A stretch of 64,000 nt of DNA from a phage. Of the stretch, positions 1 through 64,000 are shown one piece after another (within the stretch, counting starts at the first letter, position 1; each line of letters opens with the position of its first letter). The stretch is taken from the NCBI GenBank assembly GCA_025284135.1, contig GCA_025284135.1_3646.1. The stretch is one strand, 5' to 3'. The notes below the pieces were generated by a model. The model had not been told where the DNA came from, did not search any database, and was given only the letters and a program-made list of their open reading frames with translations. A program made the translations under genes and the position numbers.

Positions 1-127
1 AACTAAAATAACTAAATAATAAAAAAAAATAAAAGATCTAGTACTTATGGTACTAAGTACATATACTTAACTTATGTAGAATATACTAGATCCTAAGTAC
101 CATGTTTTAAATTTATTACTTTCTATA

Positions 128-365
128 GGTAGTGTCGGCCCTTCATTGGCACTCGCCTACGAGGGGCGAGATGCCGGGCCTCCATAGTGCACACAATAAC
201 AGAAGTGCATACATGCAGGACTGTTAACATGTGTGGGAGCGAAGCGATAGCGCAGGCCAAAGGCCGAGCACTAATGTGGACCACCGACGAAAGCTTGCCA
301 GCGCCGGAAGGAGTCGGTTGAGAGCCTCCCGCGCGAGTTCGGATAAAGTTTATGTGTGGAAACTG
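128..365 (+). other. GC-rich noncoding element A (candidate structured RNA or cis element), homologous to 1640-1875
   Basis: Locally GC-rich with no convincing ORF; multiple hairpins (e.g. CTCGCC..GGCGAG); shares ordered motifs ATAGTGCAC, ACATG, GTTAACA, GAGCGAAGCG, AGGCC with element B. Confidence 0.35.
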
Positions 366-495
366 ACAAGAAGGTCCCTAAATCGCTCCACAGCTATATA
401 AACTATACCAAGTAAGGCAATCGCACCAGTTTGATAGAAAAGCTCGTTACAAAGCGATACAGTGAGTTTTTCTATAACTTGAAGAGGAGGCTGCT

Positions 496-1074
496 ATGAG
501 TTCACGCAAAGATGCCCGTGAAAAGATTGCAAAACGTTATCAGGATGAAGAACAGATGGAGAAAACTTTCAAGTGGAAGCCAGGTTTCCAGCGTAATCAT
601 TCTAACGCTCGTGATCGTAAGCATCCGGATAAGTGGTTAACACCGCCAAATGATGGCATGCAGGTTGGTGATGAGAAGGAGCTGTCACCTGGAAAAGATG
701 GCAACTACATTCGCACTAAGGAAGCAGGTCCAAAGGATGACAGCTATCTTGTAGATAAGGTTCTTGATGGTATTGATGTGGATGTTGACACTGCACGAAA
801 CCTTTTTCTTGGTTGGTATCGTACAGGGTTTTTCGACATCAAGGCTATTCGTCGTGTTTGCGATATTAAAAAGTCTGCCTATGATGATGACTCTCTACAT
901 CGCACTCTGAGACAATACTCAGAGAGATACGGTCATCCAGTCATCACTCTTGACGATATTAACGAAGTGATGTATCATGCAGAGGTTGTTGCAGGTAGAT
1001 TCGGTGATGCATATCTCGGTATTCTTTCTGCAAAAGATGAGGTAATGTTAAATAAAATTTACTATGAACGCTGA
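496..1074 (+). CDS. hypothetical protein (192 aa)
   Basis: ORF with strong RBS GAGGAGG about 7 nt upstream of ATG; no recognisable motif. Confidence 0.5.
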   Translation: MSSRKDAREKIAKRYQDEEQMEKTFKWKPGFQRNHSNARDRKHPDKWLTPPNDGMQVGDEKELSPGKDGNYIRTKEAGPKDDSYLVDKVLDGIDVDVDTARNLFLGWYRTGFFDIKAIRRVCDIKKSAYDDDSLHRTLRQYSERYGHPVITLDDINEVMYHAEVVAGRFGDAYLGILSAKDEVMLNKIYYER

Positions 1075-1084
1075 GGAGCGCTTA

Positions 1085-1273
1085 ATGAACAACCCGGTAG
1101 CAAAGAACTGTAATAAGTTCAACAAGTCTGCAATTCACACTGACAGGAAAAAGAGCTGGTCTCCTGACATTGACGAGGAGCTTGAGAGTTACTTTGAAGA
1201 CCTGGTCACTAATGCAGATGAGGTTGCGATTAAAGAATACGCAGACAGGAAGGATAAGGCCGGAATCTGTTGA
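1085..1273 (+). CDS. hypothetical small protein (start moved to ATG 1085)
   Basis: Track ORF 1064-1273; internal ATG at 1085 is preceded by GAGGAG. Confidence 0.35.
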   Translation: MNNPVAKNCNKFNKSAIHTDRKKSWSPDIDEELESYFEDLVTNADEVAIKEYADRKDKAGIC

Positions 1274-1298
1274 CAAAAATAGTGTTACCTGATAAGAT
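1270..1298 (+). promoter_or_regulatory. sigma70-like promoter TTGACA-N17-TAAGAT
   Basis: Consensus -35 and near-consensus -10 with 17-nt spacer upstream of ORF 1350. Confidence 0.45.
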
Positions 1299-1349
1299 CT
1301 GCAATACGATGTGATGCAATTTTAACTTACGAGGTCTACAGGTAATGCT

Positions 1350-1592
1350 ATGTTTAAGGTTAAGCTCGTTTTTCGTTCCATGAATGAGGATTATTTAGAA
1401 GATGAAGGTGAATTTCGTGCACTGGATGATGCAATAGATTTTGCCAACGACTTAGCTTGTATGAATACTGGTTATGGGTTATGCTGTTGGGATGGTGGTG
1501 TTCAGATCGGTGATAGCAAGATCTTCTACTTCTACCCTGAGCCTGATAACAAACAAATTAAGTATGTTTTATTTATTTGTGCTTTACAATGA
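1350..1592 (+). CDS. hypothetical small protein (80 aa)
   Basis: ORF downstream of promoter-like element; no known motif. Confidence 0.4.
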   Translation: MFKVKLVFRSMNEDYLEDEGEFRALDDAIDFANDLACMNTGYGLCCWDGGVQIGDSKIFYFYPEPDNKQIKYVLFICALQ

Positions 1593-1639
1593 GGTTGTTT
1601 TCGTGTATCATGATGAATATCCAATTTAAAGATGAATTT

Positions 1640-1875
1640 GATGGCTTTATCTCCGGATGCTTTGAAACAGGGTTCGGAGAAGGCTGAGTTCCCCTTAGAG
1701 GGCTTGATAGTGCACCACACTTAAAATGGTAGGGGGCAGCCAGCACATGACGATGTGACCCCAGCCAACCTGTAACAAGGTCGAGCCGAAGCGCGGGTAA
1801 TAGGCCTCTGGTAACCCACTTGTTGGGTCTTGCTGGTCCAGGACGCTGGACAAGTCGCAGGGAATATCTCCCTGC
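1640..1875 (+). other. GC-rich noncoding element B (candidate structured RNA or cis element), homologous to 128-365
   Basis: Same ordered motifs as element A (ATAGTGCACCACAC, ACATG, GTAACA, GAGCCGAAGCG, AGGCC); minus-strand ORFs here look compositional only. Confidence 0.35.
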
Positions 1876-1882
1876 GGCGAAC

Positions 1883-1911
1883 TTGACAATCAGTATTTGC
1901 TATGATAAAAT
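1883..1911 (+). promoter_or_regulatory. sigma70-like promoter TTGACA-N17-TAAAAT
   Basis: Consensus -35, 17-nt spacer, TAAAAT -10, about 30 nt upstream of ATG 1940. Confidence 0.5.
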
Positions 1912-1939
1912 CCACCTATCACGTGATAATGGAGGAAAC

Positions 1940-2278
1940 ATGGCGGATACAACTAAAAAGCGTCGCCGTAGAGGCAGACCTCTGAAAGAGGAGTCCAACG
2001 CCATTCAGCTAGAGAAGAACATCCTTGATATGAAGGAATCTTTTATAGCGATGGTTCCAGAAGCTCACAAAGTTTTAAGAGAGCTGATGTTGGACCCGAA
2101 AACCAAACAAAATATTCGTCAAAGCATTGCAGAGTATGTTCTTGATAAGGCAGACCGAATGCAGGAAGAATATGATGAGATGTTTGGTGAAGAGGAAGAG
2201 GTGGTAGTGGAAGAGGCTGAAAAACCAGCACCTTTTATGCCATTTACTACAGAAATACAGCCTGTTAGCAATAGCTAA
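1940..2278 (+). CDS. small AT-hook-like protein with basic N-terminus and acidic C-terminus (start moved to ATG 1940)
   Basis: Track ORF 1820-2278 runs through the promoter; ATG 1940 has RBS GGAGG; N-terminus KKRRRRGRPLKEE contains an RGRP AT-hook-like core; C-terminus EEEEVVVEEAE. Confidence 0.5.
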   Translation: MADTTKKRRRRGRPLKEESNAIQLEKNILDMKESFIAMVPEAHKVLRELMLDPKTKQNIRQSIAEYVLDKADRMQEEYDEMFGEEEEVVVEEAEKPAPFMPFTTEIQPVSNS

Positions 2279-2287
2279 AATATTTTC

Positions 2288-2316
2288 TTGACAAACTTTG
2301 CTTAACAGTGTAATAT
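2288..2316 (+). promoter_or_regulatory. sigma70-like promoter TTGACA-N17-TAATAT upstream of tRNA cluster
   Basis: Consensus -35 with 17-nt spacer and TAATAT -10 about 60 nt before the first tRNA. Confidence 0.5.
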
Positions 2317-2374
2317 TGTAAACATGGTCTCCCACCTTTTCTGGCGGCTCAGGTGTAAAAGAAAGCCACCCAGT

Positions 2375-2449
2375 GCCCTGTTAGCTTAGTGGATAAAGCA
2401 GCGGCCTTCTAAGCCGTTGACACTGGTTCGAGTCCAGTACGGGGTGCCA
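2375..2449 (+). tRNA. tRNA-Arg (anticodon TCT)
   Basis: Hand-folded cloverleaf: acceptor GCCCTGT/ACGGGGT (2 GU pairs), anticodon stem GCGGC/GCCGT with loop CTTCTAA, T-arm ACTGG-TTCGAGT-CCAGT, encoded CCA. Confidence 0.6.
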
Positions 2450-2579
2450 AGTTCTTTTTAATGTAGCTTACTTTAGCAGAGTAAATCTTCGGCAAGTGGC
2501 GGTAACCACTTTACCGATACCTCATAGTTAGTGGTGAGAACACTAGCTATTTTAAAAAGAATTTAAATATTAGTATTTA

Positions 2580-2667
2580 GGTGAGTTAATTCCGTAGGGG
2601 TAGCGGGGCAGACTGTAAATCTGTTATCATTGCGATTCGGGTGGTTCGACTCCATCACTCACCACCA
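2580..2667 (+). tRNA. tRNA-Tyr (anticodon GTA), long variable arm
   Basis: Acceptor GGTGAGT/ACTCACC, anticodon loop CTGTAAA, T-loop TTCGACT, encoded CCA. Confidence 0.6.
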
Positions 2668-2781
2668 AATTTATATTTTTAGATGCATAAATCATACAGA
2701 TAATGGCATTGATATTTATCGTCGTTTATACTAGTCACTAACTGCTCGAAAATCAGTGTCATTATCAGTATTGTTTATAAA

Positions 2782-2872
2782 AGAGGGTAGGGAGCAATGG
2801 TGCTCAAGCGGTCTTGAAAACCGTCCCGTTGAGGATGACTCGATGATGGTTCGATTCCATTACCCTCTGCCA
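2782..2872 (+). tRNA. tRNA-Ser (anticodon TGA), long variable arm
   Basis: Acceptor AGAGGGT/ACCCTCT, anticodon loop CTTGAAA, T-arm GATGG-TTCGATT-CCATT, encoded CCA. Confidence 0.6.
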
Positions 2873-2970
2873 TATTGTTGACCTTGTAATTAAGCGAAAG
2901 CCGGAAGCAGAACCGGATTATCAAATGTTACAGTCGTCATCGCCGACTAGCAACATGGTCAACATGCTGA

Positions 2971-3067
2971 GCTAGGTAAGCCCTTTGGCAAGGGCGAGGA
3001 TTTTTAATCCTGAAAATAGACGAGGTAGTCGTTGAATACATAGATGGTTCGATTCCATCACCTAGCA
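2971..3067 (+). tRNA. atypical tRNA-like gene (about 97 nt; anticodon-loop candidate TTTTTAA = UUU/Lys; about 30-nt variable region)
   Basis: Perfect acceptor pairing GCTAGGT/ACCTAGC, D-arm GCCC-TTTGGCAA-GGGC, T-arm GATGG-TTCGATT-CCATC, but only a 4-bp anticodon stem and an extra hairpin ACGA-GGTAG-TCGT; no encoded CCA. Confidence 0.35.
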
Positions 3068-3074
3068 CCTTTTT

Positions 3075-3150
3075 GCTGATGTAGCACAATTGGTAGTGCA
3101 ATTGATTTGTAATCAATAGGTTGCAGGTTCAAGTCCTGCCATCAGCACCA
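3075..3150 (+). tRNA. tRNA-Thr (anticodon TGT)
   Basis: Acceptor GCTGATG/CATCAGC, D-stem GCAC/GTGC, anticodon stem ATTGA/TCAAT with loop TTTGTAA, T-arm GCAGG-TTCAAGT-CCTGC, encoded CCA. Confidence 0.7.
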
Positions 3151-3151
3151 A

Positions 3152-3226
3152 GGCCCTGTAGCTGGAAGGTTCAAGCAAGCGACTCATAATCGCCAGACGG
3201 TGGTTCAATTCCACCCAGGGCCACCA
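3152..3226 (+). tRNA. tRNA-Met or Ile2 (anticodon CAT)
   Basis: Acceptor GGCCCTG/CAGGGCC, anticodon loop CTCATAA, T-arm GGTGG-TTCAATT-CCACC, encoded CCA. Confidence 0.65.
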
Positions 3227-3237
3227 AATAGTAGATA

Positions 3238-3314
3238 CTCCGCGTAGCTCAGCTTGGTAGAGCGCCTGATTTGGGATCAGGAGGTCGAGTGTTCGAATCA
3301 CTCCGTGGAGACCA
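3238..3314 (+). tRNA. tRNA-Pro (anticodon TGG)
   Basis: Acceptor CTCCGCG/CGTGGAG (1 GU), D-arm TAGCTCAGCTTGGTAGAGCG, anticodon stem CCTGA/TCAGG with loop TTTGGGA, T-loop TTCGAAT, encoded CCA. Confidence 0.65.
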
Positions 3315-3360
3315 CTTTCAGTTATACTTTAAACATATATAAACAAAAGGAACCTTTAAA

Positions 3361-3630
3361 ATGTATACACTTAAAATTGTAGAGCGTGTGAATCCAACCC
3401 ATACCGTAGATTTTCGTGACGATTTCAATCCTCTGGCTGTAAATCTTCGAGAGTCATATCATGAACTCAGCTGCGATGCAGTGGTGGTCTTTTTTGAAGA
3501 CAACTCTGAAGGGGCGGTAGCTTGTGTTGTTGATAGTGAGCAGAAGTTTTATATTTACAGAGATGTAGATGCATACTTGATGAATGAAAATGCAGTTACT
3601 GTTAGAATCATCCACCGAGTGCCTCGATAA
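3361..3630 (+). CDS. hypothetical protein (89 aa)
   Basis: ORF with AAGGA RBS; followed by a terminator-like hairpin. Confidence 0.45.
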   Translation: MYTLKIVERVNPTHTVDFRDDFNPLAVNLRESYHELSCDAVVVFFEDNSEGAVACVVDSEQKFYIYRDVDAYLMNENAVTVRIIHRVPR

Positions 3631-3686
3631 GTATTAGTCTCCTTTTAGTTAGTTTCGATCTATTTAGGTTACTCAATTTTAACCCG

Positions 3687-3717
3687 CCCCGTTAGCTGTA
3701 TAGCTGCGGGGTTTTTT
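3687..3717 (+). terminator. rho-independent terminator-like hairpin
   Basis: CCCCG..CGGGG stem followed by TTTTTT. Confidence 0.45.
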
Positions 3718-3735
3718 CGTTTCTGGAGCCTTAAA

Positions 3736-4134
3736 ATGATTTCAGGTTTAACATGGCTTAGTAGGTATAGAGGGATCATAAAAGGTTTAGTTTTTGCAGC
3801 GGCTATAGGTACAGCTTATCTTGGGGCCGTGTATTGGTTTAACTCTAAGCTCAATGATGCTTATCAGGAAGGTGTGTCAGCAACAGAGTTAAAGTGGGAA
3901 CGGATCCTTGACCAACAACAAAAGCAGGCCGACAAAATTAAAATGGGCCACGCAGAGGAGGTTAAAAACCTTGAAAAATCCCTTTCTGATCTACAGGATA
4001 AATTAAATATAGCTGAGAGGGCAGGTAGAGAAAAGCAGATTATCTACCTCCAATCACCTGAAGGTAAGAAGTCAACACTTCCTGATCAGCTTATAGATAT
4101 TTATAATGAGAGTATCAATCAGGAGGATCGATGA
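3736..4134 (+). CDS. i-spanin-like protein (N-terminal TM helix plus periplasmic coiled coil)
   Basis: N-terminal hydrophobic segment GLVFAAAIGTAYLGAVYWF then a charged helical region; start of next gene overlaps its stop. Confidence 0.5.
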   Translation: MISGLTWLSRYRGIIKGLVFAAAIGTAYLGAVYWFNSKLNDAYQEGVSATELKWERILDQQQKQADKIKMGHAEEVKNLEKSLSDLQDKLNIAERAGREKQIIYLQSPEGKKSTLPDQLIDIYNESINQEDR

Positions 4135-4418
4135 GAGTTGCCACACTGTTTATTGCGTGCTTGTTATTATGTGGGTGTGCAACCAGCGTTGAGAGAGAAT
4201 ACAAGATTGACCCTCCGGATGTAGGAAGGTTGATTGTTAAACCCCCAGAAGGTGCCATGAAACCACCTGCTAAAGCTATGCCTTTGAAGAAAGGTGCGCC
4301 AGATGCAGTGAATTCTGGCATTATGAGGGATAATAATCTGTCTTGTAGCAATGATAGAGCTAAATTGATCATTTTGCAAGACTATATTAGAACACTGTTT
4401 CCAAAGGAGAGAGGTTAA
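4131..4418 (+). CDS. o-spanin-like lipoprotein (proline-rich)
   Basis: Signal-like N-terminus MRVATLFIACLLLCGCA with Cys at lipobox-like position; Pro-rich mature region (KPPEGAMKPPAKAMP); overlaps upstream gene by 4 nt. Confidence 0.5.
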   Translation: MRVATLFIACLLLCGCATSVEREYKIDPPDVGRLIVKPPEGAMKPPAKAMPLKKGAPDAVNSGIMRDNNLSCSNDRAKLIILQDYIRTLFPKERG

Positions 4419-5965
4419 TGTCTAAGATTTACGGACCGTGTTCTGAAAAGCAGAAGATGATCCTCGAAAACGATGCAGATATCTTGGTAATCGGCGGTGC
4501 CGCAGGGTCTGGCAAGTCGTTCCTCTTGCAGTTGATGCCACTTAAAATTATTGATGACCCCCACAGCTCTGTGGTTATGTTCCGAAGAACAACCCCACAG
4601 TTAGAAGGTGAGGGTGGACTATGGCCTAAAGCAGTAGCTATTTATAGTGATCTGCCTGAAAACATTAAGCCAAAGTTCAGAGAGAAGGATCATAAGTTCA
4701 TTTTTCCACGGTTTGATCCGAACACTGGTAAGTGGGATAGAAGCAAAAAGGGAGCTGTTGTAAAATACTGCCATATGGAGTATGTACAAGATAAGCTTAA
4801 CCATCAGGGGCTTGAGTACACCATGGTTTGCTTCGATGAGGGCACGCAGTTCGAATGGGAGCAGATAGACTACCTGATGTCTCGTCTGCGATCTCAGTCA
4901 AAGTATCCATCAAGAATGGTTATCAGCTGTAACCCCGATTCAGAACACATGCTTGCCAAACTGGTTAGATGGTGGTTGGACGATGAAGGGTATCCAGATC
5001 CGGAGAAATGCGGTAAGAAAAGATATTTTATCCGACGCGACGGTGAATTTATCTGGGGGGACTCTAAAGAAGAGTTGATAGAGAAATACACCACGGTTAA
5101 CGGACTTGGTGTGGAGATCAAGCCAAGACCGTTGTCATTCTCGTTTATAGGCGCAACAATATTCGATAATCCTGTTTGCTTAAGAGACAACCCAGAATAC
5201 CTTGCTTTCCTTGAAGGTCTGCCGGAACTGGAAAAAGCTCAGCTTCTTCATGGTAACTGGTTTGCAAAGCCTGAGGGCGCAAACTATTTTCAAAGATCTT
5301 TCCTTCGTGATGCCGATAGAGTACCCCTTGGATCAGTATCTTGCAGGGCATGGGATAAGGCAGGAACCGAGAGAACTTCCGGTAATAAATTTCCTGACTT
5401 TACCGCCAGTGTTAAGGTAAGTAAAGATAGCGACGGCTTTTATTACCTGTCCGGTGATTATTGTCCTGAGAACGTGGATGACGGGAGGTATTCCACAGGC
5501 CTGGAAGGCAAGTTCTGTAAAAAGGCTGGTGAACGAGATGTGATCATCAGGAAACAGGCGCAGTTTGATGGTGATGATTGTATAATCGTATTCTCTGTGG
5601 ACCCCGGTCAGGCAGGTAAGAGTGAGTTCTTAACCTCATCCAGATCCTTGCTCGCAGAAGGGTTCAGGGTTGAAGAAGACCCAATGCCTTCCAACAAGTC
5701 TAAACTGACAAGGTTCTCACCTTTTGCCAATCTTGCCCAACAAGGGATGGTGAGGATTGTAAAATCCAGTTTCCATCCTGATACTCTGGAAGCATTTCTG
5801 ACCGAACTTGAAAAATTCAACGGGGAAAGATCAACATTTAACAGAAAAGACGACTGGGCCGACTGTGTAGCTTCTGCGATTAATTTCCTGGAGAAAGAGG
5901 AGGTAGCACTTCCTTGTGTGATTCCATCAATCTCCTCACCTTCTATGTTCAAGCGTTTTATCTAA
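4418..5965 (+). CDS. terL: terminase large subunit
   Basis: Walker A GGAAGSGKS, Walker B-like MVCFDEGTQ, C-terminal nuclease-like region with acidic residues (VFSVDPGQAGKSEF); sits immediately before the portal gene. Confidence 0.85.
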   Translation: MSKIYGPCSEKQKMILENDADILVIGGAAGSGKSFLLQLMPLKIIDDPHSSVVMFRRTTPQLEGEGGLWPKAVAIYSDLPENIKPKFREKDHKFIFPRFDPNTGKWDRSKKGAVVKYCHMEYVQDKLNHQGLEYTMVCFDEGTQFEWEQIDYLMSRLRSQSKYPSRMVISCNPDSEHMLAKLVRWWLDDEGYPDPEKCGKKRYFIRRDGEFIWGDSKEELIEKYTTVNGLGVEIKPRPLSFSFIGATIFDNPVCLRDNPEYLAFLEGLPELEKAQLLHGNWFAKPEGANYFQRSFLRDADRVPLGSVSCRAWDKAGTERTSGNKFPDFTASVKVSKDSDGFYYLSGDYCPENVDDGRYSTGLEGKFCKKAGERDVIIRKQAQFDGDDCIIVFSVDPGQAGKSEFLTSSRSLLAEGFRVEEDPMPSNKSKLTRFSPFANLAQQGMVRIVKSSFHPDTLEAFLTELEKFNGERSTFNRKDDWADCVASAINFLEKEEVALPCVIPSISSPSMFKRFI

Positions 5966-6014
5966 GTGTTGCCAATCTTAATTAGATGTGGTAGAATAGA
6001 GTAATCGGAGATAC

Positions 6015-6045
6015 TAGCCCTCTAACACGAGGGCTATTTTGTTAT
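6015..6045 (+). terminator. terminator-like hairpin
   Basis: AGCCCTC-N6-GAGGGCT followed by ATTTTGTT. Confidence 0.4.
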
Positions 6046-6067
6046 ACTGTTTTGAGGGGTAAAGCTT

Positions 6068-7624
6068 GTGTCCAAAAAGAACCGCAGGAAACACAACGCC
6101 ACAGCCAAAACTGTGAATAAATCTGGGAACGCAGGCGCACCAACTCATAATGTTCGTATGAGTGAGATCGGTTCTGGCGCACTTTCCCAAATTATGGCAG
6201 AATCGCAATCTATGATGGTTGAGGAATTGCGTTGGCCTCAGCTGATTGCCACAGTGGAGACTATGAAATGTGATTCCACAGTTGCTACTGCCTTAGATAC
6301 AAAATATGTTTTCATCACGAAAGCATTCAATGATTTTAAGATCCTTTATAATGTTAAAAGTGAAGACTCTAAGAAAGCTGCCGAGCTTATAGAGTATTCT
6401 TTGCGTAATTTGGCAAACCAACAAACTCTTCGAGATATTGCAAGAAGCGCAGCTACCTTTAACGAGTATGGTTTTTCACTGTTTGAGAAAGTATACCGCA
6501 GAGAGAAAGAAGGTAAATATGCCGGGATGCTTCTTATTGATAAAATTGCATTCCGACCTCAGGCCAGTCTGTCCAGATCAGAGCCGTTTGTCTTTGACAA
6601 GAATAGCAGAACACTGACAGGTATTTATCAGTCACCTAATGCATTTCTAAACACTCAGAATGCACGCTGGGCTGGACCTCTTGCTGCAATGCCTTCAAAA
6701 GGCTTTAATGAGCCTGAAATTTTCATCCCTGCTAAAAAGCTTATGCTCATGACCCTGTCAGGAACAGAATCTAACCCTGCAGGTGTGTCACCTATGATAG
6801 GTTGCTACAGATCTTTCCGTGAGAAAGTTCTGATTGAAAACCTTGAGGTTGTTGGCTGTTCCAAAGACCTTGGTGGTGTGCTTGAGCTGAAAATTCCTTC
6901 CAATATTTTGAACAAGGCCAGCATTGACCCTAATTCAATGGAAGGGAGAATGGTTGCAGACCTTATGCTTGACGCAGCAAACGCCCATAGTGGTGAGCAA
7001 AGTTTCTTTATACTTCCGTCTGATAGAGATAAGTCTGGTAAAGAGCTTTACTCCATGACCCTGAAGGGGGTTGACGGTATGGGTAAGCAGTATTCCACTA
7101 AAGATTTGATTGATGCCCGTAAGAAGGCGATTCTTGACCGTTTCGGTGCTGGCTTTATTAACCTCGGTAACGATAACGTTGGATCCTTCTCTCTGTCTGA
7201 GTCAAAACAGTCTATCCATGGTCATTTTGTTCAGCGTGATATAGATATTATCACTGAAGCCTTCAATAAAGATCTTATTCCACAGCTTCTGGCATTGAAT
7301 GGTATCATCCTTGAAGATGATGATATGCCTAAACTGAAACCTGGTCTGATTGAAGAAGTGGATATGGAGAGCTTCTCCAAGTTTGTCCAGAGGATCGGTG
7401 CTGTAGGTTACTTGCCAAAAACTCCTGCAGTAATTAATAAGATTCTTGAAGTAGGTGGGTTTGATGAAAGATTTGACGAGGACATGGATCAGGAAGAGCT
7501 GATGAAGCTCTTGGGCCAGGACATCAGTAGGGCTGGTGATGGAATGGCTGCAGGATCCACTGGTAACGGCACTTCTAAGATGTCATCAACCAGAGATAAT
7601 TCCATATCCAACATGGAAAATTAA
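6068..7624 (+). CDS. portal protein (518 aa)
   Basis: Large ORF directly after terminase; size and position typical of a portal; GTG start with GAGGGG RBS. Confidence 0.65.
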   Translation: MSKKNRRKHNATAKTVNKSGNAGAPTHNVRMSEIGSGALSQIMAESQSMMVEELRWPQLIATVETMKCDSTVATALDTKYVFITKAFNDFKILYNVKSEDSKKAAELIEYSLRNLANQQTLRDIARSAATFNEYGFSLFEKVYRREKEGKYAGMLLIDKIAFRPQASLSRSEPFVFDKNSRTLTGIYQSPNAFLNTQNARWAGPLAAMPSKGFNEPEIFIPAKKLMLMTLSGTESNPAGVSPMIGCYRSFREKVLIENLEVVGCSKDLGGVLELKIPSNILNKASIDPNSMEGRMVADLMLDAANAHSGEQSFFILPSDRDKSGKELYSMTLKGVDGMGKQYSTKDLIDARKKAILDRFGAGFINLGNDNVGSFSLSESKQSIHGHFVQRDIDIITEAFNKDLIPQLLALNGIILEDDDMPKLKPGLIEEVDMESFSKFVQRIGAVGYLPKTPAVINKILEVGGFDERFDEDMDQEELMKLLGQDISRAGDGMAAGSTGNGTSKMSSTRDNSISNMEN

Positions 7625-7691
7625 AAATTATCAACACAGGGGGTTGCAAAACCTCCTTTGGCGTGATAAAATAATCCACATGGGGAATAAT

Positions 7692-8111
7692 ATGCCACAG
7701 GAAGAAATGATTTCCTACGAAATCATCTACGAGCCTGACACTAAAGATGCTCACGGTGAGTGGATGAGTAAAGACACCATCAAAAAGGCTAAAGATAACT
7801 GGGACGCAGCATACGCCGCAGGCCTAGTTTCTGAGAACCTTTTCCACTTGACCTCTACAGATGCTTTCACCATTGAAAAGACGTGGATTCAAGAAGAGTT
7901 TGATGTTGTAGTAATTGGCACTGAGCAGGTCATCAAGGCTGGCTCTTGGGTTGCTAAAGTTAAATACAATAATCCTGAACTATGGGAAGCTAAGAAGGCT
8001 GGCATTGTTGGTGGCCTAAGCATTCAGGCAACAGGTAATGTTGATGAAGAAACTGGTGAAATTACCAACGTAAACTTCGGGATCAGTGTTGTAGAAGAGG
8101 GCAATGAATAA
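7692..8111 (+). CDS. head morphogenesis protein, function unknown (start moved to ATG 7692)
   Basis: Track ORF 7536-8111 overlaps the portal by about 90 nt; the internal ATG avoids the overlap. Confidence 0.4.
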   Translation: MPQEEMISYEIIYEPDTKDAHGEWMSKDTIKKAKDNWDAAYAAGLVSENLFHLTSTDAFTIEKTWIQEEFDVVVIGTEQVIKAGSWVAKVKYNNPELWEAKKAGIVGGLSIQATGNVDEETGEITNVNFGISVVEEGNE

Positions 8112-9088
8112 TGTCTGAAAAAACGATTACTATTAAAGAGAAGGGGATTGCCCTGTGCCATAAGGCGCAAGGCTATAGCGCTAACAACAGACCTGTATCT
8201 CTTTTGATGAAGAGTGATCTTAAGCCTGAGCAGTTAACAGACGATATTGTTAAGGCACTTCGCCAAGTTACTGTGGAGCTTAGTTTTGAAGAATACCTGC
8301 GTCGTTTCTTCGATATGTGGTATGATGATGCTAAAGCACTTGCACACATGCTTGGTTTTGAGATTGAAGAGGAGGCTTGGGCTAAAGAGCATCCTGATTG
8401 GGAATGGGCGCAAGCTGACGCAGAGTCTTGTATTGCATGGCTGGAAGAGCGTTGTGATAACGTGACCATTCATAAGGCTGCAAAAGAAGGCAAGCAGCTT
8501 AGTGTGGTAGATCAGTACAGCCTGTTAAAAACACAACAGATTTTTGAACAAGTAACCGCTGATCTCTTCGATAAAGAAGGGAACCTGATCAAGGCGGTAC
8601 AGGAACCTGCTGAGGTGGATAAAACTACCGAGGTGGATGATGTTGCAAAATCCGCAAATACCGAGGAGAATCCGGTGGACGTAACCAAAACTAAAGAGTA
8701 TCTGGATCTGCTGAAGCAAGTAGAAGAGCTGAAAGCAACCCAGAGTAAAGCTGAAGAAATCATCAAGGCCCAGGTTGAAGTTGAAAAAGCTAAAATGCTG
8801 ACTAAGGCTCAAGCTTTAAGCTTTGTTGGTGAAGAAGATCACGCAACCCTGGTTGACTTCATGCTGGAGAAAGCTAACGAACCTATCGTAGCTATGCTGG
8901 AGAAAGCTCAAGCAAAAATTGAAGAGCTGGAAGCAGAGGTGCATAAAACTAAAGAAGAGTTTGCCACCACTGAACATGGTAATGATGGCGAACCTGTTGT
9001 GGATGATATTGCAAAATCCGCAGAAGAAATTCTTGCTGAAAACGTTGCAAAAGCACTTGCTCGTGCACGTGCAGAATCTAACAAATAA
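8111..9088 (+). CDS. scaffolding protein-like (acidic, helical)
   Basis: Highly charged, helix-prone 325-aa protein between portal and capsid genes. Confidence 0.5.
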   Translation: MSEKTITIKEKGIALCHKAQGYSANNRPVSLLMKSDLKPEQLTDDIVKALRQVTVELSFEEYLRRFFDMWYDDAKALAHMLGFEIEEEAWAKEHPDWEWAQADAESCIAWLEERCDNVTIHKAAKEGKQLSVVDQYSLLKTQQIFEQVTADLFDKEGNLIKAVQEPAEVDKTTEVDDVAKSANTEENPVDVTKTKEYLDLLKQVEELKATQSKAEEIIKAQVEVEKAKMLTKAQALSFVGEEDHATLVDFMLEKANEPIVAMLEKAQAKIEELEAEVHKTKEEFATTEHGNDGEPVVDDIAKSAEEILAENVAKALARARAESNK

Positions 9089-9108
9089 GACATTAACGGG
9101 GGAAATAA

Positions 9109-9495
9109 ATGATTACCGCTCAATATTCTGATATCGTGCTCGGCAAAGTTGATTCTAGCGATGCTGGCTACAATTTTAAAGAGATTAAGGTAACACTGAC
9201 AGAGCATCACCACGCTGGTACTGTTGTAACAAAAACAGGTACCATCGCTAACGCAGACGGTTCTGATGTGTACGGCGTTCTTGTTGACCGTGCTCTTGTC
9301 AAAGATGCTGGTACGGTTCATCTTGCAAAACCTTTAGAAGTAGGTCAATCCTATAACCTGGTTGTTGCCGTCCATGGTGTTACCTTTGCAAAAGATATGC
9401 TGTTAGGTGCAGATGGAGCTAAAGCAGACCAAAGAATTCTGGATAAGTTGGAAGCTTTAGGTAACAAAGTTCACGTCCAGACTCTTGGTGAATAA
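9109..9495 (+). CDS. head protein (possible decoration or accessory capsid protein)
   Basis: 128-aa ORF immediately upstream of the major capsid gene. Confidence 0.35.
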   Translation: MITAQYSDIVLGKVDSSDAGYNFKEIKVTLTEHHHAGTVVTKTGTIANADGSDVYGVLVDRALVKDAGTVHLAKPLEVGQSYNLVVAVHGVTFAKDMLLGADGAKADQRILDKLEALGNKVHVQTLGE

Positions 9496-9546
9496 TAAGC
9501 CCTAAATTGTTCGGGAAAATATTTAAGTTTTACTTTGGAGAAATAA

Positions 9547-10557
9547 ATGATTACTCGTAAAGATGAATTTGGCATTGTCGATTTAGGTGCTACTCTGGAC
9601 CTTGTTCCGCGCCAATTCCGACTGATCACCGGTATGGATCTGTTCGAAACCCGTCTCGGCACCTCAACAATTGCTCAGATCGAGCGTGTTGATGAAGTTG
9701 TAACCGACATTCCGGCACGCCGTCGTGGTGGTGAACGTAACTATGTTGGTAGTGAACGTGCTCAGGTTAAAAACCTGAACATCCCGTTCTTCCCTCTGGA
9801 CAAAGGCATCACTGCCGCAGATGTTCAGAACTTCCGTCGTTACTTCACTCCTGATGCTCCGAAAACTGTTCAGGACGTAGTAACCCGCGTTGTTCGTCGT
9901 ATCCGTGTTTCTCATGAAGCACTGCGTGAGAAAGCTCTGTTCCAGGCTATTCTGGGTAAATCCTATGCACCTGGTGACGCTACCTGCCAGTATGATTACT
10001 ACACTCTGTGGGGTGTGTCTCAGAAATCTGTTGAGATCGACCCTGCAAAAGCAGATCAGGATCCTATGGAGGTTCTGGAAGAAGCTCGTCTGCACATCGC
10101 ACTGCAAGCTGGCGATAATGCAGCTGGCTATCGCATCGTAGCCCTGTGCTCACCAGAGTTCTTCAGTGCTATTACCCATCACCCGCTGGTAGAACTGGCA
10201 TACACCTATTACGGCTCTGCTCAGGAACCTCTGCGTCGCCGTCTGGGTGCGGGTGGTCAAGACAGCGTATACCGTGTGTTTGAGCATAAAGGTATCACCT
10301 TTATCGAAGATATCTCTGGCAATATTCCGAAGAAAGAAGCTCGCATTCTGCCTATGGGTATTGATCAGATGTTCCAGCTGCACTTTGCTCCAGCAGATGA
10401 TGTTAACGAAGCAAATACCCCAGCTCAGGAACTGTACATGTGGTATAAACACTCTGCATACCTGCGTGAAGAGAAGATTGAATCTGAAACTTCCATGCTG
10501 GCAGTTAACACCCGTCCAGAGCTGGTTGTTAAAGTAACTCTGAAAAACGGTGGCTAA
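9547..10557 (+). CDS. major capsid protein
   Basis: 336-aa ORF after the scaffold gene; visibly enriched in CTG/CGT/CCG-type codons; followed by a strong terminator. Confidence 0.65.
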   Translation: MITRKDEFGIVDLGATLDLVPRQFRLITGMDLFETRLGTSTIAQIERVDEVVTDIPARRRGGERNYVGSERAQVKNLNIPFFPLDKGITAADVQNFRRYFTPDAPKTVQDVVTRVVRRIRVSHEALREKALFQAILGKSYAPGDATCQYDYYTLWGVSQKSVEIDPAKADQDPMEVLEEARLHIALQAGDNAAGYRIVALCSPEFFSAITHHPLVELAYTYYGSAQEPLRRRLGAGGQDSVYRVFEHKGITFIEDISGNIPKKEARILPMGIDQMFQLHFAPADDVNEANTPAQELYMWYKHSAYLREEKIESETSMLAVNTRPELVVKVTLKNGG

Positions 10558-10579
10558 TCACTGATGTGATTCATCCCAT

Positions 10580-10612
10580 ATGGGGAGGGGGTTCTCCCCC
10601 TCCCCTTTTTAC
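10580..10612 (+). terminator. rho-independent terminator
   Basis: GGGGAGGGGG-TTCT-CCCCCTCCCC followed by TTTTT. Confidence 0.7.
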
Positions 10613-10638
10613 TTATTAGGGTTTAACAGGAGTGTCCC

Positions 10639-11484
10639 GTGAAGCGAACCGTCTACCCAGTCGAGTATGATCCTCTATTAAGAGTTTTCAACAATCAGTT
10701 AAGTTTTTATCAATTTTTAGCACAATATAACCCAGAAATCAATGTTGGTTTATCAGCCCTGCTGCCGCCAACAGAATTCGTTATTGGCAGTGTGCACTAT
10801 CCATGCAGAACGATTGTAGACTTCTTCCAGAAGATTGCAAAACACACAGGCCTGCCAATTGATACTGGTATTTCAACTATCCGTATGGGTGTTATTCTTC
10901 TGTTCTTCACAGAGAACCTTGATGAAAGCACTTTAACACTGCAAAGTGGGGATGTCAATATCACACTCACCCCGTCAGTGTTTAAAGAGGTAGATGCGGC
11001 TTTCCAAGTTTCCGTGGCAGAGGGCCATCTATGGGACCCTGTAGGGATGCCTAAAAAGGTGACCATAAACGATGAGCAATGCAACGTTGTTTATGAAGAA
11101 GATACCCAAACTTTCACCATTGAGTGGCCTAAGAAACGTTCTCAGGTTGTAAATCTTGGGCTGGTCTCTACGATAGCTCCACCGCCTCAACCAGAGCCGG
11201 AGCCGCCTGTAGGTCCTACTGAACCTGGTGGTGGTGAAGAATCCCAAGGTCCGACTGTACCGGAGGGAGGCACTGAGCAGGATCCTGAACAGGCACAAGA
11301 ATCAAGATCTTCTCGCAGTGATGTTGATGCCCTACTACAGCAGGCCGCAGCTCTTAACAACGAAGATGACAAAAGTGGTTCAAAAGATGCACTCCAAACC
11401 TTCGCCAAAGAGCACGGTGTTACCTTAAGTAAGGCAAAAACTTTCCAAAATATGATGAAAGATTTTGAGGCTGCACTGGCATAA
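10639..11484 (+). CDS. hypothetical virion-associated protein with Pro/Glu-rich linker
   Basis: GTG start with AGGAG RBS; linker PPPQPEPEPPVGPTEPGGGEE. Confidence 0.4.
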   Translation: MKRTVYPVEYDPLLRVFNNQLSFYQFLAQYNPEINVGLSALLPPTEFVIGSVHYPCRTIVDFFQKIAKHTGLPIDTGISTIRMGVILLFFTENLDESTLTLQSGDVNITLTPSVFKEVDAAFQVSVAEGHLWDPVGMPKKVTINDEQCNVVYEEDTQTFTIEWPKKRSQVVNLGLVSTIAPPPQPEPEPPVGPTEPGGGEESQGPTVPEGGTEQDPEQAQESRSSRSDVDALLQQAAALNNEDDKSGSKDALQTFAKEHGVTLSKAKTFQNMMKDFEAALA

Positions 11485-11493
11485 TTTTGTTAA

Positions 11494-11530
11494 GGCCCCT
11501 TCCAAATTAGGAATGGGGCTTTATTTTTAC
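11494..11530 (+). terminator. terminator-like hairpin
   Basis: GCCCC..GGGGC stem followed by TTTATTTTT. Confidence 0.45.
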
Positions 11531-11543
11531 GAGGTATTTTCAA

Positions 11544-12164
11544 ATGGCATGGTATGAAGATGAAGAGATTATCCCGTCCCCGCCTAACCATGATGGTGCA
11601 GTAGATACCCCAGAAGAACCACCAAAAGAAGATCCTGTACCTCCGGAACCTGATCCAGACCAACCTCTTATTAATATTATGAGGTTGTTGCTTGGCAATG
11701 TTGATGAGGAAACCCTCCCTGACGAGGTAATTAAAACATTCCTTGACATGGAGAAGTTGAAACTAAATTATCCGGCAGATCCTGATAAGCTGCCTCTGCT
11801 TAAGTACAATGTGCTTGTGCAGCTTGTGCGGTGGCTGATGATGCAGGAAGTGTCCAGCGGTAATGCAAGTATAACTTCCCGTCTGGAAAAAATAGGTGAT
11901 GAGACCATAGAGATTCGTGGTGGATCTTCCTACGCCCAATGGAAAGATTTCCTTGATTGGCTGCTGGCACACCCAGACTATGTAGATTCTGAGTTAGATG
12001 CTTACAGCAGAATGATTATCATTGGTGGTGTTCGTGTAGACGAAGGAATTCGGGTTAAATTTAATGAAAACAGCAACGGACCGTTCGATGTCCAGGGGAT
12101 TACACCTATCAGTGGTCTAAATAACCAACCTCCTCGCCACCCAAGACGCAAACGCAGTTTTTAA
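11544..12164 (+). CDS. head-tail connector or adaptor candidate
   Basis: Position between head and tail genes; no diagnostic motif. Confidence 0.35.
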   Translation: MAWYEDEEIIPSPPNHDGAVDTPEEPPKEDPVPPEPDPDQPLINIMRLLLGNVDEETLPDEVIKTFLDMEKLKLNYPADPDKLPLLKYNVLVQLVRWLMMQEVSSGNASITSRLEKIGDETIEIRGGSSYAQWKDFLDWLLAHPDYVDSELDAYSRMIIIGGVRVDEGIRVKFNENSNGPFDVQGITPISGLNNQPPRHPRRKRSF

Positions 12165-12170
12165 AAATTG

Positions 12171-12199
12171 TTGCTTTTGATGTATCTTTGTGGTAAAAT
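12171..12199 (+). promoter_or_regulatory. sigma70-like promoter TTGCTT-N17-TAAAAT (TGG before -10)
   Basis: Extended -10-like TGGTAAAAT with TTG -35 at 17-nt spacing. Confidence 0.4.
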
Positions 12200-12217
12200 A
12201 CATTAGTGAGGGATATA

Positions 12218-12676
12218 ATGCTAAAGGTTAAATGTCAAACAAGGTTCAACCTAAAGCGTTTAGATCGCTTCTACAAAGAACTTGTGAGACTTGAAAGTAA
12301 AACAATAACCTACGGCTTTTATGACGAACCTCACCCGTCAGGCTTAAATATGGCAACATTGGCAGCCATTCACAACTTCGGTTGGAACGGGCTGCCTGTT
12401 CGCAATTTCATGGAGACAGCCTTTGCATTTCACAGCACTCAACTACAGACCTTGACAGAAAAATTGTTGAGAGCTATGGCTAGAGGATCAAGTGCAGAGG
12501 CTATTCTTAAGCAGATGGGGGACACAGGGGCCAAAGCTATCCAGTTTGTTATTGAGGCTGGGCAGTTTAGTAATCCTACTGTTAGCGAGCAGTGGGCACA
12601 AGAGAAAGGCTTCAACGAGGCTATGCGGCATTACGATGTGCTGCTTGAATCTGCAACCTTTAAAATCGGACAGTAA
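12218..12676 (+). CDS. neck or head completion protein candidate (start moved to ATG 12218)
   Basis: Track start 12206 is GTG; ATG 12218 has GAGGGA RBS. Confidence 0.35.
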   Translation: MLKVKCQTRFNLKRLDRFYKELVRLESKTITYGFYDEPHPSGLNMATLAAIHNFGWNGLPVRNFMETAFAFHSTQLQTLTEKLLRAMARGSSAEAILKQMGDTGAKAIQFVIEAGQFSNPTVSEQWAQEKGFNEAMRHYDVLLESATFKIGQ

Positions 12677-12691
12677 AAATAAGGGGGTTGA

Positions 12692-13117
12692 GTGGCAGCA
12701 GGTTATAAGCTGATAGGAAAGAACAGACTAATACCTCGTAAAACATTCAAAGGTCGCCACAGAGTGTATAACAAAACAGTTGGTGGCCCTTTTGCCAACG
12801 AGGGGTTAGAACTTGAGTATGAAGAGTTTGATGTCTTAGAGTGTGTTGTGCAGCCGTTGACAGGAAGGGCGGCTAAAGATTACTCCTCTCAAATAAACCC
12901 TGAAGGTGACAGACAGTACGAGGCTTTTACAGTTTACTCCTCAACCAAGTTGTATAGTCCGGATGAAGGAACATACGCAATGGCTGATCAAATTCAACTT
13001 CCTGACATCCGTGGTGACTTGAAATGGTTTACCGTTTTAAAATGCGATGCATATGTTACCTCTGGTGGTGGGAGATATAGATTTTTTGTGGTAGAAGAGC
13101 CTGAAGGAGAAAACTAA
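12692..13117 (+). CDS. neck or tail completion protein candidate
   Basis: GTG start with AAGGGGG RBS; positional inference only. Confidence 0.35.
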   Translation: MAAGYKLIGKNRLIPRKTFKGRHRVYNKTVGGPFANEGLELEYEEFDVLECVVQPLTGRAAKDYSSQINPEGDRQYEAFTVYSSTKLYSPDEGTYAMADQIQLPDIRGDLKWFTVLKCDAYVTSGGGRYRFFVVEEPEGEN

Positions 13118-13668
13118 TGGAAGCTTTCGAAAAAGTTTTTTCTGATCTTGAAACAACCATTGCTAAGCTTGTCAAGGTTGCCACAGGAAGAACTGTAGTT
13201 CTGGCAGAAAGCTCTACCATACCGAAGCCGGAAGGTGAGTTTGTACTTTTACAAACCTTGGCGATAAATCCTACCACTTGGGAAGATAATGAGTTTCAAG
13301 ATGCGGAGGGTAATGCTTACGTCACCCACAGCTATACTGTTACCTATCTGCTAACAGCTTATCGTGGCAGGGCATATGCTGCACTTAGCAGAGTATTGCA
13401 AGCAATAAATCTTCCAATGTTTTATGACAAGTATTTCCCTCTGGGGTCGTGCTTTGCCTACTCTAACAATTCAACAATCTCACCTCAAAGAGTGCCGTTG
13501 AATAAGCAGACGTATGAAAATAGAGCCACTGTGATGCTGACATTTAACGTAAGGTTTGTTGAAACAGACATTGGGGCTTTTGAGGATCTTCAGGGAATTA
13601 AGGCTGAAATAACCACACACTTCCCTTCACCCAATTCTGGTAAAGCGGTTACAGACAGTGGTCAGTAA
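13117..13668 (+). CDS. tail completion or sheath-terminator candidate
   Basis: Positional inference; start overlaps the upstream stop. Confidence 0.35.
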   Translation: MEAFEKVFSDLETTIAKLVKVATGRTVVLAESSTIPKPEGEFVLLQTLAINPTTWEDNEFQDAEGNAYVTHSYTVTYLLTAYRGRAYAALSRVLQAINLPMFYDKYFPLGSCFAYSNNSTISPQRVPLNKQTYENRATVMLTFNVRFVETDIGAFEDLQGIKAEITTHFPSPNSGKAVTDSGQ

Positions 13669-13740
13669 TCGTTATAATTGTGTAGTGTAATGATTACACT
13701 GCGTGTTTGATATCCGTGCACAGATATTAAGAGGAAACAA

Positions 13741-15117
13741 ATGCCATATTTAGATAAGGTGGTAGATGTTACAGTTAACCTCGGAACCCAGCCTATTGAC
13801 ACTGTAGGTTTCGAAACTCCCCTGTTCATCGCTATCCACAACAACTTTACTGAGCGAGCTCGCGTATATGCGGAGCTGGATCAGATGGTGGAAGATGGTT
13901 TCGCACAAGGCTCTGCAGCGTATGAGTTTGCAGCAAAAGCTTTTGGTGGTGTATTCCCTCCACAATACGTTATGATCGGCAGACAGGCCAAAGAAAAGAC
14001 CACTGTAGATTTTAAAGGTATTGCTGCCGCAGCTGATACCGATGTCGTAATGACTATTGCAAAAGGTAGCTACAATACTTCTTTGATAGTGCCTATCTCT
14101 GGTGGAACAGGTGCAACTCAGATTGCAGAGTCAATGAAGACTAAAATTGAAGCAGATGATAGCTTGAACGATATCACTGTAGAGGCTGCTGAAGGTGTTC
14201 TCACCATCACTGGTAACTGCACTGTTGGTTATCATACTGGTAACTACACAATCAAAAATATCGCCAATGCTGAAAAACCTTCTACAGTAGTTGATAAGAT
14301 CAATGCTGAGCGTGACAATTGGTACTTCCTGTGCCATGAAGACCACACCGACATTGAAGCATGTGCCAAGTGGGCTCAGGCTAACTATAAGCTGCATGTC
14401 TACTCTACTGCAGAAGATGTGACTGGCAAAGATAATAACATCGCCACCAAACTGATGGCTGCACAGTATGACAGTGTCGGCATGTACGATCCTCGTGCTG
14501 ATAAAGATTTTCCAGAGGGTGGTATCGTAGGCGCTATGGCATCCAACGATCCGTCTTACGGTGACAGCTTGCACTTAAAACAGATGCCGGGTGTGATTGC
14601 ACCATCTCTGACTTTAACTCAGCGCATGGCGATTTGGGAAAACCACGTTAACTTCTATAGAATGATTAACGGTGTTGGTGCTTTCTGGGAAGGTAAGTGT
14701 GCTTCAGGTCAGTATGCAGACGCTATTCGTTTTGCACACTGGATCAAGTTCAGATCTGAAGAATCTATGTTTGGGTACATGCATCGCCGCTCCAACATGG
14801 GTTTAAGCATGAAGATGTCTGATGATGATCTTCCGGTTATCAAGTCTGTCTTGATGAACAACCCAATCAACACTGGCATTAAGAATGGTGCGATCCTGAC
14901 AGGTTTCGACGAAGACAATAATGTATTCTACGACCCGATCATTACAGTTCCTAAACGTGCAGAAATCCCAACTAATCAGTTGGCTGCTCGTGTTCTGGAA
15001 GGTGTGAAAGTAGAACTGGTGTATAACAACGCCCTGCACTTCGTTCGTATCCGGATCAACGTCCTTCTGGACAAAGTTGGTTCTAAATCCACCAATGCTG
15101 TTGCAATGACTGAATAA
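13741..15117 (+). CDS. tail sheath-like protein (458 aa)
   Basis: Gene order 458 aa, 157 aa, chaperone pair, tape measure matches the contractile-tail pattern; N-terminus VDVTVNLGTQPIDTVGFETPLFIA resembles sheath N-terminal pattern. Confidence 0.5.
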   Translation: MPYLDKVVDVTVNLGTQPIDTVGFETPLFIAIHNNFTERARVYAELDQMVEDGFAQGSAAYEFAAKAFGGVFPPQYVMIGRQAKEKTTVDFKGIAAAADTDVVMTIAKGSYNTSLIVPISGGTGATQIAESMKTKIEADDSLNDITVEAAEGVLTITGNCTVGYHTGNYTIKNIANAEKPSTVVDKINAERDNWYFLCHEDHTDIEACAKWAQANYKLHVYSTAEDVTGKDNNIATKLMAAQYDSVGMYDPRADKDFPEGGIVGAMASNDPSYGDSLHLKQMPGVIAPSLTLTQRMAIWENHVNFYRMINGVGAFWEGKCASGQYADAIRFAHWIKFRSEESMFGYMHRRSNMGLSMKMSDDDLPVIKSVLMNNPINTGIKNGAILTGFDEDNNVFYDPIITVPKRAEIPTNQLAARVLEGVKVELVYNNALHFVRIRINVLLDKVGSKSTNAVAMTE

Positions 15118-15127
15118 GGAAGCCTAG

Positions 15128-15601
15128 ATGGAAACTCAAATTTTAACTCCTTATGCGTATGACCCTAAAAAGGTCAAACTGTATCTGATGCAGCAGCGTG
15201 TCACTGGCTTCGCTGCTGACACCAAGATTGTTGTTTCAAGAAACGAAGACAACATTTATCCTCACGTCGGCGTGGATGGTGAAATGTCTGCAGCTCTGTC
15301 CCGTAACCAATCTGGTGTTATGACTGTATCTTTGCAGAACACTTCTGTATGGAACGCTTACCTTTCCGACTGGCAGAAACAGGCATCGATTACTGGCCTG
15401 GTATTCTTCCCGGTTCTGCTGGAAGGTAGCCAGGGCCCTGGTATTTCCACAATCGGTTGGATCCAGAAACAGCCTGACCTGACTTACGGAACCGAAGTAG
15501 GTCAACTGGACTGGGATATCGGTATTCTGGATGCATGGCTCAACCGTGATAACATCACTGGTGCTCTTACTGGCCTCGCAGGTCTTGCAGGTATTATCTA
15601 A
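15128..15601 (+). CDS. tail tube-like protein (157 aa)
   Basis: Size and position between the sheath-like gene and the chaperones. Confidence 0.45.
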   Translation: METQILTPYAYDPKKVKLYLMQQRVTGFAADTKIVVSRNEDNIYPHVGVDGEMSAALSRNQSGVMTVSLQNTSVWNAYLSDWQKQASITGLVFFPVLLEGSQGPGISTIGWIQKQPDLTYGTEVGQLDWDIGILDAWLNRDNITGALTGLAGLAGII

Positions 15602-15620
15602 GGGCACACTTTAGCATAAG

Positions 15621-15655
15621 CCTCACCTTCGGGTGGGGCTTTTTGCTTTTTATGG
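15621..15655 (+). terminator. rho-independent terminator (UUCG-type loop)
   Basis: CCTCACC-TTCG-GGTGGGG followed by CTTTTTGCTTTTT. Confidence 0.6.
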
Positions 15656-15692
15656 TTTTGACACACGTTCTTGAATTGCTTGAAAGGTTAAA

Positions 15693-15721
15693 TTGACAAT
15701 GCACCATAATCATGGTAAAAT
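15693..15721 (+). promoter_or_regulatory. sigma70-like promoter TTGACA-N17-TAAAAT (TGG before -10)
   Basis: Consensus -35, 17-nt spacer, TGGTAAAAT; lies inside the tail module upstream of the chaperone gene. Confidence 0.5.
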
Positions 15722-15764
15722 ACACAAATATGGTGCACAACATGACTAATAAGGATGCTATAAA

Positions 15765-16232
15765 ATGGCTATAAACTTTAGACCTACAACAGAGATTGAT
15801 TTAGCAGGGCACAACTTTGTGATCACCCACTGGGGACCGATGAAAGCAATGAAAAACATGCCTAAAATCGGTAAGATTGTGGCTGTTCCGCTAGGTGCTA
15901 TCGGTGGATCTATTATCTCAGGCGGTCAGAATATGGCAGAGGTACTTCCTACTGCTCTGGCTTACCTGTTCCAAGAACTTGATGATAACTCTATTGAAGA
16001 GTTATTTAAAATCTTGTTCGAAGATATTACCGTGGATGGTGTGGATAAGCTTAACCCGGATGTTGTGTTTGCAGGACATCTGCTGGAGATGATTAAGCTG
16101 GCAGGTAAGGTTCTGGAGGTTAACTACGGCTGTTTTTTCACACAAGACGGTTTAGGAAGCCTTCTGGAGATGTTACAGCAGATGGGTATGATTCAGCAGG
16201 TGAACAACCTGGATCAGACTCCGGAAGAGTAG
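15765..16232 (+). CDS. tail assembly chaperone
   Basis: 155-aa acidic protein immediately upstream of the tape measure gene. Confidence 0.5.
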   Translation: MAINFRPTTEIDLAGHNFVITHWGPMKAMKNMPKIGKIVAVPLGAIGGSIISGGQNMAEVLPTALAYLFQELDDNSIEELFKILFEDITVDGVDKLNPDVVFAGHLLEMIKLAGKVLEVNYGCFFTQDGLGSLLEMLQQMGMIQQVNNLDQTPEE

Positions 16233-16249
16233 GAATAAGCAAGGTTGTT

Positions 16250-16498
16250 GTGAGGGCCAGTGAGTGGGCAGCTAAGAACAGTTCACTCAACTGGTTCGAC
16301 TTTCTTTGGTGCAGGGTGCTCAAGAATTTCAAAGGGGAAAATTTTGAATCGCTAAATCTTGCAGATATGGCGTATTTCCTGAAGCTATGTGAGTATCTTG
16401 ATATCGAAGAATTCCTAGATACCGTCCAAAACAGGGAAATGGAGCGGGAGCAGAAGGCTGCCGCAGCTGCTGCGAAAGCTAAGCGCAGGAGAGGATAA
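16250..16498 (+). CDS. second chaperone-region ORF (possible frameshift extension)
   Basis: Short ORF in a different frame between chaperone and tape measure; basic Ala/Lys-rich C-terminus; no clear slippery site seen. Confidence 0.3.
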   Translation: MRASEWAAKNSSLNWFDFLWCRVLKNFKGENFESLNLADMAYFLKLCEYLDIEEFLDTVQNREMEREQKAAAAAAKAKRRRG

Positions 16499-16502
16499 TC
16501 TA

Positions 16503-16540
16503 AGGGCCGGATTCCTTTTCTGGGATCTGGCCCTTTTTAT
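16503..16540 (+). terminator. terminator-like hairpin
   Basis: GGGCCGGAT..ATCTGGCCC stem followed by TTTTTATT. Confidence 0.4.
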
Positions 16541-16552
16541 TATGAGGAAACC

Positions 16553-18889
16553 ATGGCTACAAACAAAATAGTTGCCACAACAGTCAACAAGATTGGCTTT
16601 GAGATAGAGAACTCCTCCTACAAAAAAGCTGTAGAGAAAATTCGCAGTATTGGGAGGGAGTTCAGGAAACTGGGCGAGGATTTTAACTCAGCCAACCCCA
16701 TGAGTAGATGGCAGGCAGTGGCGGTTAAAACTCAGCAGACAATGCAACGTGTTGCCAGACAACAATCTCAAGCAAATGCTAAACTGCACAGGGAGAGCGT
16801 TGCTCAGGCCAAGAAAGAGGCTGCAGTAAAGGCTGCAATAGAGCGTAGGGAGAATGCAAGACGTAGGCAAGCTGTAGGCAATCTTACCGCCAAAAACCCA
16901 GAGATGGCTAGGATGCGTAAGTTCTACCAGCAGCAAGCTAAAGAGGCTAAAAAAGCTGCCAAATCTGCACCAGTATCCTATGGGGGTTATAAGGCACCTA
17001 AGGCAAGAGTTCTTGCTAACGCCAAGTCTTTCAGATATATTCCAGGCAACCCGAACATGGGTGGGGTGGCTTCAGATCCTAATCTTGTGAAAGCCCAGAC
17101 CGCTGCCATGAATCGTTATCATAGACAGCTAAGAAGAGACAGTAAAGCTGGTATGGATAATAGGCTTATGTCGGATCGTGAGGCAAGGAGAACCCACCTC
17201 TACAACTCCGCGATAAGACTTTCTGCCAAGTATGGGGCCGGATTCCGTGGAAGCTTGCCAGGATACTCAGAGTTAGAGTCTAGGTTTGCTCGCGGGGAGA
17301 TGAAAAAGTCAACCTTTAACGCCCACCTGTCAGCTCTGCAGTCTGGATTTAAAAGCGCCACCAGCCAAACGCTTACACTAGGCGATGCCATGAGAGACTT
17401 ACGTAGATCTGTTATTAATGCAACAGCTGCGTATACAGCTTTTTCTGGATTTGCTGCGGTTAACAGATCCGGTCACATGATGGAGGGGGCAAGTGCTGCT
17501 CTTACTGCTGTTACTGGAGATCCAAACAAAGCCAACAGTGAGGTTGCGTTTGTCCAGCAAGAGGCTATGCGTCTTGGTTTTGATCTCAAATCTGGTCTTC
17601 AAGGTTACGCCCAGATGTCGGTAAACGCCAAAAACCAGATGACAAATCAGGAAGTGCATGAGCTGTTTTCTGCATACTCCCAGTATGCTGCTGCTTATGG
17701 TGCTGATGAGGTAAAATATCAGCGCGGTATCATGGCAATCCAGCAGATGCTTGGCAAGGGACAAGTAATGTCCGAGGAACTGAAGCAACAGCTTGCTGAA
17801 GCATTACCTGGTGCATACGAACCTTTTATCAAGGCCACCAAAGAGGCTTTTGGTCTTTCTGAACTCTCCATGGATCAGTTCATGGACATGATGAAGAAAG
17901 GTGAGGTTAAAACAGCCAAGATCATGAAGTATGTGGCTAAGTACATGAACGAGGCATCTGCAGCTGGTTATGAAAGAATGCAGAAGTCTAACGTGCTGGC
18001 AGAAAACAGACTGAAAACCTTCATCGAACTGACTCGTCAGAAACTGTTCACCCGTTGGTCTGACGAACTGACAGAGTTCTATTATACACTGATCCGCACT
18101 GGTGAGACTCTGCAATTTGTATGGGATGCCTCTGGTGATTTTGTTAGCGGGTTTGTGAGAGGCCTTAACTGGGTAGTTGGTGAACTAAACAACACCATAG
18201 TCAAGATCCGCATGTTTTTCCTTGAATGGGGGATTAAATGGGGATTCATAACAGCTAAGACGAAGGAATATTCTGAAGAGCTTCATGACACCTTTAGCTA
18301 TGCTAAATGGGCAGGGTTTGCTGCTGCCATCATGCTGGTCGTCAACGCTCTAACAAAAGGTTTTGTCATGGCATCCATGCTTGTAAAAACCTTTAAATTC
18401 CTTAACTCTCTAAGAGGTGCAGCTGGAGCAGCAGGTGCCGCTACTGCAGAAGGATCTGGTGGTGGCGCTCCGGCAGGAAAAGGTGGGGGTGGCCTCAAGA
18501 CACCTGGTGGCAAAGTTGGTCTGCTCGGTAAGCTGGGCATTATCGGCACAATACTAAGCGCCGGGGAATTATTTAATGACCGTTACAACCCGCTAAGTGA
18601 AAGAAATCAGCAGCTGGATACTATCAGCGATATGATTCGCAAAGATATCATATCGGGAGGTAACGGGTTTGTTAATCCTTTGGACACCTTACCTGGTGGG
18701 ACTCTTCCGTTGCCAGGTGGCCCTGGTTTTGCTTCTCAATTAAGAACTATGGAAATGCTACCTTTAGAGATCAGTGATGGGAAAATCACGATTTCAATAG
18801 ATGAGGGCGAGTTTAACAAAATATTTGATGCAAAACTTGAGTGGGAGAACAATAAAGATATCAACTTCATGTCTACCGACCTTTGGTAA
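16553..18889 (+). CDS. tail tape measure protein (778 aa)
   Basis: Ala/Lys/Gln-rich helical N-terminal region, central Gly-rich hydrophobic segment, position after chaperone pair. Confidence 0.75.
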   Translation: MATNKIVATTVNKIGFEIENSSYKKAVEKIRSIGREFRKLGEDFNSANPMSRWQAVAVKTQQTMQRVARQQSQANAKLHRESVAQAKKEAAVKAAIERRENARRRQAVGNLTAKNPEMARMRKFYQQQAKEAKKAAKSAPVSYGGYKAPKARVLANAKSFRYIPGNPNMGGVASDPNLVKAQTAAMNRYHRQLRRDSKAGMDNRLMSDREARRTHLYNSAIRLSAKYGAGFRGSLPGYSELESRFARGEMKKSTFNAHLSALQSGFKSATSQTLTLGDAMRDLRRSVINATAAYTAFSGFAAVNRSGHMMEGASAALTAVTGDPNKANSEVAFVQQEAMRLGFDLKSGLQGYAQMSVNAKNQMTNQEVHELFSAYSQYAAAYGADEVKYQRGIMAIQQMLGKGQVMSEELKQQLAEALPGAYEPFIKATKEAFGLSELSMDQFMDMMKKGEVKTAKIMKYVAKYMNEASAAGYERMQKSNVLAENRLKTFIELTRQKLFTRWSDELTEFYYTLIRTGETLQFVWDASGDFVSGFVRGLNWVVGELNNTIVKIRMFFLEWGIKWGFITAKTKEYSEELHDTFSYAKWAGFAAAIMLVVNALTKGFVMASMLVKTFKFLNSLRGAAGAAGAATAEGSGGGAPAGKGGGGLKTPGGKVGLLGKLGIIGTILSAGELFNDRYNPLSERNQQLDTISDMIRKDIISGGNGFVNPLDTLPGGTLPLPGGPGFASQLRTMEMLPLEISDGKITISIDEGEFNKIFDAKLEWENNKDINFMSTDLW

Positions 18890-18897
18890 TAAACTGT

Positions 18898-18932
18898 GCA
18901 GGGGGCTCCGGGCCCCCTTTATTTTATCGGTG
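18898..18932 (+). terminator. rho-independent terminator
   Basis: GGGGGC-TCCG-GGCCCCC followed by TTTATTTTAT. Confidence 0.6.
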
Positions 18933-18961
18933 TTGTAAAAACAGCTATTTTATGATACAAT
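18933..18961 (+). promoter_or_regulatory. sigma70-like promoter TTGTAA-N17-TACAAT
   Basis: Promoter-like hexamers directly after the terminator, upstream of the first post-tape-measure gene. Confidence 0.4.
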
Positions 18962-18994
18962 ATCTAGATGGTATCGGAGTGTCCTGGAGAGGTT

Positions 18995-19879
18995 ATGCCA
19001 AGCAATATAGTTGATGAAAAAGACCTGTACAAGCCTCAAGAGGTTAAATCTCCAAAGGCTGAAAAGGCAGAGCAGCAAACTGAAAGCGATGTAAAGTACA
19101 CTATGTTTGTCAGCGGTCTTAACTATGGTGGTCGCAATACGGAGATGAAGGGTAAAAACTTTACTAACGATCTTGCCATTATCTTCGACCAGGTTGAGAA
19201 CTATTCTTTCAAACATTCTGTTGATAAGACTGATTTTGCAGTGGAAGATAAATCTACCCTGTCAGACCACGCTGTAATTAAAGATGGTGTATTTTCTTTT
19301 ACTGGTAGGGTAAATACATCACCACATATAATCTATGAGCAAAACTACATTGACAGGAATACTGACTCTAAAAACCCTGCAGCATCTATGCGACCGGGCG
19401 CTGCACTGGAGGCTTTGACTGAAATCATTAATAAGCGCCAATTGGTTTCTTTGGTTACCGAGGAAAGACTCCTTGAGAACTACATTATAACCAGCCTTTC
19501 TGCCAGCAAGTCTGTTGGCGAAGGTGCTGCAATGGTTTTTGATGTAGAGCTTACAGAGTTCCGCACATTCTACTTGAACAAGGTTGTTAATGCAACTGTA
19601 TACAGCAATCCTAAGAAAGTAGGCAAGACCCAACAAAAAGGTGCTGTCAACGACTGTAAGAATGGTAGTAACGTAGGTAACAAGAGGGACACAGGAGCAT
19701 TCGCAGACACTGCATCCACAAACGCTGCAGAGGAGTGGCAGCCATACAAATCTATGATGTGGACAGATGAAAACGGTGTTACCCAATCGGCTGCGGATTG
19801 GTATTATCAGGAATATGGAAGACCTTCTACCATAGTCCCATCTGAGCAGGGAAACTACAACAAAGTTAACGGGAAATAA
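18995..19879 (+). CDS. baseplate or distal tail protein candidate (start moved to ATG 18995)
   Basis: ATG 18995 has GGAGAGG RBS; positional inference. Confidence 0.4.
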   Translation: MPSNIVDEKDLYKPQEVKSPKAEKAEQQTESDVKYTMFVSGLNYGGRNTEMKGKNFTNDLAIIFDQVENYSFKHSVDKTDFAVEDKSTLSDHAVIKDGVFSFTGRVNTSPHIIYEQNYIDRNTDSKNPAASMRPGAALEALTEIINKRQLVSLVTEERLLENYIITSLSASKSVGEGAAMVFDVELTEFRTFYLNKVVNATVYSNPKKVGKTQQKGAVNDCKNGSNVGNKRDTGAFADTASTNAAEEWQPYKSMMWTDENGVTQSAADWYYQEYGRPSTIVPSEQGNYNKVNGK

Positions 19880-19891
19880 GGGGAGCGTATA

Positions 19892-20272
19892 ATGGAGCTT
19901 AAAGATTGGTGCATAATCACCTTTGTGTGGGACATTGACGGCTTTCCTGATCAAACCATGCGTGTTGTTTTAGACAACGAAACGTATGAAATGCGTATGC
20001 AATGGAATGAGAGGGATGAGTCTTGGTGGTTATCTCTTGGTCCAGTAGGTGACAGCCCTTTAGTAACCAGAAAAGTAACAGCTTGTCAAGATATCTTAGA
20101 CGGACTGCATTATAGAGACGATTTACCGAAAGGTAGATTGATGGCACTGTCGTTTAAAGATGATCAATATTGGGGCAGGGTTGGAAGATACAACCTTGGA
20201 GCAAGATCCGAGCTACAACTTGTATACGGCACCCCAGTTGATCTTTACAAGGAACAGCAAGGGTTAGAATAA
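19892..20272 (+). CDS. baseplate-associated small protein
   Basis: AAGGGGAG RBS; position. Confidence 0.4.
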   Translation: MELKDWCIITFVWDIDGFPDQTMRVVLDNETYEMRMQWNERDESWWLSLGPVGDSPLVTRKVTACQDILDGLHYRDDLPKGRLMALSFKDDQYWGRVGRYNLGARSELQLVYGTPVDLYKEQQGLE

Positions 20273-21276
20273 TGGCAGAGTACAGACGTAGAACATGGCG
20301 ATTATTGTTTGGTCGTCCTGTAGAACATGGCGGTAAATCAAAAACCAATATCCCAAAATCTGTTGAAAAGAAAGGGGAGAGTGATTCCGGAGTTTATGAA
20401 GTTAGCTCAGACACTGGTGCTGCCAATATAGAGTTTGACATACAAAAGGACAATACCAAAGAGCCAAACAAAGGTTATGTGACAGTTTACAACCTGTCCG
20501 ACGATACAGTTAACTATCTGGATATGCATCAGGCTGATGCTCTTGCAGTTATGTTTGAAGCTGGCTATGATAATGAGAACCAGTTGATATTCTCCGGAAC
20601 TGTGGAGTTTGTTGAAGACAGATGGGAAGGTCCTACCAGAAAAACTAAGTTCATCTTTGGGGATGGCACTGAGAACATCATTAAGTGCCAAAGCACAAGA
20701 TCTTATCAGAAAGGCACACCTCTGAACTCTGTGCTTAATGACTTACTGAAGGATATGAACTTGCCAAAAGGTAGGGTTGTTGGTTTTGGAAACCAGACTT
20801 TGCAATACTCTATGGCTTTCTCTGGAAACACTGCAGAGAACCTCCGCAGGTTTGCAAGGCTGACCAACTCAACATTTAGCGTTCAGGATGGGGCTTTGTA
20901 TTGGACCAAGGTTGGAAAAAGGTTCAAAGACTCTGTGTTTGAAATAAGCGCAGAGTCTGGGATGCACGGATCTCCTACCCCTAAAAACCCAGAACCTGCT
21001 AAAAAACGAAAAGCTAAAGCTGCTGCCAAAGGTGGTTCGACATCTAAAAAGAAAAAGAAAAACCCGAGAGAGGATGTTGGCCTTACTGTAACCACATGCC
21101 TTAACGGAGCTATCCTCCCAGAGTCCACTATTTATCTTAAAAGCAAGCAATATACAGGCTTCTATAAGGTGATCACGGTGCATCATAAGGGCACCATAGA
21201 AGGTGGTGATTACACTACAGAGCTTGGCCTTGGGGAAACAGTGGGTGGAGTTGTTGACAAAACTGAGGAGGTATAA
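20272..21276 (+). CDS. baseplate protein (possible hub component)
   Basis: 334 aa with Lys-rich patch KKRKAKAAAKGGSTSKKKKK; position. Confidence 0.4.
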   Translation: MAEYRRRTWRLLFGRPVEHGGKSKTNIPKSVEKKGESDSGVYEVSSDTGAANIEFDIQKDNTKEPNKGYVTVYNLSDDTVNYLDMHQADALAVMFEAGYDNENQLIFSGTVEFVEDRWEGPTRKTKFIFGDGTENIIKCQSTRSYQKGTPLNSVLNDLLKDMNLPKGRVVGFGNQTLQYSMAFSGNTAENLRRFARLTNSTFSVQDGALYWTKVGKRFKDSVFEISAESGMHGSPTPKNPEPAKKRKAKAAAKGGSTSKKKKKNPREDVGLTVTTCLNGAILPESTIYLKSKQYTGFYKVITVHHKGTIEGGDYTTELGLGETVGGVVDKTEEV

Positions 21277-21953
21277 TGGCAATAAATAGGAAAGATGCTG
21301 CTGTAAGATCCTTCATAGAAAAAATAATGAGGGACTACCACACCAGTATCAGGGCCAGAGTTGTCAGTGTAGACTACAGTATCCCTTCTGCATCTGTGCA
21401 GCCAATAGCTGAAACCACGTTTGATGACGGAGATGTGGAGAGATACCCCCTTATCTATGACGTTCCAATTCAGGTGATGTCTGCAAACAGCGGAAAGGCA
21501 AGGTTAACACTTCCTATTAAGGCCGGAGATGTTGTAGGATTGCAGTTTTCAGAGAGGAATGAAAACAATAACGACGATCAACAAACTCACGGCCTGTTTC
21601 CAGGGTGGGCAATCACCTCCGTTCATTCAGACTCAAACGCTTTACAGATCGATCCTGATAACGTAGAGTTATGGAATGATAGGGTTTATTTTAAACTGAC
21701 ACCTTCTGGCGATTTTGAGCTTCAGACACCGGGTGGAACATTACGGTGCGACAGCAGCGGGGAGTTTTCTTTCACTAACGGTGCTGCCAATTTGCGAGCT
21801 GCTGTGGATGGAAATATCAGAATGAATGGTGCCACAATAGACCCATCTGGTAGAATTATAACTGCTGCTGGCGTGGATTTGGATTCATTCTATGCAGAAT
21901 ATAAAGGTCATACCCACTCTTGCCCTGATGGCGAGACAAGTGGACCGCACTAA
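21276..21953 (+). CDS. baseplate central spike-like protein (gpV-like)
   Basis: N-terminal OB-fold-like region; C-terminal GHTHSCPDGETSGP with HxH metal-binding-like motif typical of spike apex. Confidence 0.45.
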   Translation: MAINRKDAAVRSFIEKIMRDYHTSIRARVVSVDYSIPSASVQPIAETTFDDGDVERYPLIYDVPIQVMSANSGKARLTLPIKAGDVVGLQFSERNENNNDDQQTHGLFPGWAITSVHSDSNALQIDPDNVELWNDRVYFKLTPSGDFELQTPGGTLRCDSSGEFSFTNGAANLRAAVDGNIRMNGATIDPSGRIITAAGVDLDSFYAEYKGHTHSCPDGETSGPH

Positions 21954-21965
21954 TAGAGGGCTTTC

Positions 21966-22682
21966 ATGGCTACGCTTTATAGTGATATATTGATGGACCC
22001 ACAGACAGGCGATTTGGCGATAGACAAAGGTCTTGAGTTGATAGATTCAAACCAGGTGAGTCTGCGCCAGCGCTTGTGGATGAGATTTAATACGTGGAAG
22101 GGGAGCTGGTACTTTGACGAGTTGTTTGGCTTTCCTTATATGGACTTTCTCAGTAAGAAGGTCATGAAGACTGTTCTTGATAACAAGATTATGGAAGTGG
22201 CAAGACAAGAGCCGGATGTGCTAAACATCATAAACTTCCAGTCTACCATGGATCGAAGATCGAGAACATACCAAGCGTTCTTTGAGGTTGTTACCAAAGA
22301 GAACGAGATTGTAAGGCTGGCTTTCGTAGGTCTTGATCAGTTTACCTACCCACAGCCTGATTCTGGGACAACCTCTCTCTGTGATGATGAAGGTTGGATT
22401 AAGTGGGCTAATAAACTGTACTACCTGATCAACTTCAGATTGCCTAGAACCGGAGATGCCACATGGTGGAACCAGTATGCTGGTCCTGAGATGGAAAACC
22501 CGATCCCTGTAGGCTCTCTGTTGACTCAGGATAAAGATCTGCTGATGACCGAGGCAGAACAAACCATTAACCGCAATACCTGGACGCTTGCTCCAGATGA
22601 GCGCGAATACTCTGGTGTTATTGCTACCTCCAATGATGAGGCTATTGCCAACCAGTCTGGTCGTGCTATTGATGTTAACTAA
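21966..22682 (+). CDS. baseplate wedge protein (gp25/gpW-like N-terminal region)
   Basis: N-terminal pattern GDLAIDKGLELIDSNQVSLRQRLWMRFNTWKGSWYFDELFGFPY resembles gp25-like wedge family. Confidence 0.4.
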   Translation: MATLYSDILMDPQTGDLAIDKGLELIDSNQVSLRQRLWMRFNTWKGSWYFDELFGFPYMDFLSKKVMKTVLDNKIMEVARQEPDVLNIINFQSTMDRRSRTYQAFFEVVTKENEIVRLAFVGLDQFTYPQPDSGTTSLCDDEGWIKWANKLYYLINFRLPRTGDATWWNQYAGPEMENPIPVGSLLTQDKDLLMTEAEQTINRNTWTLAPDEREYSGVIATSNDEAIANQSGRAIDVN

Positions 22683-22691
22683 GGAGAAATC

Positions 22692-23360
22692 ATGGCTGTA
22701 GCTTATCCTACAATACCAATTCCAGATCTTGAAGATGCAGAAACAGTCCTGAGTGATGACTTCTTGGTTGTCAACCAGACTGATGGGACAAGAAAGGCTA
22801 AGATTGATGATGTTGTCAACGATCTCAGCATTACTAAAATAGTCTATTTCACAGAGGGTGGTTATCTTAAGAGCAAGAAGGACTTTGCTTATGATCCAGA
22901 GACCAAGCGCTACTACACGTGGAACGGGGACTATCCTAAAATAATCCTCCCAGACTCCACTGTAGAGGGTGCTGGGGGTGTGTCTGCAAATGCCTGGTCT
23001 GTTTTTGGTGAGCTTGCTGCAACTTCTTCTGGCAGAATAGTTGATTACGGATCTATCGGTGGTCAGCTTAATATGGATCTTGAAGTTGCGGATACCTTTA
23101 AGGTTCGACTAACTTCAAATACCACAATCTCTTTTGAAAATCAAACAGAAGGTCTTGAAGGGGTGGCGAGAACTATAACCGTATGCATTACTCAGACCTC
23201 TGGCGGCAACAAAGTCTATTGGCCCGGCAATGTTAAATGGTCCTACGGAAGAGATCCTATCCTAACATTTACAGCTGGTGCAACAGACATTTTCAAGTTG
23301 GAAACCTACGACAACGGGTTAACTTGGTACGGGGCACTGATTATCGCAGGAGCTATCTAA
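22692..23360 (+). CDS. tail fibre/spike N-terminal anchor-domain protein (222 aa)
   Basis: N-terminus is paralogous to the N-terminus of the 25996 fibre. Confidence 0.45.
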   Translation: MAVAYPTIPIPDLEDAETVLSDDFLVVNQTDGTRKAKIDDVVNDLSITKIVYFTEGGYLKSKKDFAYDPETKRYYTWNGDYPKIILPDSTVEGAGGVSANAWSVFGELAATSSGRIVDYGSIGGQLNMDLEVADTFKVRLTSNTTISFENQTEGLEGVARTITVCITQTSGGNKVYWPGNVKWSYGRDPILTFTAGATDIFKLETYDNGLTWYGALIIAGAI

Positions 23361-23361
23361 G

Positions 23362-25959
23362 ATGCGTATTCAACATAACATTGATAACGTATTTCAGATG
23401 ATTGAGGGGCACAGGAAGTGCCTCGATAACAACACAGGTATTACCAACACCCCTACACAAAATAAGCTAGTAAACCCTGATGGTCTTATAGCTGCAGGGT
23501 GGGCAGGTAATAAGATAAATAATGATTGGGCAATGCATGAGTCCCAAGCTGTGTTGATTCTGGGATACATTGAAGCATACAGGGCATCGAAAAGCGATTT
23601 CTATCTGGATAGGGCAAAAGATGCTTGGGAAGCTTACAATAGTCATCTTCTGGGTGCATATGCAGTAGAAAGTAAAATGCAAAGATTGTCCCACTACCCT
23701 CTATCTACAGATGGGGTTCCATCACATGGTGGGTTTAAAGATGTGGTGGTGTCTTTTACCAATGGTAGAGGAAAAATCCCAGCTGGATCTCCGACATGGG
23801 GAGAATACCTGGACAAGGCATTCCAAGCGTATAACGGTGTGTTAGGAAGAAACACGGTAGACTCCGATGTTTACGGTGGCACAGATGCTGACCCAGATTG
23901 GACAACATCCGGATTAAGTTGGTGGGTTGAGTGGTATATAGCATGGGATGGTAACCGCTATTGGGCTAACGGTAGCATAGCCGACAGTGGTCATACGTCT
24001 GTAGAGTTCGGCACAATCCAATTACAAGATAAGGGTGTTACAGGAAGCCACAAGGTAACCTATTGTGTAAGATTACCTCAAGAGCAGGGTGGATCGGTGA
24101 TACCTGCAGGATCCCCTGTAATTGTGAATCCTATAAACGTGGTTGCAGACAATCAAGCCCCAGAGTTGGACGGGGAAGAAATGTGGTGTGACGCTTGTTA
24201 TCAACTCTACACCTTGACAGGTGAGGAAAAGTATTACACCGCGTTTAAACAGTCTTACAACAAGTTGCTTAATTTCAGTGATATAAACGCCTACGACAAA
24301 CTGTTTAGAAAGACCACGTTGATTAAGGCACCATTTACAGATGGTGCTTGTCTTGTTGCAGGAACAGTTCCTGTCATGAGCAGGGATAGTGACGGGTATA
24401 TCAATTTTAGAATGAACGCACGCCAGCCTTGCGAAATAATTCAAAAAGGGACTACATACAAAATAGGCAGAGATGCTGAAATTGTTATGAATTTCGGAGG
24501 AGAAGGGGTTCTGTTCCAGCCACATTTCATCCTTAATGATGGCAACAATAACAAAAAACAGTACAGGATAGGTGTTCCTTTTGGGGGTGCAGAGGTAACA
24601 GAAATAGTTGCCAAGGTTACTGATTTCGTAGAGGTAGTTGGTAAAGACGGTAATCCGTACCTCTTACCTAAAGAGGAAAACATTGCCGTGAGCGGTGGTG
24701 CCAGTGTTAGTATGCAGTACGATACCGACATTTACAACCACTCTGACAACTTCACCCGTTGTAATATAGCAAGGGGCAAAGTAACTTTCAATTTTGGAAG
24801 AGAGATTTCTTTAAACTCAGTAACTTATCGATCAGATGATGAGATGGTAAGGGTCAAATTTCTTGACAAAGACAGGTGGTTATGGTATGCTGATCTATAT
24901 GCCACTAATGGACAATGGATAACAGAAACTCTTACTCTAGGAGATTTCAAACTAGATCCGACACAACCTCATCACACCGAAGAAGAGATTAAACCTTTCT
25001 TTGCTAATCCTAAGGGGCTCACCTCTGTAGATTTCAGCCTAAGCGACAGGCAGATAGGTAATGGCTTGTTTGACCTATATTGCGTCAACACACTGCCACA
25101 ATTTTATATTGCAGATAGAGATGCTTATCTAATCTGGTTTAGCGTATGGATGGCAAGCAAGACAGAATCAACCGCTAGGGTTGGCGATTGCTATGTCAGA
25201 AACTACAAGCAAGGCGCATACAGGCACACACCGGGTGTGTTCCCTGCCGGAAAGGTGATAGATAAGGAAAACTATCTCTTAGAGGAAAAGCCAAATTGGC
25301 CCTACCCTGGCATGCAATATCCAGCAATCTACTGCATGGGTGCAGAAAACATAGATCGCCATAGATTGTCAAATACAATAGGCTTTCTGTATGACGCTCA
25401 AGTCTGGTATAATAATACATTTAAGACAGAGGGTCCAGTTGCCTCGCGTTATGTATGGCAGAGAGGTAATGAAGGGCTGACTGGTTGGTGGGAGATGGTA
25501 GATAACTCTAAACTCCAGTCAAGATCTTTTGTTGCTGCGTGCCGCACAATATATGAGCTCAAGAAACATAAAGAACCTGTTGATGAAAGACTATTCCTGT
25601 TCTGCCAGAAATGGGCATGGTTCCTCAACAGATTCCAGTCATCTCATTCAGGAAATCTGCCCACAGACTTTAACACCTCTGGGGGATATTCTTATCAAGA
25701 CAGAGGAGACAGGATGTGGGTGGTAGGTGAATGGCTTGCAGGTTGCTGCTGGCTAGGTCTGTGCGGGTATTCAGAGACAATACCTCAAATAGATATTGTT
25801 GTGGAAGCCTGTGTGAAGCTACTGCAAAAGCACCACTTCATTAATGGGGATAATATTTTAAACGGCTGCTGGGCAGTTTCTGATCCGGTTGGCTATCACT
25901 CTGGCGAAATCCTTCGCGGTCTGGGCCTTTATGCTCAATACCGTGGATTGTACCTTTAA
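23362..25959 (+). CDS. tailspike-like protein, possible glycanase (865 aa)
   Basis: Starts 1 nt after the anchor ORF stop; large Trp/Tyr-rich protein in the tail-fibre region; enzymatic role is a guess. Confidence 0.35.
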   Translation: MRIQHNIDNVFQMIEGHRKCLDNNTGITNTPTQNKLVNPDGLIAAGWAGNKINNDWAMHESQAVLILGYIEAYRASKSDFYLDRAKDAWEAYNSHLLGAYAVESKMQRLSHYPLSTDGVPSHGGFKDVVVSFTNGRGKIPAGSPTWGEYLDKAFQAYNGVLGRNTVDSDVYGGTDADPDWTTSGLSWWVEWYIAWDGNRYWANGSIADSGHTSVEFGTIQLQDKGVTGSHKVTYCVRLPQEQGGSVIPAGSPVIVNPINVVADNQAPELDGEEMWCDACYQLYTLTGEEKYYTAFKQSYNKLLNFSDINAYDKLFRKTTLIKAPFTDGACLVAGTVPVMSRDSDGYINFRMNARQPCEIIQKGTTYKIGRDAEIVMNFGGEGVLFQPHFILNDGNNNKKQYRIGVPFGGAEVTEIVAKVTDFVEVVGKDGNPYLLPKEENIAVSGGASVSMQYDTDIYNHSDNFTRCNIARGKVTFNFGREISLNSVTYRSDDEMVRVKFLDKDRWLWYADLYATNGQWITETLTLGDFKLDPTQPHHTEEEIKPFFANPKGLTSVDFSLSDRQIGNGLFDLYCVNTLPQFYIADRDAYLIWFSVWMASKTESTARVGDCYVRNYKQGAYRHTPGVFPAGKVIDKENYLLEEKPNWPYPGMQYPAIYCMGAENIDRHRLSNTIGFLYDAQVWYNNTFKTEGPVASRYVWQRGNEGLTGWWEMVDNSKLQSRSFVAACRTIYELKKHKEPVDERLFLFCQKWAWFLNRFQSSHSGNLPTDFNTSGGYSYQDRGDRMWVVGEWLAGCCWLGLCGYSETIPQIDIVVEACVKLLQKHHFINGDNILNGCWAVSDPVGYHSGEILRGLGLYAQYRGLYL

Positions 25960-25965
25960 CATAGG

Positions 25966-25993
25966 GGGGCTGTTTGCCCCCTTTCAGGAGAAA
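25966..25993 (+). terminator. terminator-like hairpin
   Basis: GGGGGC-TGTT-TGCCCCC followed by TTTC. Confidence 0.4.
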
Positions 25994-25995
25994 GA

Positions 25996-28900
25996 ATGGC
26001 TGATATTAAAGTTGTCAGAATTGAATCTCTTCCTGCCACTACCGCAGTGACAGAGGATGATTACCTGGTTGTTCAACAACCAGACCTGACCCGTCGTGTA
26101 AAAATTGGCGATGTTGTCCATGTTGATGGGACTGTTTCTCATGTAATCTCCTTTAAGGAAGGTGGTAAGTTAAACGGCCCAATGGATTTTGCCTACTTCG
26201 AAGAGGAAGACCTCTACCTGCGTTGGAAAGGCGAATTTCCGCACACTGTTCCTGCACTATCTTCACCGTACTCCGATGGCGGGATTACTGACGCTGCATG
26301 GATGGTATATACAGACCCGTCATTAAGGGAGGAGCTGGAATCTACCATTGGCGCATCTATGATCATGACAGCCGAAGGGCAGTCTGTCCAGGATGTAATG
26401 GATGTTACTGTTCAGACAGCTAACGATGCCAAAGCACTTGCACAGCGTGTAGATTTTGGTACAGTGCACACTGTAGGCGATGTTATTCACCTTGATAACT
26501 TTGTTGGCCCTGCAGTTATTGAAGAGGGAAGAACTACCAACTACCCTTCTGCAGCAGCTGGTGAAAAATTTCTGAACGGTGTGGTATCTCGTCGTGATAC
26601 TACAACTGTTGATGGTATTTTCCGTGGCGCTACCTCCGGAGCCATGTATACCATTGCAGTAACCAACGGTGTAGCAACAACAAAAAGAATAGCACTTCGT
26701 GATGAATTTAAACGCCTGGAGGCAAACAACCCAACAAGAACAGTTATCCGTGCTGGAGATGATTTAAACACGGCAGGGTACTTGCAGCTTGATGCAACAG
26801 GCCGTTGGGGTATGTGGAACCAACAAACAGCCTCGTGGCAACCTCTTGCTATAGAGCAAGGCGGTACAGGGGCCAGAGATGCCGCTGGAGTCCGTATCAA
26901 TATCGGGGCTTTCTATAAGCAACGTGCAGCCCTTGAGCCAAATTTCAATATCAATAACTTGACTGGTAATCAGGATGGTGTATACTACCAGCCGATGACT
27001 GCTTATGCAACTGAGGCAAATGGTTATCCTGCAGGTTCTGGTGCTGGTCACTTGATTGTTTGGCAGAACAATGCTAACGGTGGTACAGGTTGTCGTCAGG
27101 AATACTATCCATTCTCTAACGTAGATGTTTGGTATTTGAGAACCTATCAGGCCAATACAAACCAGTGGACTGCATGGCAGCCGATGGTCAGACCTCGTAA
27201 CGATGATACCTTTAGATCGCACATCGGCCTTGGTAAAAACAACTCACCAGCCTTCGGGCACCTTTACTTAGCTCAATACTCTGGAGATGTCAAATCGGCC
27301 TCAGGTATTCTCCATGGAGATAAATATAACACTGATGGTGTTCTTGAGCATGGCTATAGGATCTATTCTGAGGTAAGAAACGACAATAAGGCTTGGTTGA
27401 CAATCCACCTGCACAAAGGTGCAAAAGGATCTGAAACCCATAGATATTTAGGCTTCCGTGAGGATGGGGTCTTAGATTGTCCTAAATATATGCAGGTTGG
27501 TGATCTGAACGGTCAGATGGCAAACTGGGGACTTGGAGAATGGATCCGCAGTTCAGGAGCAGAAAGAGGTTTCTGGGGATCTAAGAAAGCCGCCAAGATG
27601 GTCATCTGGGATGGCGGTATGGACGAGCAAGGTGAAGGAACGCTTGAGTGGGGTGTTTATAACAACCGGAAAGCCAAATGGGAACCACTACCGATAGCTT
27701 GTGGTGGTACCAGTGCCAGGACTGTAGGGGATGCTCAAGCACAATTCAGAATCCCTCTGGCAGCAGGTACTAGACCATATGTAAACCTGCCTAGAACTGC
27801 AGCTATGCAGGACGGTAAGTATTATCCTATTATCGTCAGAACTGACCCCAACTTTGCAGCAACTATCGGGACAGATTTAACCATTGTCACCAGATCTTCT
27901 TCTGGCGGCGACCCAATGAACTGTGCTACACTACAGTGTCACTACAGAACTGGTGGCTGGACAGACAGAGGTGATTCTTTCCAAGGGGTTATTAATTTCT
28001 ACCAAAACGAGAAAGCAATCCTCGGATGTGTATCTCCAACCAGAGGTAAGCAGGAGTATGTTGCATTCTATGTAGAGGCACGTGCATTCCCTGTTACAGT
28101 ATATGCTGGTGCTACTGTAATAGAAGTGTCAACCAGGGAGGTTGATTGGCAGGTAGGCAACGTGACAGGTAACCAAGATGGTGTCAAGTTCTGTGCTCCT
28201 CTGGCATCTGCAGATTTGAGTCTTGCAATCAAAGGTGATGATGTAACAAACACCAGACCTCTGGTTGAGTTCAAAGGAACATCAGGTTTCTACACTGGTG
28301 GTGGAACTATGTGGCACTACCTGGGGACTCCTGAACGCTATGCAGTGATGAGCAAAATGAACATGCCTAAAGTCGAGCTTTGGGCAGACGGTATTGACTA
28401 CATTTGTCCTGGTAGTCAGACCACTAGAAAAGCACTGTTCTCTAACGCAGGGTTCCAAGCTGCATCGGAAGGAACAGAGGATCTGATCAACAACACCTTT
28501 ACCTCTAAATGTGGTAATGGTGCAAGACTGCAAGGCCAGGCAGAGTTCAGATCTACTCCGGAAGCTGGTCAAGTTATCGTTCGCGATGTTGTAGGTACAG
28601 CTCATAAGTTCTACAATTTCAACAAAGACGGCACATTTTTCCCTCCTGGAGGCTATGTTTGCCAGACAGGCGCTGACTGGAACAATCAGTTTGGTAATAC
28701 AAACCCCTCCAAGATAATGGCTGGCAATGTCAACGGGCCGGAAGGTTCGATGGTTGTTGGAGGACTGTCTGTGGCGTTTTCTGGAAACTATGCTTTCCAA
28801 ATGGCTGGTCGCCTTGATCAGTTATACACCAGATCTATCGAGGGTGGTAACCATAGGGCATGGAACAAAGTTATTCAGCACCGTGGTCAAGGTCTGGGGA

Positions 28901-29808
28901 CAGAAGACCTTAATAACTACGATGGTAGCCGTGAAGGTTTCTATCACCAGGGTTCAAACGCTGACGCACTTGTAATAGCTCGTCACTACCCTGCTCCGTA
29001 CGCTGGTACGCTGCTTGTTTACAAAAACACAGCCAACAGACCGCAAGGTTGTGTGCAGGAATACATTACCTATTTTGGTGACAGATATACTCGTGCTGGT
29101 AACTACGTTGGCGATGTCTTTACTTGGGAAGAATGGAGACACGATGCTGGTAAGGGCATTCAGTTAAGACCTAATTACAATTTCGGTGAAAACAGTACTC
29201 AGCTGGAAATTCATGTTGGTGCTAATGGTCTTCCATCCAACGCCGATAACTTACCTACCAACAGTGCTATACTCCATTATTGGGGTAACGGCAGTGCAGG
29301 GACTCGTCCAAACGTGTTAGAGTTTAAGGTTCTTGACGAGTCTCAATCGGCTTATGTATGGCATTGCGGTACCTTGCCGGATAAATCAAGATATCTTTCT
29401 GTAAACGGTGCTGTGAATTGCACATCTGTCAATCAGAGTTCTGACAGAGACCTGAAAGATAACATATCTGTTATTCCTGATGCGTTAGAAGCTATCCGGA
29501 AGATGAAGGGTTATACTTACACTCTTAAAGAGAACGGTATGCCTTATGCAGGTGTTATAGCACAAGAAGTGCTTGAAGCGTTGCCGGAAGCAGTTAGCTC
29601 TTTCGTGCAAAGAAAGGAAATCCCAAACCCTGATCAAGATGGAACTCCTTTGATAACAGAGGAAAGATTCTACAGCGTGGATTACGCAGCCGTAACAGGC
29701 TTGCTTGTCCAGGTTTGCAGGGAACAGGACGATAAAATAACCGCCCTTGAGGAGCAGGTTAAAAAATTGACGGAGGTTGTTACTGGGTTGCAAGAGAAAC
29801 TGAAGTAA
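25996..29808 (+). CDS. tail fibre protein with C-terminal intramolecular chaperone (peptidase S74-type)
   Basis: C-terminal SSDRDLKDNISVIPDALEAIRKMKGYTYTLKENGMPYAGVIAQEV matches the autoproteolytic chaperone signature; N-terminal anchor domain shared with ORF 22692. Confidence 0.8.
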   Translation: MADIKVVRIESLPATTAVTEDDYLVVQQPDLTRRVKIGDVVHVDGTVSHVISFKEGGKLNGPMDFAYFEEEDLYLRWKGEFPHTVPALSSPYSDGGITDAAWMVYTDPSLREELESTIGASMIMTAEGQSVQDVMDVTVQTANDAKALAQRVDFGTVHTVGDVIHLDNFVGPAVIEEGRTTNYPSAAAGEKFLNGVVSRRDTTTVDGIFRGATSGAMYTIAVTNGVATTKRIALRDEFKRLEANNPTRTVIRAGDDLNTAGYLQLDATGRWGMWNQQTASWQPLAIEQGGTGARDAAGVRINIGAFYKQRAALEPNFNINNLTGNQDGVYYQPMTAYATEANGYPAGSGAGHLIVWQNNANGGTGCRQEYYPFSNVDVWYLRTYQANTNQWTAWQPMVRPRNDDTFRSHIGLGKNNSPAFGHLYLAQYSGDVKSASGILHGDKYNTDGVLEHGYRIYSEVRNDNKAWLTIHLHKGAKGSETHRYLGFREDGVLDCPKYMQVGDLNGQMANWGLGEWIRSSGAERGFWGSKKAAKMVIWDGGMDEQGEGTLEWGVYNNRKAKWEPLPIACGGTSARTVGDAQAQFRIPLAAGTRPYVNLPRTAAMQDGKYYPIIVRTDPNFAATIGTDLTIVTRSSSGGDPMNCATLQCHYRTGGWTDRGDSFQGVINFYQNEKAILGCVSPTRGKQEYVAFYVEARAFPVTVYAGATVIEVSTREVDWQVGNVTGNQDGVKFCAPLASADLSLAIKGDDVTNTRPLVEFKGTSGFYTGGGTMWHYLGTPERYAVMSKMNMPKVELWADGIDYICPGSQTTRKALFSNAGFQAASEGTEDLINNTFTSKCGNGARLQGQAEFRSTPEAGQVIVRDVVGTAHKFYNFNKDGTFFPPGGYVCQTGADWNNQFGNTNPSKIMAGNVNGPEGSMVVGGLSVAFSGNYAFQMAGRLDQLYTRSIEGGNHRAWNKVIQHRGQGLGTEDLNNYDGSREGFYHQGSNADALVIARHYPAPYAGTLLVYKNTANRPQGCVQEYITYFGDRYTRAGNYVGDVFTWEEWRHDAGKGIQLRPNYNFGENSTQLEIHVGANGLPSNADNLPTNSAILHYWGNGSAGTRPNVLEFKVLDESQSAYVWHCGTLPDKSRYLSVNGAVNCTSVNQSSDRDLKDNISVIPDALEAIRKMKGYTYTLKENGMPYAGVIAQEVLEALPEAVSSFVQRKEIPNPDQDGTPLITEERFYSVDYAAVTGLLVQVCREQDDKITALEEQVKKLTEVVTGLQEKLK

Positions 29809-29814
29809 CTGTTT

Positions 29815-29842
29815 TGCCCTCGCTTCGGCGGGGGCTTTTTGT
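29815..29842 (+). terminator. rho-independent terminator (CGCTTCGGCG family)
   Basis: GCCCTCGC-TTCG-GCGGGGGC followed by TTTTTGTTTG. Confidence 0.65.
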
Positions 29843-29847
29843 TTGTA

Positions 29848-29876
29848 TTGCGTATTAACTCAAAATCTGGTAAAAT
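29848..29876 (+). promoter_or_regulatory. sigma70-like promoter TTGCGT-N17-TAAAAT (TGG before -10)
   Basis: TGGTAAAAT extended -10-like element 17 nt from a TTG -35. Confidence 0.4.
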
Positions 29877-29907
29877 AACTATCATGATTGTTTAACCTGG
29901 AGGCACA

Positions 29908-30498
29908 ATGTTTTTATGGGAAAGGCCTAGATACCTTCCAGATATTAGATTGGAGCTGCTGGCAGATATTGTTACGTTTAAAAGTCCGTTTACAGGTAAA
30001 ACGCAAAAAGTAACCTATGCCACACCTAACTGGAAAGGCACTTTGACGGTTTCCAATATCAGCGAGTCACAGTTGCTAGAGCTTAAGAGCTTTGTTGATC
30101 AGGTGTATAAAGATGGAAACATCTTTCTTATTAAAACTTACGGTCACTCAGTAACAGCTAATGAGCCAATCGCCCTTGGGCCTACTGGTAACGATGATTT
30201 TTTGAGGACGGTTGGGTGGGAGCCAAACAGAGACATAGCCAGAGTTGGGGATAAAATATCTGTCAATGATGAATTGAAAGTGGTAACAGCTCCAGTGCGT
30301 AGCGATGGTGTTGGGTCTGCTGTTATAAGCATATCTCCAAGACTTAGAAAACCTATTGCCGCAGGGGACACTATGAAGATAATAACTCAATCCCCGAAGG
30401 GTAGGTTTCATATCAGAGATATTTATAAAATTAAGCAAAAAGTCGATGCTATGCAAAAAGGTGATAATATAGTTATCAACTTCTTTGAGGATTTCTAA
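29908..30498 (+). CDS. minor tail protein (tail-tip complex, first of four)
   Basis: Gene order and sizes (196, 184, 142, 1381 aa) resemble lambda/GTA-type tail-tip sets. Confidence 0.4.
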   Translation: MFLWERPRYLPDIRLELLADIVTFKSPFTGKTQKVTYATPNWKGTLTVSNISESQLLELKSFVDQVYKDGNIFLIKTYGHSVTANEPIALGPTGNDDFLRTVGWEPNRDIARVGDKISVNDELKVVTAPVRSDGVGSAVISISPRLRKPIAAGDTMKIITQSPKGRFHIRDIYKIKQKVDAMQKGDNIVINFFEDF

Positions 30499-30499
30499 G

Positions 30500-31051
30500 A
30501 TGATCAGAGCGCCATTAGATAATTTATTTCTTGAAAAGCTGGAGCTTGATGGTGTTGAGATCTTAATTGCTGCAAAGCTGGAGCTACCGACAGGAACTGT
30601 CAGGGTGTGCTCAGGCACTGGTGTTGTAGTAATTGAGGGGCAACATTTTATAGGGATAGGTGGGTCAGCAACATTAACCGCTGTGTCTGAGAAAGATGCC
30701 ACCAACTTCGGATCTGTGGTAGCGACATTGAACGGGTTTGATCCTAAGTATGTGGGTGATCTGCTGAAGACTGAGTATTCTGGTTGTCGTGCCACGTTGT
30801 ACATTACCGCTATGGAGAATGGTCTGCCTGTTACAACTAATGGCTTGTTTGACGGCCTTATAACAGATATGGCTATTCAGACGGGTGAGAATAGCGCTTT
30901 GTCCATATCCATCTCTTCCATCTTCAACAGTTGGTTAAGAGGTTTTCCTTATCGGTACACGGAGGAAAGCCACAGCTCAAGAAACGATAACGACAGATTT
31001 TTTAAATATGTGGATCAGGTGGCGAGCCGCCCGATCATTTGGGAGGTTTAA
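30500..31051 (+). CDS. minor tail protein (start moved to ATG 30500)
   Basis: ATG 30500 has GAGGA RBS; position in four-gene set. Confidence 0.4.
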   Translation: MIRAPLDNLFLEKLELDGVEILIAAKLELPTGTVRVCSGTGVVVIEGQHFIGIGGSATLTAVSEKDATNFGSVVATLNGFDPKYVGDLLKTEYSGCRATLYITAMENGLPVTTNGLFDGLITDMAIQTGENSALSISISSIFNSWLRGFPYRYTEESHSSRNDNDRFFKYVDQVASRPIIWEV

Positions 31052-31476
31052 TGAGCACACATCCTCGTCTAGTGGACTGGCAAGAAAGATTGTGGAAAGT
31101 GTTTGACGAAGAGGCCACCATACCTTTTGAATGGGGATTCCACGATTGTTGCACCTTTGCAGCTAAGTGTGTTGATGCCCAATACGGAACAGATTTTCTT
31201 TCTAACTTCGAAGGAACGTATAAAACAGAGTTGGAAAGCAAAAGATGGTGCATGCTCCGTTTCAAAACCACACACCTGCCTACTATTTTTGATCTCTTTA
31301 TGACTCGGCTGGATACTCCTAAACAGGTTCAGCGTGGAGATATTGTCATTTTCGAAGGTCTGAACGGCCTCACCGCCGGTGTGTTCTGGAACAACCAGAT
31401 TTGGGCGAAAGGTGATAAAGGGGTCTTTATGTTCGATATGAAAGATTCTATCGTTGTTGATGTCTGGAGGTATTAA
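31051..31476 (+). CDS. tail protein with Cys/His motif (NlpC/P60-like) (start moved to ATG 31051)
   Basis: HDCCTF motif plus downstream His; GGGAGG RBS; precedes gpJ-like gene. Confidence 0.45.
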   Translation: MSTHPRLVDWQERLWKVFDEEATIPFEWGFHDCCTFAAKCVDAQYGTDFLSNFEGTYKTELESKRWCMLRFKTTHLPTIFDLFMTRLDTPKQVQRGDIVIFEGLNGLTAGVFWNNQIWAKGDKGVFMFDMKDSIVVDVWRY

Positions 31477-34400
31477 TGCCAATTGCAATGATTGATAACA
31501 TCGTTGCTTCTGCAAGATCTTCAAGTTATGACTGGAACGCATCCAAGGCAGCTCTGGCTGACAGCCTGAACACTGTTACCACCAGAACTCTGGATAAGAT
31601 TTTTGAGGGCAACAAATCTTACAGAAGTCAGCAAGATAGACAAAAGCTTCTCAGATCTTCTGCTGCACCCTGCTCTGTAGTGTATGGAAAGACACGCACA
31701 TCTGGATTGCTTGCGTTTTTGGAGCAGGATAGAGACAAAACCCTCCATTGTGCTATTGTTCTTGCCAATCACCCTCTGGAAGGTATAGAAGATATACTTA
31801 TCGACGGTAATCCGATTTCCTCGTATGGAGATCTGGTATCGTGGGAGCTACATAACGACAGAAAAACATCTGATCCTTTCATGGGTACACACTGCCCATC
31901 ATGGTCACCAGACATGATAGGTAGAGGGATCAGTTGGCTACGTGCCAGCTTCAGGTTTGACCCTAACAAGTTTCCTTTTGGGTTGCCAAACGTTACACTT
32001 GTCAAGGTTGGTAAAAAATGCTATGATCCTCGTATCAGTAAAGAGGTGTATACCAATAACGCGGCCTTGGTGATTCTGGACTATTTAAGAACGTACCTTA
32101 AATGTCCTGACGAAACCATCAACTGGGAGTCCTTCAAGGAGGCTGCCAACATATGCGATGAGGCGGTAAAAAACGCTGACGGAACCAGTGAGCGCCGTTA
32201 CACAATTAATGGCGAGTTCGATATGGATGAGGCTCCAGCAAGTATTATGGCAGAAATGCTGAAAGCTTGTGGAGCAGATCTCAGCTATGTAGCTGGTAAG
32301 TATGGTTTGCTGGTCGGTGCATATTATGGTCCGGCAACAATGACACTGAGTGAGGATTGTGTCTGCGGTGAGGTAAAGATCTATCCGGAAGCCTCATTTG
32401 ACAAAAGATCCAACACAATAACTGGCAGATTCACTAGTCCGACCAAAGGGTATTCTGAAACAGATTTTCCATCAGTGTTTGTCCCAGAGTGGATAGAGAA
32501 GGATGGAGAAAGAAAGATAATCGATATAGACTATCGCTTTGTTACCAGTCCTTATCAAGCTCAACGTGTTTCTGCAATCTTCCTAAGACGTGCCAGAGCT
32601 GGCAGGATTATTGAAGTCACCTGCAATATGCGAGGTTTTAAATTTAAGCCTGGCCGTTACGTTACAATGAATCTTCCAAGTATTGGTATAGTAGGCCAAG
32701 AAATGAGGGTTCTTGAATGGGAGTTCACCAAAAAGGGTGGTGTCAAGGTAAAACTTCGTCAAGATGCTAAAGAGTGGAATGATGCCACAGGGCAACTTCC
32801 GGATTCTGGTGATGTAGATATTCCGATATCTCCATCTGGTGTAGCTCAACCGCAAAACTTCAGATACTCCGTCCTCCAAGCTGGGGAAATAACTCACGGT
32901 GTTCTGGCTTGGGACAACGTTGGGACTTACGCTCAAAATATTGTGCAGGTAAGAAAGAACGGAGAGATTGTTTGGACAGCACAGACAGTTGAGCAGTTTG
33001 TCCGAGTAGAAGGCTTGACCAAGGGGTCATACACAGCAACCGTGGTTGCAACATCTTATAAAGGTGGTGTATCTCCAGAAGCGTACTGCGAGTTTAACAT
33101 TCAGGCACCTGAAGCTCCTGTTTCTGTAGAGGTTAAGCAGGGATACTTTGCTATCACCTTGATTCCACACAGCAGGGATTTAGCAAGTGTAAGCACCCAG
33201 TATGACTTTTGGACATCTGGTATGACAAGGTTGCCCGACACCAGCGATGCAACCGTTACTTCAAACGCCACCCGTATGGGTGTTGGTTCAACTTGGACAT
33301 CCGAAGGTCTGCAGAACGATAAGGTTTATTATTGGTATATTCGAACCACAAACGCTTTTGGTAGCTCTCAGTTTGTAGAGTGTGCTGCACGCTGCTATAC
33401 CTCCATTGAGGATTTGATGCCTCAGATAGATGCTGAATTCAAAAAGACAGAAACTTATAAAGAGTTGATGAGCACTTTGGATTCCTCTATTGAAGAGGTT
33501 GAAAATCGTGTCACAGAACTTAACAGGTACATGGATGGTAGAGTTGACGAGGCTTTTGACCACATGGAAGGTGAGTTCTCTAGAGTAGACAAGCTGTATG
33601 CTCAGTTGGGAGATAGGGTTGGAATATTCATCCAAGAAACCCACGACAACTTCCAGGACGTTAATGGAACGCTTACCACTCTAGATCAGAAACTGGTAGC
33701 CACTCAGAACAAGTTTGCAGATGATCTTTCTAAAGAAAGTGGCAAGCTTGCTTCTCTAATCCAGACCACTAACAAAGCTACAACCGATCTGTTAAATCAG
33801 AAAACTGAAGCTTTGGACGAGAAGATTGTTTCAACCAGGGGTGAGTTGGAAGATGCTTTAGCGCAGGAAAGCTCTGAGCTGAACTCCCTGATTGTATCAA
33901 CCAATAAAACGACTACAGATCTCCTTAATCGGAAAACCGAGGCTTTAGACAATAAGCTGACGGCAACGAAAGGTGAGTTGACCAACAATCTGCAGAATGA
34001 GAGTGCTAAACTATCGTCCTTGATTGAGTCAACCAACAAATCCACCACTGATCTTCTTAATAAGAAAACAGAGGCGTTGGATGAAAAACTGGTTGCTGCA
34101 CAGGGCGAGTTGACTGAGCAGATCGGAGATGTTGAAAAAGGCTATCTGGCTGGTGATAAGAGCCTAGAGGGCAAGTTGAATACTCAAAGATCTGAGTTGG
34201 ATGCGAGCATTCTGAGCACTAACCAGGCCACTGTGGACTTGCTGAACAGAACTTCTGAGACTCTTGACCAGAAGATTAGCCAGACCAACGCCACAGTGTC
34301 CAAAAACTACACCACGCTTGATGGTAAGATAAACACCGCCAAGTCTGATCTTAATACGTTGATTTCTACCACCAACAAGGCCACAACTGACCTGTTGAAT

Positions 34401-35621
34401 CAGAAAACGGCAGCTTTGACTGAGCAGTTAACCACTGCTAAAGGGCAGATTACAACCAACACCAATAATATTACTGGGTTGGACAATAAGCTGACTCAGA
34501 CTAAGAAAGATTTGTCTGCGAATATTTCTGAAACTAATAACGCCACTGTTGATCTGATTAACGGCACAGCGTCAGCTATTCGTCAAGAACTTGCTGTTGC
34601 TAAGCAGGAGATCATTGATGGTGTTGGTGATGTGTCCGAGATCAGGGCTGCAGTAGCTACAACAGCTAAGGCTGTAACCGACTTGGAGGGTAAAGTAAGT
34701 GCTCAATGGGGCACAAAAATACAGGTAGACTCCGCAGGGAATAAATATGTTGCAGGTATCCAGTTGGGGATGGAAGGGTCTGGGGGCCAAGTTCAATCCT
34801 ACTTCATGGTTAGTGCAAACAATTTTGCGGTATACAACCCTGGCAATGGAACAGCAACCCTTGCTTTTGCAATCAAGAACAACCAAGCGTTCTTGAAAGA
34901 CGCTTTTATAGAGAACGGGACGATTTCATCTGCCAAGATCGCACAAGAAATCTCGTCAAACAACTACGATGGCAACGGGTACCATAAATACGGTTGGTAT
35001 ATTAACAAGAACGGGCACGCCCAATTTATGGATGTGTGGGTGAAAGGCAACATCAACGCTAGTTCTGGTAACTTCACAGGGGCAGTTAACGCCACTAGTG
35101 GTACCTTCCGTGGGGATGTTTATGCCAATAATGGTAGCTTTAGAGGCACCATAGATGCAACCGGAGGTACCTTCCGTGGTCGTGTAGAAGCTTCTGTTAT
35201 CCGTGCTAACCAGTTCGAAGGTGCAATTGTTGCGCACAGGACTTATGGGGATTGTGCTCCAGTATATAACTCCCGGCAAAGGGTTTGCCGTTGGAGGTGG
35301 AGATACGTAGATAACGTTTCAGGTCAGGGTAAGAACGTAACATTCTTCTTTAAACTGAATGGTACTCTTGCCAGCTCCCAGCTCAACGTTTGGATAGCCG
35401 GACATCAAATCCTTGCAGGTAAGAAGTACGGAAACGACAACAACGGTATGTGTGCGGTAGGGATAACAGGTCTTGGTGAACAAACCATAGATATTGTTGT
35501 TGAAATCTACACACCATGGTCAACGTCTTCTGTAACAGGGGTCGCAATATCCTGTCCTACTGTTGTGGTAAGCCGTTCTAACTCAAGCTTCCAGGGACCT
35601 TGGAACGAGTCTCACGACTAA
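31476..35621 (+). CDS. central tail fibre / host-specificity protein (gpJ-like N-terminus, coiled-coil repeat shaft, GxFxG C-terminal repeats)
   Basis: N-terminal about 600 aa resemble gpJ-type tail-tip region (HCAIVLANHPLEGIEDILIDGNPI); six or so about 44-aa repeats (TNKATTDLLNQKTEALDEK...); C-terminal SGTFRGDVYANNGSFRGTIDATGGTFRG. Confidence 0.6.
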   Translation: MPIAMIDNIVASARSSSYDWNASKAALADSLNTVTTRTLDKIFEGNKSYRSQQDRQKLLRSSAAPCSVVYGKTRTSGLLAFLEQDRDKTLHCAIVLANHPLEGIEDILIDGNPISSYGDLVSWELHNDRKTSDPFMGTHCPSWSPDMIGRGISWLRASFRFDPNKFPFGLPNVTLVKVGKKCYDPRISKEVYTNNAALVILDYLRTYLKCPDETINWESFKEAANICDEAVKNADGTSERRYTINGEFDMDEAPASIMAEMLKACGADLSYVAGKYGLLVGAYYGPATMTLSEDCVCGEVKIYPEASFDKRSNTITGRFTSPTKGYSETDFPSVFVPEWIEKDGERKIIDIDYRFVTSPYQAQRVSAIFLRRARAGRIIEVTCNMRGFKFKPGRYVTMNLPSIGIVGQEMRVLEWEFTKKGGVKVKLRQDAKEWNDATGQLPDSGDVDIPISPSGVAQPQNFRYSVLQAGEITHGVLAWDNVGTYAQNIVQVRKNGEIVWTAQTVEQFVRVEGLTKGSYTATVVATSYKGGVSPEAYCEFNIQAPEAPVSVEVKQGYFAITLIPHSRDLASVSTQYDFWTSGMTRLPDTSDATVTSNATRMGVGSTWTSEGLQNDKVYYWYIRTTNAFGSSQFVECAARCYTSIEDLMPQIDAEFKKTETYKELMSTLDSSIEEVENRVTELNRYMDGRVDEAFDHMEGEFSRVDKLYAQLGDRVGIFIQETHDNFQDVNGTLTTLDQKLVATQNKFADDLSKESGKLASLIQTTNKATTDLLNQKTEALDEKIVSTRGELEDALAQESSELNSLIVSTNKTTTDLLNRKTEALDNKLTATKGELTNNLQNESAKLSSLIESTNKSTTDLLNKKTEALDEKLVAAQGELTEQIGDVEKGYLAGDKSLEGKLNTQRSELDASILSTNQATVDLLNRTSETLDQKISQTNATVSKNYTTLDGKINTAKSDLNTLISTTNKATTDLLNQKTAALTEQLTTAKGQITTNTNNITGLDNKLTQTKKDLSANISETNNATVDLINGTASAIRQELAVAKQEIIDGVGDVSEIRAAVATTAKAVTDLEGKVSAQWGTKIQVDSAGNKYVAGIQLGMEGSGGQVQSYFMVSANNFAVYNPGNGTATLAFAIKNNQAFLKDAFIENGTISSAKIAQEISSNNYDGNGYHKYGWYINKNGHAQFMDVWVKGNINASSGNFTGAVNATSGTFRGDVYANNGSFRGTIDATGGTFRGRVEASVIRANQFEGAIVAHRTYGDCAPVYNSRQRVCRWRWRYVDNVSGQGKNVTFFFKLNGTLASSQLNVWIAGHQILAGKKYGNDNNGMCAVGITGLGEQTIDIVVEIYTPWSTSSVTGVAISCPTVVVSRSNSSFQGPWNESHD
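33700..34650 (+). repeat. in-frame degenerate tandem repeats (about 132 nt units) encoding coiled-coil shaft of ORF 31476-35621
   Basis: Repeated ACCAACAA(A/G)(G/T)C(C/T)AC(A/T)AC(C/T)GAT CT..T(T/G)AAT..GAAAAC.GA(A/G)GC.TTGGA blocks seen at about 33770, 33900, 34030, 34370. Confidence 0.7.
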
Positions 35622-35628
35622 CCTTTAA

Positions 35629-35656
35629 AGCCCCGCTTCGGCGGGGTTTATTTTTA
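35629..35656 (+). terminator. rho-independent terminator (CGCTTCGGCG family)
   Basis: CCCCGC-TTCG-GCGGGG followed by TTTATTTTTAT. Confidence 0.65.
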
Positions 35657-35664
35657 TGCTCAGA

Positions 35665-35693
35665 TTGACTATTGTTACAAAATTTGGTAAAAT
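35665..35693 (+). promoter_or_regulatory. sigma70-like promoter TTGACT-N17-TAAAAT (TGG before -10)
   Basis: Near-consensus hexamers with extended -10-like TGG. Confidence 0.5.
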
Positions 35694-35726
35694 ACCTTGT
35701 AGAGATTTTCATACCGGAGGAGTGAC

Positions 35727-37217
35727 GTGGCTAAGTATGGATTGACAGAGGCTGGTTTCGTTATACCAACCCTAAATGACCTAATCGTTGAAACTAAGCA
35801 AAGCCTGATCCGTGCTTTTGGCGAAAACTTCAACGTACAGAGTAACTCCGTTGCAGATAAGCTGACCACTATCTTCAACGAGCGAGAGTATCAACTTATT
35901 CTTATGGCAGCATCTGTATATGCATCACAGACGCTGTATGGGGCAGAAGGTATTTACCTAGATGAGCTTCTTGGAAGACAGGGTATTTACCGAAGAGGCC
36001 GTTCTAAATCATCAGGTACCTGCCAGTTGACAATCAACACAACTGTGCCGTACAATATGATTTATGATTCCAAAACTTATACGCTGGACAGTGGCAACTT
36101 TGTTCTTAGCAACGATGTGCAAGTAGCAGGGAATCTTATTGCTCACAGAATAAATGCTCCAGACCTAAGGATTGGGAAATACAACTTCCAAATTACCAAC
36201 CAGACAGATGGAAGTATCAAAACAAAAAGCCTGGTTTTAACAGATAAGTCTCTGGACTCTTCTGATTTGCCAAGCTTTTACGGAGAGATTAAGCAATTCA
36301 TTGTCGATAATACAACTCTGTTGAACGACGATTTGATTCAAATCGATATGTTGACAGGAACGTTGTGGATAGGGTACAATTCGAATCTTGATCAGGTTGG
36401 ACTTAATAGTAGGGTAGATTTCAGAGTATCCCCGATTGTAGGGGAAAGAACTATCACTCTAGATGTTATCGCTAACGAGGCTGGTGAGCTGTCAAGGGAG
36501 GCAGAAACCGTGACAACAATGTCGCCTACCCCCAGCGGATTTATTAAGCTTACCAACCGAGAAAGATTCAATGAGGGAAGGGATGTTGAAAAAGACTCAG
36601 AGTATCGCTTAAGAGCTTCCAGCACAAAACAGTTAACATCGAAGGCTACCCGTCCTGCAATCCTTAGCGCTGTAAGCGAGGTAAAAGGTGTTGAGAAAGT
36701 GAGAGTGTTCTCCAACAACACCGATAAAACTGATGCTAAAGGTATACCTCCTTACAAGTTCCAAGTGGTTGTGTTTGGTGGTGCAACGGAGGACATTTGC
36801 CAAGCACTTTACCAAACTATAGCCTGTACGAACAGGACTTATGGTAATATTTTCTACGATATCGCTACATCTGACGGTCAAACTGAAAGAATTTATTACT
36901 CCAGGGCAAATACCTACCGCCTAGATGTAAGAATTACCTATTCCGGCGCTGCGCTTTCCACAACCGAAAAAGATGCCATTGTAGAGGCTCTTTTGCAGGT
37001 TGTTAACGGACTTGATGTTGCAGATACGTTGTACAATATCCAATTGGTCGGTGCTGCATCCGCTGCTGTGTCGATAGGTAGATTTAATAGACTGGTAATT
37101 CAAGTTAAACCAGTAGGAGCTTCTGATGAAGCTTACACGACAAACGATATTGTTGCGAACATGACCGAGGTGTTTGACCTCGACGAAAGTAATATAACTT
37201 TCCAACAAACTATTTAA
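35727..37217 (+). CDS. virion/tail-fibre module protein (496 aa)
   Basis: GTG start with GGAGG RBS; lies in fibre module; no diagnostic motif. Confidence 0.4.
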   Translation: MAKYGLTEAGFVIPTLNDLIVETKQSLIRAFGENFNVQSNSVADKLTTIFNEREYQLILMAASVYASQTLYGAEGIYLDELLGRQGIYRRGRSKSSGTCQLTINTTVPYNMIYDSKTYTLDSGNFVLSNDVQVAGNLIAHRINAPDLRIGKYNFQITNQTDGSIKTKSLVLTDKSLDSSDLPSFYGEIKQFIVDNTTLLNDDLIQIDMLTGTLWIGYNSNLDQVGLNSRVDFRVSPIVGERTITLDVIANEAGELSREAETVTTMSPTPSGFIKLTNRERFNEGRDVEKDSEYRLRASSTKQLTSKATRPAILSAVSEVKGVEKVRVFSNNTDKTDAKGIPPYKFQVVVFGGATEDICQALYQTIACTNRTYGNIFYDIATSDGQTERIYYSRANTYRLDVRITYSGAALSTTEKDAIVEALLQVVNGLDVADTLYNIQLVGAASAAVSIGRFNRLVIQVKPVGASDEAYTTNDIVANMTEVFDLDESNITFQQTI

Positions 37218-37228
37218 GGCGGCGAGAT

Positions 37229-37915
37229 ATGGCAGAGATTAAGTCGGATGTTAACCACATCCACACTCTGCCAGATTTTGTTCAGGGAGGTCTTGACTAC
37301 CTACCTGGAGATTTTCTGGCTGAGAAGGTTAATTTAGTCACATTCTTAACCGTATACCTTAAAAGGTTGGAGGATGTTGATAAGATGCTGGTAGGTTTGG
37401 CTGAAGGAAGATTGCTTAACAATGCCAGCGGAAGATACCTTGACGAAGTTGGTAATCAACTTGGTATTCTTAGGAATGGACTTTCAGATGCTGATTTTCG
37501 TGCCACACTAATTATTCAGCAGGCCGCAGCATCAAGGGGCGGGACTCGCGAAGATGTCATCTCCACCTTGCGACAATTGTTCGGAAGAGACAATTTCGAT
37601 ACGTGGAAAGGAGACAACTTCAGGTTTGACATAAATATTAGAAAAACTTGCTTTGACATATTGCAGTCTATCGATCAGATCTTAGATATGCTACCATTAC
37701 CTTGTCATTTGCGTCTTACAGAATCGCAAGGGCAAGCTTTTGGTTTTGAAGGGGACTCTACAGCTCTTGGCTTCGGATCAGTGTGGGAAGAAAACCAATT
37801 CGGAGTTGGTGGGCTGGCTACTTTGCTATATGTTCCTGACGTAAGACCTGATTGGGACACCACAACCATTTATTGTGAAAGTATTACAGTAAACGCAACT
37901 AGACAGGAGGGTTAA
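37229..37915 (+). CDS. tail-fibre module protein (228 aa)
   Basis: Position; start of next gene overlaps its stop. Confidence 0.35.
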   Translation: MAEIKSDVNHIHTLPDFVQGGLDYLPGDFLAEKVNLVTFLTVYLKRLEDVDKMLVGLAEGRLLNNASGRYLDEVGNQLGILRNGLSDADFRATLIIQQAAASRGGTREDVISTLRQLFGRDNFDTWKGDNFRFDINIRKTCFDILQSIDQILDMLPLPCHLRLTESQGQAFGFEGDSTALGFGSVWEENQFGVGGLATLLYVPDVRPDWDTTTIYCESITVNATRQEG

Positions 37916-39987
37916 TGGCAACAGCTGTTTTTAAACCTTACCGTGATTACTCTACAATGGCTGCACAGTTTCATTACCGAACAGTTCAGGATACTGCCGT
38001 TCCTGGTAGGGATTATAATCATGTTGAGGGCGATGTAACTATCCCAATTGGGGCAACCAGTATTGAAATCCCAGTGGAAATTGTTGACAAATTACCCAAC
38101 AGGTTACCAAGAAGCTTCTTTATGGAGTTTTCATCAAAATCTCAAGGGGTGATGATTGGGACACAAAGGGCAAAATGTACAATAGTTTCAGATGAGAATC
38201 TTGACAGGATATCTTGGGATACTGTTGAGGAGAGAATGTTTCACCCAAGATATTGGGTTACAAATACTCAGCAGACTGAAAGTACCTGTATTGTTGCAGA
38301 TGACAACTGTTGTATTAACCGTTTAGTGTCAAGAACATATGGAGGTATGGCTGGGTGCATTTGGGAAACAGTTGACAAGTATGACCATTTCGGTATTGGG
38401 TTTGATGATCACTATGAGATGAGAAACACCAAGCTTTGGTTCAGAATGTCAATAACCAATGCCAGCAACTTCTCCACCCCTGAAAAGATGATTATGACTG
38501 TAGACCTTGTCGATGGCACAATCATCTATGTTCCTTTAGCTCAATATGCTGTCAGCATCTCAGAGGATAAGAATGTTGCAGAAATTCATATTGATTTTGA
38601 GGACTGCGTCGGGATGGACCAGAACAACAACATGATGGGTGTTGATCCTCGGCAGGTTAGAAGGATTTTAATACCACTCATGCCTAAAGACTGGGTAAGT
38701 AATAGCACAGACCCGAGAACGGAAAATGTAGAGTGTGAGTTGCGCCTAGATTTGCTTCAGCCAGACACAGGCTGGAAAATGATGCAACTTAACAATATTC
38801 AGGTGAGAGAGCACGACGTTGGGATCTGCACCGCATATGACGATATGTGGAACGTATCCCCTTTAAGGGTGTTGAACAATATCAAGCGTCTGGGCTATAC
38901 CGGAACCATAAACCATTATGTTGGTATGAGTCATTATTATGACTACACATGGTCAGGAACTCAATGGTCTATAAACAGAACAGGAGCGCTAAACGCTGCA
39001 GCTTATAAATGGCATGATGATTTTATGTACAATGCCAAACGACATAACTTCGACGTTATGCAATCTGTAAGTTTTGAGCTTTTCAGCGATGCCTGCCCGT
39101 TGGAATGGACCCAAAGAGACTGGAACGATAACTACGCTAAAACAGGGTATACACCTTGTAGCTACCTCCTGTCTCCAACCATTGAAGAGGGTATGAATTT
39201 CCTTACTGCAGTATTTAAGAATTTTGCATCAGCCGCTATGAGAAACAACCTGCCAGTGATTATGCAGGTTGGTGAACCGTGGTGGTGGTACAATACCGAT
39301 ACTCGTAGACCTTGTATTTATGATTACCCTACAAAACAGGCGTTTTATGATGAGACAGGCGAGTATGCATTAGATATTGGGACTATTGACGATCCTAAAA
39401 CTGGCGGTGTTTACGATAAGTATGTAGCATTTTGTCGTGGTAAGCTTGGCGCTCGTATTGCGGCTATTTCAAAGGCAATAAAGGCACACGCTGCATCAGC
39501 TCAGATGACAGCTCTGCTGTTTTTCCCAACCATTATGGAAACCGAGCTTACGCAAAAGCTTAACCTTGCTGACCAATATAAAAAGGAAGCAGGTGCTCTT
39601 GATTTCTTCTGCACCGAGTGCTACGATTGGGTGATGCAGGGAGGTATTGAAAAGGCAAAAGAGTCTGTAAACATACCTATCGTTAAGTTAGGTTGGCAAC
39701 CGTCTGAAATACAATACCTTGCAGGGTTCGTTCCTAGTAAAGAGCTTGCTCCGGTATATGGCTACGACCCAACCAGGAATTACCAAGAATTTTTATGGAG
39801 ATGTATTTGCGGAAACATGGCAACTATAGAGTATAGATACCCTGAGGTAAAACAGTATGTGTGGGCATACCCGCAAGTAATGTCTGACAGCATCACTGTT
39901 ACCGCTAGAGATTCTACCGTGCTTCATATGGGGCAGGTTGCTCTGAAAGGGTATGTAGAAGATGTTGTCCCGCCAGACTTCTCATAA
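37915..39987 (+). CDS. tail-fibre module protein (690 aa), Trp/Tyr-rich, possible enzymatic domain
   Basis: Position; composition; no confident motif. Confidence 0.4.
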   Translation: MATAVFKPYRDYSTMAAQFHYRTVQDTAVPGRDYNHVEGDVTIPIGATSIEIPVEIVDKLPNRLPRSFFMEFSSKSQGVMIGTQRAKCTIVSDENLDRISWDTVEERMFHPRYWVTNTQQTESTCIVADDNCCINRLVSRTYGGMAGCIWETVDKYDHFGIGFDDHYEMRNTKLWFRMSITNASNFSTPEKMIMTVDLVDGTIIYVPLAQYAVSISEDKNVAEIHIDFEDCVGMDQNNNMMGVDPRQVRRILIPLMPKDWVSNSTDPRTENVECELRLDLLQPDTGWKMMQLNNIQVREHDVGICTAYDDMWNVSPLRVLNNIKRLGYTGTINHYVGMSHYYDYTWSGTQWSINRTGALNAAAYKWHDDFMYNAKRHNFDVMQSVSFELFSDACPLEWTQRDWNDNYAKTGYTPCSYLLSPTIEEGMNFLTAVFKNFASAAMRNNLPVIMQVGEPWWWYNTDTRRPCIYDYPTKQAFYDETGEYALDIGTIDDPKTGGVYDKYVAFCRGKLGARIAAISKAIKAHAASAQMTALLFFPTIMETELTQKLNLADQYKKEAGALDFFCTECYDWVMQGGIEKAKESVNIPIVKLGWQPSEIQYLAGFVPSKELAPVYGYDPTRNYQEFLWRCICGNMATIEYRYPEVKQYVWAYPQVMSDSITVTARDSTVLHMGQVALKGYVEDVVPPDFS

Positions 39988-39999
39988 TCAGGAGATAAA

Positions 40000-41040
40000 A
40001 TGTCAAAACCTAGTTTTCCATTAGAGATTTGGGCAGAGGAGGATCAGGTTCTGCCTAACACCCACAGACAGAACAGGCTACGCCCGATTGATGATTTGTG
40101 GAGAAAAGGTTGGGATCTTGGTCAAAAGCCCTCATGTGAAGAACTTAACTATATTTTCAATATGCTCGGAACTTGGGCAAAATACATTGCTGACGAGCAG
40201 ATCCCCGCTCAAGAAGGCCGTTATCTGGTACGTGATAATAACTTGAGTGATCTTTTGAACATCCCTGTTGCCCGTAGAAACCTTGGGATTATTACCAAGG
40301 AAGAGGCAGACGCCAGGTATGTAAAAGTTACAGGTGATACAATGACAGGCCCATTGGGTTTGCAACGTATCAACTTTAAGGCTGCCGAGACAGATAAGGC
40401 TTGGATAGAGACAACTATTGGCCCAGATAAGACAACTCTCGACTTCGGGTTAAGTGATAATATTGGGTCGTTTGATGATGGTGGTACATCTACAGTAGAT
40501 GCGTTTCGTTGGAGATTCCAGCCAACTCAGCCGGATATTAATCCAGAGTTCACTTTGATGTACCTTAACGCGATCACGGCGAACCGTGCGCTGTTGAAAG
40601 TGGTAGGCAATGTTGAAGTTGTCGATAACATGAGGTGCAATAACCTTACTATCAGCAATACAGCAACATTCACCAACTGTAATGTGGCTAGTCAGTTGAC
40701 GGCTGGGTCAGTATATGTTAATGGTGGTGCAAGTTGTGACAGCATGGTTGTAAGAAGTCAGCACTGTGTTGTCGGTAACAGAAATGTGGTTCGCTCTGTG
40801 AACGGAGTGACGGCTAACGGTAACGGTGATGTAACGATCACTATCCCGCAGACAGGTGTGCAAGACATCAGAATCGGTGCAAGACTTGTTGACGGCGTTT
40901 CTGAATCTCCAATTCGCAACGGCTACGTTGTCACAGGCTGGCATTTCGGTGACAAAAAAGAGATGCGTGGTTCAACCTACTGGGCAGGACCTTTACAAAA
41001 ACTTGTAAATGGTCAATGGATCACTGTTAATTATGCATAG
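40000..41040 (+). CDS. tail fibre / receptor-binding protein (paralog 1)
   Basis: Followed by a Tfa-like chaperone; paralogous throughout to ORF 42055 (shared FRWRFQP, LNAITANRA, C-terminal FVNGQWITVNYA). Confidence 0.6.
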   Translation: MSKPSFPLEIWAEEDQVLPNTHRQNRLRPIDDLWRKGWDLGQKPSCEELNYIFNMLGTWAKYIADEQIPAQEGRYLVRDNNLSDLLNIPVARRNLGIITKEEADARYVKVTGDTMTGPLGLQRINFKAAETDKAWIETTIGPDKTTLDFGLSDNIGSFDDGGTSTVDAFRWRFQPTQPDINPEFTLMYLNAITANRALLKVVGNVEVVDNMRCNNLTISNTATFTNCNVASQLTAGSVYVNGGASCDSMVVRSQHCVVGNRNVVRSVNGVTANGNGDVTITIPQTGVQDIRIGARLVDGVSESPIRNGYVVTGWHFGDKKEMRGSTYWAGPLQKLVNGQWITVNYA

Positions 41041-41054
41041 ATCGGAGGACTAGC

Positions 41055-41639
41055 ATGAAAATACTTCAAGAGTTTAAACTTTACCAACCGGGATCTGGCG
41101 AATACCACGCCAACAAGGAAACCAAAGAGCTGACCCCTCAAGAGGTTGAGGATTACACCGCATACACTGGGTATTTTTTACGTAATGATGATGGCGATTG
41201 GTATGTGCAGTCACGAACATTACGACAAGAAAATCCGGGTTGTATCTTCCTACTTGTTGACGAGAAGGGAATTCTTAAGACATCTACAGAAGAACCTGAT
41301 GCCTTATGGCCTGCTCCAGGTCTTCGTGTGGTTATCGCCAAAAAAGAAGAGGTACCAGAAAACATTATGCTTCACCACGACGCTTTGCGTTTAGTTGGTG
41401 ATGAATTTGTCACAGATAATGAATTCTTTGTTCAACAGGCAGAGGGTGTCATAGAGACAGAACTTGCTTGGGCTACTGCTAGAATTGGTGCCTATCAAGA
41501 CATGATTGACCTTGAATATGATCTTACTGATGACCAGAAACGTAACATCAGGGATTTGAAAATGTACAGGGTAAAACTTCTTGAAATAGATACATCTAAA
41601 GCCCCTGACATTTTCTTCCCGGAGCGACCTACCCTCTAA
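41055..41639 (+). CDS. tail fibre assembly protein (Tfa-like chaperone)
   Basis: C-terminal DDQKRNIRDLKMYRVKLLEIDTSKAPDIFFPERP matches the conserved Tfa C-terminal signature. Confidence 0.7.
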   Translation: MKILQEFKLYQPGSGEYHANKETKELTPQEVEDYTAYTGYFLRNDDGDWYVQSRTLRQENPGCIFLLVDEKGILKTSTEEPDALWPAPGLRVVIAKKEEVPENIMLHHDALRLVGDEFVTDNEFFVQQAEGVIETELAWATARIGAYQDMIDLEYDLTDDQKRNIRDLKMYRVKLLEIDTSKAPDIFFPERPTL

Positions 41640-41650
41640 GAGGAGGTGTT

Positions 41651-41965
41651 GTGGAGTTGGATTTGGCGGCATTGTACGGTATCTGCATGGGTACCGTTGT
41701 CCCGATCTGTGTATGGGCTTTCAACCAGTGGCACACTAAATGGAAAGGTATTTCCAAGAGGTTGGATGAACTGGAGAAAGACCTCATCTTAGTGAAAAAC
41801 AGTATGGTTACAAAAGATAAACTTGATTCCGTTATCGAGACCCGGTTAAGCAAGCTAGAGGCCGATATTAACGACCTTAAGCAGGATGTCAGGACAGATG
41901 TCTCCGGTATCCGAGCTGATGTACAAAAGATTTTGCACATGCTTGTAGAGCATAGTAAAAGGTAA
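41651..41965 (+). CDS. small single-TM protein with C-terminal coiled coil
   Basis: TM segment LAALYGICMGTVVPICVWAF; GTG start with GAGGAGG RBS. Confidence 0.4.
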   Translation: MELDLAALYGICMGTVVPICVWAFNQWHTKWKGISKRLDELEKDLILVKNSMVTKDKLDSVIETRLSKLEADINDLKQDVRTDVSGIRADVQKILHMLVEHSKR

Positions 41966-42054
41966 ACAAAGGTCAGAACGGAAAGGACTCCGTTCTTGCA
42001 TTTTGTTCTCTAAAGTGTTAAAATAGTCCTAAGGAATTTTCTCAGGAGAACGTG

Positions 42055-43098
42055 ATGACTAAACCAGTTATCCCTCTTGATATTTGGGCCAATCAGGATG
42101 TTGTGCTTGAAAATACGGGAGAGTTGAATAAGTCTCAACCAAAAAAAGAAGATAGATTGAAAGGTTGGGATATGACACAAAGAATGGCATGTGAAGTTGT
42201 TAACTTTGAACTTCACATGCTTTCTGCGTGGTTGAAGCATTTAACAGAAGATGTTGTCCCGGGATGGGATAATAGATTCTTAAGGGTCACTAATAATCTA
42301 GCAGACGTTCCAGACAAAGCTGCTGCACGTCAAGTTCTCAATGTATACTCGCCTGAAGAAATGGACGATCTATATGTTGACAAGTCTGGAGACATAATGA
42401 CTCAGACTCAAACTTTAGGTCTTCAAAGAATCGAGTTTGCATCTGCGTCAACAGACAATGCGGCAATATATACCACCATAACTCCAGACAAGACGACAAT
42501 GGACTTCTGGATTATGGACAACATCGGCGGTGCTGACGGCACAGACCTTGATGATCCTTCTCACCAAATAGACGGGTTCCGTTGGAGATTTCAACCTTCT
42601 GGTGGTCAGCCTGTGTTTTCGGCTATGAAGCTCAATGCTATAACTGCCAACCGTGCAAGACTGGCTATCCAAGGAAATCTTGAATGCAACGATGCAAAAA
42701 GTTCCTCTGCAAATGCCAATGCGGTCACGATACCAAGAGCCACTGTTAACGGACAACAGTCCTGCGGAAGCGCTCAAATAGGTGAAAGAGTTGATTGTAA
42801 CGATGAAACCGTTAGGGGCCAATATGCAACAGTCGGTGGAAGAAACGTGGTCCGTAGGGTAAATGGTAGTAGCGCAGACAGTAGTGGTAACCTTACTATT
42901 CCTATGCCTAGTAGGGGTGTTGAAGATGTAAGGATAGCAAACCGTTTCAGAACCACCTACAGAGAATCAAGAGTATACCCTGGGCATGTAATGTGCTCCG
43001 GCAATTACGCCTATAAACACCCGTATCAGGGCGACTATTGGACTGGAGCCATTCAAAAATTTGTAAATGGTCAATGGATCACTATATCTTATGCTTAA
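42055..43098 (+). CDS. tail fibre / receptor-binding protein (paralog 2) (start moved to ATG 42055)
   Basis: Paralogous to 40000-41040 over full length; C-terminal FVNGQWITISYA. Confidence 0.6.
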   Translation: MTKPVIPLDIWANQDVVLENTGELNKSQPKKEDRLKGWDMTQRMACEVVNFELHMLSAWLKHLTEDVVPGWDNRFLRVTNNLADVPDKAAARQVLNVYSPEEMDDLYVDKSGDIMTQTQTLGLQRIEFASASTDNAAIYTTITPDKTTMDFWIMDNIGGADGTDLDDPSHQIDGFRWRFQPSGGQPVFSAMKLNAITANRARLAIQGNLECNDAKSSSANANAVTIPRATVNGQQSCGSAQIGERVDCNDETVRGQYATVGGRNVVRRVNGSSADSSGNLTIPMPSRGVEDVRIANRFRTTYRESRVYPGHVMCSGNYAYKHPYQGDYWTGAIQKFVNGQWITISYA

Positions 43099-43109
43099 AA
43101 AGAGGGTAA

Positions 43110-43376
43110 ATGAAACTAACTCAGTTTTTATGGGGACTGGTTGCGGCATCTGATGACCCTACGAAAGTGTCCCAATCTAAGCTATGGTCGAATATAGGCA
43201 TGGCGGTGATGACTGGGGTGTTTATTCATATGGGGTATAATGATACGCTTCCGGAATGGTATGCGTGGATATACGCACCTTCAGTAGCCTGCCCCCAGCT
43301 TATTAGCAAATTCATCTCGCTCCGGTGGGGTTGCCAGCACCCTGACCACGTTAAAAACGAAGAGCAAAAAGCTTAA
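43110..43376 (+). CDS. small membrane protein (holin candidate)
   Basis: Two hydrophobic segments (LTQFLWGLVAA; IGMAVMTGVFIHMGY), charged C-terminus; 88 aa. Confidence 0.35.
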   Translation: MKLTQFLWGLVAASDDPTKVSQSKLWSNIGMAVMTGVFIHMGYNDTLPEWYAWIYAPSVACPQLISKFISLRWGCQHPDHVKNEEQKA

Positions 43377-43385
43377 GGAGAAATC

Positions 43386-45131
43386 ATGGCGCAAGACATG
43401 ACAAGCTTTGAGCAGGCGGTAGATCAAGTAATTGTTGATTCTGAACGTTTGCACTTGGTTGTCAACGGTAACGCTGTGGATGAAGTTGTCGTAGAGGATG
43501 GGACCACCATCCCTACGGTACGAAAAGCCATGCTTGACAACCTTTATTTTAAAACGCCACCGATCCCTTGGGCGTATGGTGCATCCACAACAGTTTTTAA
43601 CCAGCTGTATGAGTTTAAAGGGGACACAGGCCCTCAATGGTGGTACGCTCCCGCAGCATCAAAATCTAACCCGGTTAGAATGCCAGCAGATCCTTCACAA
43701 TCTCCAAACTGGAGATTATACACCGACTCTGCAGTAATGGCAAAATACTACGCAAAACTTAACAGCCCAAGGTTCGAAGGTGACCCGCGAGTACCTACAC
43801 CTCCAATGGACGATAAGTCTGAGTCTATAGCAAACACAGAGTTTGTTGTTGACTATGTGGATAGCATATTTAAAGCCATGGAGGGGATGAAAGTTACTGT
43901 AGGGTCTTTGGTGGTAAAAGGTCTTACAGAACTAGCTAACACCATAGTTGGGGGCACCCTTACCTTACATGGGCCTGTTAATGGAGCAGATTCTACTGCA
44001 CGCTTCAGGAACCTAATCCTCACGGCAAATACTTCTACACTTACTTTTGCGTGGAGCGATCCTAAGCATGCAGACTGGAGAAGCACAGAGCTGCAACCTC
44101 ATGAAGTGTCCACCCACAGGGTTATAGCTGACACTATAACCTCTGGGAAACCAGTGGCTAATAATAACGATGTACATTTTGATGGTCTGGGTAATAACTT
44201 TTTTGACTACGTGTACATTCGTGGTAATGCCATGAAGGCAGCAACCGAACCTACATTGCAGGTCGATGGGACCGCCAGGGTTAAGAACCTTGAGGTGACA
44301 GGCACCGTTACAGGGATAACCTACTCTGTCGATGGTACCATGATCTACCCTAGCTATATTGAAAGCACGGGTGATGCATTGATAAATGGCGATTTAGAGG
44401 TTGGTGGGTCTGTAGTTATTCGAGGTACAGCCTCTATCCAAAACATAGCTCTGAACACTCTGAGAGTCAATGAGCGTGCAACTTTTGAAGGGGAAGGGCT
44501 TACAGCTAACAAAGGCATAATTACCGAGCTGACAACAACTACTTTAACTGCAACAACTGCAAACTCTGAAAACTGCAACGTTACCAGAAACTTGCAGGTA
44601 AACGGCGATGTTAGCTTAAATGACAACGGCACAGGAACAACACGCCTTCATAACCTTGAAATATCCGGCACAGTGACTGGGTGGCTGCCAGACTTCTCTA
44701 ATGTCAATTTTGTTTGTAATGGTATTAACTCCAGCGGTAAGATAACCACCTCTCAAGGAATTGAGGCTGGTAAAACCATCACTGCCCCTACTTTCCACGC
44801 AGGAAAAGTAGACTTTGACTTAGAGGAGGTTGACGCATCTAGTGGGATATGGACACCTAACGGGCAGGCCAGTATGTATGTTGTCCACGCTAAAGGGGAT
44901 TTTACAATAGGGCAGTGGCCTGGGACATCAGCGGAAGATAAACCTTATCCATTCACTGCAGTTATCTATGTCATTCAGGATGCCGTAGGTCACAACGTGA
45001 CTTTGCACGATAAGTATGCTATCCTGTCGGCAACACCTGTTATTAACAACAAGGCTAACAGTGTTACCCTGCTGCAATTAACATATTGTGGTGTTGGTGA
45101 TATCGTAGACGTGGTAATTGCACAACGTTAA
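43386..45131 (+). CDS. tail fibre-like protein (581 aa)
   Basis: Gly/Thr/Asn/Val-rich beta-type repeats typical of fibre shafts; position. Confidence 0.5.
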   Translation: MAQDMTSFEQAVDQVIVDSERLHLVVNGNAVDEVVVEDGTTIPTVRKAMLDNLYFKTPPIPWAYGASTTVFNQLYEFKGDTGPQWWYAPAASKSNPVRMPADPSQSPNWRLYTDSAVMAKYYAKLNSPRFEGDPRVPTPPMDDKSESIANTEFVVDYVDSIFKAMEGMKVTVGSLVVKGLTELANTIVGGTLTLHGPVNGADSTARFRNLILTANTSTLTFAWSDPKHADWRSTELQPHEVSTHRVIADTITSGKPVANNNDVHFDGLGNNFFDYVYIRGNAMKAATEPTLQVDGTARVKNLEVTGTVTGITYSVDGTMIYPSYIESTGDALINGDLEVGGSVVIRGTASIQNIALNTLRVNERATFEGEGLTANKGIITELTTTTLTATTANSENCNVTRNLQVNGDVSLNDNGTGTTRLHNLEISGTVTGWLPDFSNVNFVCNGINSSGKITTSQGIEAGKTITAPTFHAGKVDFDLEEVDASSGIWTPNGQASMYVVHAKGDFTIGQWPGTSAEDKPYPFTAVIYVIQDAVGHNVTLHDKYAILSATPVINNKANSVTLLQLTYCGVGDIVDVVIAQR

Positions 45132-45138
45132 TATATCT

Positions 45139-45168
45139 AACCGCTCCTGACGGGGCGGTTTTCTTATC
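45139..45168 (+). terminator. terminator-like hairpin
   Basis: ACCGCTCC-TGAC-GGGGCGGT followed by TTTCTTATCT. Confidence 0.45.
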
Positions 45169-45179
45169 TGGAGAACACA

Positions 45180-48100
45180 ATGCTTCCAATCCCTTTGCTA
45201 AAACTTGGTCGTCATTTCCTCGATAAGAGGGGTGGAATTAAGGAACTTGCTGTTCTGTCATACCCAATAGACAACAGTGACGGTACAAGCACTACAGTAT
45301 CCTATGTAAACAGCTTGGCTATACTTTTTGACGATGGTCAACTTAATATTACGGGCTATAACAAGTTCGGGGAGTGTCGCACTGGGGATCGTAACCCTAT
45401 AAACTACCCGAGCGAAACAGCATGGAATGTTGATCATGTGTGGAGAGCAGACCGTGCGTTTGTGATCCGAACTTTTGATAATCAGTTTTTCTACATCGGC
45501 TGCACTGCAGGGCTTATTGGATCTGATGCTGCAGGTGGTAATGATGTTTGTGTAAGGGAGTGGACACCTCTTCCTGAACAGATTGTTAAAGGGTTGCACC
45601 TTGACACCCACCCGGAGCGCCTTGTTGAGGTGATGGGTGGTATTAACAACACTGTCTGGGTTATTGCAGAGGCAGAAGGCACAGGCATACTGAATCTGTA
45701 TGGGTCTGGTAACAACACCTACGGATCTTTGCATGTAGATAAAAATCAGCATGCAACCCCTGTAAAGATTGGTGAGACATCGGAAAATCCTGAAACAGGC
45801 CCTTGGAAAAACCCAAGCATTAACTGCGAGGTGCATGACAACTCTGTTATTTTCGGTGGTCCTAGAGGTTTCTGGATTGCTGGATACGACTTTCTGAGAA
45901 ATAACAGTAGAAACGACCTTGTTTGGCCTCCTGTGCAGATTACTCGTAACGATTTGAGAGGCATTCCTGCAGATGAGGAGTGGAAAGGGTTTATGTGTGG
46001 TCCTAACGGGGCAATAATCGCCACACAGAGGATGCACACACCCAATGACCAGCAGCTTGTTAACGTATTCTACGGGCAAGACGTCTGGGGAGATGACACA
46101 TGGCGTTCCTTAAATATCACCTACACCCATGAGGTGATAATGGCTCGTGGATACGGCACAAGTGGCATTTTCTTCAATAATGGCACTAAGCAGTATCGTG
46201 GATTCTCTCGCAACTTGTGCAATGATATTGGTGCACAATCTGCAAACAATAGCCCTAGGGCTAATTTTATCCACTATCGGGCTCTTGCTACAGCTAAATA
46301 TGTTGAGCAACGCCTGCCAGTTAGCTGGACAGAGAGTGTTTATTTCCAAGGCATTCACAGGGAAGGTTTCTTAGGAACCTTTACTGTTGTTAATGGCAAA
46401 CTTTGGTGGTCAGGCATCCCAAGGGGAAGTTTTGCAGGCTCTAACAACCTGTTTGGCGGCAGACTTAATAGTCAGGGGTTCACAGAGGTTCCTGAGAATT
46501 GGTATAAAAATGTCCCGGTAGATAGTTGGGGTGTTGATGATATTTTCGACGTTAACGGTGTTAGCAGCGTTAGCAATATTTACATTGGTGACACGGTCAA
46601 GATGAAATTGAAGCCTCAGCCAGAGGGGGCTACGTTCATTATTGACAAGATTGAACTGGTAAATGCTGCAGGCACGGTTGTTACAGATGCAAATTACCAA
46701 TTCTCCACCAACTGGAACCACGGCGGGGCCAACGAAGTTGTTGTTACCCAGTATAACAGAAATGTTAACAGACGTGGCCTGTACTCTGTAAAAATAACCT
46801 ATCATGACAAGCATGGCACAGGCAGAACTCACACAACAAGGACTTTGAACTGGAACACCATAGTTCCTGCGTATCCGTCCAACGGCAAGTGGCATACTGT
46901 CGGTAGAAACAAACAGTTCCATGTCAACAACACTGTATACTTTGGACTGAATGGGGCTCAGCCTGTAGTAGAAGGTGATACAGCATACATGGTCAGACTA
47001 CATAGAATGGATGCTGGATCAGCCACGTATGATGTTACCCAAGAGATTTATGATCAGCGACGAAATACTTACAACAACTTGGTGCAGACACAAGCTGTAT
47101 GGGAGTTCAATCCTAACGGCAGAGGTGGTAAAATGTTACAGGTTAACGAGCAAAACGGAACATCGTTGACTGTCCACGAACACCCAGACCCTTGGCGTGA
47201 TCCTGGAAAACCTAACCCAGGCGCTCGTACACTGAAAATTGTCAGCCATGATGTAGGATATTTCGGAATACGCTGGGAAGCTACAGTAAGATATGCCGAC
47301 GGGACGACAAACAATATTGGGATCACCCTTGGTGGCACTAGTGAGGATAACTCACTGAAAATTGCCTATACACCTAGAGGAATCTCTATTGATAGTATGG
47401 ATGTTGTTCGCAACGGTTACGGCGATGTGAATGTCAAAGTTACTCTTGGCGAACATCTTGGTGGGGAAAGGATCATCATGTATGCCTTTGATCATGACCC
47501 TCGCACCAATGGAACCTATGCAGACCAAGCATGGAGTTACCTGATAAGCGCACCTGAGCCAAATACTAAAGAATTCTACTATGGTATGAAACGAGATGTG
47601 TGCAAGAAAACAGGAACACATGACTGGATTGCTATCTGCGTTAAAGATGAACGAACAGCTTGGGATGAGCCTGTTAACAGATGGTTCATAGGAATTCCTG
47701 CCCGAAGTGATAAATATGTTGAAGAATATATTGTGTGCATGGGAGGCACCAACCTGAACTTGTGTTGGAACGAGGATGCAAACAAATACTCTGATTATGA
47801 CTATATGCGGGACTATTCTTGCAATCAGTGGTTTAACCAACCCGGATATGCTGATCGACAGGCAAGGGTGAATCCTGCAATCTTTACAGATACACAGGTT
47901 TTCTTGACAAAACAGGCTAACGAGGTTCAGACCTTCAAGAACAAATACGATCCTAACAAGTGGTTTTATAACTGTTATGGCGCATTTTTCTGGGGTCCTG
48001 GCGAACTACCTAATGGAGGATCTTGCTTCGAGGCTGCAACTTACGCCAGTGACAGGTTTATGGGGCAGGTTAAGAAGTACAAGATAATCCCCGGTCCTGA

Positions 48101-50804
48101 AACTCTGGGCAATGCCGTTGACCCTTATATCGTCATGACTGTGCTGAGATCAAACATGGATGGGACATCCATGTCTATGCAAGTTCCAGTAACAAACGGG
48201 TACAAACGTGTTGTGATGATCATTAAGTGCGACTTAATAGGTAAGCAAGTTCTTGCAGAAAACGGAACCTCAACACATTTATTCGAGACTGCTCTGCATT
48301 ATCAGTTTGCTGATTCACCTTTTGCAGGGGATAAGAGAATATCTGATACAGACAATGCTCGATGCAAGAAATTTATGCTTGGTGGTGGATGGTGGTGGTA
48401 TGAATTTGATTTAACAGACAAATTCACTGACACGTCTAAAGTGGTGACAGGGCTTCGTCTAGATCTTGGCGAAAACATGCACAAAAGTGTTTGTGATGGC
48501 ACCTACGGTGACCCAACAATCTACTTAAAGTATGTTTCTTTTGAGCACCCAGAGGATGTCGTTTATGGTCCAAAACTGAGACTGTTTGGCAATTGGATTG
48601 CTAAAGACAGGGCAGGTATGGGTAAAAAGGTAAGAGGGTTCTTAGTGGATGCAGGAACAGAAGACATGTTGGTTAATGCAGTGTGGCCTGAATTACCGGG
48701 AACTCAGTGGGACAACTCTGCTAAATCTATAAACTGGTTCAACATTCACAGAGCTATGTGGACAACTAACTGCTACCTGTGGAAAGAGTTGAATGACGGC
48801 GCTTTCGGGTTTACAGGTGGCAGAAGAATGGCAATCATCTGCTGGACAACGCTGCAAAGATGTTATGACCATGACTACGAGATTGGAGGTAGGGCATGGA
48901 AAAATATTAGAGATAGAATCATAACTAACTTCGCAGACCCTAATGGTGGTGGAGCGTATGGCTTCGACTGCAGCAGGCTCATCCATTTGAACGGGTCCTC
49001 TGCATATAAGAAAGAGGGTTACTCTGGGTCCATGATTGAGTGGGGTCTGGTGAAAGATGCTCGCGTATTGATGGGTCAACAACTTGCTGCTGCAATAGGA
49101 CCGAACGCAGTACAATCTGTTAAACCAGCGTGGTTCGATATCCCATTATGGTCCTCTGGAACACCAGGAACTGCTGTGATCAACCCTACCACTGGGGATC
49201 TGGAAATCTCTTGGGAGGACTTGAAGCAGGTCGGTGGTTGGGACAAAACAGGGTATCAGGTTCAATGGTGGAGGGCTGATGGATCTTTAGCCGCTGATGA
49301 GTTTGTTAGGGACAATTTCTACACCATGTCCTCTGCAAAAGCACAACAACTGTTCGGTCAGGCTACCCCGTCAACGATCACCATGTCCATGTGCTGTAAA
49401 GACAACAGGACTGGAGCTTTGGGGCCAAGGGTTGCTAAAGTTTTCTCAGGTATCAAATGGAATCTTCCTGTTCAAAGTGTTGCATGGAAGCAAATAGGTG
49501 ATAACAAGCTGCTGGTTACTCCTGCTTGTCAGTTCAACGCAACTCTTAACGTTGATCCTGCTGTTGCGGCAAACTCAGCTAAAGCTTCTGACTTCTCTGT
49601 GTCTAACACTGCTATGGCAGATGTGAGGAAGATTGACACGCTGAACGCCAGAATTACCTGTAAAAACACTTATGGCACATTCCAGATCATCAACAACTTC
49701 ACAGACGCGGACTCTAAGGTAGTGAGGACAGCAAGCCAGACTCTGAGTTTAGGAACTCTGGCCTATGCGGCCCTGATCACTGAACAGTCAGCAACACTCC
49801 AAGGGGGTGGTGTAGGCAAGTCCATTACAACACCTGTGTGGAAGCCAAATGAGTGGGTTGTGTTTGATTTGACTGTAGACTTCTCCAGCGATAATAACTG
49901 GACATGGGTAAGGAATTGTTTGTCACAGTTGATGGGCGGTCCAAGCTCCATTAGCGATAGTCACGACTCTACTGACCCGAGTGTGTTCCAGGTAGGCAAA
50001 ACTCACCCGGAGACTGGAGCAACGTTGCCTGACAGGAAGTATGCTTTGGTTTGCATCTCTTACGGGAAGGCAGATGTCACCTTCTCAGGGACACACACTT
50101 ATAACGGAACCTACAATTTCTCAAGGAAGTATAGTCTCAAAGCGGGAAACATTGTAGACGAGGTTGGTGTGCTGTATAATCCTGGCAACGGCATAGGGAT
50201 TGTGGGTGGTAAACTGCAGATGCAGGAACCTTCTATTACCCCTTCCAATGTGTCTGGGATTAGAAAGACTTGGGAAAGCAGTAATACCAACATTGCAACA
50301 GTGGATGCTACCACAGGGCTGGTAACATTTAAAGCTACTGGGAATGTCACCATAAAGTTTGTAGTTACTGATGATGCAGGGCGCAAAACGTCTTCAACAT
50401 CGTTTACTGTCAGACAGATGGCACCTCAGTGGTTTATTTGGGAAGGAAATCCTCTTGACGGGACTTACCCTAGACCTGCAGGAACGTCCAATATGAGGGT
50501 CTTTACCGGTCCGGTCATGGACAATCCGACCACAACCACCAACCCTACATTTTTTGGTGCTTACATACCTGAAATTATTGGCCTACCAAGGAACCAGATA
50601 CAACTGCTTTTCGGAGCAGGTGTTGATGGCCTAGCCACTTTTGGGTACAGTGACAACATCGATGCAGCCAGAAGCTCGGGTTGGATTGGATTTAAGTTCC
50701 AGTGGAACCCTGGTGGTAGAACATTAGGTCTTGCAAGCATAGGTGTTATGCTACCTGGTAACCAGCAATACCATCTCGAAGCTTATACAAACTTCCCTAG
50801 TTAA
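45180..50804 (+). CDS. giant virion-associated protein (1874 aa) with C-terminal bacterial Ig-like (Big_2-type) domain
   Basis: Single uninterrupted ORF; C-terminal ITPSNVSGIRKTWESSNTNIATVDATTGLVTFKATGNVTIKFVVTDDAGRKTSSTSFTV matches Big_2 pattern; ends at a bidirectional terminator. Confidence 0.55.
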   Translation: MLPIPLLKLGRHFLDKRGGIKELAVLSYPIDNSDGTSTTVSYVNSLAILFDDGQLNITGYNKFGECRTGDRNPINYPSETAWNVDHVWRADRAFVIRTFDNQFFYIGCTAGLIGSDAAGGNDVCVREWTPLPEQIVKGLHLDTHPERLVEVMGGINNTVWVIAEAEGTGILNLYGSGNNTYGSLHVDKNQHATPVKIGETSENPETGPWKNPSINCEVHDNSVIFGGPRGFWIAGYDFLRNNSRNDLVWPPVQITRNDLRGIPADEEWKGFMCGPNGAIIATQRMHTPNDQQLVNVFYGQDVWGDDTWRSLNITYTHEVIMARGYGTSGIFFNNGTKQYRGFSRNLCNDIGAQSANNSPRANFIHYRALATAKYVEQRLPVSWTESVYFQGIHREGFLGTFTVVNGKLWWSGIPRGSFAGSNNLFGGRLNSQGFTEVPENWYKNVPVDSWGVDDIFDVNGVSSVSNIYIGDTVKMKLKPQPEGATFIIDKIELVNAAGTVVTDANYQFSTNWNHGGANEVVVTQYNRNVNRRGLYSVKITYHDKHGTGRTHTTRTLNWNTIVPAYPSNGKWHTVGRNKQFHVNNTVYFGLNGAQPVVEGDTAYMVRLHRMDAGSATYDVTQEIYDQRRNTYNNLVQTQAVWEFNPNGRGGKMLQVNEQNGTSLTVHEHPDPWRDPGKPNPGARTLKIVSHDVGYFGIRWEATVRYADGTTNNIGITLGGTSEDNSLKIAYTPRGISIDSMDVVRNGYGDVNVKVTLGEHLGGERIIMYAFDHDPRTNGTYADQAWSYLISAPEPNTKEFYYGMKRDVCKKTGTHDWIAICVKDERTAWDEPVNRWFIGIPARSDKYVEEYIVCMGGTNLNLCWNEDANKYSDYDYMRDYSCNQWFNQPGYADRQARVNPAIFTDTQVFLTKQANEVQTFKNKYDPNKWFYNCYGAFFWGPGELPNGGSCFEAATYASDRFMGQVKKYKIIPGPETLGNAVDPYIVMTVLRSNMDGTSMSMQVPVTNGYKRVVMIIKCDLIGKQVLAENGTSTHLFETALHYQFADSPFAGDKRISDTDNARCKKFMLGGGWWWYEFDLTDKFTDTSKVVTGLRLDLGENMHKSVCDGTYGDPTIYLKYVSFEHPEDVVYGPKLRLFGNWIAKDRAGMGKKVRGFLVDAGTEDMLVNAVWPELPGTQWDNSAKSINWFNIHRAMWTTNCYLWKELNDGAFGFTGGRRMAIICWTTLQRCYDHDYEIGGRAWKNIRDRIITNFADPNGGGAYGFDCSRLIHLNGSSAYKKEGYSGSMIEWGLVKDARVLMGQQLAAAIGPNAVQSVKPAWFDIPLWSSGTPGTAVINPTTGDLEISWEDLKQVGGWDKTGYQVQWWRADGSLAADEFVRDNFYTMSSAKAQQLFGQATPSTITMSMCCKDNRTGALGPRVAKVFSGIKWNLPVQSVAWKQIGDNKLLVTPACQFNATLNVDPAVAANSAKASDFSVSNTAMADVRKIDTLNARITCKNTYGTFQIINNFTDADSKVVRTASQTLSLGTLAYAALITEQSATLQGGGVGKSITTPVWKPNEWVVFDLTVDFSSDNNWTWVRNCLSQLMGGPSSISDSHDSTDPSVFQVGKTHPETGATLPDRKYALVCISYGKADVTFSGTHTYNGTYNFSRKYSLKAGNIVDEVGVLYNPGNGIGIVGGKLQMQEPSITPSNVSGIRKTWESSNTNIATVDATTGLVTFKATGNVTIKFVVTDDAGRKTSSTSFTVRQMAPQWFIWEGNPLDGTYPRPAGTSNMRVFTGPVMDNPTTTTNPTFFGAYIPEIIGLPRNQIQLLFGAGVDGLATFGYSDNIDAARSSGWIGFKFQWNPGGRTLGLASIGVMLPGNQQYHLEAYTNFPS

Positions 50805-50817
50805 CAGGAGGCAAATA

Positions 50818-50848
50818 AAAAGGGGCCGTTTGGCCCCTTTCTTTTTAT
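50818..50848. terminator. bidirectional rho-independent terminator between convergent transcription units
   Basis: AAAAAGGGGCC-GTTT-GGCCCCTTTCTTTTT; symmetric A/T flanks. Confidence 0.75.
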
Positions 50849-50850
50849 AA

Positions 50851-51051
50851 TTAGTAATATTCCCAACACGACCCATCTTCAGACGGCTGGACACGCTTAC
50901 CTTCATGATCGACATAGGTGTAACCACAGCCTTCACAGATAACAGGTGCCGCGTAACCTTCCTTCCACTGCTTCTCCGTGATCAGTCCTTTCAGATCTCC
51001 GCAGTCACGACCAAACAACTCTTCAGAGCAATCTTTACAAAAATCAGCCAT
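50851..51051 (-). CDS. small Cys-rich zinc-ribbon-like protein (66 aa)
   Basis: CKDC...C...CEGCGY...C pattern. Confidence 0.45.
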   Translation of the reverse strand: MADFCKDCSEELFGRDCGDLKGLITEKQWKEGYAAPVICEGCGYTYVDHEGKRVQPSEDGSCWEYY

Positions 51052-51054
51052 TTC

Positions 51055-51462
51055 TCAGTCCTCGCATTTAACAAATTTTTCTACAGATCCGCCAAGCACA
51101 GCTTGTTGCTTGATGGCACTTCCTTCATCATAGTGGATAGATTTATGCTCCGTTCCACCAAACTTCCCTGTGTGGAAGGTGTGCACCCAAATCTCTTTGG
51201 GAAGGGATTTATTCTCTTCTTCCACCAACTCCCACATTCCCCATAGGTGATCTGTGATATCTCTGATGAAATATCCCTCGCCGAGGTTTGTATTCACACT
51301 ATAGGCCGATTCGTGAACTGGGTGAGTATAACGGAAGGCAGTGTACTCTTTTCCCGGTGTGAAGTGGGTATCCATTAGTATAGCTGTTAAAGAATAAGGG
51401 TCTCGAAAGCCCAAGAACTTTAGTTTAACAATTTCGACATTCACACTTGCAAGATTCTCCAT
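51055..51462 (-). CDS. hypothetical protein, His-rich (135 aa)
   Basis: Strong RBS GAGGAG; own promoter-like TTGACA upstream on minus strand. Confidence 0.45.
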   Translation of the reverse strand: MENLASVNVEIVKLKFLGFRDPYSLTAILMDTHFTPGKEYTAFRYTHPVHESAYSVNTNLGEGYFIRDITDHLWGMWELVEEENKSLPKEIWVHTFHTGKFGGTEHKSIHYDEGSAIKQQAVLGGSVEKFVKCED

Positions 51463-51625
51463 GACAGTCTCCTCTGTTCGGTTGGTGAGATAATCCTATA
51501 CAAATCTGGTATTGGTGTCAAGCTTAATTTTAAGAGATCTGAGATGGTATTTTATTCAGGAAGGCAATCGCACAGGGTGTGGCAATTTATGAAGGCACAG
51601 GCCTCTTTTGAGGCCTTAAAATCGA

Positions 51626-52006
51626 TTATGACACTTTGACGTAGCGCTCTGACAGAGCTGGAAAGCCAAAAGCAGTACCTATACTGCCGTATGCTACCCA
51701 CCATTGAAGTTCATCGTGACACCATTTTCCGATCAGGAAGATGCTGGGGTATCGGGTCAGTATTTTGGCATAAGCTTTAGGGTCTGCATCTTCTGGGATA
51801 ATGATACTTGGAACATCTTTGTTATGACCACAGCAGCAGTTTAGAGTTTTCAATCCTGCCGCCCATAGACTCATGATAGGCTTAGCCATGCACTTATCAA
51901 GGCACACACGTTTTTTGCCGTCACGGAGCTTTTTAGGCACATCAACGATAACATTTTGATGCTTGGCACCTTTCACTTTCCAATTATAGGATTTACACTT
52001 GCACAT
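51626..52006 (-). CDS. Cys-rich putative zinc-binding protein (126 aa)
   Basis: CKCK, CLDKC, NCCCGHN, WCHDE Cys/His clusters. Confidence 0.45.
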   Translation of the reverse strand: MCKCKSYNWKVKGAKHQNVIVDVPKKLRDGKKRVCLDKCMAKPIMSLWAAGLKTLNCCCGHNKDVPSIIIPEDADPKAYAKILTRYPSIFLIGKWCHDELQWWVAYGSIGTAFGFPALSERYVKVS

Positions 52007-52203
52007 TTAATCAGTCTCCATCTAGAAAGCAATACTTTACTTAAAATCTTTGTCACCTATTACGATTGCACGAATCCACTCATTGTGATGTTCGATGGCG
52101 GTAAGGTGCAACATAATGCAGTGATTGTCATTACCAAACACGGTGCGGTAAGCTTTAGCAGCACCATGATATAACTTCCACATCAGGTAATGATATCTTC
52201 GCC

Positions 52204-52683
52204 TCATGGCTCTTTCTCCGGTTCAGGATCTGGGTAATCTTCAATAATAAAAGGCCATCCATTACGCTTTGCTTCAGACTTATACTTAATCTCCTTCATT
52301 GCAAACTCTAATTGATTCTTAGCCGGAATACATGCCGGAGAATCATCAATCCAGATATCTGGGTAGATATCAAACTGCGCCAGATAGGCTGCCTTCTGAA
52401 CACCTCCAGTATAAAACACACCAACATCAAGCTCCTTGCGCCAATACTCAATGTCTACATTGTCTTGAGTAATGAATCGGAAAGTCACAAGGTAGACTGC
52501 CCACCCCTCCTTCTTCAGATCTCTGATCAGGCGGGAGAAGATGAAAGGACTCGCATTAAATGTTCCATCAAAGTCAATGGCAATGATGTGCGTTCCGTGG
52601 CGAGTCTCATATGGATTGCTTGTGGTAAGATTGCTGTAGTTAAAAGGGACCTCTTCCCCGCAGTAGCTGTAGTCCATATTCAC
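52204..52683 (-). CDS. HAD-superfamily phosphatase (nucleotidase-like)
   Basis: HAD motif I IAIDFDGTF, motif II LVTFR, motif IV IWIDDSP. Confidence 0.6.
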   Translation of the reverse strand: MNMDYSYCGEEVPFNYSNLTTSNPYETRHGTHIIAIDFDGTFNASPFIFSRLIRDLKKEGWAVYLVTFRFITQDNVDIEYWRKELDVGVFYTGGVQKAAYLAQFDIYPDIWIDDSPACIPAKNQLEFAMKEIKYKSEAKRNGWPFIIEDYPDPEPEKEP

Positions 52684-52955
52684 ACCTTCTCGTTGATAAA
52701 TTTACGGGCGGTTTGGTGAGTTGTTTCTGCTGTCTTCAGAATGATATTAATTTTATCGTCAAGATCATTCATCTCAGCAGTTAATTCAGGAATCTCCCCG
52801 GCATGCATGGTGAAATCATACATAGACATGCCCAGGATCTCATTGATTCGGCGGTTGCATTCTGCAGCACGTTGGTTCATTTTCCAAGCTAACACCAGAG
52901 CCTCTTGCGTAGCCTCCAGTGCAAAGTCTAATACGTCGGCTTCTTCTTTCGTCAT
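52680..52955 (-). CDS. hypothetical protein (91 aa)
   Basis: ORF with overlapping stop/start to neighbour. Confidence 0.4.
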   Translation of the reverse strand: MTKEEADVLDFALEATQEALVLAWKMNQRAAECNRRINEILGMSMYDFTMHAGEIPELTAEMNDLDDKINIILKTAETTHQTARKFINEKV

Positions 52956-53010
52956 CTCAGTCTCTCTTGTTGTATTGTTAGTAGGTGCATGAACACCTTA
53001 TATCTTACTT

Positions 53011-53577
53011 TTATTCAAACTGCAATAGCAAGTCCACCACCGCACTAGGCCTGTCAACAAATTCCCCAGGCCCACATGCCCATAGAGGGTATCCATCAAC
53101 ATACCGCCATATCCAACCTGCAGTGTGAAGTTCAAGCAGGGCAGTGCCGTCCTTACTGTCAACCACCCTTTCCCACAGTGTTGGGCAGCGAAGCTTGAGA
53201 ATCGGGTCCCCGCCCTTATACCCATCCATGTAGATACCCATTGCAAAGTTCAGCATCATCTTTTTGTGCACTGATCTCTTATTGAGAGTGCTCATCACTT
53301 CCTCTTTGTGAATGTTTGTAAGCTTCTCTCTGGCTACCCGCAGATCGTTGCAACCATTGTTCAGAAGATCTTCCAGGCACTTGATCCGAAGGTCGTGAAT
53401 GTCTTTGTCGTGTACCGTTGGCACAGGGTCGTAGCGGTATAGCACTGTTGATACAAGATTGCTCGGGTGTGGGTCTGACAGCAACCCATAACCCCAATAC
53501 TCTTCTGTATCTGAAAGGACAAGACACCCAATATCTCTGTCAAGCTTTCCTGTGTTGTAAGCCACATTGACAGCCAT
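53011..53577 (-). CDS. hypothetical protein (188 aa)
   Basis: ORF in tightly packed minus-strand operon. Confidence 0.45.
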   Translation of the reverse strand: MAVNVAYNTGKLDRDIGCLVLSDTEEYWGYGLLSDPHPSNLVSTVLYRYDPVPTVHDKDIHDLRIKCLEDLLNNGCNDLRVAREKLTNIHKEEVMSTLNKRSVHKKMMLNFAMGIYMDGYKGGDPILKLRCPTLWERVVDSKDGTALLELHTAGWIWRYVDGYPLWACGPGEFVDRPSAVVDLLLQFE

Positions 53578-53579
53578 GG

Positions 53580-53825
53580 CTATAGCTCCACTAGCAAAGT
53601 GCTTTCAAAGTGCCGTTCATGCAAACCGTTGTAAGGGACCACTTCTACAACGCCATCACGGACATATGGGGCCATCATGGTGGTATAATCTCCAAACGGG
53701 TTGGTATTGTCACTAACCACAACCACCTTCTGCCCTTCCTTGGCAGAGTGCCAAATAGATCTGCACTTCATCAGGTGTTCGAGAGCTCCAGGTAAAATTT
53801 TGTTACGTTCTTTACGGGTCTTCAT
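53580..53825 (-). CDS. hypothetical protein (81 aa)
   Basis: ORF, operon context. Confidence 0.4.
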   Translation of the reverse strand: MKTRKERNKILPGALEHLMKCRSIWHSAKEGQKVVVVSDNTNPFGDYTTMMAPYVRDGVVEVVPYNGLHERHFESTLLVEL

Positions 53826-54271
53826 AACAGATATAGCTCCTTATGAAAGTGGTCTTTTAATTTCTCACTGAGAAACTTCTTGATACCTTCCTCTAAAGTG
53901 TTTTCGATGTAGTCCAGCTTAACTGCCTCGATGGACATATCATAGATCGCCAGCTCTAAGCTGTCAAGTCCCATCATAGCATGAACCATAAGATTTTCAT
54001 CTTCAGATACATTCAGGGGACTCCCTATAACATCTGTAGGTAGGATAGTTTCCCAATTATTCTGGGGGGTAGTTCTCCCGCCATCCACTTTACGGCGCAG
54101 TTCGAAGGTGTTTTTAGTGTAGAACACTTCATAGGAAACGATACGACTGTCGCTCTCATAATAAACGAAGTTCAGGTAGGAGCCTAGCCGCAGTCGGCAA
54201 ACTTCTACCCCAAACCATTGTTTCTTATAAGAATTCAGGCTAATGCTGTCGCATTCACGCTTGCTCAACAC
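53822..54271 (-). CDS. hypothetical protein (149 aa)
   Basis: ORF, operon context. Confidence 0.45.
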   Translation of the reverse strand: MLSKRECDSISLNSYKKQWFGVEVCRLRLGSYLNFVYYESDSRIVSYEVFYTKNTFELRRKVDGGRTTPQNNWETILPTDVIGSPLNVSEDENLMVHAMMGLDSLELAIYDMSIEAVKLDYIENTLEEGIKKFLSEKLKDHFHKELYLL

Positions 54272-54287
54272 GGCTATCTCCTTTTTG

Positions 54288-54521
54288 TTAATCTTCGTAA
54301 ATCAGGATTTCTGCTTTAGGTTTTCGTGCTTTCAGGTCCAGCTCTATCCAGTGCACCATAGCTGTTTCAAGAAAAACAGCTTGGATGCATCCGTCCTCAG
54401 CGTGCCCCACCAACATAACAAGATCTTCACATTCGTCATCTGCATCACGAACATACAGAATCTCTCCAGATTCAAAGTCTTTCACAACCTGATTGCTGGA
54501 TAATTTACGAATTTTTGCCAT
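54288..54521 (-). CDS. hypothetical protein (77 aa)
   Basis: ORF, operon context. Confidence 0.4.
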   Translation of the reverse strand: MAKIRKLSSNQVVKDFESGEILYVRDADDECEDLVMLVGHAEDGCIQAVFLETAMVHWIELDLKARKPKAEILIYED

Positions 54522-54522
54522 A

Positions 54523-54786
54523 TCAGAAACCCTCTAAAAAGCTCTTGTAGAAAATAATTTCAGTGTCCACACCTGTCACGATCTTATCGTTTCGGATCTC
54601 ATCTGTGAGGTAGGTATCGAAACGTAGTACTTGTGTGGTATTGTCACACATCCACTCAGCTGTGACCATTGCGAAAATCTTAGCATCTTCATTATCTGGT
54701 GTGAATGTTACCACCTCGCCGCACTTAAACTTTTCGATAGGTTGAGTGTTAGCTTTCGGTTCTGCGATAGTGATTTTCGTGGTCAT
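54523..54786 (-). CDS. hypothetical protein (87 aa)
   Basis: ORF, operon context. Confidence 0.4.
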   Translation of the reverse strand: MTTKITIAEPKANTQPIEKFKCGEVVTFTPDNEDAKIFAMVTAEWMCDNTTQVLRFDTYLTDEIRNDKIVTGVDTEIIFYKSFLEGF

Positions 54787-55052
54787 TACTCTTCCTCCAT
54801 AGTTTCACCAAATACTTCGATACGAGCATCGAGCTCGGTTGCTTTCAGCTCCCCAACAAAATCTTTTAGTTCTTTCTCGTCCAGATCGTAAGCCCACACA
54901 CAAGAAGAACATGCAGATTTCACAATCAGCAGAGTAGATACCTGTCCTGACTCTGTAATCAGGCTCACAACAGTTCCCACAGGGAACGTGTTGAGAGCTT
55001 TTTTAACCGGGCGCTCAGCTTTAATTACTACCTCTGTTGCCATAAATAACAC
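54786..55052 (-). CDS. hypothetical protein (88 aa)
   Basis: ORF, operon context. Confidence 0.4.
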   Translation of the reverse strand: MLFMATEVVIKAERPVKKALNTFPVGTVVSLITESGQVSTLLIVKSACSSCVWAYDLDEKELKDFVGELKATELDARIEVFGETMEEE

Positions 55053-55058
55053 CCTTTC

Positions 55059-56540
55059 TTACTTAGCGTACTCGATTAATTCCACAGTTTTCCCAAAGCT
55101 CGGGATATAATTTTTATTATACCCTTCGGTGAGAACCCACAAAGTATCGTACTTTTTCCACTTGTTGTCAACAGCCTTTTGTTCAAAGTTATGCTCAAAG
55201 TATAGGTCGGTCAGGACGATGACATCTTTTGCATTCGGTATGTTGGCATCCAAATACTCGAACACGCAAGCAGCTGTTGTGCCCCATGTTGAGTGGACCT
55301 CATAGTTGATCATCTCGTCTATGTTGCCGCGAGTATATACTTTAACCTCTCCGACTTCAGTTGACCAACAGAACATTGTAACCTTAAACTCTTTATACAG
55401 GTTGCACAATCCGGTGATTTCATTGAACATTTTCTTTAAAGTTCTTTGAGAGATCGAGCCAGAAACGTCTAAAGCCACCACAATATCTATAGTGTTTTCC
55501 GGATTACGACCCGGAACAATAACGTGTTGGTTCTTGTTTATAGCTCCAACTTTTCGCATTGTGCTGGTCAAAGACCCAGATCGGCGACCAGGTTTTCTGT
55601 AGGTCAGTTCGGCCTTTCGTTTAGACAACATGCGTTGCTTGATGATGTCTATATAATTGATTACAGGCTTACCTCTGTTCTTGACAAACTCACGAACCGC
55701 CTCAGGGCAACGACCTCCGGAAGCTTGCATTGCTGCCTCCAGCATGTCACCAGAGTCCTGCATGGCCTGATCTTTATCAGATTGGCTGATTACAGGTTGT
55801 GGCTGATCATACCCCATAGCCTTTCCAAGATCATCACTAGTGCCACCGTTCCCACTCATGTGATCATCGGTTTGTCGCTTATCACCTTGAGAGTTCTCAC
55901 CTTTACCGTTCTTACTTTTACCGTTATTTTGATCTCTTTGCTTATCAAGAACTGCATAAACGTTCTCAGCAATCCATCCATGAAACTTCATGTCGCAGTA
56001 GCAGCTGGCTAAGAAGCCAAAAGGCTTACCTTTTACGAACGTAGTGCTTTTCCCTTTTGGGAAGAAAACACAAGGAGGCTTGCTAAAGTCAACCACAAGG
56101 CCTGTGTTGATGACGTGATCACAAGCAATGTTGAACAGTTCCGGTTCAAAGCTTTTACCACGGACCAGGTGATCACAGATAATATGTCCCACCTCATGTG
56201 ACAGAAGAAAGGCCACCTCTTTCACAGATTTGGGGGAATAGAAAACCTCAGCCATCTCAAACTGCCCGTCAGTTAGAGAAGCCTTAAGAATAGCCTTGCG
56301 TTCATCAGCCAACCCCATAATGAACTCAGGACTGTAATAGATGCGTTTATGGTCGGTTGCCATGGTGGAGCACCATGTGTGGTTTTCTACGAACTGCAAC
56401 CCTGACAGTAGCGTGCCATAAAACGGCAGCTTTTCAAGAAGATACATACGTGCAGCTTGCAACATTCTCAGGGCATCATCTTTCTGTGAGGCAATGATTT
56501 CTGAACTTCTGCTATCCATTAAAACTCCAGAAGGGGCCAT
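55059..56540 (-). CDS. vWA-domain protein with N-terminal HExxH metallopeptidase-like domain
   Basis: HExxH in LLSHEVGHIICDHL; MIDAS motif D-x-S-G-S in VVALDVSGSIS; low-complexity acidic/Gly linker between domains. Confidence 0.7.
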   Translation of the reverse strand: MAPSGVLMDSRSSEIIASQKDDALRMLQAARMYLLEKLPFYGTLLSGLQFVENHTWCSTMATDHKRIYYSPEFIMGLADERKAILKASLTDGQFEMAEVFYSPKSVKEVAFLLSHEVGHIICDHLVRGKSFEPELFNIACDHVINTGLVVDFSKPPCVFFPKGKSTTFVKGKPFGFLASCYCDMKFHGWIAENVYAVLDKQRDQNNGKSKNGKGENSQGDKRQTDDHMSGNGGTSDDLGKAMGYDQPQPVISQSDKDQAMQDSGDMLEAAMQASGGRCPEAVREFVKNRGKPVINYIDIIKQRMLSKRKAELTYRKPGRRSGSLTSTMRKVGAINKNQHVIVPGRNPENTIDIVVALDVSGSISQRTLKKMFNEITGLCNLYKEFKVTMFCWSTEVGEVKVYTRGNIDEMINYEVHSTWGTTAACVFEYLDANIPNAKDVIVLTDLYFEHNFEQKAVDNKWKKYDTLWVLTEGYNKNYIPSFGKTVELIEYAK

Positions 56541-56552
56541 TGGCCCCTGTCA

Positions 56553-57530
56553 TTATTTAACGTGTTTGAAAATACCTGCCAACTCGGTCATTGTCATGCG
56601 GGTGGTCTTCATAAGATCTGTCATAGCTTTCTCCATAATTGGAGATACTACCATAAAGTTTCCTTTAGTGAAACCTTTATTCCAGTCGGTCACCAACAGT
56701 GGTTTAAGTCCAGCTCCGAGACGTTCACCAGTTAAAGCACAGCATTTGCGAATATACGAACTCTTAAATTGGCTGAACGACAGATCAACTTTCATACCTG
56801 CATCGTAGAACGTTTGACAATAGAAAGTGTAAGCCTTAGCAATCTCAACATCATCAGGCAGTGCAGGAACTTCTTCTGCAATACCCTCTTCGACCTCCTG
56901 AGGATCTTTTTCCTCTTCAGAGTTCTGTTCTTCAATTTCTTCTGTCACAGTCTCGTTTACGATGTCTGAAATGTGTTTGTTGGCTGCACGATCAGCCATG
57001 AAATTTTTAAAGTCCTGCATTGGTGACATATCTTCCTCCTCTTCGTCAAATAGTGCTAGTTTATCTTCTTCTGTCCCGTATTGCAAGATGAAATCTTCAA
57101 AAGTATAATCACCTTTCAATTTCTCCATACGCTCTTCGCTCAGGTGGAGCATCATCTGCTGGACAATTTTTCGATCAGTTTTGTCTTTTATCAAGATTGC
57201 AGTCTTTTTATCTACCAGACAGTCCTTCAGAGCGTTGCACCTCAATCCCACCACACAACAATTATCAATTGAGTAAGGACCTTCATCATCTATCCGCTCC
57301 AGAGATGGATAGAAAGGATTTCCCAGCCCGTTTTCATCTGTGTGCATGTCAAAAGGTATAAGGGTGTAATCGCACACTCCATCTCCTAAAAGTTTTTTAC
57401 CAAATAGGAGGTATTCTTCCCATGACAGGTTGAACTCTATATCCCGTTTCCGTGCATTATTCTGTTTGCGTCTATATTTTTTGAGCAGGCGCTCTAACTC
57501 TTCTGGTGTATAATATTTTTCAAGATTCAT
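56553..57530 (-). CDS. hypothetical protein with acidic linker and two degenerate HNH_3-like segments (start moved to ATG at 57530)
   Basis: Track start 57596 would overlap the promoter; segments SLERIDDEGPYSIDNCCVV and LVTDWNKGFTKGNFMVV; acidic stretch EEEEDMSPMQDF...EEIEEQNSEEEKDPQEVEE. Confidence 0.45.
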   Translation of the reverse strand: MNLEKYYTPEELERLLKKYRRKQNNARKRDIEFNLSWEEYLLFGKKLLGDGVCDYTLIPFDMHTDENGLGNPFYPSLERIDDEGPYSIDNCCVVGLRCNALKDCLVDKKTAILIKDKTDRKIVQQMMLHLSEERMEKLKGDYTFEDFILQYGTEEDKLALFDEEEEDMSPMQDFKNFMADRAANKHISDIVNETVTEEIEEQNSEEEKDPQEVEEGIAEEVPALPDDVEIAKAYTFYCQTFYDAGMKVDLSFSQFKSSYIRKCCALTGERLGAGLKPLLVTDWNKGFTKGNFMVVSPIMEKAMTDLMKTTRMTMTELAGIFKHVK

Positions 57531-57561
57531 GAGTTGTCTCTTGTGCTCTGTAGGTGAAGAA

Positions 57562-57590
57562 ATCTTATCAAGTGCCTCAACAGATGTCAA
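57562..57590 (-). promoter_or_regulatory. sigma70-like promoter (minus strand) TTGACA-N17-TAAGAT
   Basis: Reverse complement of about 57562-57590 reads TTGACATCTGTTGAGGCACTTGATAAGAT. Confidence 0.45.
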
Positions 57591-57603
57591 CCTCAAAAAC
57601 GTG

Positions 57604-57632
57604 TTGACTTTACCCTAAATCCACGATATAGT
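57604..57632 (+). promoter_or_regulatory. sigma70-like promoter TTGACT-N17-TATAGT
   Basis: Near-consensus hexamers with 17-nt spacer, back-to-back with the minus-strand promoter. Confidence 0.5.
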
Positions 57633-57672
57633 GCACCCATTCGAAAGAAAACGAACACAGGAGTACTTAATC

Positions 57673-58584
57673 ATGGCAAATCTTAACAGCTTTAGCACTC
57701 GGTGGAAACAAGATATCACAACCAATCTCTCAGCAGGCGATATCCTTTCTGCAATTTACGAGGCTTTGGATGATAAAGCTACTTCAAAAGCGGTTTGTAC
57801 CAACCCACTAATTCCTGTAGTGATGAAGGTTATTGAGCGTAGATTGGTATCTGGGTCTGATAAGTGGACATATTTAGATAATGAAGGACACACCTATTCC
57901 AATGGGTACGTCGATATAAAAGTAGAATACGCGGTATCATACCGCCGGAGCGGTTCTGTAACTTTCAACTTCTCTGGAGGTTTTCGATCTCTGGCTACCT
58001 CACCTTTTGTTTCCTCAGAGGAGAAGTATGAGCTTCCATTTCTTTGGATGATGGCTAACGCGACAGGAAAAACCCCCGTTAGCATCCGAGTAAAATACAA
58101 CTACAACGGATCTAGTAAGATCTATGCCGAGAGTGTCTCAGCAAGTTTTTATTTTGTGATGGGGGATGGAATCCTCAAACATATAAAGATGTGCGATATG
58201 CATGATGTTATAAATGAAGTGACTGATAAGAATGTTCTGGTGAAGGATCTCAACAATTTTTATACACCCGGAGACTATTACGTCAGCCGTCCACTGTGCA
58301 TCTTTAATGCCGCACACCCTCTAGGTGAGTATTTGATCGCCAATAGCGATATTGCCAATAACCGCTTCGAGGTAGCAAGAGTACAGAATGAGGTATTGAC
58401 ATCTTGCAAGAGCGGTGATAAGTTTACCGAAGAAGAGATGGGTGTTTTAGAAATGATGGGATATAAGTGTAGCCTTTGGGTAGATGAGGTGTTTAATGAT
58501 TGCATCTATGGACAGGATATTTACCCATTAAAGAAGTATACTGATTCCAGTTTAATATTTGACTATGATGAAGTCATGTGGTAG
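57673..58584 (+). CDS. hypothetical protein (304 aa; start moved to ATG 57673)
   Basis: Track GTG start 57631 lies inside the -10 element; ATG 57673 has AGGAG RBS at 9-nt spacing. Confidence 0.5.
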   Translation: MANLNSFSTRWKQDITTNLSAGDILSAIYEALDDKATSKAVCTNPLIPVVMKVIERRLVSGSDKWTYLDNEGHTYSNGYVDIKVEYAVSYRRSGSVTFNFSGGFRSLATSPFVSSEEKYELPFLWMMANATGKTPVSIRVKYNYNGSSKIYAESVSASFYFVMGDGILKHIKMCDMHDVINEVTDKNVLVKDLNNFYTPGDYYVSRPLCIFNAAHPLGEYLIANSDIANNRFEVARVQNEVLTSCKSGDKFTEEEMGVLEMMGYKCSLWVDEVFNDCIYGQDIYPLKKYTDSSLIFDYDEVMW

Positions 58585-58837
58585 TGTATATTATGTTGGT
58601 GAGAATGTTCAGGCAGATAGTGTGTGGAAATCCATTAAGTCCACCACCGATGATGCCTTTCTGAGCGGGTTATGCTTTCCCAGCCCAGGGGACACTCTCC
58701 CTTACCCTGGAGATTTTGTTGTCAACAAGATGGACGGTTATACCGTGTGCCTGATGGTTGAAAAAATCTTTTTAGACACTAGACACAATCACCGTCTTGT
58801 GTTAAAATTTCAAGAATGTAAAATGACAATTGCCTAA
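58559..58837 (+). CDS. hypothetical small protein
   Basis: ORF overlapping upstream gene by about 26 nt; start uncertain. Confidence 0.3.
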   Translation: MTMMKSCGSVYYVGENVQADSVWKSIKSTTDDAFLSGLCFPSPGDTLPYPGDFVVNKMDGYTVCLMVEKIFLDTRHNHRLVLKFQECKMTIA

Positions 58838-58850
58838 GGAGACCTTGCCG

Positions 58851-59207
58851 ATGTCTAAAGTTACTTATCGTGCAGCTATTTACTGCAATGAACACCCAAT
58901 CTATAATGATGGTCACTGCCTTTTTAAAGAAAATCAATTGGGCTGTATTGTCCTCCCTGATGAAGGTGAAGGTTATCTGATTGCGTTGACAGGGTTTGAA
59001 CCTGAAGCTCTGGAAGCCAATCTTGACTACCTGGTAGAAGAGGGTGCTGCAGACCTGGTTGCCAATGGCCTATCCGTAAGCCTTGATGAAGTGGAGCGCT
59101 TCATGGGCAATTACCGTGTAGTGCGTGAGTTTACTATCGAGGTGGAAACTCCAGAGTGGGGTAGCACTGAAACTAATGCCGAAGAAAAAGAAGAGGAGGT
59201 AGAATAA
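58851..59207 (+). CDS. small acidic protein (start moved to ATG 58851)
   Basis: AAGGAG RBS; C-terminus EEKEEEVE whose codons contain the RBS of the next gene. Confidence 0.4.
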   Translation: MSKVTYRAAIYCNEHPIYNDGHCLFKENQLGCIVLPDEGEGYLIALTGFEPEALEANLDYLVEEGAADLVANGLSVSLDEVERFMGNYRVVREFTIEVETPEWGSTETNAEEKEEEVE

Positions 59208-59464
59208 TGAAAGTGCAGATCTTGACTAATGCCGAGAAGATGTTTATTGAAGATACACCTTTTGAAGCTGGTGAGCTACAGTTCGTTTATTTTGTTGACT
59301 TAGATAAGGTGTTCCCTGCACTGAATCTGGGTCTGGATGAAGTTCCTCATAAGGTTTTGTGCCAAGTTGTTCGTGCCTTAGCGGCAGAGGGGGAGTTCCA
59401 CACCCTTCAAGATATCCAGACCTACGGGTATCTTGAACTACAACGAGAAGAAGAGGTGGACTGA
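59207..59464 (+). CDS. small acidic protein (85 aa)
   Basis: RBS GAGGAGG embedded in upstream coding sequence; C-terminus REEEVD. Confidence 0.45.
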   Translation: MKVQILTNAEKMFIEDTPFEAGELQFVYFVDLDKVFPALNLGLDEVPHKVLCQVVRALAAEGEFHTLQDIQTYGYLELQREEEVD

Positions 59465-59466
59465 TA

Positions 59467-59847
59467 ATGGCTCAGTGGAAGACAACAGTTGACCTTCATG
59501 ATCAGTGGTTAGGACGCATCACTGAAGACGGGAAGTTAGTTGAGTGGGACAATAAGCATGTTAGCGAGTTGGCAAGTATTGTGGCTGGCAAGTTACGATC
59601 CAAGTTCCCTGAACAACTGGATCCTGATAGTTCAAAGTTCGATCCTGAGTTGGAGGATGTTGTATACTACTTCGACACCGTGGATGACTACGATGCGTGG
59701 TTTGCAGCACGGGAGCTTTACCCACAAGGATCTGCTATGCGCCAGATGGAAGAAGATTATCCTCCGTGCGAGCAATTCAATAGTGCAATGACTTGCCTCT
59801 ACGATTGGGCAGATAAGAACCTTGTCTGGATTCGGACTGCATTTTAG
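59467..59847 (+). CDS. hypothetical acidic protein (126 aa)
   Basis: ORF; RBS within upstream EEEVD codons. Confidence 0.45.
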   Translation: MAQWKTTVDLHDQWLGRITEDGKLVEWDNKHVSELASIVAGKLRSKFPEQLDPDSSKFDPELEDVVYYFDTVDDYDAWFAARELYPQGSAMRQMEEDYPPCEQFNSAMTCLYDWADKNLVWIRTAF

Positions 59848-59891
59848 TGGGCAGGAATGGCGGCAAGGATGCTGCTTAAGGAGTAGTAGAG

Positions 59892-60161
59892 ATGTTATAC
59901 CAGCAATATGAACTTCGTGCAGAAAAAGAGTTAAATTTTGACAAAGATATTCACAGATATTATTATGGGAAAGTTAGAGGGCAAGCAAGAAAGTGTACTC
60001 CAACACTCTTTTATGCCAGCAGACGACTAGCGCCAGAAGAGGCAACAGCAGAAAGGGTTGCGTACAACTGGAGAGTCACGTATGATATTGACAGATCCGA
60101 TGTGATATCTGTTTTGGAAAACTTTGAAAACACTTACACACAAGTAGAGGACTTTTACTAA
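59892..60161 (+). CDS. hypothetical protein (89 aa)
   Basis: ORF with AAGGAG RBS. Confidence 0.45.
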   Translation: MLYQQYELRAEKELNFDKDIHRYYYGKVRGQARKCTPTLFYASRRLAPEEATAERVAYNWRVTYDIDRSDVISVLENFENTYTQVEDFY

Positions 60162-61345
60162 TGTCAAGAAACGTATTTGAAAGTGGTCAAATCACTGTCC
60201 GTGAGTTGCCAGCTATCATTCAGTTTGCCCAGCGTCATAACCGATCTGTCCTGATTTTAGGACCAATGGGCGTGGGAAAGAGCCGGGTGATGAAGCAGAT
60301 CGCAGACAATATGTTCGGTGAGCGAGATGACAACTTGGTTGACGTGCGGTTGTCAGATAAAGATCCTGCCGACTTATCTGGGCTACCTATCCCTGTAGAA
60401 GCGGATGGAACTACACGTACAGTGTTTGCAATTCCAGAATTTTGGCCTGCGGATCCTGACTGGAGCGGAATTATCTTTCTGGATGAGCTCACTCATGCAG
60501 ATAACTACCTGCAAAAGGTTGCAATGCAAATTATGCTCGACCACAAGTGCGGTACCTATGCATTCCCTAAAGGTTCTGTTTTTGTGGCTGCTGGTAACCG
60601 TTCTACAGATGGTGCGGTTCTTTCGGCGCTCGAAGCCCCTCTGGCTAACCGTTTTATCATTGTAGAAGTTACAAGCAATGCAGAGGTGTTTATTGAGGAC
60701 TACGCATTCCTTAATGGGGTGCATTCCTCTGTAATTGGATATCTGAAAAGAGTTCCATCAGCTATCGATAATTATGAGGCTATGGCTGAGATTAATTGTC
60801 CATCTTTTGCCACACCGCGATCTTGGGTTGCTGCATCTGATATCTTGCACGATTTTGACAGCGGCATTATTTCTGACGCTATGGCCCGTGTTCTTCTGCA
60901 AGGTGCTATTGGTCACACTGCAGCGGTAGAGATCTGGACTTACCACACCAAGAAACGCAACTTACCGGAAATCGGTCGGATTATGGCAGGAGGTTGCAAA
61001 GAATATGTAGGTCCTAAACAGCCAGACATCTTGTGGATTCTTGGATCTGAAGGTTGTATCGCTATTCGTAATATGATGGAAAATGCAAGTATCTCCGACG
61101 AAGATCTTGTTAGCTGTGTGGCAAACTTCCTCGATTTCCTTTGGGGAAACTTCAAGGATGAGAACCGAGATTTTGTATTCTCAGTCTTTATGGCGATGAT
61201 GAAACCTAATGCCTTAGGAAATGCCTTGCTTATCGGTAAAGGTCGTGACAAGATTGTTGCTCAGCTGATCAAAGCATACCCAAACCTGATGAAGATTGTA
61301 AAAGAGTTTGGTGAAGAGTTTAGCGCCATTTTGGCTAAAGCTTAA
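60161..61345 (+). CDS. MoxR-like AAA+ ATPase
   Basis: Walker A LILGPMGVGKS, Walker B IIFLDELTHA, sensor-1-like VFVAAGNRS, Arg in ALEAPLANRF. Confidence 0.7.
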   Translation: MSRNVFESGQITVRELPAIIQFAQRHNRSVLILGPMGVGKSRVMKQIADNMFGERDDNLVDVRLSDKDPADLSGLPIPVEADGTTRTVFAIPEFWPADPDWSGIIFLDELTHADNYLQKVAMQIMLDHKCGTYAFPKGSVFVAAGNRSTDGAVLSALEAPLANRFIIVEVTSNAEVFIEDYAFLNGVHSSVIGYLKRVPSAIDNYEAMAEINCPSFATPRSWVAASDILHDFDSGIISDAMARVLLQGAIGHTAAVEIWTYHTKKRNLPEIGRIMAGGCKEYVGPKQPDILWILGSEGCIAIRNMMENASISDEDLVSCVANFLDFLWGNFKDENRDFVFSVFMAMMKPNALGNALLIGKGRDKIVAQLIKAYPNLMKIVKEFGEEFSAILAKA

Positions 61346-61354
61346 GGAGGTTGT

Positions 61355-61735
61355 ATGGCTAAAGTAGGTAAGCGGGGAAACTACCTAGTGGTATTGACCG
61401 AGGAGCCCGAGAAGGAGTACGAATGCAGCTCCACTTGCGTGATCGATATCCGAGAAAAAGATGTAGATGAAATCTGGTTTGAAATATTGGACGCTTGCGA
61501 TAGCAGTGATTATTTCTTCATCTATGTCAACGATAAGGCTGGGTTCTTCCATGACGACGGAGAGTTGCCGTATGAAATCTATGAACTTGTAGAGGCTTGC
61601 CATCGTGGAGATGCGGAGTTGTTTGGCTTACGGCTGAAAAGCGGTAAATTCTTCTATCAAGATGAGTGCATGAATCTTCATAACTTTGTAGAGGGAACTT
61701 GCAACGATGGAGAGATTCTGGCACACTACGATTAA
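61355..61735 (+). CDS. hypothetical Cys-containing acidic protein (126 aa)
   Basis: ORF with AAGGAGG RBS; followed by terminator. Confidence 0.45.
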   Translation: MAKVGKRGNYLVVLTEEPEKEYECSSTCVIDIREKDVDEIWFEILDACDSSDYFFIYVNDKAGFFHDDGELPYEIYELVEACHRGDAELFGLRLKSGKFFYQDECMNLHNFVEGTCNDGEILAHYD

Positions 61736-61743
61736 TTTCTAAG

Positions 61744-61772
61744 ACCACCCCGCTTCGGCGGGGATTTTCTAT
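61744..61772 (+). terminator. rho-independent terminator (CGCTTCGGCG family)
   Basis: CCCCGC-TTCG-GCGGGG followed by ATTTTCTATTT. Confidence 0.6.
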
Positions 61773-61783
61773 TTGGAGTTATT

Positions 61784-62284
61784 GTGAAAATTAAGATCTT
61801 TGCTATTATTTTGAGCGCATTTTTATCGCTGCCTGTTGTTGCAGCACCAAAACAAAAAGTATACCATACTTGCAAGCCATCAGATACTAAGGAAAACATT
61901 CTAGCATGCAATATCTACAGGGAAGCTAGAGGAGATGGCACGATGGGTATGCTGGCATCTGGGTTTGCCACCCTAAACAGAAAATCTCATCCCAAATACC
62001 CAGACACTATAAGAAAGATTGTCTACCAACCTAATCAGTTTTCGTGGACAAACTACGGCAAAACTTTTAAGGTGACAGAAAAAGATTCATGGGATCACGC
62101 TAAAAGTCTTGCAAAGATGCTTCTAAAGGTCTATAATAACAACCATGTTGCATACATGGCTATGGATATAACAGGTGGAGCAACACACTACCATACAACC
62201 AAAGTACGACCGAAATGGGCAAAAAAGATGCAGAGGACAGCTCAATTCGGGAGCCATATCTACTACAAGGAGCGCAATAAATGA
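61784..62284 (+). CDS. secreted SleB/CwlJ-type cell-wall hydrolase (endolysin candidate)
   Basis: Signal peptide MKIKIFAIILSAFLSLPVVAAP; hydrolase motifs NIYREARGDG, ATLNR, YPDTIRKIVYQPNQFSW. Confidence 0.65.
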   Translation: MKIKIFAIILSAFLSLPVVAAPKQKVYHTCKPSDTKENILACNIYREARGDGTMGMLASGFATLNRKSHPKYPDTIRKIVYQPNQFSWTNYGKTFKVTEKDSWDHAKSLAKMLLKVYNNNHVAYMAMDITGGATHYHTTKVRPKWAKKMQRTAQFGSHIYYKERNK

Positions 62285-64000
62285 TCGTAAACAGTAATGA
62301 AACTAAAGCGGTACTAACCGGGAATATGGAGGTCACCAGGGGCTCAATTTCTCTGAACAAAGAGACTTTTGGGCTAATCATTAAAGGGATTTACGAAGAT
62401 AAGGTGCTGGCAAGCTGCCGTGAACCAATCTTCAACGCCGTGGACTCCCATGTTGAGTCTGGACGGGGTGATGTACCGATCATTATTCACTCTCCTACAG
62501 ACCTTGAACCGTACTTCTTTGTGCAGGACGTCGGATTGGGCATGTCAGAAGAGATGGTCCGCAACACTTTCATGAACCTCGGGGAGTCAACCAAGCGCAA
62601 CAGCAACGCTCTGGTAGGTAATAAAGGTGTTGGTTCAAAGGCTCCGTTCAGCATGGTGGACACTTTCGATGTGATCAGTGTGCATAATGGTGTTGAAAGC
62701 ACATATCTATTGTTCTTGGATCAGGGTATCCCAAACGTTACCAAGATTCGCGAGCGGAAGACTGAAGAGCACAACGGGGTAAAAGTTCAGTTCCATGTTA
62801 AGAAAGAGCATGTCCTGAAATATCGCACTGCTATTGCATCGTGCTTACGCTATGCGAAGTTTCCGTTCACCGTCACCGATCCCATGACCAGTAAGATGTT
62901 AGAAGGTGACAAGGTTGAGGCACAGTATCATTACGAGAAGGATGGCTGGAAAATGACCATCCTGAAAGGTTATACCAGTTCTGATGAGAGCCGTGTTGTG
63001 ATGGGTCACCAACCTTACCGCTCTAAGTTCCTGGAGACATTGACCGATTACCCTGCAATCTGCGTGGAAATTCCTATTGGGGATTGCAATATTAACCCTG
63101 GGCGTGAATGGACCATAGAGGGCCATGACGACGGTGGATTCCAGGATCGCCTGGAGGCCTTTGTCAAAGAAGGTATACGTCTTCGCGGGGCAGAAGTTGT
63201 TGCAGAACTGGAGACGGCAAAAACCTCCGCAGAAGCACGTGAAATGATGAAGAATAGTGGAGTGTTCGGGCACATCTTCGGTAAGAATTTTATGTATGAC
63301 CGCTGGGAAGAAACAGGGCTAGGGAATTTGGGGGACTGCGAGATCTTCGCTGGCGGCTTAAATAAAGGCCGCATAGGTTACGCCTGCTACGGAAAGGTAG
63401 AATTCTTACGGGGAGTTTATTTAGTATTTAACGACGGAGACGGCAAATATAACCGGAATAAGTGTAACTACTTAAGCGAGATCACCGGACGCAACGTTTT
63501 CTATTGCCGTAACACGGATCTGGTGAAAGAGTTTAAAGAGGCGGCACACCATCCGTTTTTTGCAGATACGGTCAAATTGTTATCTGAGCTTCCACGCCGA
63601 CCTACGAAGAAAGGTGAAACCAAAACCCGTTACGAACCAGGCTATTGGGTTAAAAAACTTGAGAAGGATGGTTACTTCCGGCGTGAGCGTATTACTAAGG
63701 CAGAGTTCAGGAAGATTAAGTACTGCATTCCCTACGAGGGGGATATCCAACGTGGAAGTTGTTGGCTGGGACAGCTGAGTAACATCTACCAGCAAAATTA
63801 TGACCGTGTGCGTGCGGCACTCCAGATTCCTGAAGGGGAAGATCTGTACCTGGTATCGGAATCTCGTCTGCTTTGGACTGATCCTGATTGCCAGTATGTT
63901 ACAGAGAAGAATGTGGAACATTTGTTGAAAGAGGATGCTTGGAAATTCTTACTGACTCGCGCAGCAAATGAAACTTCATATGACAGCCTGTATAGACAAT
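62281..64000 (+). CDS. rIIA: rIIA-like GHKL-ATPase-domain protein (5' partial; ORF continues past window end)
   Basis: Not in ORF track because no stop in window; read in frame from ATG 62281 (ATGA overlap with upstream stop). N box EPIFNAVDSH, G1 box VQDVGLGMS, G2 box GNKGVGSKAPFS. Confidence 0.55.
   Translation, partial: MIVNSNETKAVLTGNMEVTRGSISLNKETFGLIIKGIYEDKVLASCREPIFNAVDSHVESGRGDVPIIIHSPTDLEPYFFVQDVGLGMSEEMVRNTFMNLGESTKRNSNALVGNKGVGSKAPFSMVDTFDVISVHNGVESTYLLFLDQGIPNVTKIRERKTEEHNGVKVQFHVKKEHVLKYRTAIASCLRYAKFPFTVTDPMTSKMLEGDKVEAQYHYEKDGWKMTILKGYTSSDESRVVMGHQPYRSKFLETLTDYPAICVEIPIGDCNINPGREWTIEGHDDGGFQDRLEAFVKEGIRLRGAEVVAELETAKTSAEAREMMKNSGVFGHIFGKNFMYDRWEETGLGNLGDCEIFAGGLNKGRIGYACYGKVEFLRGVYLVFNDGDGKYNRNKCNYLSEITGRNVFYCRNTDLVKEFKEAAHHPFFADTVKLLSELPRRPTKKGETKTRYEPGYWVKKLEKDGYFRRERITKAEFRKIKYCIPYEGDIQRGSCWLGQLSNIYQQNYDRVRAALQIPEGEDLYLVSESRLLWTDPDCQYVTEKNVEHLLKEDAWKFLLTRAANETSYDSLYRQ

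Follow-up and report, generated by a model that had tools for sequence, protein, structure and literature searches.

A leftward block of 14 genes

The window analysed here (the whole stretch of 64,000 nucleotides) comes from a Vequintavirus, an rV5-like E. coli phage. Its minus-strand block at positions 50851 to 57530 corresponds to rV5 genes 11-26, proposed in 2013 as a leftward transcription unit with the terminator and promoters as in the window (PMC3606486 and rV5 annotation). The block is an already described rV5 transcription unit, and its 14 genes are genuine and conserved. The ORF listing contains exactly 14 non-nested minus-strand ORFs there, with four overlapping junctions (52204-52207, 52680-52683, 53822-53825 and 54786), the remaining intergenic gaps being mostly 1-16 nt. 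This agrees with the preliminary description, in which the coding strand flips after a bidirectional terminator into about 14 packed minus-strand genes. Negative GC skew is confined to 50-58 kb of the window. The genes and signals are as follows.

50819-50840, both strands: bidirectional intrinsic terminator between the lateral tail fibre gene (1874 aa, plus strand) and the block
50851-51051, minus: g26, 66 aa, acidic, four-Cys zinc-ribbon-like (rV5 ORF26, bas54_0042; phrog_2210, 1.9e-37)
51055-51462, minus: g25, 135 aa, mosaic protein in a variable slot
51493-51521, minus: internal sigma-70-like promoter, upstream of g25 and g26
51599-51616, minus: conserved hairpin AGGCCTC-AAAA-GAGGCCT, 10 nt past the g24 stop codon
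51626-52006, minus: g24, 126 aa, basic, Cys-rich (8 Cys, CCCGH); phrog_12958 only; genus-restricted
52037-52207, minus: g22, 56 aa, basic, His-rich; phrog_12006; genus-restricted; pN/pS 0.00-0.18
52204-52683, minus: g21, 159 aa, probable cap-less HAD-superfamily phosphatase, with HAD motifs
52680-52955, minus: g20, 91 aa, acidic, fold unassigned; phrog_12604; genus-restricted
53011-53577, minus: g19, 188 aa; phrog_12232 only; genus-restricted; pN/pS 0.03-0.04
53580-53825, minus: g18, 81 aa; phrog_4868, 5.7e-33
53822-54271, minus: g17, 149 aa, lineage-specific, candidate third component of the g12/ATPase set; phrog_6790
54288-54521, minus: g16, 77 aa, acidic; phrog_12046; genus-restricted
54523-54786, minus: g15, 87 aa, acidic; phrog_12861; genus-restricted
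54786-55052, minus: g14, 88 aa, acidic; phrog_10698; genus-restricted
55059-56540, minus: g12, 493 aa, zincin metallopeptidase (HExxHx4H) fused to a vWA domain, N4 gp25-like
56553-57530, minus: g11, 325 aa, Srd-family, first gene of the unit
57562-57590, minus: sigma-70-like promoter heading the block (TTGACA, 17 nt, TAAGAT, TG extension)
57604-57632, plus: divergent sigma-70-like promoter (TTGACT, 17 nt, TATAGT), driving a rightward unit that includes the ATPase
60161-61345, plus: AAA+ ATPase annotated MoxR, predicted partner of g12, outside the block in the divergent unit, 3.6 kb away

All 14 ORFs exhibit pN/pS values of 0.00-0.26 (against rV5, AlexBoehm and FFH2); the single outlier, 0.54, is based on three substitutions. 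The block matches 122 phage records and is syntenic at 90-97% identity in 114/122 Vequintavirus records. Only four of its 14 genes recur subfamily-wide, and ten are genus-restricted, including eight ORFans. No membrane segment is predicted in any of the 14 products, all of which would be soluble. Seven products (g11, g14, g15, g16, g20, g21 and g26) have acidic pI values of 4.4-4.7; five of the seven are small, at 66-91 aa.

The sole variable position within the genus is the g25 slot, which has two alleles. The PHROG matches of g25 are divided between its N-terminal part (phrog_30425) and its C-terminal part (phrog_3955). In about 30 records (FFH2, Bas54 and others) the slot carries instead a 62-72-aa protein, 48-49% identical to g25 residues 13-82, and an unrelated 109-aa protein. 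With synteny and purifying selection across the records and variation in this one slot, the block is not an "island" of variable content. Conservation and synteny in close relatives weigh against the accessory reading, but the products are not housekeeping enzymes of nucleotide metabolism.

The motifs previously named for the 66-aa, 126-aa, HAD and vWA/HExxH proteins were all identified. In g26, residues C5, C8, C39, C42 and H49 are invariant among Vequintavirus, Felixounavirus wV8 and the T5-like phiR2-01 (59-89% identity), and about 190 FelixO1-like records match the gene at the DNA level. Judged from these alignments, g26 is a predicted zinc ribbon common to three unrelated phage families, including the FelixO1-like and T5-like phages. 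The Cys-rich g24 has no match in Pfam, NCBIfam, PDB or PADLOC. DFDGT and the other three HAD motifs are present in g21 (4/4), of which relatives annotate a slightly shorter version (154 aa); it is probably a small HAD-type phosphatase with a predicted enzymatic activity, although a comparison of the HAD fold with other Rossmann folds did not discriminate between them. For g20, further matches are only weak and sub-threshold (spectrin repeat, alanine zipper). Both g18 and g15 are 100% identical among rV5, AlexBoehm and Bas54, and no paralogy was detected between g14 and g15 or g16.

Transcription signals and the first gene of the unit

The terminator, AAAGGGGCC-GTTT-GGCCCCTTT, exhibits a 9-bp G+C-rich stem with an A-run upstream and a T-run downstream; its dG is -19.3 kcal/mol for the minus and -16.7 kcal/mol for the plus strand. 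Bidirectional terminators are annotated at the matching site of rV5 (rV5 annotation; PMC3606486). At the other end, a divergent sigma-70-type promoter region spans 57562-57632; its leftward promoter, near-consensus with an extended -10, corresponds to P11 of the rV5 annotation. A late-type motif is found at 16 plus-strand sites in the structural module and effectively nowhere in the block. Together with the near-consensus promoter, this makes early transcription, or transcription by the host polymerase, plausible from the promoter sequences, and it is probably unmodified host RNA polymerase that transcribes the block, starting at this strong sigma-70 promoter.

The internal TTGACA site and hairpin noted in the preliminary description were located at 51493-51616. 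The promoter (TTGACA 51521-51516, 17-nt spacer, TAGGAT 51498-51493) matches the consensus at 10/12 positions, and its TTGACA is unchanged in rV5, AlexBoehm and FFH2, the downstream cassette being different in FFH2. The hairpin (dG -13.4 kcal/mol, z -3.5) exhibits no change in its stem across four phages. As it lacks a U-tract, it does not qualify as a canonical intrinsic terminator; it is a candidate weak terminator or RNA stability/processing element.

The first gene, g11, likely starts at ATG 57530, where the preliminary description also ends the block, since the ORF start at TTG 57596 lies upstream of the gene's own promoter. In its product, an HNH-like domain at the N terminus is joined through a disordered acidic linker to a second beta-beta-alpha domain. 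It matches T4 Srd over 122 columns (hhalign prob 95.9%, E 5.7e-9), the alignment covering only the N-terminal half of g11, as well as phrog_1400 (5.7e-9) and phrog_4592 (3.5e-13). Residues 1-110 are modelled with an AF2 pLDDT >90, and the Foldseek matches are mainly HNH nucleases (PacI, prob 1.0). No invariant or conserved catalytic histidine was found in g11, SLERID occupying the HNH histidine position. T4 Srd, a host-takeover factor, is described in PMC7430671, citing Qi et al. 2015, as stimulating RNase E. As a member of the same family with a catalytically degenerate HNH-like domain, g11 would by analogy associate with a host factor of RNA metabolism, which in T4 is RNase E, and accelerate the decay of host mRNA; it would not cut DNA.

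The g12 metallopeptidase, its predicted ATPase partner and g17

The g12 product matches DUF2201_N (2.7e-28) and DUF2201 (3.6e-11) in Pfam and carries HEVGH and DVSGS with an intact MIDAS site, at which its profile matches the integrin alpha-X I-domain (E 6.6e-4). Residues H115, E116, H119, H124, D358, S360, S362, T421 and D445 are invariant across eight phage lineages. Relatives annotate a slightly shorter version (486 aa), and 637 phage records contain a homologue.

The window ATPase is 99.2% identical to bas54_0063. Its AAA_5 and bpMoxR matches are weak and below every Pfam cut-off, so that the MoxR class rests on annotation and orthologues. An ATPase orthologue immediately precedes the g12 homologue in W70, in the N4-like Bas96, in the jumbo phage Muenster and in the Aeromonas phage phiA019; one HNH endonuclease gene separates the two in phiTE. 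The pair sits amid nucleotide-metabolism genes, not structural genes, in both the N4-like and the jumbo phages. Rather than an accessory gene peculiar to one lineage, the vWA/HExxH gene is half of a cassette whose conservation extends from N4-like phages to jumbo phages. Functional partnership between MoxR and vWA proteins is established (PMC7159879), and an equivalent chaperone/co-chaperone pair has been described in jumbo phages (Iyer et al. 2021, PMC7824862).

In PVP-SE1 and KB57, g17 comes right after the g12 homologue. A protein of the same size occupies this position in W70 and phiTE, its homology to g17 being tentative (hhalign prob 34%, E 4e-4).

Dispensability, host-dependent phenotypes and function

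Published transposon sequencing of Bas54 (MaxBurger), whose block proteins are 93-100% identical to those of the window except for the replaced g25 slot, bears directly on function (bioRxiv 10.1101/2025.11.20.689424, Extended Data Table 8). On K-12, 14 of the 15 Bas54 block genes are non-essential, among them the homologues of g24, g22, g20, g19, g18 and g26 (the last with insertions in 9/9 TA sites), and one, bas54_0043 in the g25 slot, is classed as "reduced fitness". Insertions were recovered at 60/64 TA sites of the ATPase gene and 81/86 of g12. By these literature data, the block is not needed for growth on a permissive laboratory host.

On the clinical isolate CFE311, the same study reports strong depletion of MoxR mutants (log2FC -7.23), and depletion of g12 mutants (bas54_0055; log2FC -2.20, adjusted p 0.009). 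The g17 mutants (bas54_0051; log2FC -2.28, p 0.028, adjusted 0.195) fail multiple-testing correction, bas54_0052 (g16) is not significant (log2FC -1.32), and g11 mutants exhibit no phenotype on either host (bioRxiv 10.1101/2025.11.20.689424). Host-dependent phenotypes are absent for 12/14 block genes on this one clinical strain; the supplementary CFE303 and CFE311 tables show identical numbers, so one clinical host is documented. The authors validated MoxR on this isolate as needed against the defence system DS-28, knockouts being sensitive to cloned DS-28; they named as second anti-DS-28 factor bas54_0140, an unrelated gene, and did not take the g12 effect further (bioRxiv 10.1101/2025.11.20.689424).

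We consider it fairly probable that the block is a conserved rV5-like leftward unit, dispensable on K-12, of mixed host-takeover and counter-defence character rather than one machine. The accessory, host-takeover or anti-defence role first suggested is thus borne out in part, by dispensability, the Srd-family g11 and the depletion of g12 mutants; it is not borne out by the many genes lacking a host-dependent phenotype, nor by PHROG, PADLOC and other searches, in which no block product matched a known anti-defence or defence family.

It is unlikely that the block in its entirety serves as an anti-defence arsenal, with the majority of small acidic ORFans directed one by one at different immune systems, as in T4/T7 early regions. 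Dispensability on K-12, the acidic and often small products devoid of predicted membrane segments, the genus restriction of ten genes, the g25 slot as a swappable cassette with its own promoter, and the movement of g26 among unrelated phage families would all fit such an arsenal. However, the host-dependent defect is significant for g12 alone and marginal for g17, no homologue among known defence or anti-defence proteins was found, and the genes are near-invariant under strong purifying selection in more than 100 isolates, unlike typical arms-race loci.

Within the mixed unit, g12, a protease-adaptor fusion predicted to act with the nearby ATPase, seems to aid phage growth on a clinical strain equipped with defences. 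A target protein would be held by one of its acidic residues at the vWA MIDAS site, remodelled with ATP by the MoxR-type AAA+ ATPase and finally cut by the peptidase part of g12; g17 may be an adaptor, regulator or substrate of this set. As the Bas54 set matters only on the DS-28-carrying clinical isolate, it probably targets a factor that serves host defence or is specific to the strain.

Alternatively, g12 and g17 mutants could be depleted for reasons independent of MoxR and DS-28, such as polarity, another strain-specific need or noise, with g12 acting alone or upon phage proteins. MoxR has an effect about 30-fold stronger than g12 and the authors' partner for it is bas54_0140, so MoxR may act largely without g12; furthermore, co-transcription of the two genes has been lost in Vequintavirus and g17 loses significance after correction. 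This nonetheless seems improbable, given the established MoxR-vWA partnership and the adjacency of the two genes in at least five other lineages (counting phiTE with its intervening endonuclease gene). The g14 and g15 genes, between g12 and g17, are neutral on CFE311, which argues against simple polarity.

Also improbable is that the ATPase and g12 (with g17) form a virion assembly or maturation chaperone-protease and the block encodes non-structural helpers not directed at the host: such a role has been proposed for the fused pair in jumbo phages (Iyer et al. 2021, PMC7824862) and demonstrated in the archaeal virus ATV, where it concerns tail development, "tail protein" is the label of the PHROG families to which g17 and a neighbouring PVP-SE1 gene belong, and the wide retention of the cassette fits a core function, but the insertions tolerated on K-12 indicate that infective virions form without either protein, the requirement is seen only on the clinical isolate or with cloned DS-28, the pair adjoins nucleotide-metabolism genes elsewhere, and no block product is mentioned in the rV5 paper's text among the proteins detected by virion proteomics (PMC3606486).

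Returning to g17 as the candidate third component, we found no support in this analysis for the "tail protein" label of phrog_6790. The protein is 97-100% identical in more than 120 clusters, and its distant relatives number three among 1.8 billion representatives.

Layout, conservation and expected timing of the minus-strand block

Between positions 50851 and 57530 the ORF listing of the window contains 14 non-nested minus-strand ORFs, designated here by the gene numbers of phage rV5 from g11 (first) to g26 (last). Four start/stop junctions overlap and the other gaps are mostly 1-16 nt. Negative GC skew within the window is confined to this stretch. The following regulatory elements were identified.

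Regulatory elements of the block (coordinates, strand, description)
50819-50840, both strands: bidirectional terminator hairpin, 9-bp G+C-rich stem with an A-run on one side and a T-run on the other
51521-51493, minus strand: internal promoter, TTGACA, 17 nt, TAGGAT
51599-51616, minus strand: internal hairpin, dG -13.4 kcal/mol, z -3.5, 10 nt past the g24 stop, without U-tract
57590-57562, minus strand: block promoter, TTGACA, 17 nt, TAAGAT, with TG extension
57604-57632, plus strand: divergent promoter, TTGACT, 17 nt, TATAGT, back to back with the block promoter

The preliminary description of a packed minus-strand unit with overlapping genes, ending at a bidirectional terminator and holding an internal TTGACA promoter-like site and a hairpin, is thus borne out. 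The terminal hairpin also terminates the plus-strand gene for a 1874-aa lateral tail fibre. The stem of the internal hairpin and the -35 hexamer of the internal promoter are unchanged in phages rV5, AlexBoehm and FFH2. The automatic start of the g11 ORF (TTG, 57596) precedes the gene's own promoter, so that the ATG at 57530 is the likely start, in agreement with the BASEL annotation and with the coordinate first proposed.

All block ORFs are genuine genes: pN/pS against rV5, AlexBoehm and FFH2 is 0.00-0.26 for every ORF, with one value of 0.54 that corresponds to three substitutions. Each of the 14 products has its own PHROG family. No hydrophobic segment is present in any of them, and a membrane or holin function (one record names g17 'putative holin') is rejected on this ground. 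The NCBIfam scan of 10 block products and single-sequence PDB searches with g21, g11 and g24 returned noise only. All-against-all BLASTP was empty, which rejects both a paralogy of g14, g15 and g16 and a sequence-detectable duplication of g11.

A megablast search with 50851-57600 retrieved 122 phage records; in 114 of them the match spans 80% or more of the query, with 90-97% identity. The window comes from an rV5-like Vequintavirus. Gene for gene, the block matches rV5 ORF26 to ORF11 and bas56_0041-0054 of AlexBoehm. The rV5 genome paper had proposed four transcription units, one of them being 'genes 11-26' (Kropinski et al. 2013, PMC3606486); the window shares with that unit an identical gene order, the bidirectional terminator, the divergent promoters and 90-97% DNA identity. 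The layout is therefore already published, and taken alone the block is nothing unusual, being a conserved operon that was known before in a well-sampled genus. Among the matching records, 16 are entitled 'Campylobacter phage' (MG065644-MG065690) with C. jejuni given as host; their block is 95-97% identical and unannotated, and the host label looks doubtful.

The preliminary description spoke of an accessory island; variable gene content is not what is seen within the genus, where the 114 records are syntenic. The only structural polymorphism found in the Vequintavirus block is the g25 slot, just past the internal promoter. One allele is a single 135-aa gene (about 86 records, including the window, rV5 and AlexBoehm). 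The other is a two-gene cassette (about 30 records, among them FFH2, APECc02 and phage Bas54), so that Bas54 and FFH2 differ from the window at this slot. The product of the first cassette gene (62-72 aa) is 48-49% identical to residues 13-82 of g25, and that of the second (109 aa) is unrelated to g25. Synonymous divergence from rV5 is uneven along the block: pS is 0.44-0.49 for g26 and g22 and 0.00-0.27 for the other 12 genes, a pattern that points to recombinational mosaicism. Gene content does differ across genera, although it is nearly constant within this one. In the homologous regions of PVP-SE1 (Seunavirus), KB57 (Mydovirus), W70 and phiTE (Certrevirus), g12 is present in all four and g11 and g21 in two each, while g17 is present in one by tblastn and additionally in KB57 by PHROG family. 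The other 10 of the 14 genes were not found in these four regions.

A literature search found no transcriptome of a Vequintavirus and no transcript timing for Vequintavirinae. The motif TGGTAAAATA was found by MEME in the rV5 paper, where it was related to T4 late promoters (PMC3606486). With at most one mismatch it occurs 18 times in the window against 5.6 expected, and 16 of these are plus-strand copies from the structural module (4758-48906). The block holds one degenerate copy only, within the g11 coding sequence. The scarcity of this motif in the block and the presence of consensus sigma-70 promoters suggest that the host polymerase probably transcribes it early.

Products g11, g21 and g26

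Databases contradict one another on g11, which is called anti-sigma factor, anti-termination protein, type II restriction endonuclease or, in RefSeq, HNH endonuclease. The rV5 paper named gp11 a probable Srd homologue (PMC3606486), and our profile comparison agrees with it. A profile of nine g11 homologues aligns with T4 Srd over 122 columns (hhalign probability 95.9%, E-value = 5.7e-9), g11 residues 10-143 being matched to Srd residues 6-133 with the C-terminal halves unaligned; the match of g11 to phrog_1400 has an E-value of 5.7e-9. The homology thus covers the N-terminal ~125 residues, in which both proteins have the motifs SLER(I/F)D and N...N, and both genes lie within non-structural, non-essential gene regions. 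The two proteins differ in length (325 aa for g11, 248 aa for Srd), and g11 also contains a disordered, acidic linker as well as a further beta-beta-alpha domain, which does not align with Srd.

The AlphaFold2 model of g11 comprises an N-domain with pLDDT >90 (residues 1-110), the disordered acidic linker (165-222) and the second beta-beta-alpha domain. Its Foldseek matches are almost all HNH nucleases (PacI with probability 1.0 and TM 0.54, McrA, Cas9 HNH, Cap5, colicin E7), with weak E-values of at least 0.03. In their predicted fold the g11 domains match HNH (beta-beta-alpha-Me) endonucleases, for instance PacI, McrA and Cas9 HNH, but the nine-sequence g11 alignment has no invariant histidine: Glu78-Arg79 of the motif S76-L-E78-R79-I80-D occupy the position of the HNH catalytic histidine, with only the asparagines N90 and N99 retained. 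We therefore think g11 is best described as a predicted Srd-family pseudo-nuclease, with an HNH fold devoid of the catalytic residues, and the names 'HNH endonuclease', 'anti-termination' and 'restriction endonuclease' should be corrected. T4 Srd (older name 'decoy of sigma factors') is reported to stimulate RNase E and to accelerate the breakdown of host mRNA (Qi et al. 2015, cited in PMC7430671); binding and stimulation of RNase E are known for T4 Srd only. By analogy, g11 may act on RNase E as Srd does. Within the genus g11 is more variable than its neighbours (86-99% identity, with indels in the linker).

For g21 the homologue search gave five hits. Six sequences (45-66% identity) share all four HAD motifs (DxDxT; S/T; K; DD), with D37, D39, T41, T67, K97, D113 and D114 invariant. 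Order and secondary-structure positions of the motifs are those expected of cap-less (C0) HAD phosphatases, such as the KDO-8-P/KDN-9-P type and the P-domain of P-type ATPases. In contrast to these, g21 falls outside every sequence model searched: no curated HAD model in Pfam, NCBIfam or PDB matched it, profile searches included, and the phosphatase assignment is putative. A block serving housekeeping nucleotide metabolism only is rejected, g21 being the sole possible fit.

The last gene, g26, encodes a 66-aa zinc-ribbon protein with counterparts of the same length and 59-73% identity in Felixounavirus and in T5-like Epseptimavirus, where the gene is located within the tRNA cluster. The residues C5, C8, C39, C42 and H49 are invariant across the three phage groups.

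Gene g26 and its counterparts (66 aa each)
Window 50851-51051, minus strand: g26
Phage record L013, 1477-1677: counterpart of g26
Phage record L014, 1458-1658: counterpart of g26

Therefore g26 is a small gene that has passed between unrelated virulent enterobacterial phages, and we flag this zinc ribbon as common to three unrelated virulent phage families.

The metallopeptidase-vWA protein g12, its ATPase and g17

The block's best-characterised gene is g12, which encodes a metallopeptidase-vWA fusion (Pfam DUF2201_N, E-value = 2.7e-28; DUF2201, 3.6e-11). We aligned it over eight lineages: five Vequintavirinae (four genera and the unclassified W70), an N4-like phage, a jumbo phage and an Aeromonas phage. 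An HExxHx4H motif (H115, E116, H119, H124) and a MIDAS site (D358, S360, S362, T421, D445) are invariant throughout, and the g12 profile matches the integrin alpha-X I-domain at the MIDAS site (E-value = 6.6e-4). A tblastn search found homologues, some of them named 'N4 gp25-like', in 637 phage records, with identity down to 20-28%. In the rV5 record (DQ832317, 7231-8692) a 1-nt frameshift near codon 423 divides this gene into ORF12 and ORF13; g12 of the window is intact and the gene is single and intact in all other genomes examined. The frameshift is probably a sequencing error of the 2006 record.

The name 'HNH endonuclease' carried by g12 in PHROG and RefSeq is an annotation error that we correct here, as the protein has no HNH features. 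The label is attached to its family phrog_1314, just as 'tail protein' is attached to phrog_6790 (the g17 family) and phrog_10489, and these labels have spread into the RefSeq records of 4MG, Mydo, PBECO4 and PA26. No evidence supporting 'tail protein' for g17 or phrog_10489 was found in this analysis. The MoxR and metallopeptidase-vWA genes of phiTE are separated by a gene for a genuine HNH homing-type endonuclease (11475-11987; phrog_99, E-value = 6.5e-46), and this insertion may be the source from which the 'HNH' label drifted to neighbouring genes.

Apart from that insertion in phiTE, an AAA+ ATPase gene is located directly upstream of the g12 homologue on the same strand in W70, Bas96 (N4-like), Muenster (jumbo) and phiA019. 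A pair of MoxR and peptidase-vWA genes was described in group 2.2 jumbo phages by Iyer et al. 2021, with a proposed role in virion assembly (PMC7824862). The two-domain architecture of g12, with HExxH and MIDAS, is kept in the jumbo-phage pair and in the N4-like gp24/gp25. In contrast to these, the ATPase of Vequintavirus and Seunavirus has shifted to a divergently transcribed unit, 3.6 kb from g12 in the window (60161-61345, plus strand). Its AAA_5 and bpMoxR scores are below the cut-off, so that it is classed as MoxR by annotation and by its orthologues, of which that of phiA019 passes AAA_5.

Directly downstream of the g12 homologue, PVP-SE1 and KB57 carry a g17-family gene (phrog_6790), and W70 and phiTE a gene for a similar-sized phrog_12385 protein. 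The W70 protein (W70_32) matches phrog_6790 with an E-value of 1.7e-3 (hhalign probability 34%, E-value 4e-4, 105 collinear columns), and we tentatively regard the two families as homologous on this alignment. In Vequintavirus, g14-g16 are inserted between g12 and g17. Whereas Vequintavirinae have this small gene, none of the g17 family was seen after the g12 homologue in the jumbo and N4-like examples inspected. Database searches with g17 yielded near-identical sequences only (97-100% identity in >120 sequence clusters), too alike for a deep alignment, and a full HMMER scan of 1.8 billion representatives gave three true relatives only.

Two other plus-strand genes of the window deserve mention. 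About 440 nt past the ATPase gene, and separated from it by one 126-aa ORF, lies a gene for a SleB-type cell wall hydrolase (61784-62284, plus strand; Pfam Hydrolase_2, E-value = 4e-19); in Bas54 it is followed by the rIIA and rIIB genes. The gene at 57631-58584 (plus strand) is called 'putative alpha 1-3 fucosyltransferase' in relatives, a name that appears to trace to a weak BLAST hit of 2006; Pfam does not match its product, and the one family assigned to it is a PHROG of unknown function.

Published Bas54 transposon data and a possible counter-defence role

Saturated transposon libraries of Bas54 (phage MaxBurger, MZ501093) have been reported in the HIDEN-SEQ preprint (bioRxiv 10.1101/2025.11.20.689424). 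Outside the replaced g25 slot, block proteins of Bas54 and of the window share 93-100% identity, and the two ATPases 99.2%, which confirms orthology. On E. coli K-12, 14 of the 15 block genes bas54_0042-0056 were classified 'non-essential', with 82-100% of TA sites hit, and bas54_0043, the short g25-like gene, as 'reduced fitness' (bioRxiv 10.1101/2025.11.20.689424). The block can thus be called 'accessory', as it was initially, in the sense of being dispensable on K-12, but not in that of a variable island within the genus.

The same preprint reports that overcoming DS-28, a predicted two-gene defence system of the clinical isolate CFE311, needs the MoxR ATPase bas54_0063 and the unrelated bas54_0140, which lies outside the window (bioRxiv 10.1101/2025.11.20.689424). 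Our literature search on DS-28 found no mechanistic paper.

Log2 fold changes of Bas54 genes, K-12 versus CFE311 (resampling table, Extended Data Table 8, bioRxiv 10.1101/2025.11.20.689424)
ATPase (bas54_0063): -7.23, adjusted p listed as 0.00000
g12 (bas54_0055): -2.20, adjusted p 0.009
g17 (bas54_0051): -2.28, p 0.028, adjusted 0.195 (marginal)
g16 (bas54_0052): -1.32, not significant
g11 and remaining block genes: about 0, not significant

Within the block, a conditional defect on the defended host therefore reaches significance for g12 alone, with g17 at the margin, in a single strain. Depletion of both the ATPase and g12 on CFE311 gives indirect support to a putative physical and functional coupling of the two proteins. 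The g12 signal is not a matter of simple polarity, since g14 and g15, which separate g12 from g17, respond neutrally to insertion. The CFE303 and CFE311 sheets (Data S6/S7) are numerically identical, and the sample given in the command line of the CFE303 sheet is 311. Only one clinical host is thus documented there, and the Extended Data Table 8 file seems to lack the Bas54 results for CFE303.

The suggestion that the block serves host takeover or anti-defence is supported in part. The Srd-type g11 is in its favour, as is the host-dependent phenotype of g12, linked to a validated counter-defence ATPase, but most genes are without evidence of any role. Homology of block products to known anti-defence proteins was searched for and none was found. 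Phage-borne defence genes are rejected, since a PADLOC scan of the 14 products and the ATPase gave nothing but one noise hit.

As to g12, it belongs to a cassette that very different phages have conserved. Dispensability of this cassette on K-12 weakens its reading as a virion-assembly system, the role proposed for the jumbo-phage pair. A bolder proposal, to which we give a low probability, is that the ATPase, g12 and g17 would constitute one ATP-driven capture-and-cleave machine destroying a component of DS-28. If so, the cassette of N4-like, rV5-like, Aeromonas and jumbo phages would represent a widespread, unrecognised class of proteolytic counter-defence and not an assembly chaperone. One addition made by this analysis is the link between the jumbo-phage MoxR/peptidase-vWA pair, the action of the Bas54 MoxR ATPase against DS-28 and the unremarked depletion of g12 and its neighbour in the same data set. 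Taken together, these observations provide one testable hypothesis on the function of a cassette in >600 sequenced phages.

Members of the genus Vequintavirus are used in therapy cocktails and in O157 biocontrol. According to the published transposon data, the block is removable without growth loss on K-12, which would provide about 6.7 kb of cargo space for engineering.

Follow-up and report, generated by a model that had tools for sequence, protein, structure and literature searches.

Introduction

The closest described relatives of the gene pair analysed here are themselves phage proteins. In phage N4, gp24 (an AAA+ ATPase) and gp25 (a vWFA protein) are part of the core gene set of N4-like phages, Schitoviridae (PMC4193335; PMC7650795), and have been described as middle transcripts (PMC4193335). 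In jumbo phages, the Atu_ph07 proteins ASV44729.1 and ASV44728.2, accessions that we confirmed by exact look-up, are the exemplars of a MoxR-vWA-metallopeptidase pair (Iyer et al. 2021, Viruses 13:63; PMC7824862). The ATPase gene of phage rV5, gene 4, was annotated as "MoxR - ATPase" in 2013. In the searchable literature, we found no experimental study of any protein of this phage ATPase-vWA family. For NorQ/NorD, a mechanism has been derived from cryo-EM and mutagenesis, in which one VWA protein sits on the ATPase hexamer with its VWA finger in the pore and the MIDAS binds the client (PMC9976466; PMC13036017). MoxR-vWA couples are also part of ternary bacterial conflict systems of the VMAP, iSTAND, FtsH and beta-propeller types, where a peptidase is occasionally fused to the vWA domain (Kaur et al. 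2020, PMC7159879).

Here we describe such a pair in a window of 64,000 nucleotides, the whole stretch of DNA that was analysed, from an rV5-like E. coli myovirus (Vequintavirus). The pair is already recognised and widespread in phages, as N4 gp24/gp25, and is not new; what is unusual here is only that two normally adjacent genes have moved to opposite sides of a two-way promoter.

Results and discussion

The window encodes a MoxR-class ATPase

The two genes were confirmed as a genuine ATPase and adaptor/protease-like pair. Both are present in the ORF list, and the motifs that an earlier note on this DNA had quoted for them (Walker A, Walker B and a sensor-1-like AAGN in one, HExxH and a MIDAS vWA domain in the other) were each verified by translation and lie far beyond chance (Table 1).

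Table 1. Coordinates of the two genes, their motifs and the candidate regulatory elements in the window.
Feature	Position	Strand	Basis or remark
MoxR-class AAA+ ATPase, 394 aa	60161..61345	+	rV5 gp4 equivalent, N4 gp24 homolog; ORF, PHROG 1297, BLASTP, AF2
Walker A GPMGVGKS	60260..60283	+	translation; G37, G39, K40, S41 invariant in 28 homologs
Predicted beta-hairpin, residues 75-90, between beta2 and Walker B strand	60383..60430	+	AF2 secondary structure
Walker B FLDELTHA	60476..60499	+	translation; D108, E109 invariant in 28 homologs
Sensor-1 strand AAGN	60587..60598	+	translation
Conserved R164; R220	60650-60652; 60818-60820	+	3' of sensor-1 strand
DUF2201_N putative zincin domain and DUF2201 vWA domain	55059..56540	-	rV5 gp12(+13) equivalent, N4 gp25 homolog; Pfam, BLASTP, AF2
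HEVGHIICDH, HExxHxxxxH putative zinc site	56169..56198	-	translation; family conservation
MIDAS DxSxS (DVSGS)	55455..55469	-	translation; 82/82 family members
Other MIDAS residues G420-T421; T444-D445	55278-55283; 55206-55211	-	complete MIDAS
Divergent intergenic region, back-to-back sigma70-like promoters	57562..57632	.	consensus matches
TTGACA-17-TAAGAT sigma70-like promoter	57590-57562	-	consensus match
TTGACT-17-TATAGT sigma70-like promoter	57604-57632	+	consensus match
TTGACA-17-TATTAT, 11/12, best sigma70-like match of the region	59938..59966	+	consensus match
Terminator-like GC hairpin, then T-run	61748..61763	+	3' of the ORF next after ATPase

The ATPase matched PHROG 1297 (7e-110) and was aligned by BLASTP with N4 gp24 (3e-28), Atu_ph07 ASV44729.1 (1e-34) and a bacterial AAA_5 ATPase (2e-36). 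The N4 and Atu_ph07 alignments, for this protein and its vWA partner alike, were near full length. The HMM searches that the earlier note had suggested as a check succeeded for the partner (see below), but the ATPase itself stayed under every Pfam AAA threshold, with AAA_5 at 16.9 bits against a cut-off of 22 and bpMoxR at 14.8 bits against a cut-off of 27. Homologs at ~35% identity carry AAA_3, AAA_5 and bpMoxR, and the Pfam cut-offs were passed by the homolog P0066 and the Sulfurivermis ATPase. Its homologs, the predicted fold and a profile search, rather than a direct Pfam match, thus place the window protein in the MoxR class.

In the profile search of the PDB, the AAA domains of Midasin scored best (2e-11). 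Midasin/Rea1 is a eukaryotic ribosome-biogenesis factor whose AAA_5 ring is built from six AAA modules fused in one giant polypeptide, with a MIDAS domain at the C-terminus; the likeness holds at clade level only. The AF2 model (pLDDT 83) has a predicted MoxR fold, and the top 14 Foldseek matches were NorQ, including NorQ-NorD complexes, and CbbQ2, with TM-scores of 0.6-0.64. RavA was absent among the top 50 structural matches. RavA-ViaA, which had been offered as the example of such a pair, shares the general class, in which a MoxR ATPase is encoded beside its vWA partner, but NorQ/NorD and CbbQ/CbbO are closer by Foldseek. The likeness of the window protein to ViaA extends to the vWA fold and nothing beyond. 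ViaA is not known to have an HExxH domain. Even for NorQ/NorD and CbbQ/CbbO, identity to the window pair is only 17-24%, and NorD and CbbO lack the zincin domain.

The model places hairpins at the expected sites of the helix-2 insert and the pre-sensor-1 hairpin. The hairpin at residues 75-90 is predicted to sit at the helix-2 insert position of MoxR, CbbQ and NorQ; in CbbQ2 this insert comprises residues 78-93 (PMC9976466). From their position and conservation, R164 and R220 are probably the arginine finger and sensor 2. About 120 further residues at the C-terminus of the phage ATPase, modelled as helical, have no aligned counterpart in NorQ.

The partner combines a complete MIDAS with a putative zincin domain

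The opposite-strand protein carries DUF2201_N (E = 2.7e-28) and DUF2201 (E = 3.6e-11), both over the curated Pfam cut-offs, and matched N4 gp25 (2e-20) and Atu_ph07 ASV44728.2 (4e-33) by BLASTP. Its start is more likely the second ATG, at 56519 (486 aa), than that at 56540, because the former has a GGAG Shine-Dalgarno and agrees with the N-termini of homologs, while the first ATG lies within a GC-rich hairpin.

Among family members the MIDAS is retained nearly throughout (GT in 81/82, [TS]D in 81/82), and the structural matches of the C-terminal domain in the AF2 model (pLDDT 83) are vWA folds that include NorD, BchD and the Midasin MIDAS domain. The HExxHxxxxH motif is found in 81 of the 82 members: the three histidines, H115, H119 and H124, never vary, and E116 is kept in 81/82. 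Atu_ph07 has HQILH in place of HEVGH and has lost the catalytic Glu. A structure search with the model found no solved relative of the N-terminal domain, and its profile matches, to the HExxH helices of M48 and minigluzincin, were weak (E = 0.03-0.07). The zincin-like domain is perhaps a peptidase.

Fold, DUF2201 domains and intact motifs together support the earlier reading of a MoxR-type ATPase and a vWA/HExxH partner that remain a pair despite their separation. The further statement that the pair could not be assigned to a characterised system holds for its target; it missed the recognised family to which both proteins belong (N4 gp24/gp25; Iyer et al. 2021). N4 gp24 and gp25 are homologs of the two window proteins with the same domain architecture, including HExxHxxxxH and MIDAS, although in Vequintavirus the vWA protein has insertions in its N-terminal domain and the ATPase, too, is longer. 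The Atu_ph07 pair likewise shares the architecture and the same inferred chaperone/co-chaperone logic.

Two normally adjacent genes have been separated

We sampled linkage in 80 metagenomic viral loci (IMG/VR) found with the ATPase profile. The vWA gene lies directly downstream of the ATPase on the same strand in 66/80; of the remainder, one is split and Vequintavirus-like, two have other ORFs immediately downstream, and 11 end before a partner could appear. The same ATPase-then-vWA operon is found in N4, Atu_ph07, RaK2, PBS1, S-TIM5, phiYS40 and the Sulfurivermis fontis chromosome. In the window, by contrast, the genes stand on opposite strands of diverging arms with a gap of 3620 bp, as the earlier note had described.

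That layout is real, but it is a lineage-specific rearrangement of an ancestral adjacency. Within Vequintavirinae, Certrevirus (PBES 02) and LTH01 have the genes adjacent and in ATPase-then-vWA order, while in Ro1, 4MG and the window they lie apart; the split is derived within the subfamily and common to Vequintavirus, Seunavirus and Mydovirus. Where the genes are split in this way, the vWA gene stands second in a leftward early unit, immediately behind an Srd-like anti-sigma gene. Separated ATPase and vWA genes also occur elsewhere, in pVa5 and PA5oct.

Both genes are intact in the split lineages and diverge together. ATPase/vWA identities to the window are 52/49% and 50/50% in the split genera and 37/38% and 34/34% in relatives with adjacent genes. 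Co-occurrence in relatives, which had been set as the test of the pairing, came out strongly positive in tblastn searches, loci and family members: the two proteins give parallel counts from one host genus to the next, and near-identical homologs (>=95% identity) occur in 118 and 119 records. Distances were tightly correlated (Mantel r = 0.97; 0/2000 permutations as high), which shows co-retention and is not proof of interaction, since it is expected whenever two genes of one genome are inherited vertically.

Promoters and virion data point to early or middle expression

Consensus matches make a back-to-back promoter region between the arms plausible, as had been proposed, and bidirectional promoters have been reported at the equivalent site of rV5, between genes 10 and 11 (PMC3606486). 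The best match of the region lies ~195 bp 5' of the ATPase start, within ORF 59892-60161, and the ECML-10 record annotates a sigma70-type promoter at the equivalent site. The late-promoter evidence likewise consists of consensus matches: the rV5 late motif is enriched solely in the structural block (16/18 matches at 4.7-48.9 kb), and none of the 18 matches of the motif scan lies upstream of the ATPase. Both window genes are outside this late block and have no late-promoter-like motif, and the virion proteins of rV5 detected by MS do not include gp4 or gp12. Gene position, promoters and virion proteomics together point to early or middle, non-structural expression of the pair, as for N4 gp24/gp25.

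Proposed mechanism and alternative roles

We think it probable that the pair is the Vequintavirus version of the N4 gp24/gp25 module and acts in the manner of NorQ/NorD. By analogy with NorQ/NorD and CbbQ/CbbO, a hexamer of the ATPase would dock one copy of the vWA protein, whose MIDAS metal site would capture an acidic residue of a client. ATP hydrolysis would then be passed on through the vWA protein to remodel the client, and the zincin-like domain would perhaps cleave the client or a partner. The module would be made early or mid infection and would not be a virion component, so the client is likelier to be a host protein or a non-structural phage protein than part of the capsid or tail.

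A more specific possibility, which we consider unlikely, is that the pair matures or activates a metallo- or nucleotide-metabolism enzyme of phage or host, through cofactor insertion or release from inhibition. NorQD, CbbQO and CoxDE exemplify this classic role of MoxR-vWA pairs, and NorQ and CbbQ are the closest structural relatives of the ATPase. Nucleotide- and DNA-metabolism genes recur as neighbours of the pair: N4 has dCTP deaminase and thymidylate synthase genes there, RaK2 and pVa5 thymidylate synthase, S-TIM5 ThyX, Atu_ph07 DNA polymerase and glutaredoxin, and Ro1 and 4MG thymidylate kinase and an HD hydrolase. The bacterial operon has a thioredoxin gene on one side and, one gene further along downstream, a ferrochelatase gene on the other. 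However, this neighbourhood evidence is anecdotal rather than a statistical test, and no one candidate client gene was common to all carriers in the neighbourhoods examined. Moreover, a peptidase domain is absent from characterised insertase-type partners such as NorD and CbbO, whereas almost every member of the present family has HExxH.

Early sigma70-like promoters, and the position of the vWA gene behind an anti-sigma gene in the split lineages, would also suit a host take-over or anti-defence effector, in which the MIDAS captures a host protein that the ATPase and zincin unfold or cleave early. Bacterial conflict systems use the same MoxR-vWA couple, but no third component of such systems (VMAP or iSTAND) adjoins the pair, PADLOC returned 0 matches, and the genes belong to the core of lytic phages rather than to a bacterial defence island. 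The module is kept in phages of E. coli, Pseudomonas, Vibrio, Roseobacter, Synechococcus, Thermus and Bacillus and is also a chromosomal operon in bacteria; a conserved client of housekeeping type therefore fits better than a fast-evolving defence target, and we regard an effector of this kind as doubtful.

Virion assembly has been proposed for the homologous Atu_ph07 pair, with the archaeal two-tailed virus ATV as precedent, whose MoxR-vWA pair is reported to function in tail assembly (Iyer et al. 2021, PMC7824862). Here the pair would fold or assemble head or tail parts and the zincin would process structural proteins as a maturation protease. Flanking genes agree in some phages: the S-TIM5 pair has Hsp20 and annotated virion structural genes on either side, and the RaK2 pair has a head completion gene 5 kb upstream. 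The PA5oct ATPase has an ESI-MS/MS tag from a phage-particle preparation, but that preparation also held enzymes that its authors call virion-unrelated. The proposal fits poorly with the early gene position and the rV5 virion proteome, although the latter only weakens it, because a chaperone need not be in the virion. The N4 pair are middle genes amid nucleotide-metabolism genes, and the virions of the phages that share the module, podoviruses, myoviruses and jumbo phages, differ greatly. An assembly role thus seems improbable.

That the Vequintavirus genes, now in different transcription units, no longer cooperate and have taken on separate functions or begun to decay is very improbable, given that neither protein has lost a catalytic or binding residue, that their near-identical homologs are practically equal in number and that their identities track each other across the split genera. 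Co-expression of the two genes is, moreover, still likely, because both arms begin at one promoter region.

Family membership and distribution

Judged by sequence homology, the ATPase and the vWA protein of the window belong to the N4 gp24/gp25 family, a recognised and widely distributed phage module. In direct comparisons, N4 gp24 matched the ATPase at 3e-28 and N4 gp25 matched the vWA protein at 2e-20, with homology over most of the length of both, and HMMs built from the window's homologs recovered gp24 at 1e-57 and gp25 at 5e-115. The pair from Atu_ph07 matched at 1e-34 (ATPase) and 4e-33 (vWA protein), and an exact-sequence look-up identified these two proteins as ASV44729.1 and ASV44728.2, the example proteins of Iyer et al. 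The core genome of N4-like phages, 14 genes in all, includes both gp24 and gp25, which are described as middle transcripts (PMC4193335, PMC2784036, PMC7650795).

A tblastn search of 50,697 phage records found the ATPase in 815 and the vWA partner in 667. Going by the ATPase count, over 800 phage genomes carry the module, among them all Schitoviridae, the Vequintavirinae and many jumbo phages; carriers include N4-like podoviruses, RaK2-/phAPEC6-type jumbo phages, Atu_ph07, PA5oct, cyanophage S-TIM5, Thermus phage phiYS40 and Bacillus phage PBS1. It is one of the few genes or gene pairs common to N4-like podoviruses, rV5-like myoviruses and several jumbo groups, and it has bacterial counterparts as well. 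The two genes co-occur in relatives, as the earlier note's reading of them as partners supposed: ATPase/vWA counts per host genus run nearly parallel (Escherichia 216/214, Pseudomonas 108/102, Pectobacterium 26/26, Cronobacter 17/17). That reading, a phage ATPase/vWA-protease module, was essentially right, but the module itself was already recognised and is not a novel type of system; the rV5 gene has carried its MoxR annotation since 2013. Our literature search for published experiments on any family member (DUF2201, N4 gp24/gp25, rV5 or Schitoviridae MoxR) found none, and the "proteomics" of the O177 phage paper is in silico only.

The ATPase is a MoxR-class AAA+ protein

Translation confirmed the motifs GPMGVGKS (Walker A), FLDELTHA (Walker B) and AAGN (sensor 1) that had been read from the DNA, and all three are conserved family-wide in sets of 28 and 82 homologs, in which R164 and R220 are also invariant or near-invariant. 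The ATPase matches PHROG 1297 ("ATPase") at 7e-110. HMM searches, proposed earlier as a check, gave a divided answer: the vWA protein exceeded the DUF2201_N and DUF2201 cut-offs, whereas the ATPase fell below every Pfam AAA threshold (AAA_5, 16.9 bits against a cut-off of 22; bpMoxR, 14.8 against 27), and the label "MoxR-type" therefore needed independent support.

The domains of its homologs, a profile search of PDB sequences, an AlphaFold2 model and a Foldseek search together support placing the ATPase among the MoxR-class AAA+ proteins. Database homologs (~35% identity, E ~1e-44, ~85% coverage) carry AAA_3, AAA_5 and bpMoxR; on rescan one of them, P0066, was above both the AAA_3 (31.7 bits) and the AAA_5 cut-offs. 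The ATPase encoded on the Sulfurivermis fontis chromosome, 31% identical to that of the window (E = 2e-36), scores 43.9 bits with AAA_5. The sub-threshold Pfam score is a sensitivity failure for a divergent member and not the sign of a different family. A 28-sequence profile run against PDB sequences matched Midasin AAA modules best (2e-11), with an alignment reaching from Walker A to past sensor 1.

The AlphaFold2 model (mean pLDDT 83) has a predicted beta-hairpin at residues 75-90, ahead of the Walker B strand and at the position of the helix-2 insert, which in the MoxR Rubisco activase CbbQ2 lies at residues 78-93 (PMC9976466). A second, short predicted hairpin at ~129-135, ahead of the sensor-1 strand, occupies the position of the pre-sensor-1 hairpin. 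Foldseek ranks 1-14 against the PDB are all NorQ and CbbQ2 (E = 1.6e-8 to 2.7e-7; TM-score 0.59-0.64, normalised to the target), with NorQ structures both alone and in complex with the NorD VWA domain among the top ranks. Unlike NorQ, the phage protein has ~120 C-terminal residues that form an extra helical region outside the NorQ coverage.

RavA, which the earlier note had offered as an example of such a system, is not the closest relative: it was absent from the best 50 fold matches and from the sequence and profile matches. Sequence membership in the CobS/CobT or BchI/BchD chelatase families was likewise not found, and ClpB/ClpC, RFC and shikimate kinase were rejected as identities, having drawn only sub-threshold, non-specific P-loop matches (Pfam, NCBIfam, PADLOC, PDB sequence).

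The vWA protein joins a putative zincin domain to a complete MIDAS

The vWA protein carries DUF2201_N (PF13203; E = 2.7e-28, 99.8 bits, cut-off 23.2) followed towards the C-terminus by the VWA-like DUF2201 (PF09967; E = 3.6e-11, 43.7 bits, cut-off 26.4), and both domains are present in all 61 database homologs. The HEVGH and DVSGS motifs translate where the DNA had been read to encode them. Conservation was scored on 25-29 diverse homologs and then on 82 ORFs from the fetched loci. Within HEVGHIICDH, all three histidines (H115, H119, H124) are invariant, and 81 of the 82 members have E116; A139-x-D141-x-x-x-N145 is invariant or near-invariant. A conserved Y-x-R-P-x-R-R linker (residues ~314-321) stands directly ahead of the vWA domain, whose fold has a complete MIDAS (D358-x-S360-x-S362, G420-T421, T444-D445; invariant or near-invariant). 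For the N-terminal domain, no solved structure was among the matches listed; profile matches to the HExxH helices of M48 and minigluzincin proteins were weak (E = 0.03-0.07). The sole loss of the catalytic Glu among the 82 members is in the Atu_ph07 vWA protein (locus L002, 5208-6497), where HQILH replaces HExxH, and this E-to-Q variant hints that catalysis by the zincin domain is perhaps not indispensable everywhere.

The vWA gene probably starts at its second ATG (56519; MDSRSSE...), which has a GGAG Shine-Dalgarno sequence and agrees with homolog N-termini and with a 486-aa cluster representative. A GC-rich hairpin with a 7-bp stem (AGGGGCC-AAT-GGCCCCT, 56532-56548), between the stop of the preceding Srd-like gene and the vWA gene, has the first ATG (56540) in its loop. 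This hairpin could control translation, or act as an attenuator, between the two genes; alternatively, it could merely mark the wrong start.

Adjacency is ancestral and the split is derived

The ATPase profile was used to retrieve 80 IMG/VR loci, whose six-frame ORFs were then scanned with HMMs for the two families. The vWA gene lies immediately downstream on the same strand, with gaps of ~60-560 bp, in 66 of the 80; another 11 contigs end before the partner could appear, two short contigs have other ORFs directly downstream, and the single divergent arrangement is on the only Vequintavirus-like contig. The ATPase-then-vWA order holds in 66 of 68 informative loci. In the two exceptions (L025 and L048) a non-DUF2201 ORF directly follows the ATPase, and because these contigs are only ~4 kb long they are not distinguishable from a PA5oct- or pVa5-like layout with inserted genes. 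Single-protein locus queries with the vWA family returned 4 and 2 loci.

Distant isolate phages, sampled beyond the IMG/VR loci, have the same adjacent operon in N4 and its relatives, Atu_ph07, RaK2, PBS1, S-TIM5 and phiYS40, as does the Sulfurivermis fontis chromosome (locus L089, 4839-9445). In the latter a thioredoxin gene precedes the operon, an unannotated 370-aa gene and then a ferrochelatase gene follow it, and Lon is nearby; these neighbours may hint at the class of client served by the bacterial counterparts. In contrast to the adjacent, co-directional N4 gp24 and gp25, the window pair lies on opposite strands with a gap of 3620 bp, in keeping with the 3.6 kb first noticed. Gene order is the usual arrangement of the family and not what defines its homology.

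Within the Vequintavirinae, the adjacent order persists on the rightward arm in Certrevirus PBES 02 and in LTH01, an unclassified phage; their proteins share 34-38% identity with those of the window. In Mydovirus Ro1 and Seunavirus 4MG (both ~50% identical) and in Vequintavirus the vWA gene is on the leftward arm, after the Srd-like gene. Adjacency is therefore ancestral and the split derived in one sub-clade of the subfamily. The split lineages Ro1 and 4MG have the Srd-like gene, which did not turn up in the parts of PBES 02 and LTH01 that were fetched. A single inversion was rejected as the origin of the split, since the ATPase stands between the promoter region and the former vWA position. 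A search for a vWA remnant or for flanking genes in common, either of which could mark where the gene was excised between the ATPase and the next ORF, detected no homology between window 61355-61735 and the gene following vWA in PBES 02 or LTH01. Separation as such is not unique to this lineage: in PA5oct a 2.9-kb stretch containing a homing endonuclease separates the two genes, and in the Vibrio N4-like phage pVa5 they share a strand at a distance of 6.4 kb.

Both genes stayed intact after the split, and near-identical copies of the two occur in almost equal numbers of records (118 and 119). Placing the rV5-type genes in this family shows that co-transcription in one operon is dispensable. 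Across 56 non-redundant loci, pairwise identities of the ATPase and the vWA protein correlate at r = 0.97, and none of 2000 Mantel permutations came as high. Such a correlation demonstrates co-retention and co-divergence; alone it is no proof of interaction, because genes in one genome share its history.

Layout and transcription signals

The 6.3-kb region has 96-98.6% nucleotide identity to more than 100 rV5-like E. coli myoviruses (genus Vequintavirus, subfamily Vequintavirinae), and GC skew and ORF orientation divide the window into three blocks. The back-to-back promoter region proposed in the earlier note was recovered as two outward-facing sigma70-like consensus matches, their -35 hexamers 14 bp apart, between the first genes of the leftward and rightward arms. 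A further promoter match ahead of the ATPase and a terminator-like hairpin beyond it suggest, on sequence signals, that within the rightward unit the ATPase has a short transcript of its own.

Features of the window around the ATPase and vWA genes
Feature	Position	Strand	Remarks
Long block	to ~50.8 kb	+	ORF sizes match tabulated rV5 structural and packaging genes
Leftward arm	~57.6 kb down to ~51 kb	-	GC skew, ORF orientation
vWA gene	55059-56540	-	rV5 gp12(+13) equivalent
Srd-like anti-sigma gene	56553-57596	-	rV5 gp11; first gene of leftward arm
Rightward arm	~57.6 kb to window end	+	GC skew, ORF orientation
First gene of rightward arm	57631-58584	+	often annotated "putative alpha 1-3 fucosyltransferase"; PHROG 12338 (unknown-function)
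Best sigma70-like promoter match of region	59938-59966	+	inside ORF 59892-60161, ~195 bp upstream of ATPase
ATPase gene	60161-61345	+	394 aa; rV5 gp4 equivalent
Strong terminator-like hairpin	61748-61763	+	after ORF next downstream of ATPase

The Srd-like gene had no match in a Pfam scan; over residues ~31-143 it also matches PHROGs annotated as endonuclease VII or HNH endonuclease, and the middle region of its product is acidic and of low complexity. The "fucosyltransferase" gene had no Pfam or NCBIfam match and likely starts at ATG 57673 rather than GTG 57631.

Both genes of the pair are in arms that start at sigma70-like promoters. The T4-late-like rV5 late-promoter motif TGGTAAAATA (≤1 mismatch) has 18 matches in the window against 5.6 expected, a number that no shuffle reached; 16 of the 18 are on the plus strand inside the structural block (4758-48906) and none is ahead of the ATPase. 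The published rV5 virion data mark neither gp4 nor gp12 as detected by MS. This contextual evidence from promoters, late motif and proteome suggests early or middle, non-virion expression of the pair.

Proposed mechanism and candidate clients

By analogy, NorQ/NorD is most likely the best experimental frame for the phage pair. In that system a single VWA protein docks onto the MoxR hexamer and inserts a finger into its central pore. The MIDAS is required for contact with acidic client residues though not for binding the ATPase, and ATP hydrolysis remodels the linker of the VWA protein and, via the linker, the client (PMC9976466, PMC13036017). At the level of sequence the phage pair has every element of this model, namely an ATPase that looks active and carries a helix-2 insert, plus a complete MIDAS in a vWA domain preceded by a conserved basic linker. 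It differs in adding a nearly invariant HExxHxxxxH domain. From these elements and the added domain we infer that the pair would be an ATP-driven remodel-and-clip device, its interaction, stoichiometry and proteolysis all being presumed by analogy.

A bolder reading, more likely wrong than right, is that the module is a two-component ATP-dependent remodel-and-cleave machine with an early, non-structural client, which might come from the host or be a phage enzyme of replication or nucleotide metabolism. In other phages the neighbours of the pair are repeatedly nucleotide or DNA-metabolism genes. Together with the promoters, the late motif, the rV5 proteome and the middle timing in N4, they argue weakly against a purely structural client; the argument is only weak because a chaperone need not be packaged.

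A role in virion assembly, the only published functional proposal and close to the assembly remodelling suggested in the earlier note, appears unlikely. The ATPase of PA5oct does carry an ESI-MS/MS tag, but that particle preparation also held enzymes that its authors call virion-unrelated, and the early-type promoters, the missing late motif and the absence from the rV5 virion proteome sit poorly with the proposal and add evidence against it. Host take-over, another of the suggested roles, is improbable to a like degree, and we are equally doubtful of enzyme maturation, the kind of task that NorQ/NorD and CbbQ/CbbO perform in bacteria. For the suggested anti-defence role PADLOC gave no support: the vWA protein had no match there, and the ATPase drew only unspecific P-loop matches. 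MoxR-vWA ternary conflict systems encode a third conserved component with the pair (Kaur et al. 2020); in contrast, no such component (VMAP, iSTAND, FtsH or beta-propeller) was found in the ORFs neighbouring the window pair.

If the remodel-and-cleave machine with an early client is correct, the module would be a widespread infection function and not the virion-assembly chaperone proposed so far, and the Vequintavirus split would be a natural system in which ATPase and adaptor are separately transcribed and separately manipulable. The question worth pursuing is the client of the family rather than the split, and in practice the present analysis is useful for directing the search for that client to a tractable E. 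coli phage. What is new here is that the Vequintavirus genes are explicitly placed in the gp24/gp25 family, and that adjacency is ancestral while the split is sub-clade-specific with continued co-retention; new too are the contextual evidence for early or middle non-virion expression and the mis-annotation described below.

Annotation history

The vWA protein matches PHROG 1314 at 6e-123, which PHROGs labels "HNH endonuclease". No HNH domain was detected in the DUF2201 vWA/zincin family, and the name is a propagated mis-annotation with PHROG 1314 as its source; placing the rV5-type genes in the gp24/gp25 family corrects it. It has spread into many GenBank and RefSeq records, including those of Atu_ph07, PA5oct, Ro1, 4MG, PBES 02 and PBS1; the mislabelled family members are window 55059-56540 and those of the fetched loci L002, L004, L085, L086, L088 and L098.

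In Table S3 of the rV5 paper, the entry for gene 4 is "MoxR - ATPase" and that for gene 12 is conserved hypothetical with DUF2201_N; no connection is drawn between the two. The vWA ORF is continuous in the window, unlike the rV5 record (DQ832317), where the gene is truncated (gp12, 441 aa) and an overlapping gp13 (81 aa) is added; in the ECML-10 record the whole gene is unannotated (locus L001, 4001-5494). Several recent Vequintavirus GenBank records use "MoxR-like ATPase" and "putative metallopeptidase" or "VWA-like domain containing protein", and the RaK2 record annotates its pair as "gp24-like" and "gp25-like". Sixteen "Campylobacter phage" records (e.g. MG065654, MG065666) are ~96% identical to window 55059-61345, which suggests mislabelled hosts or a phage contaminating those preparations.
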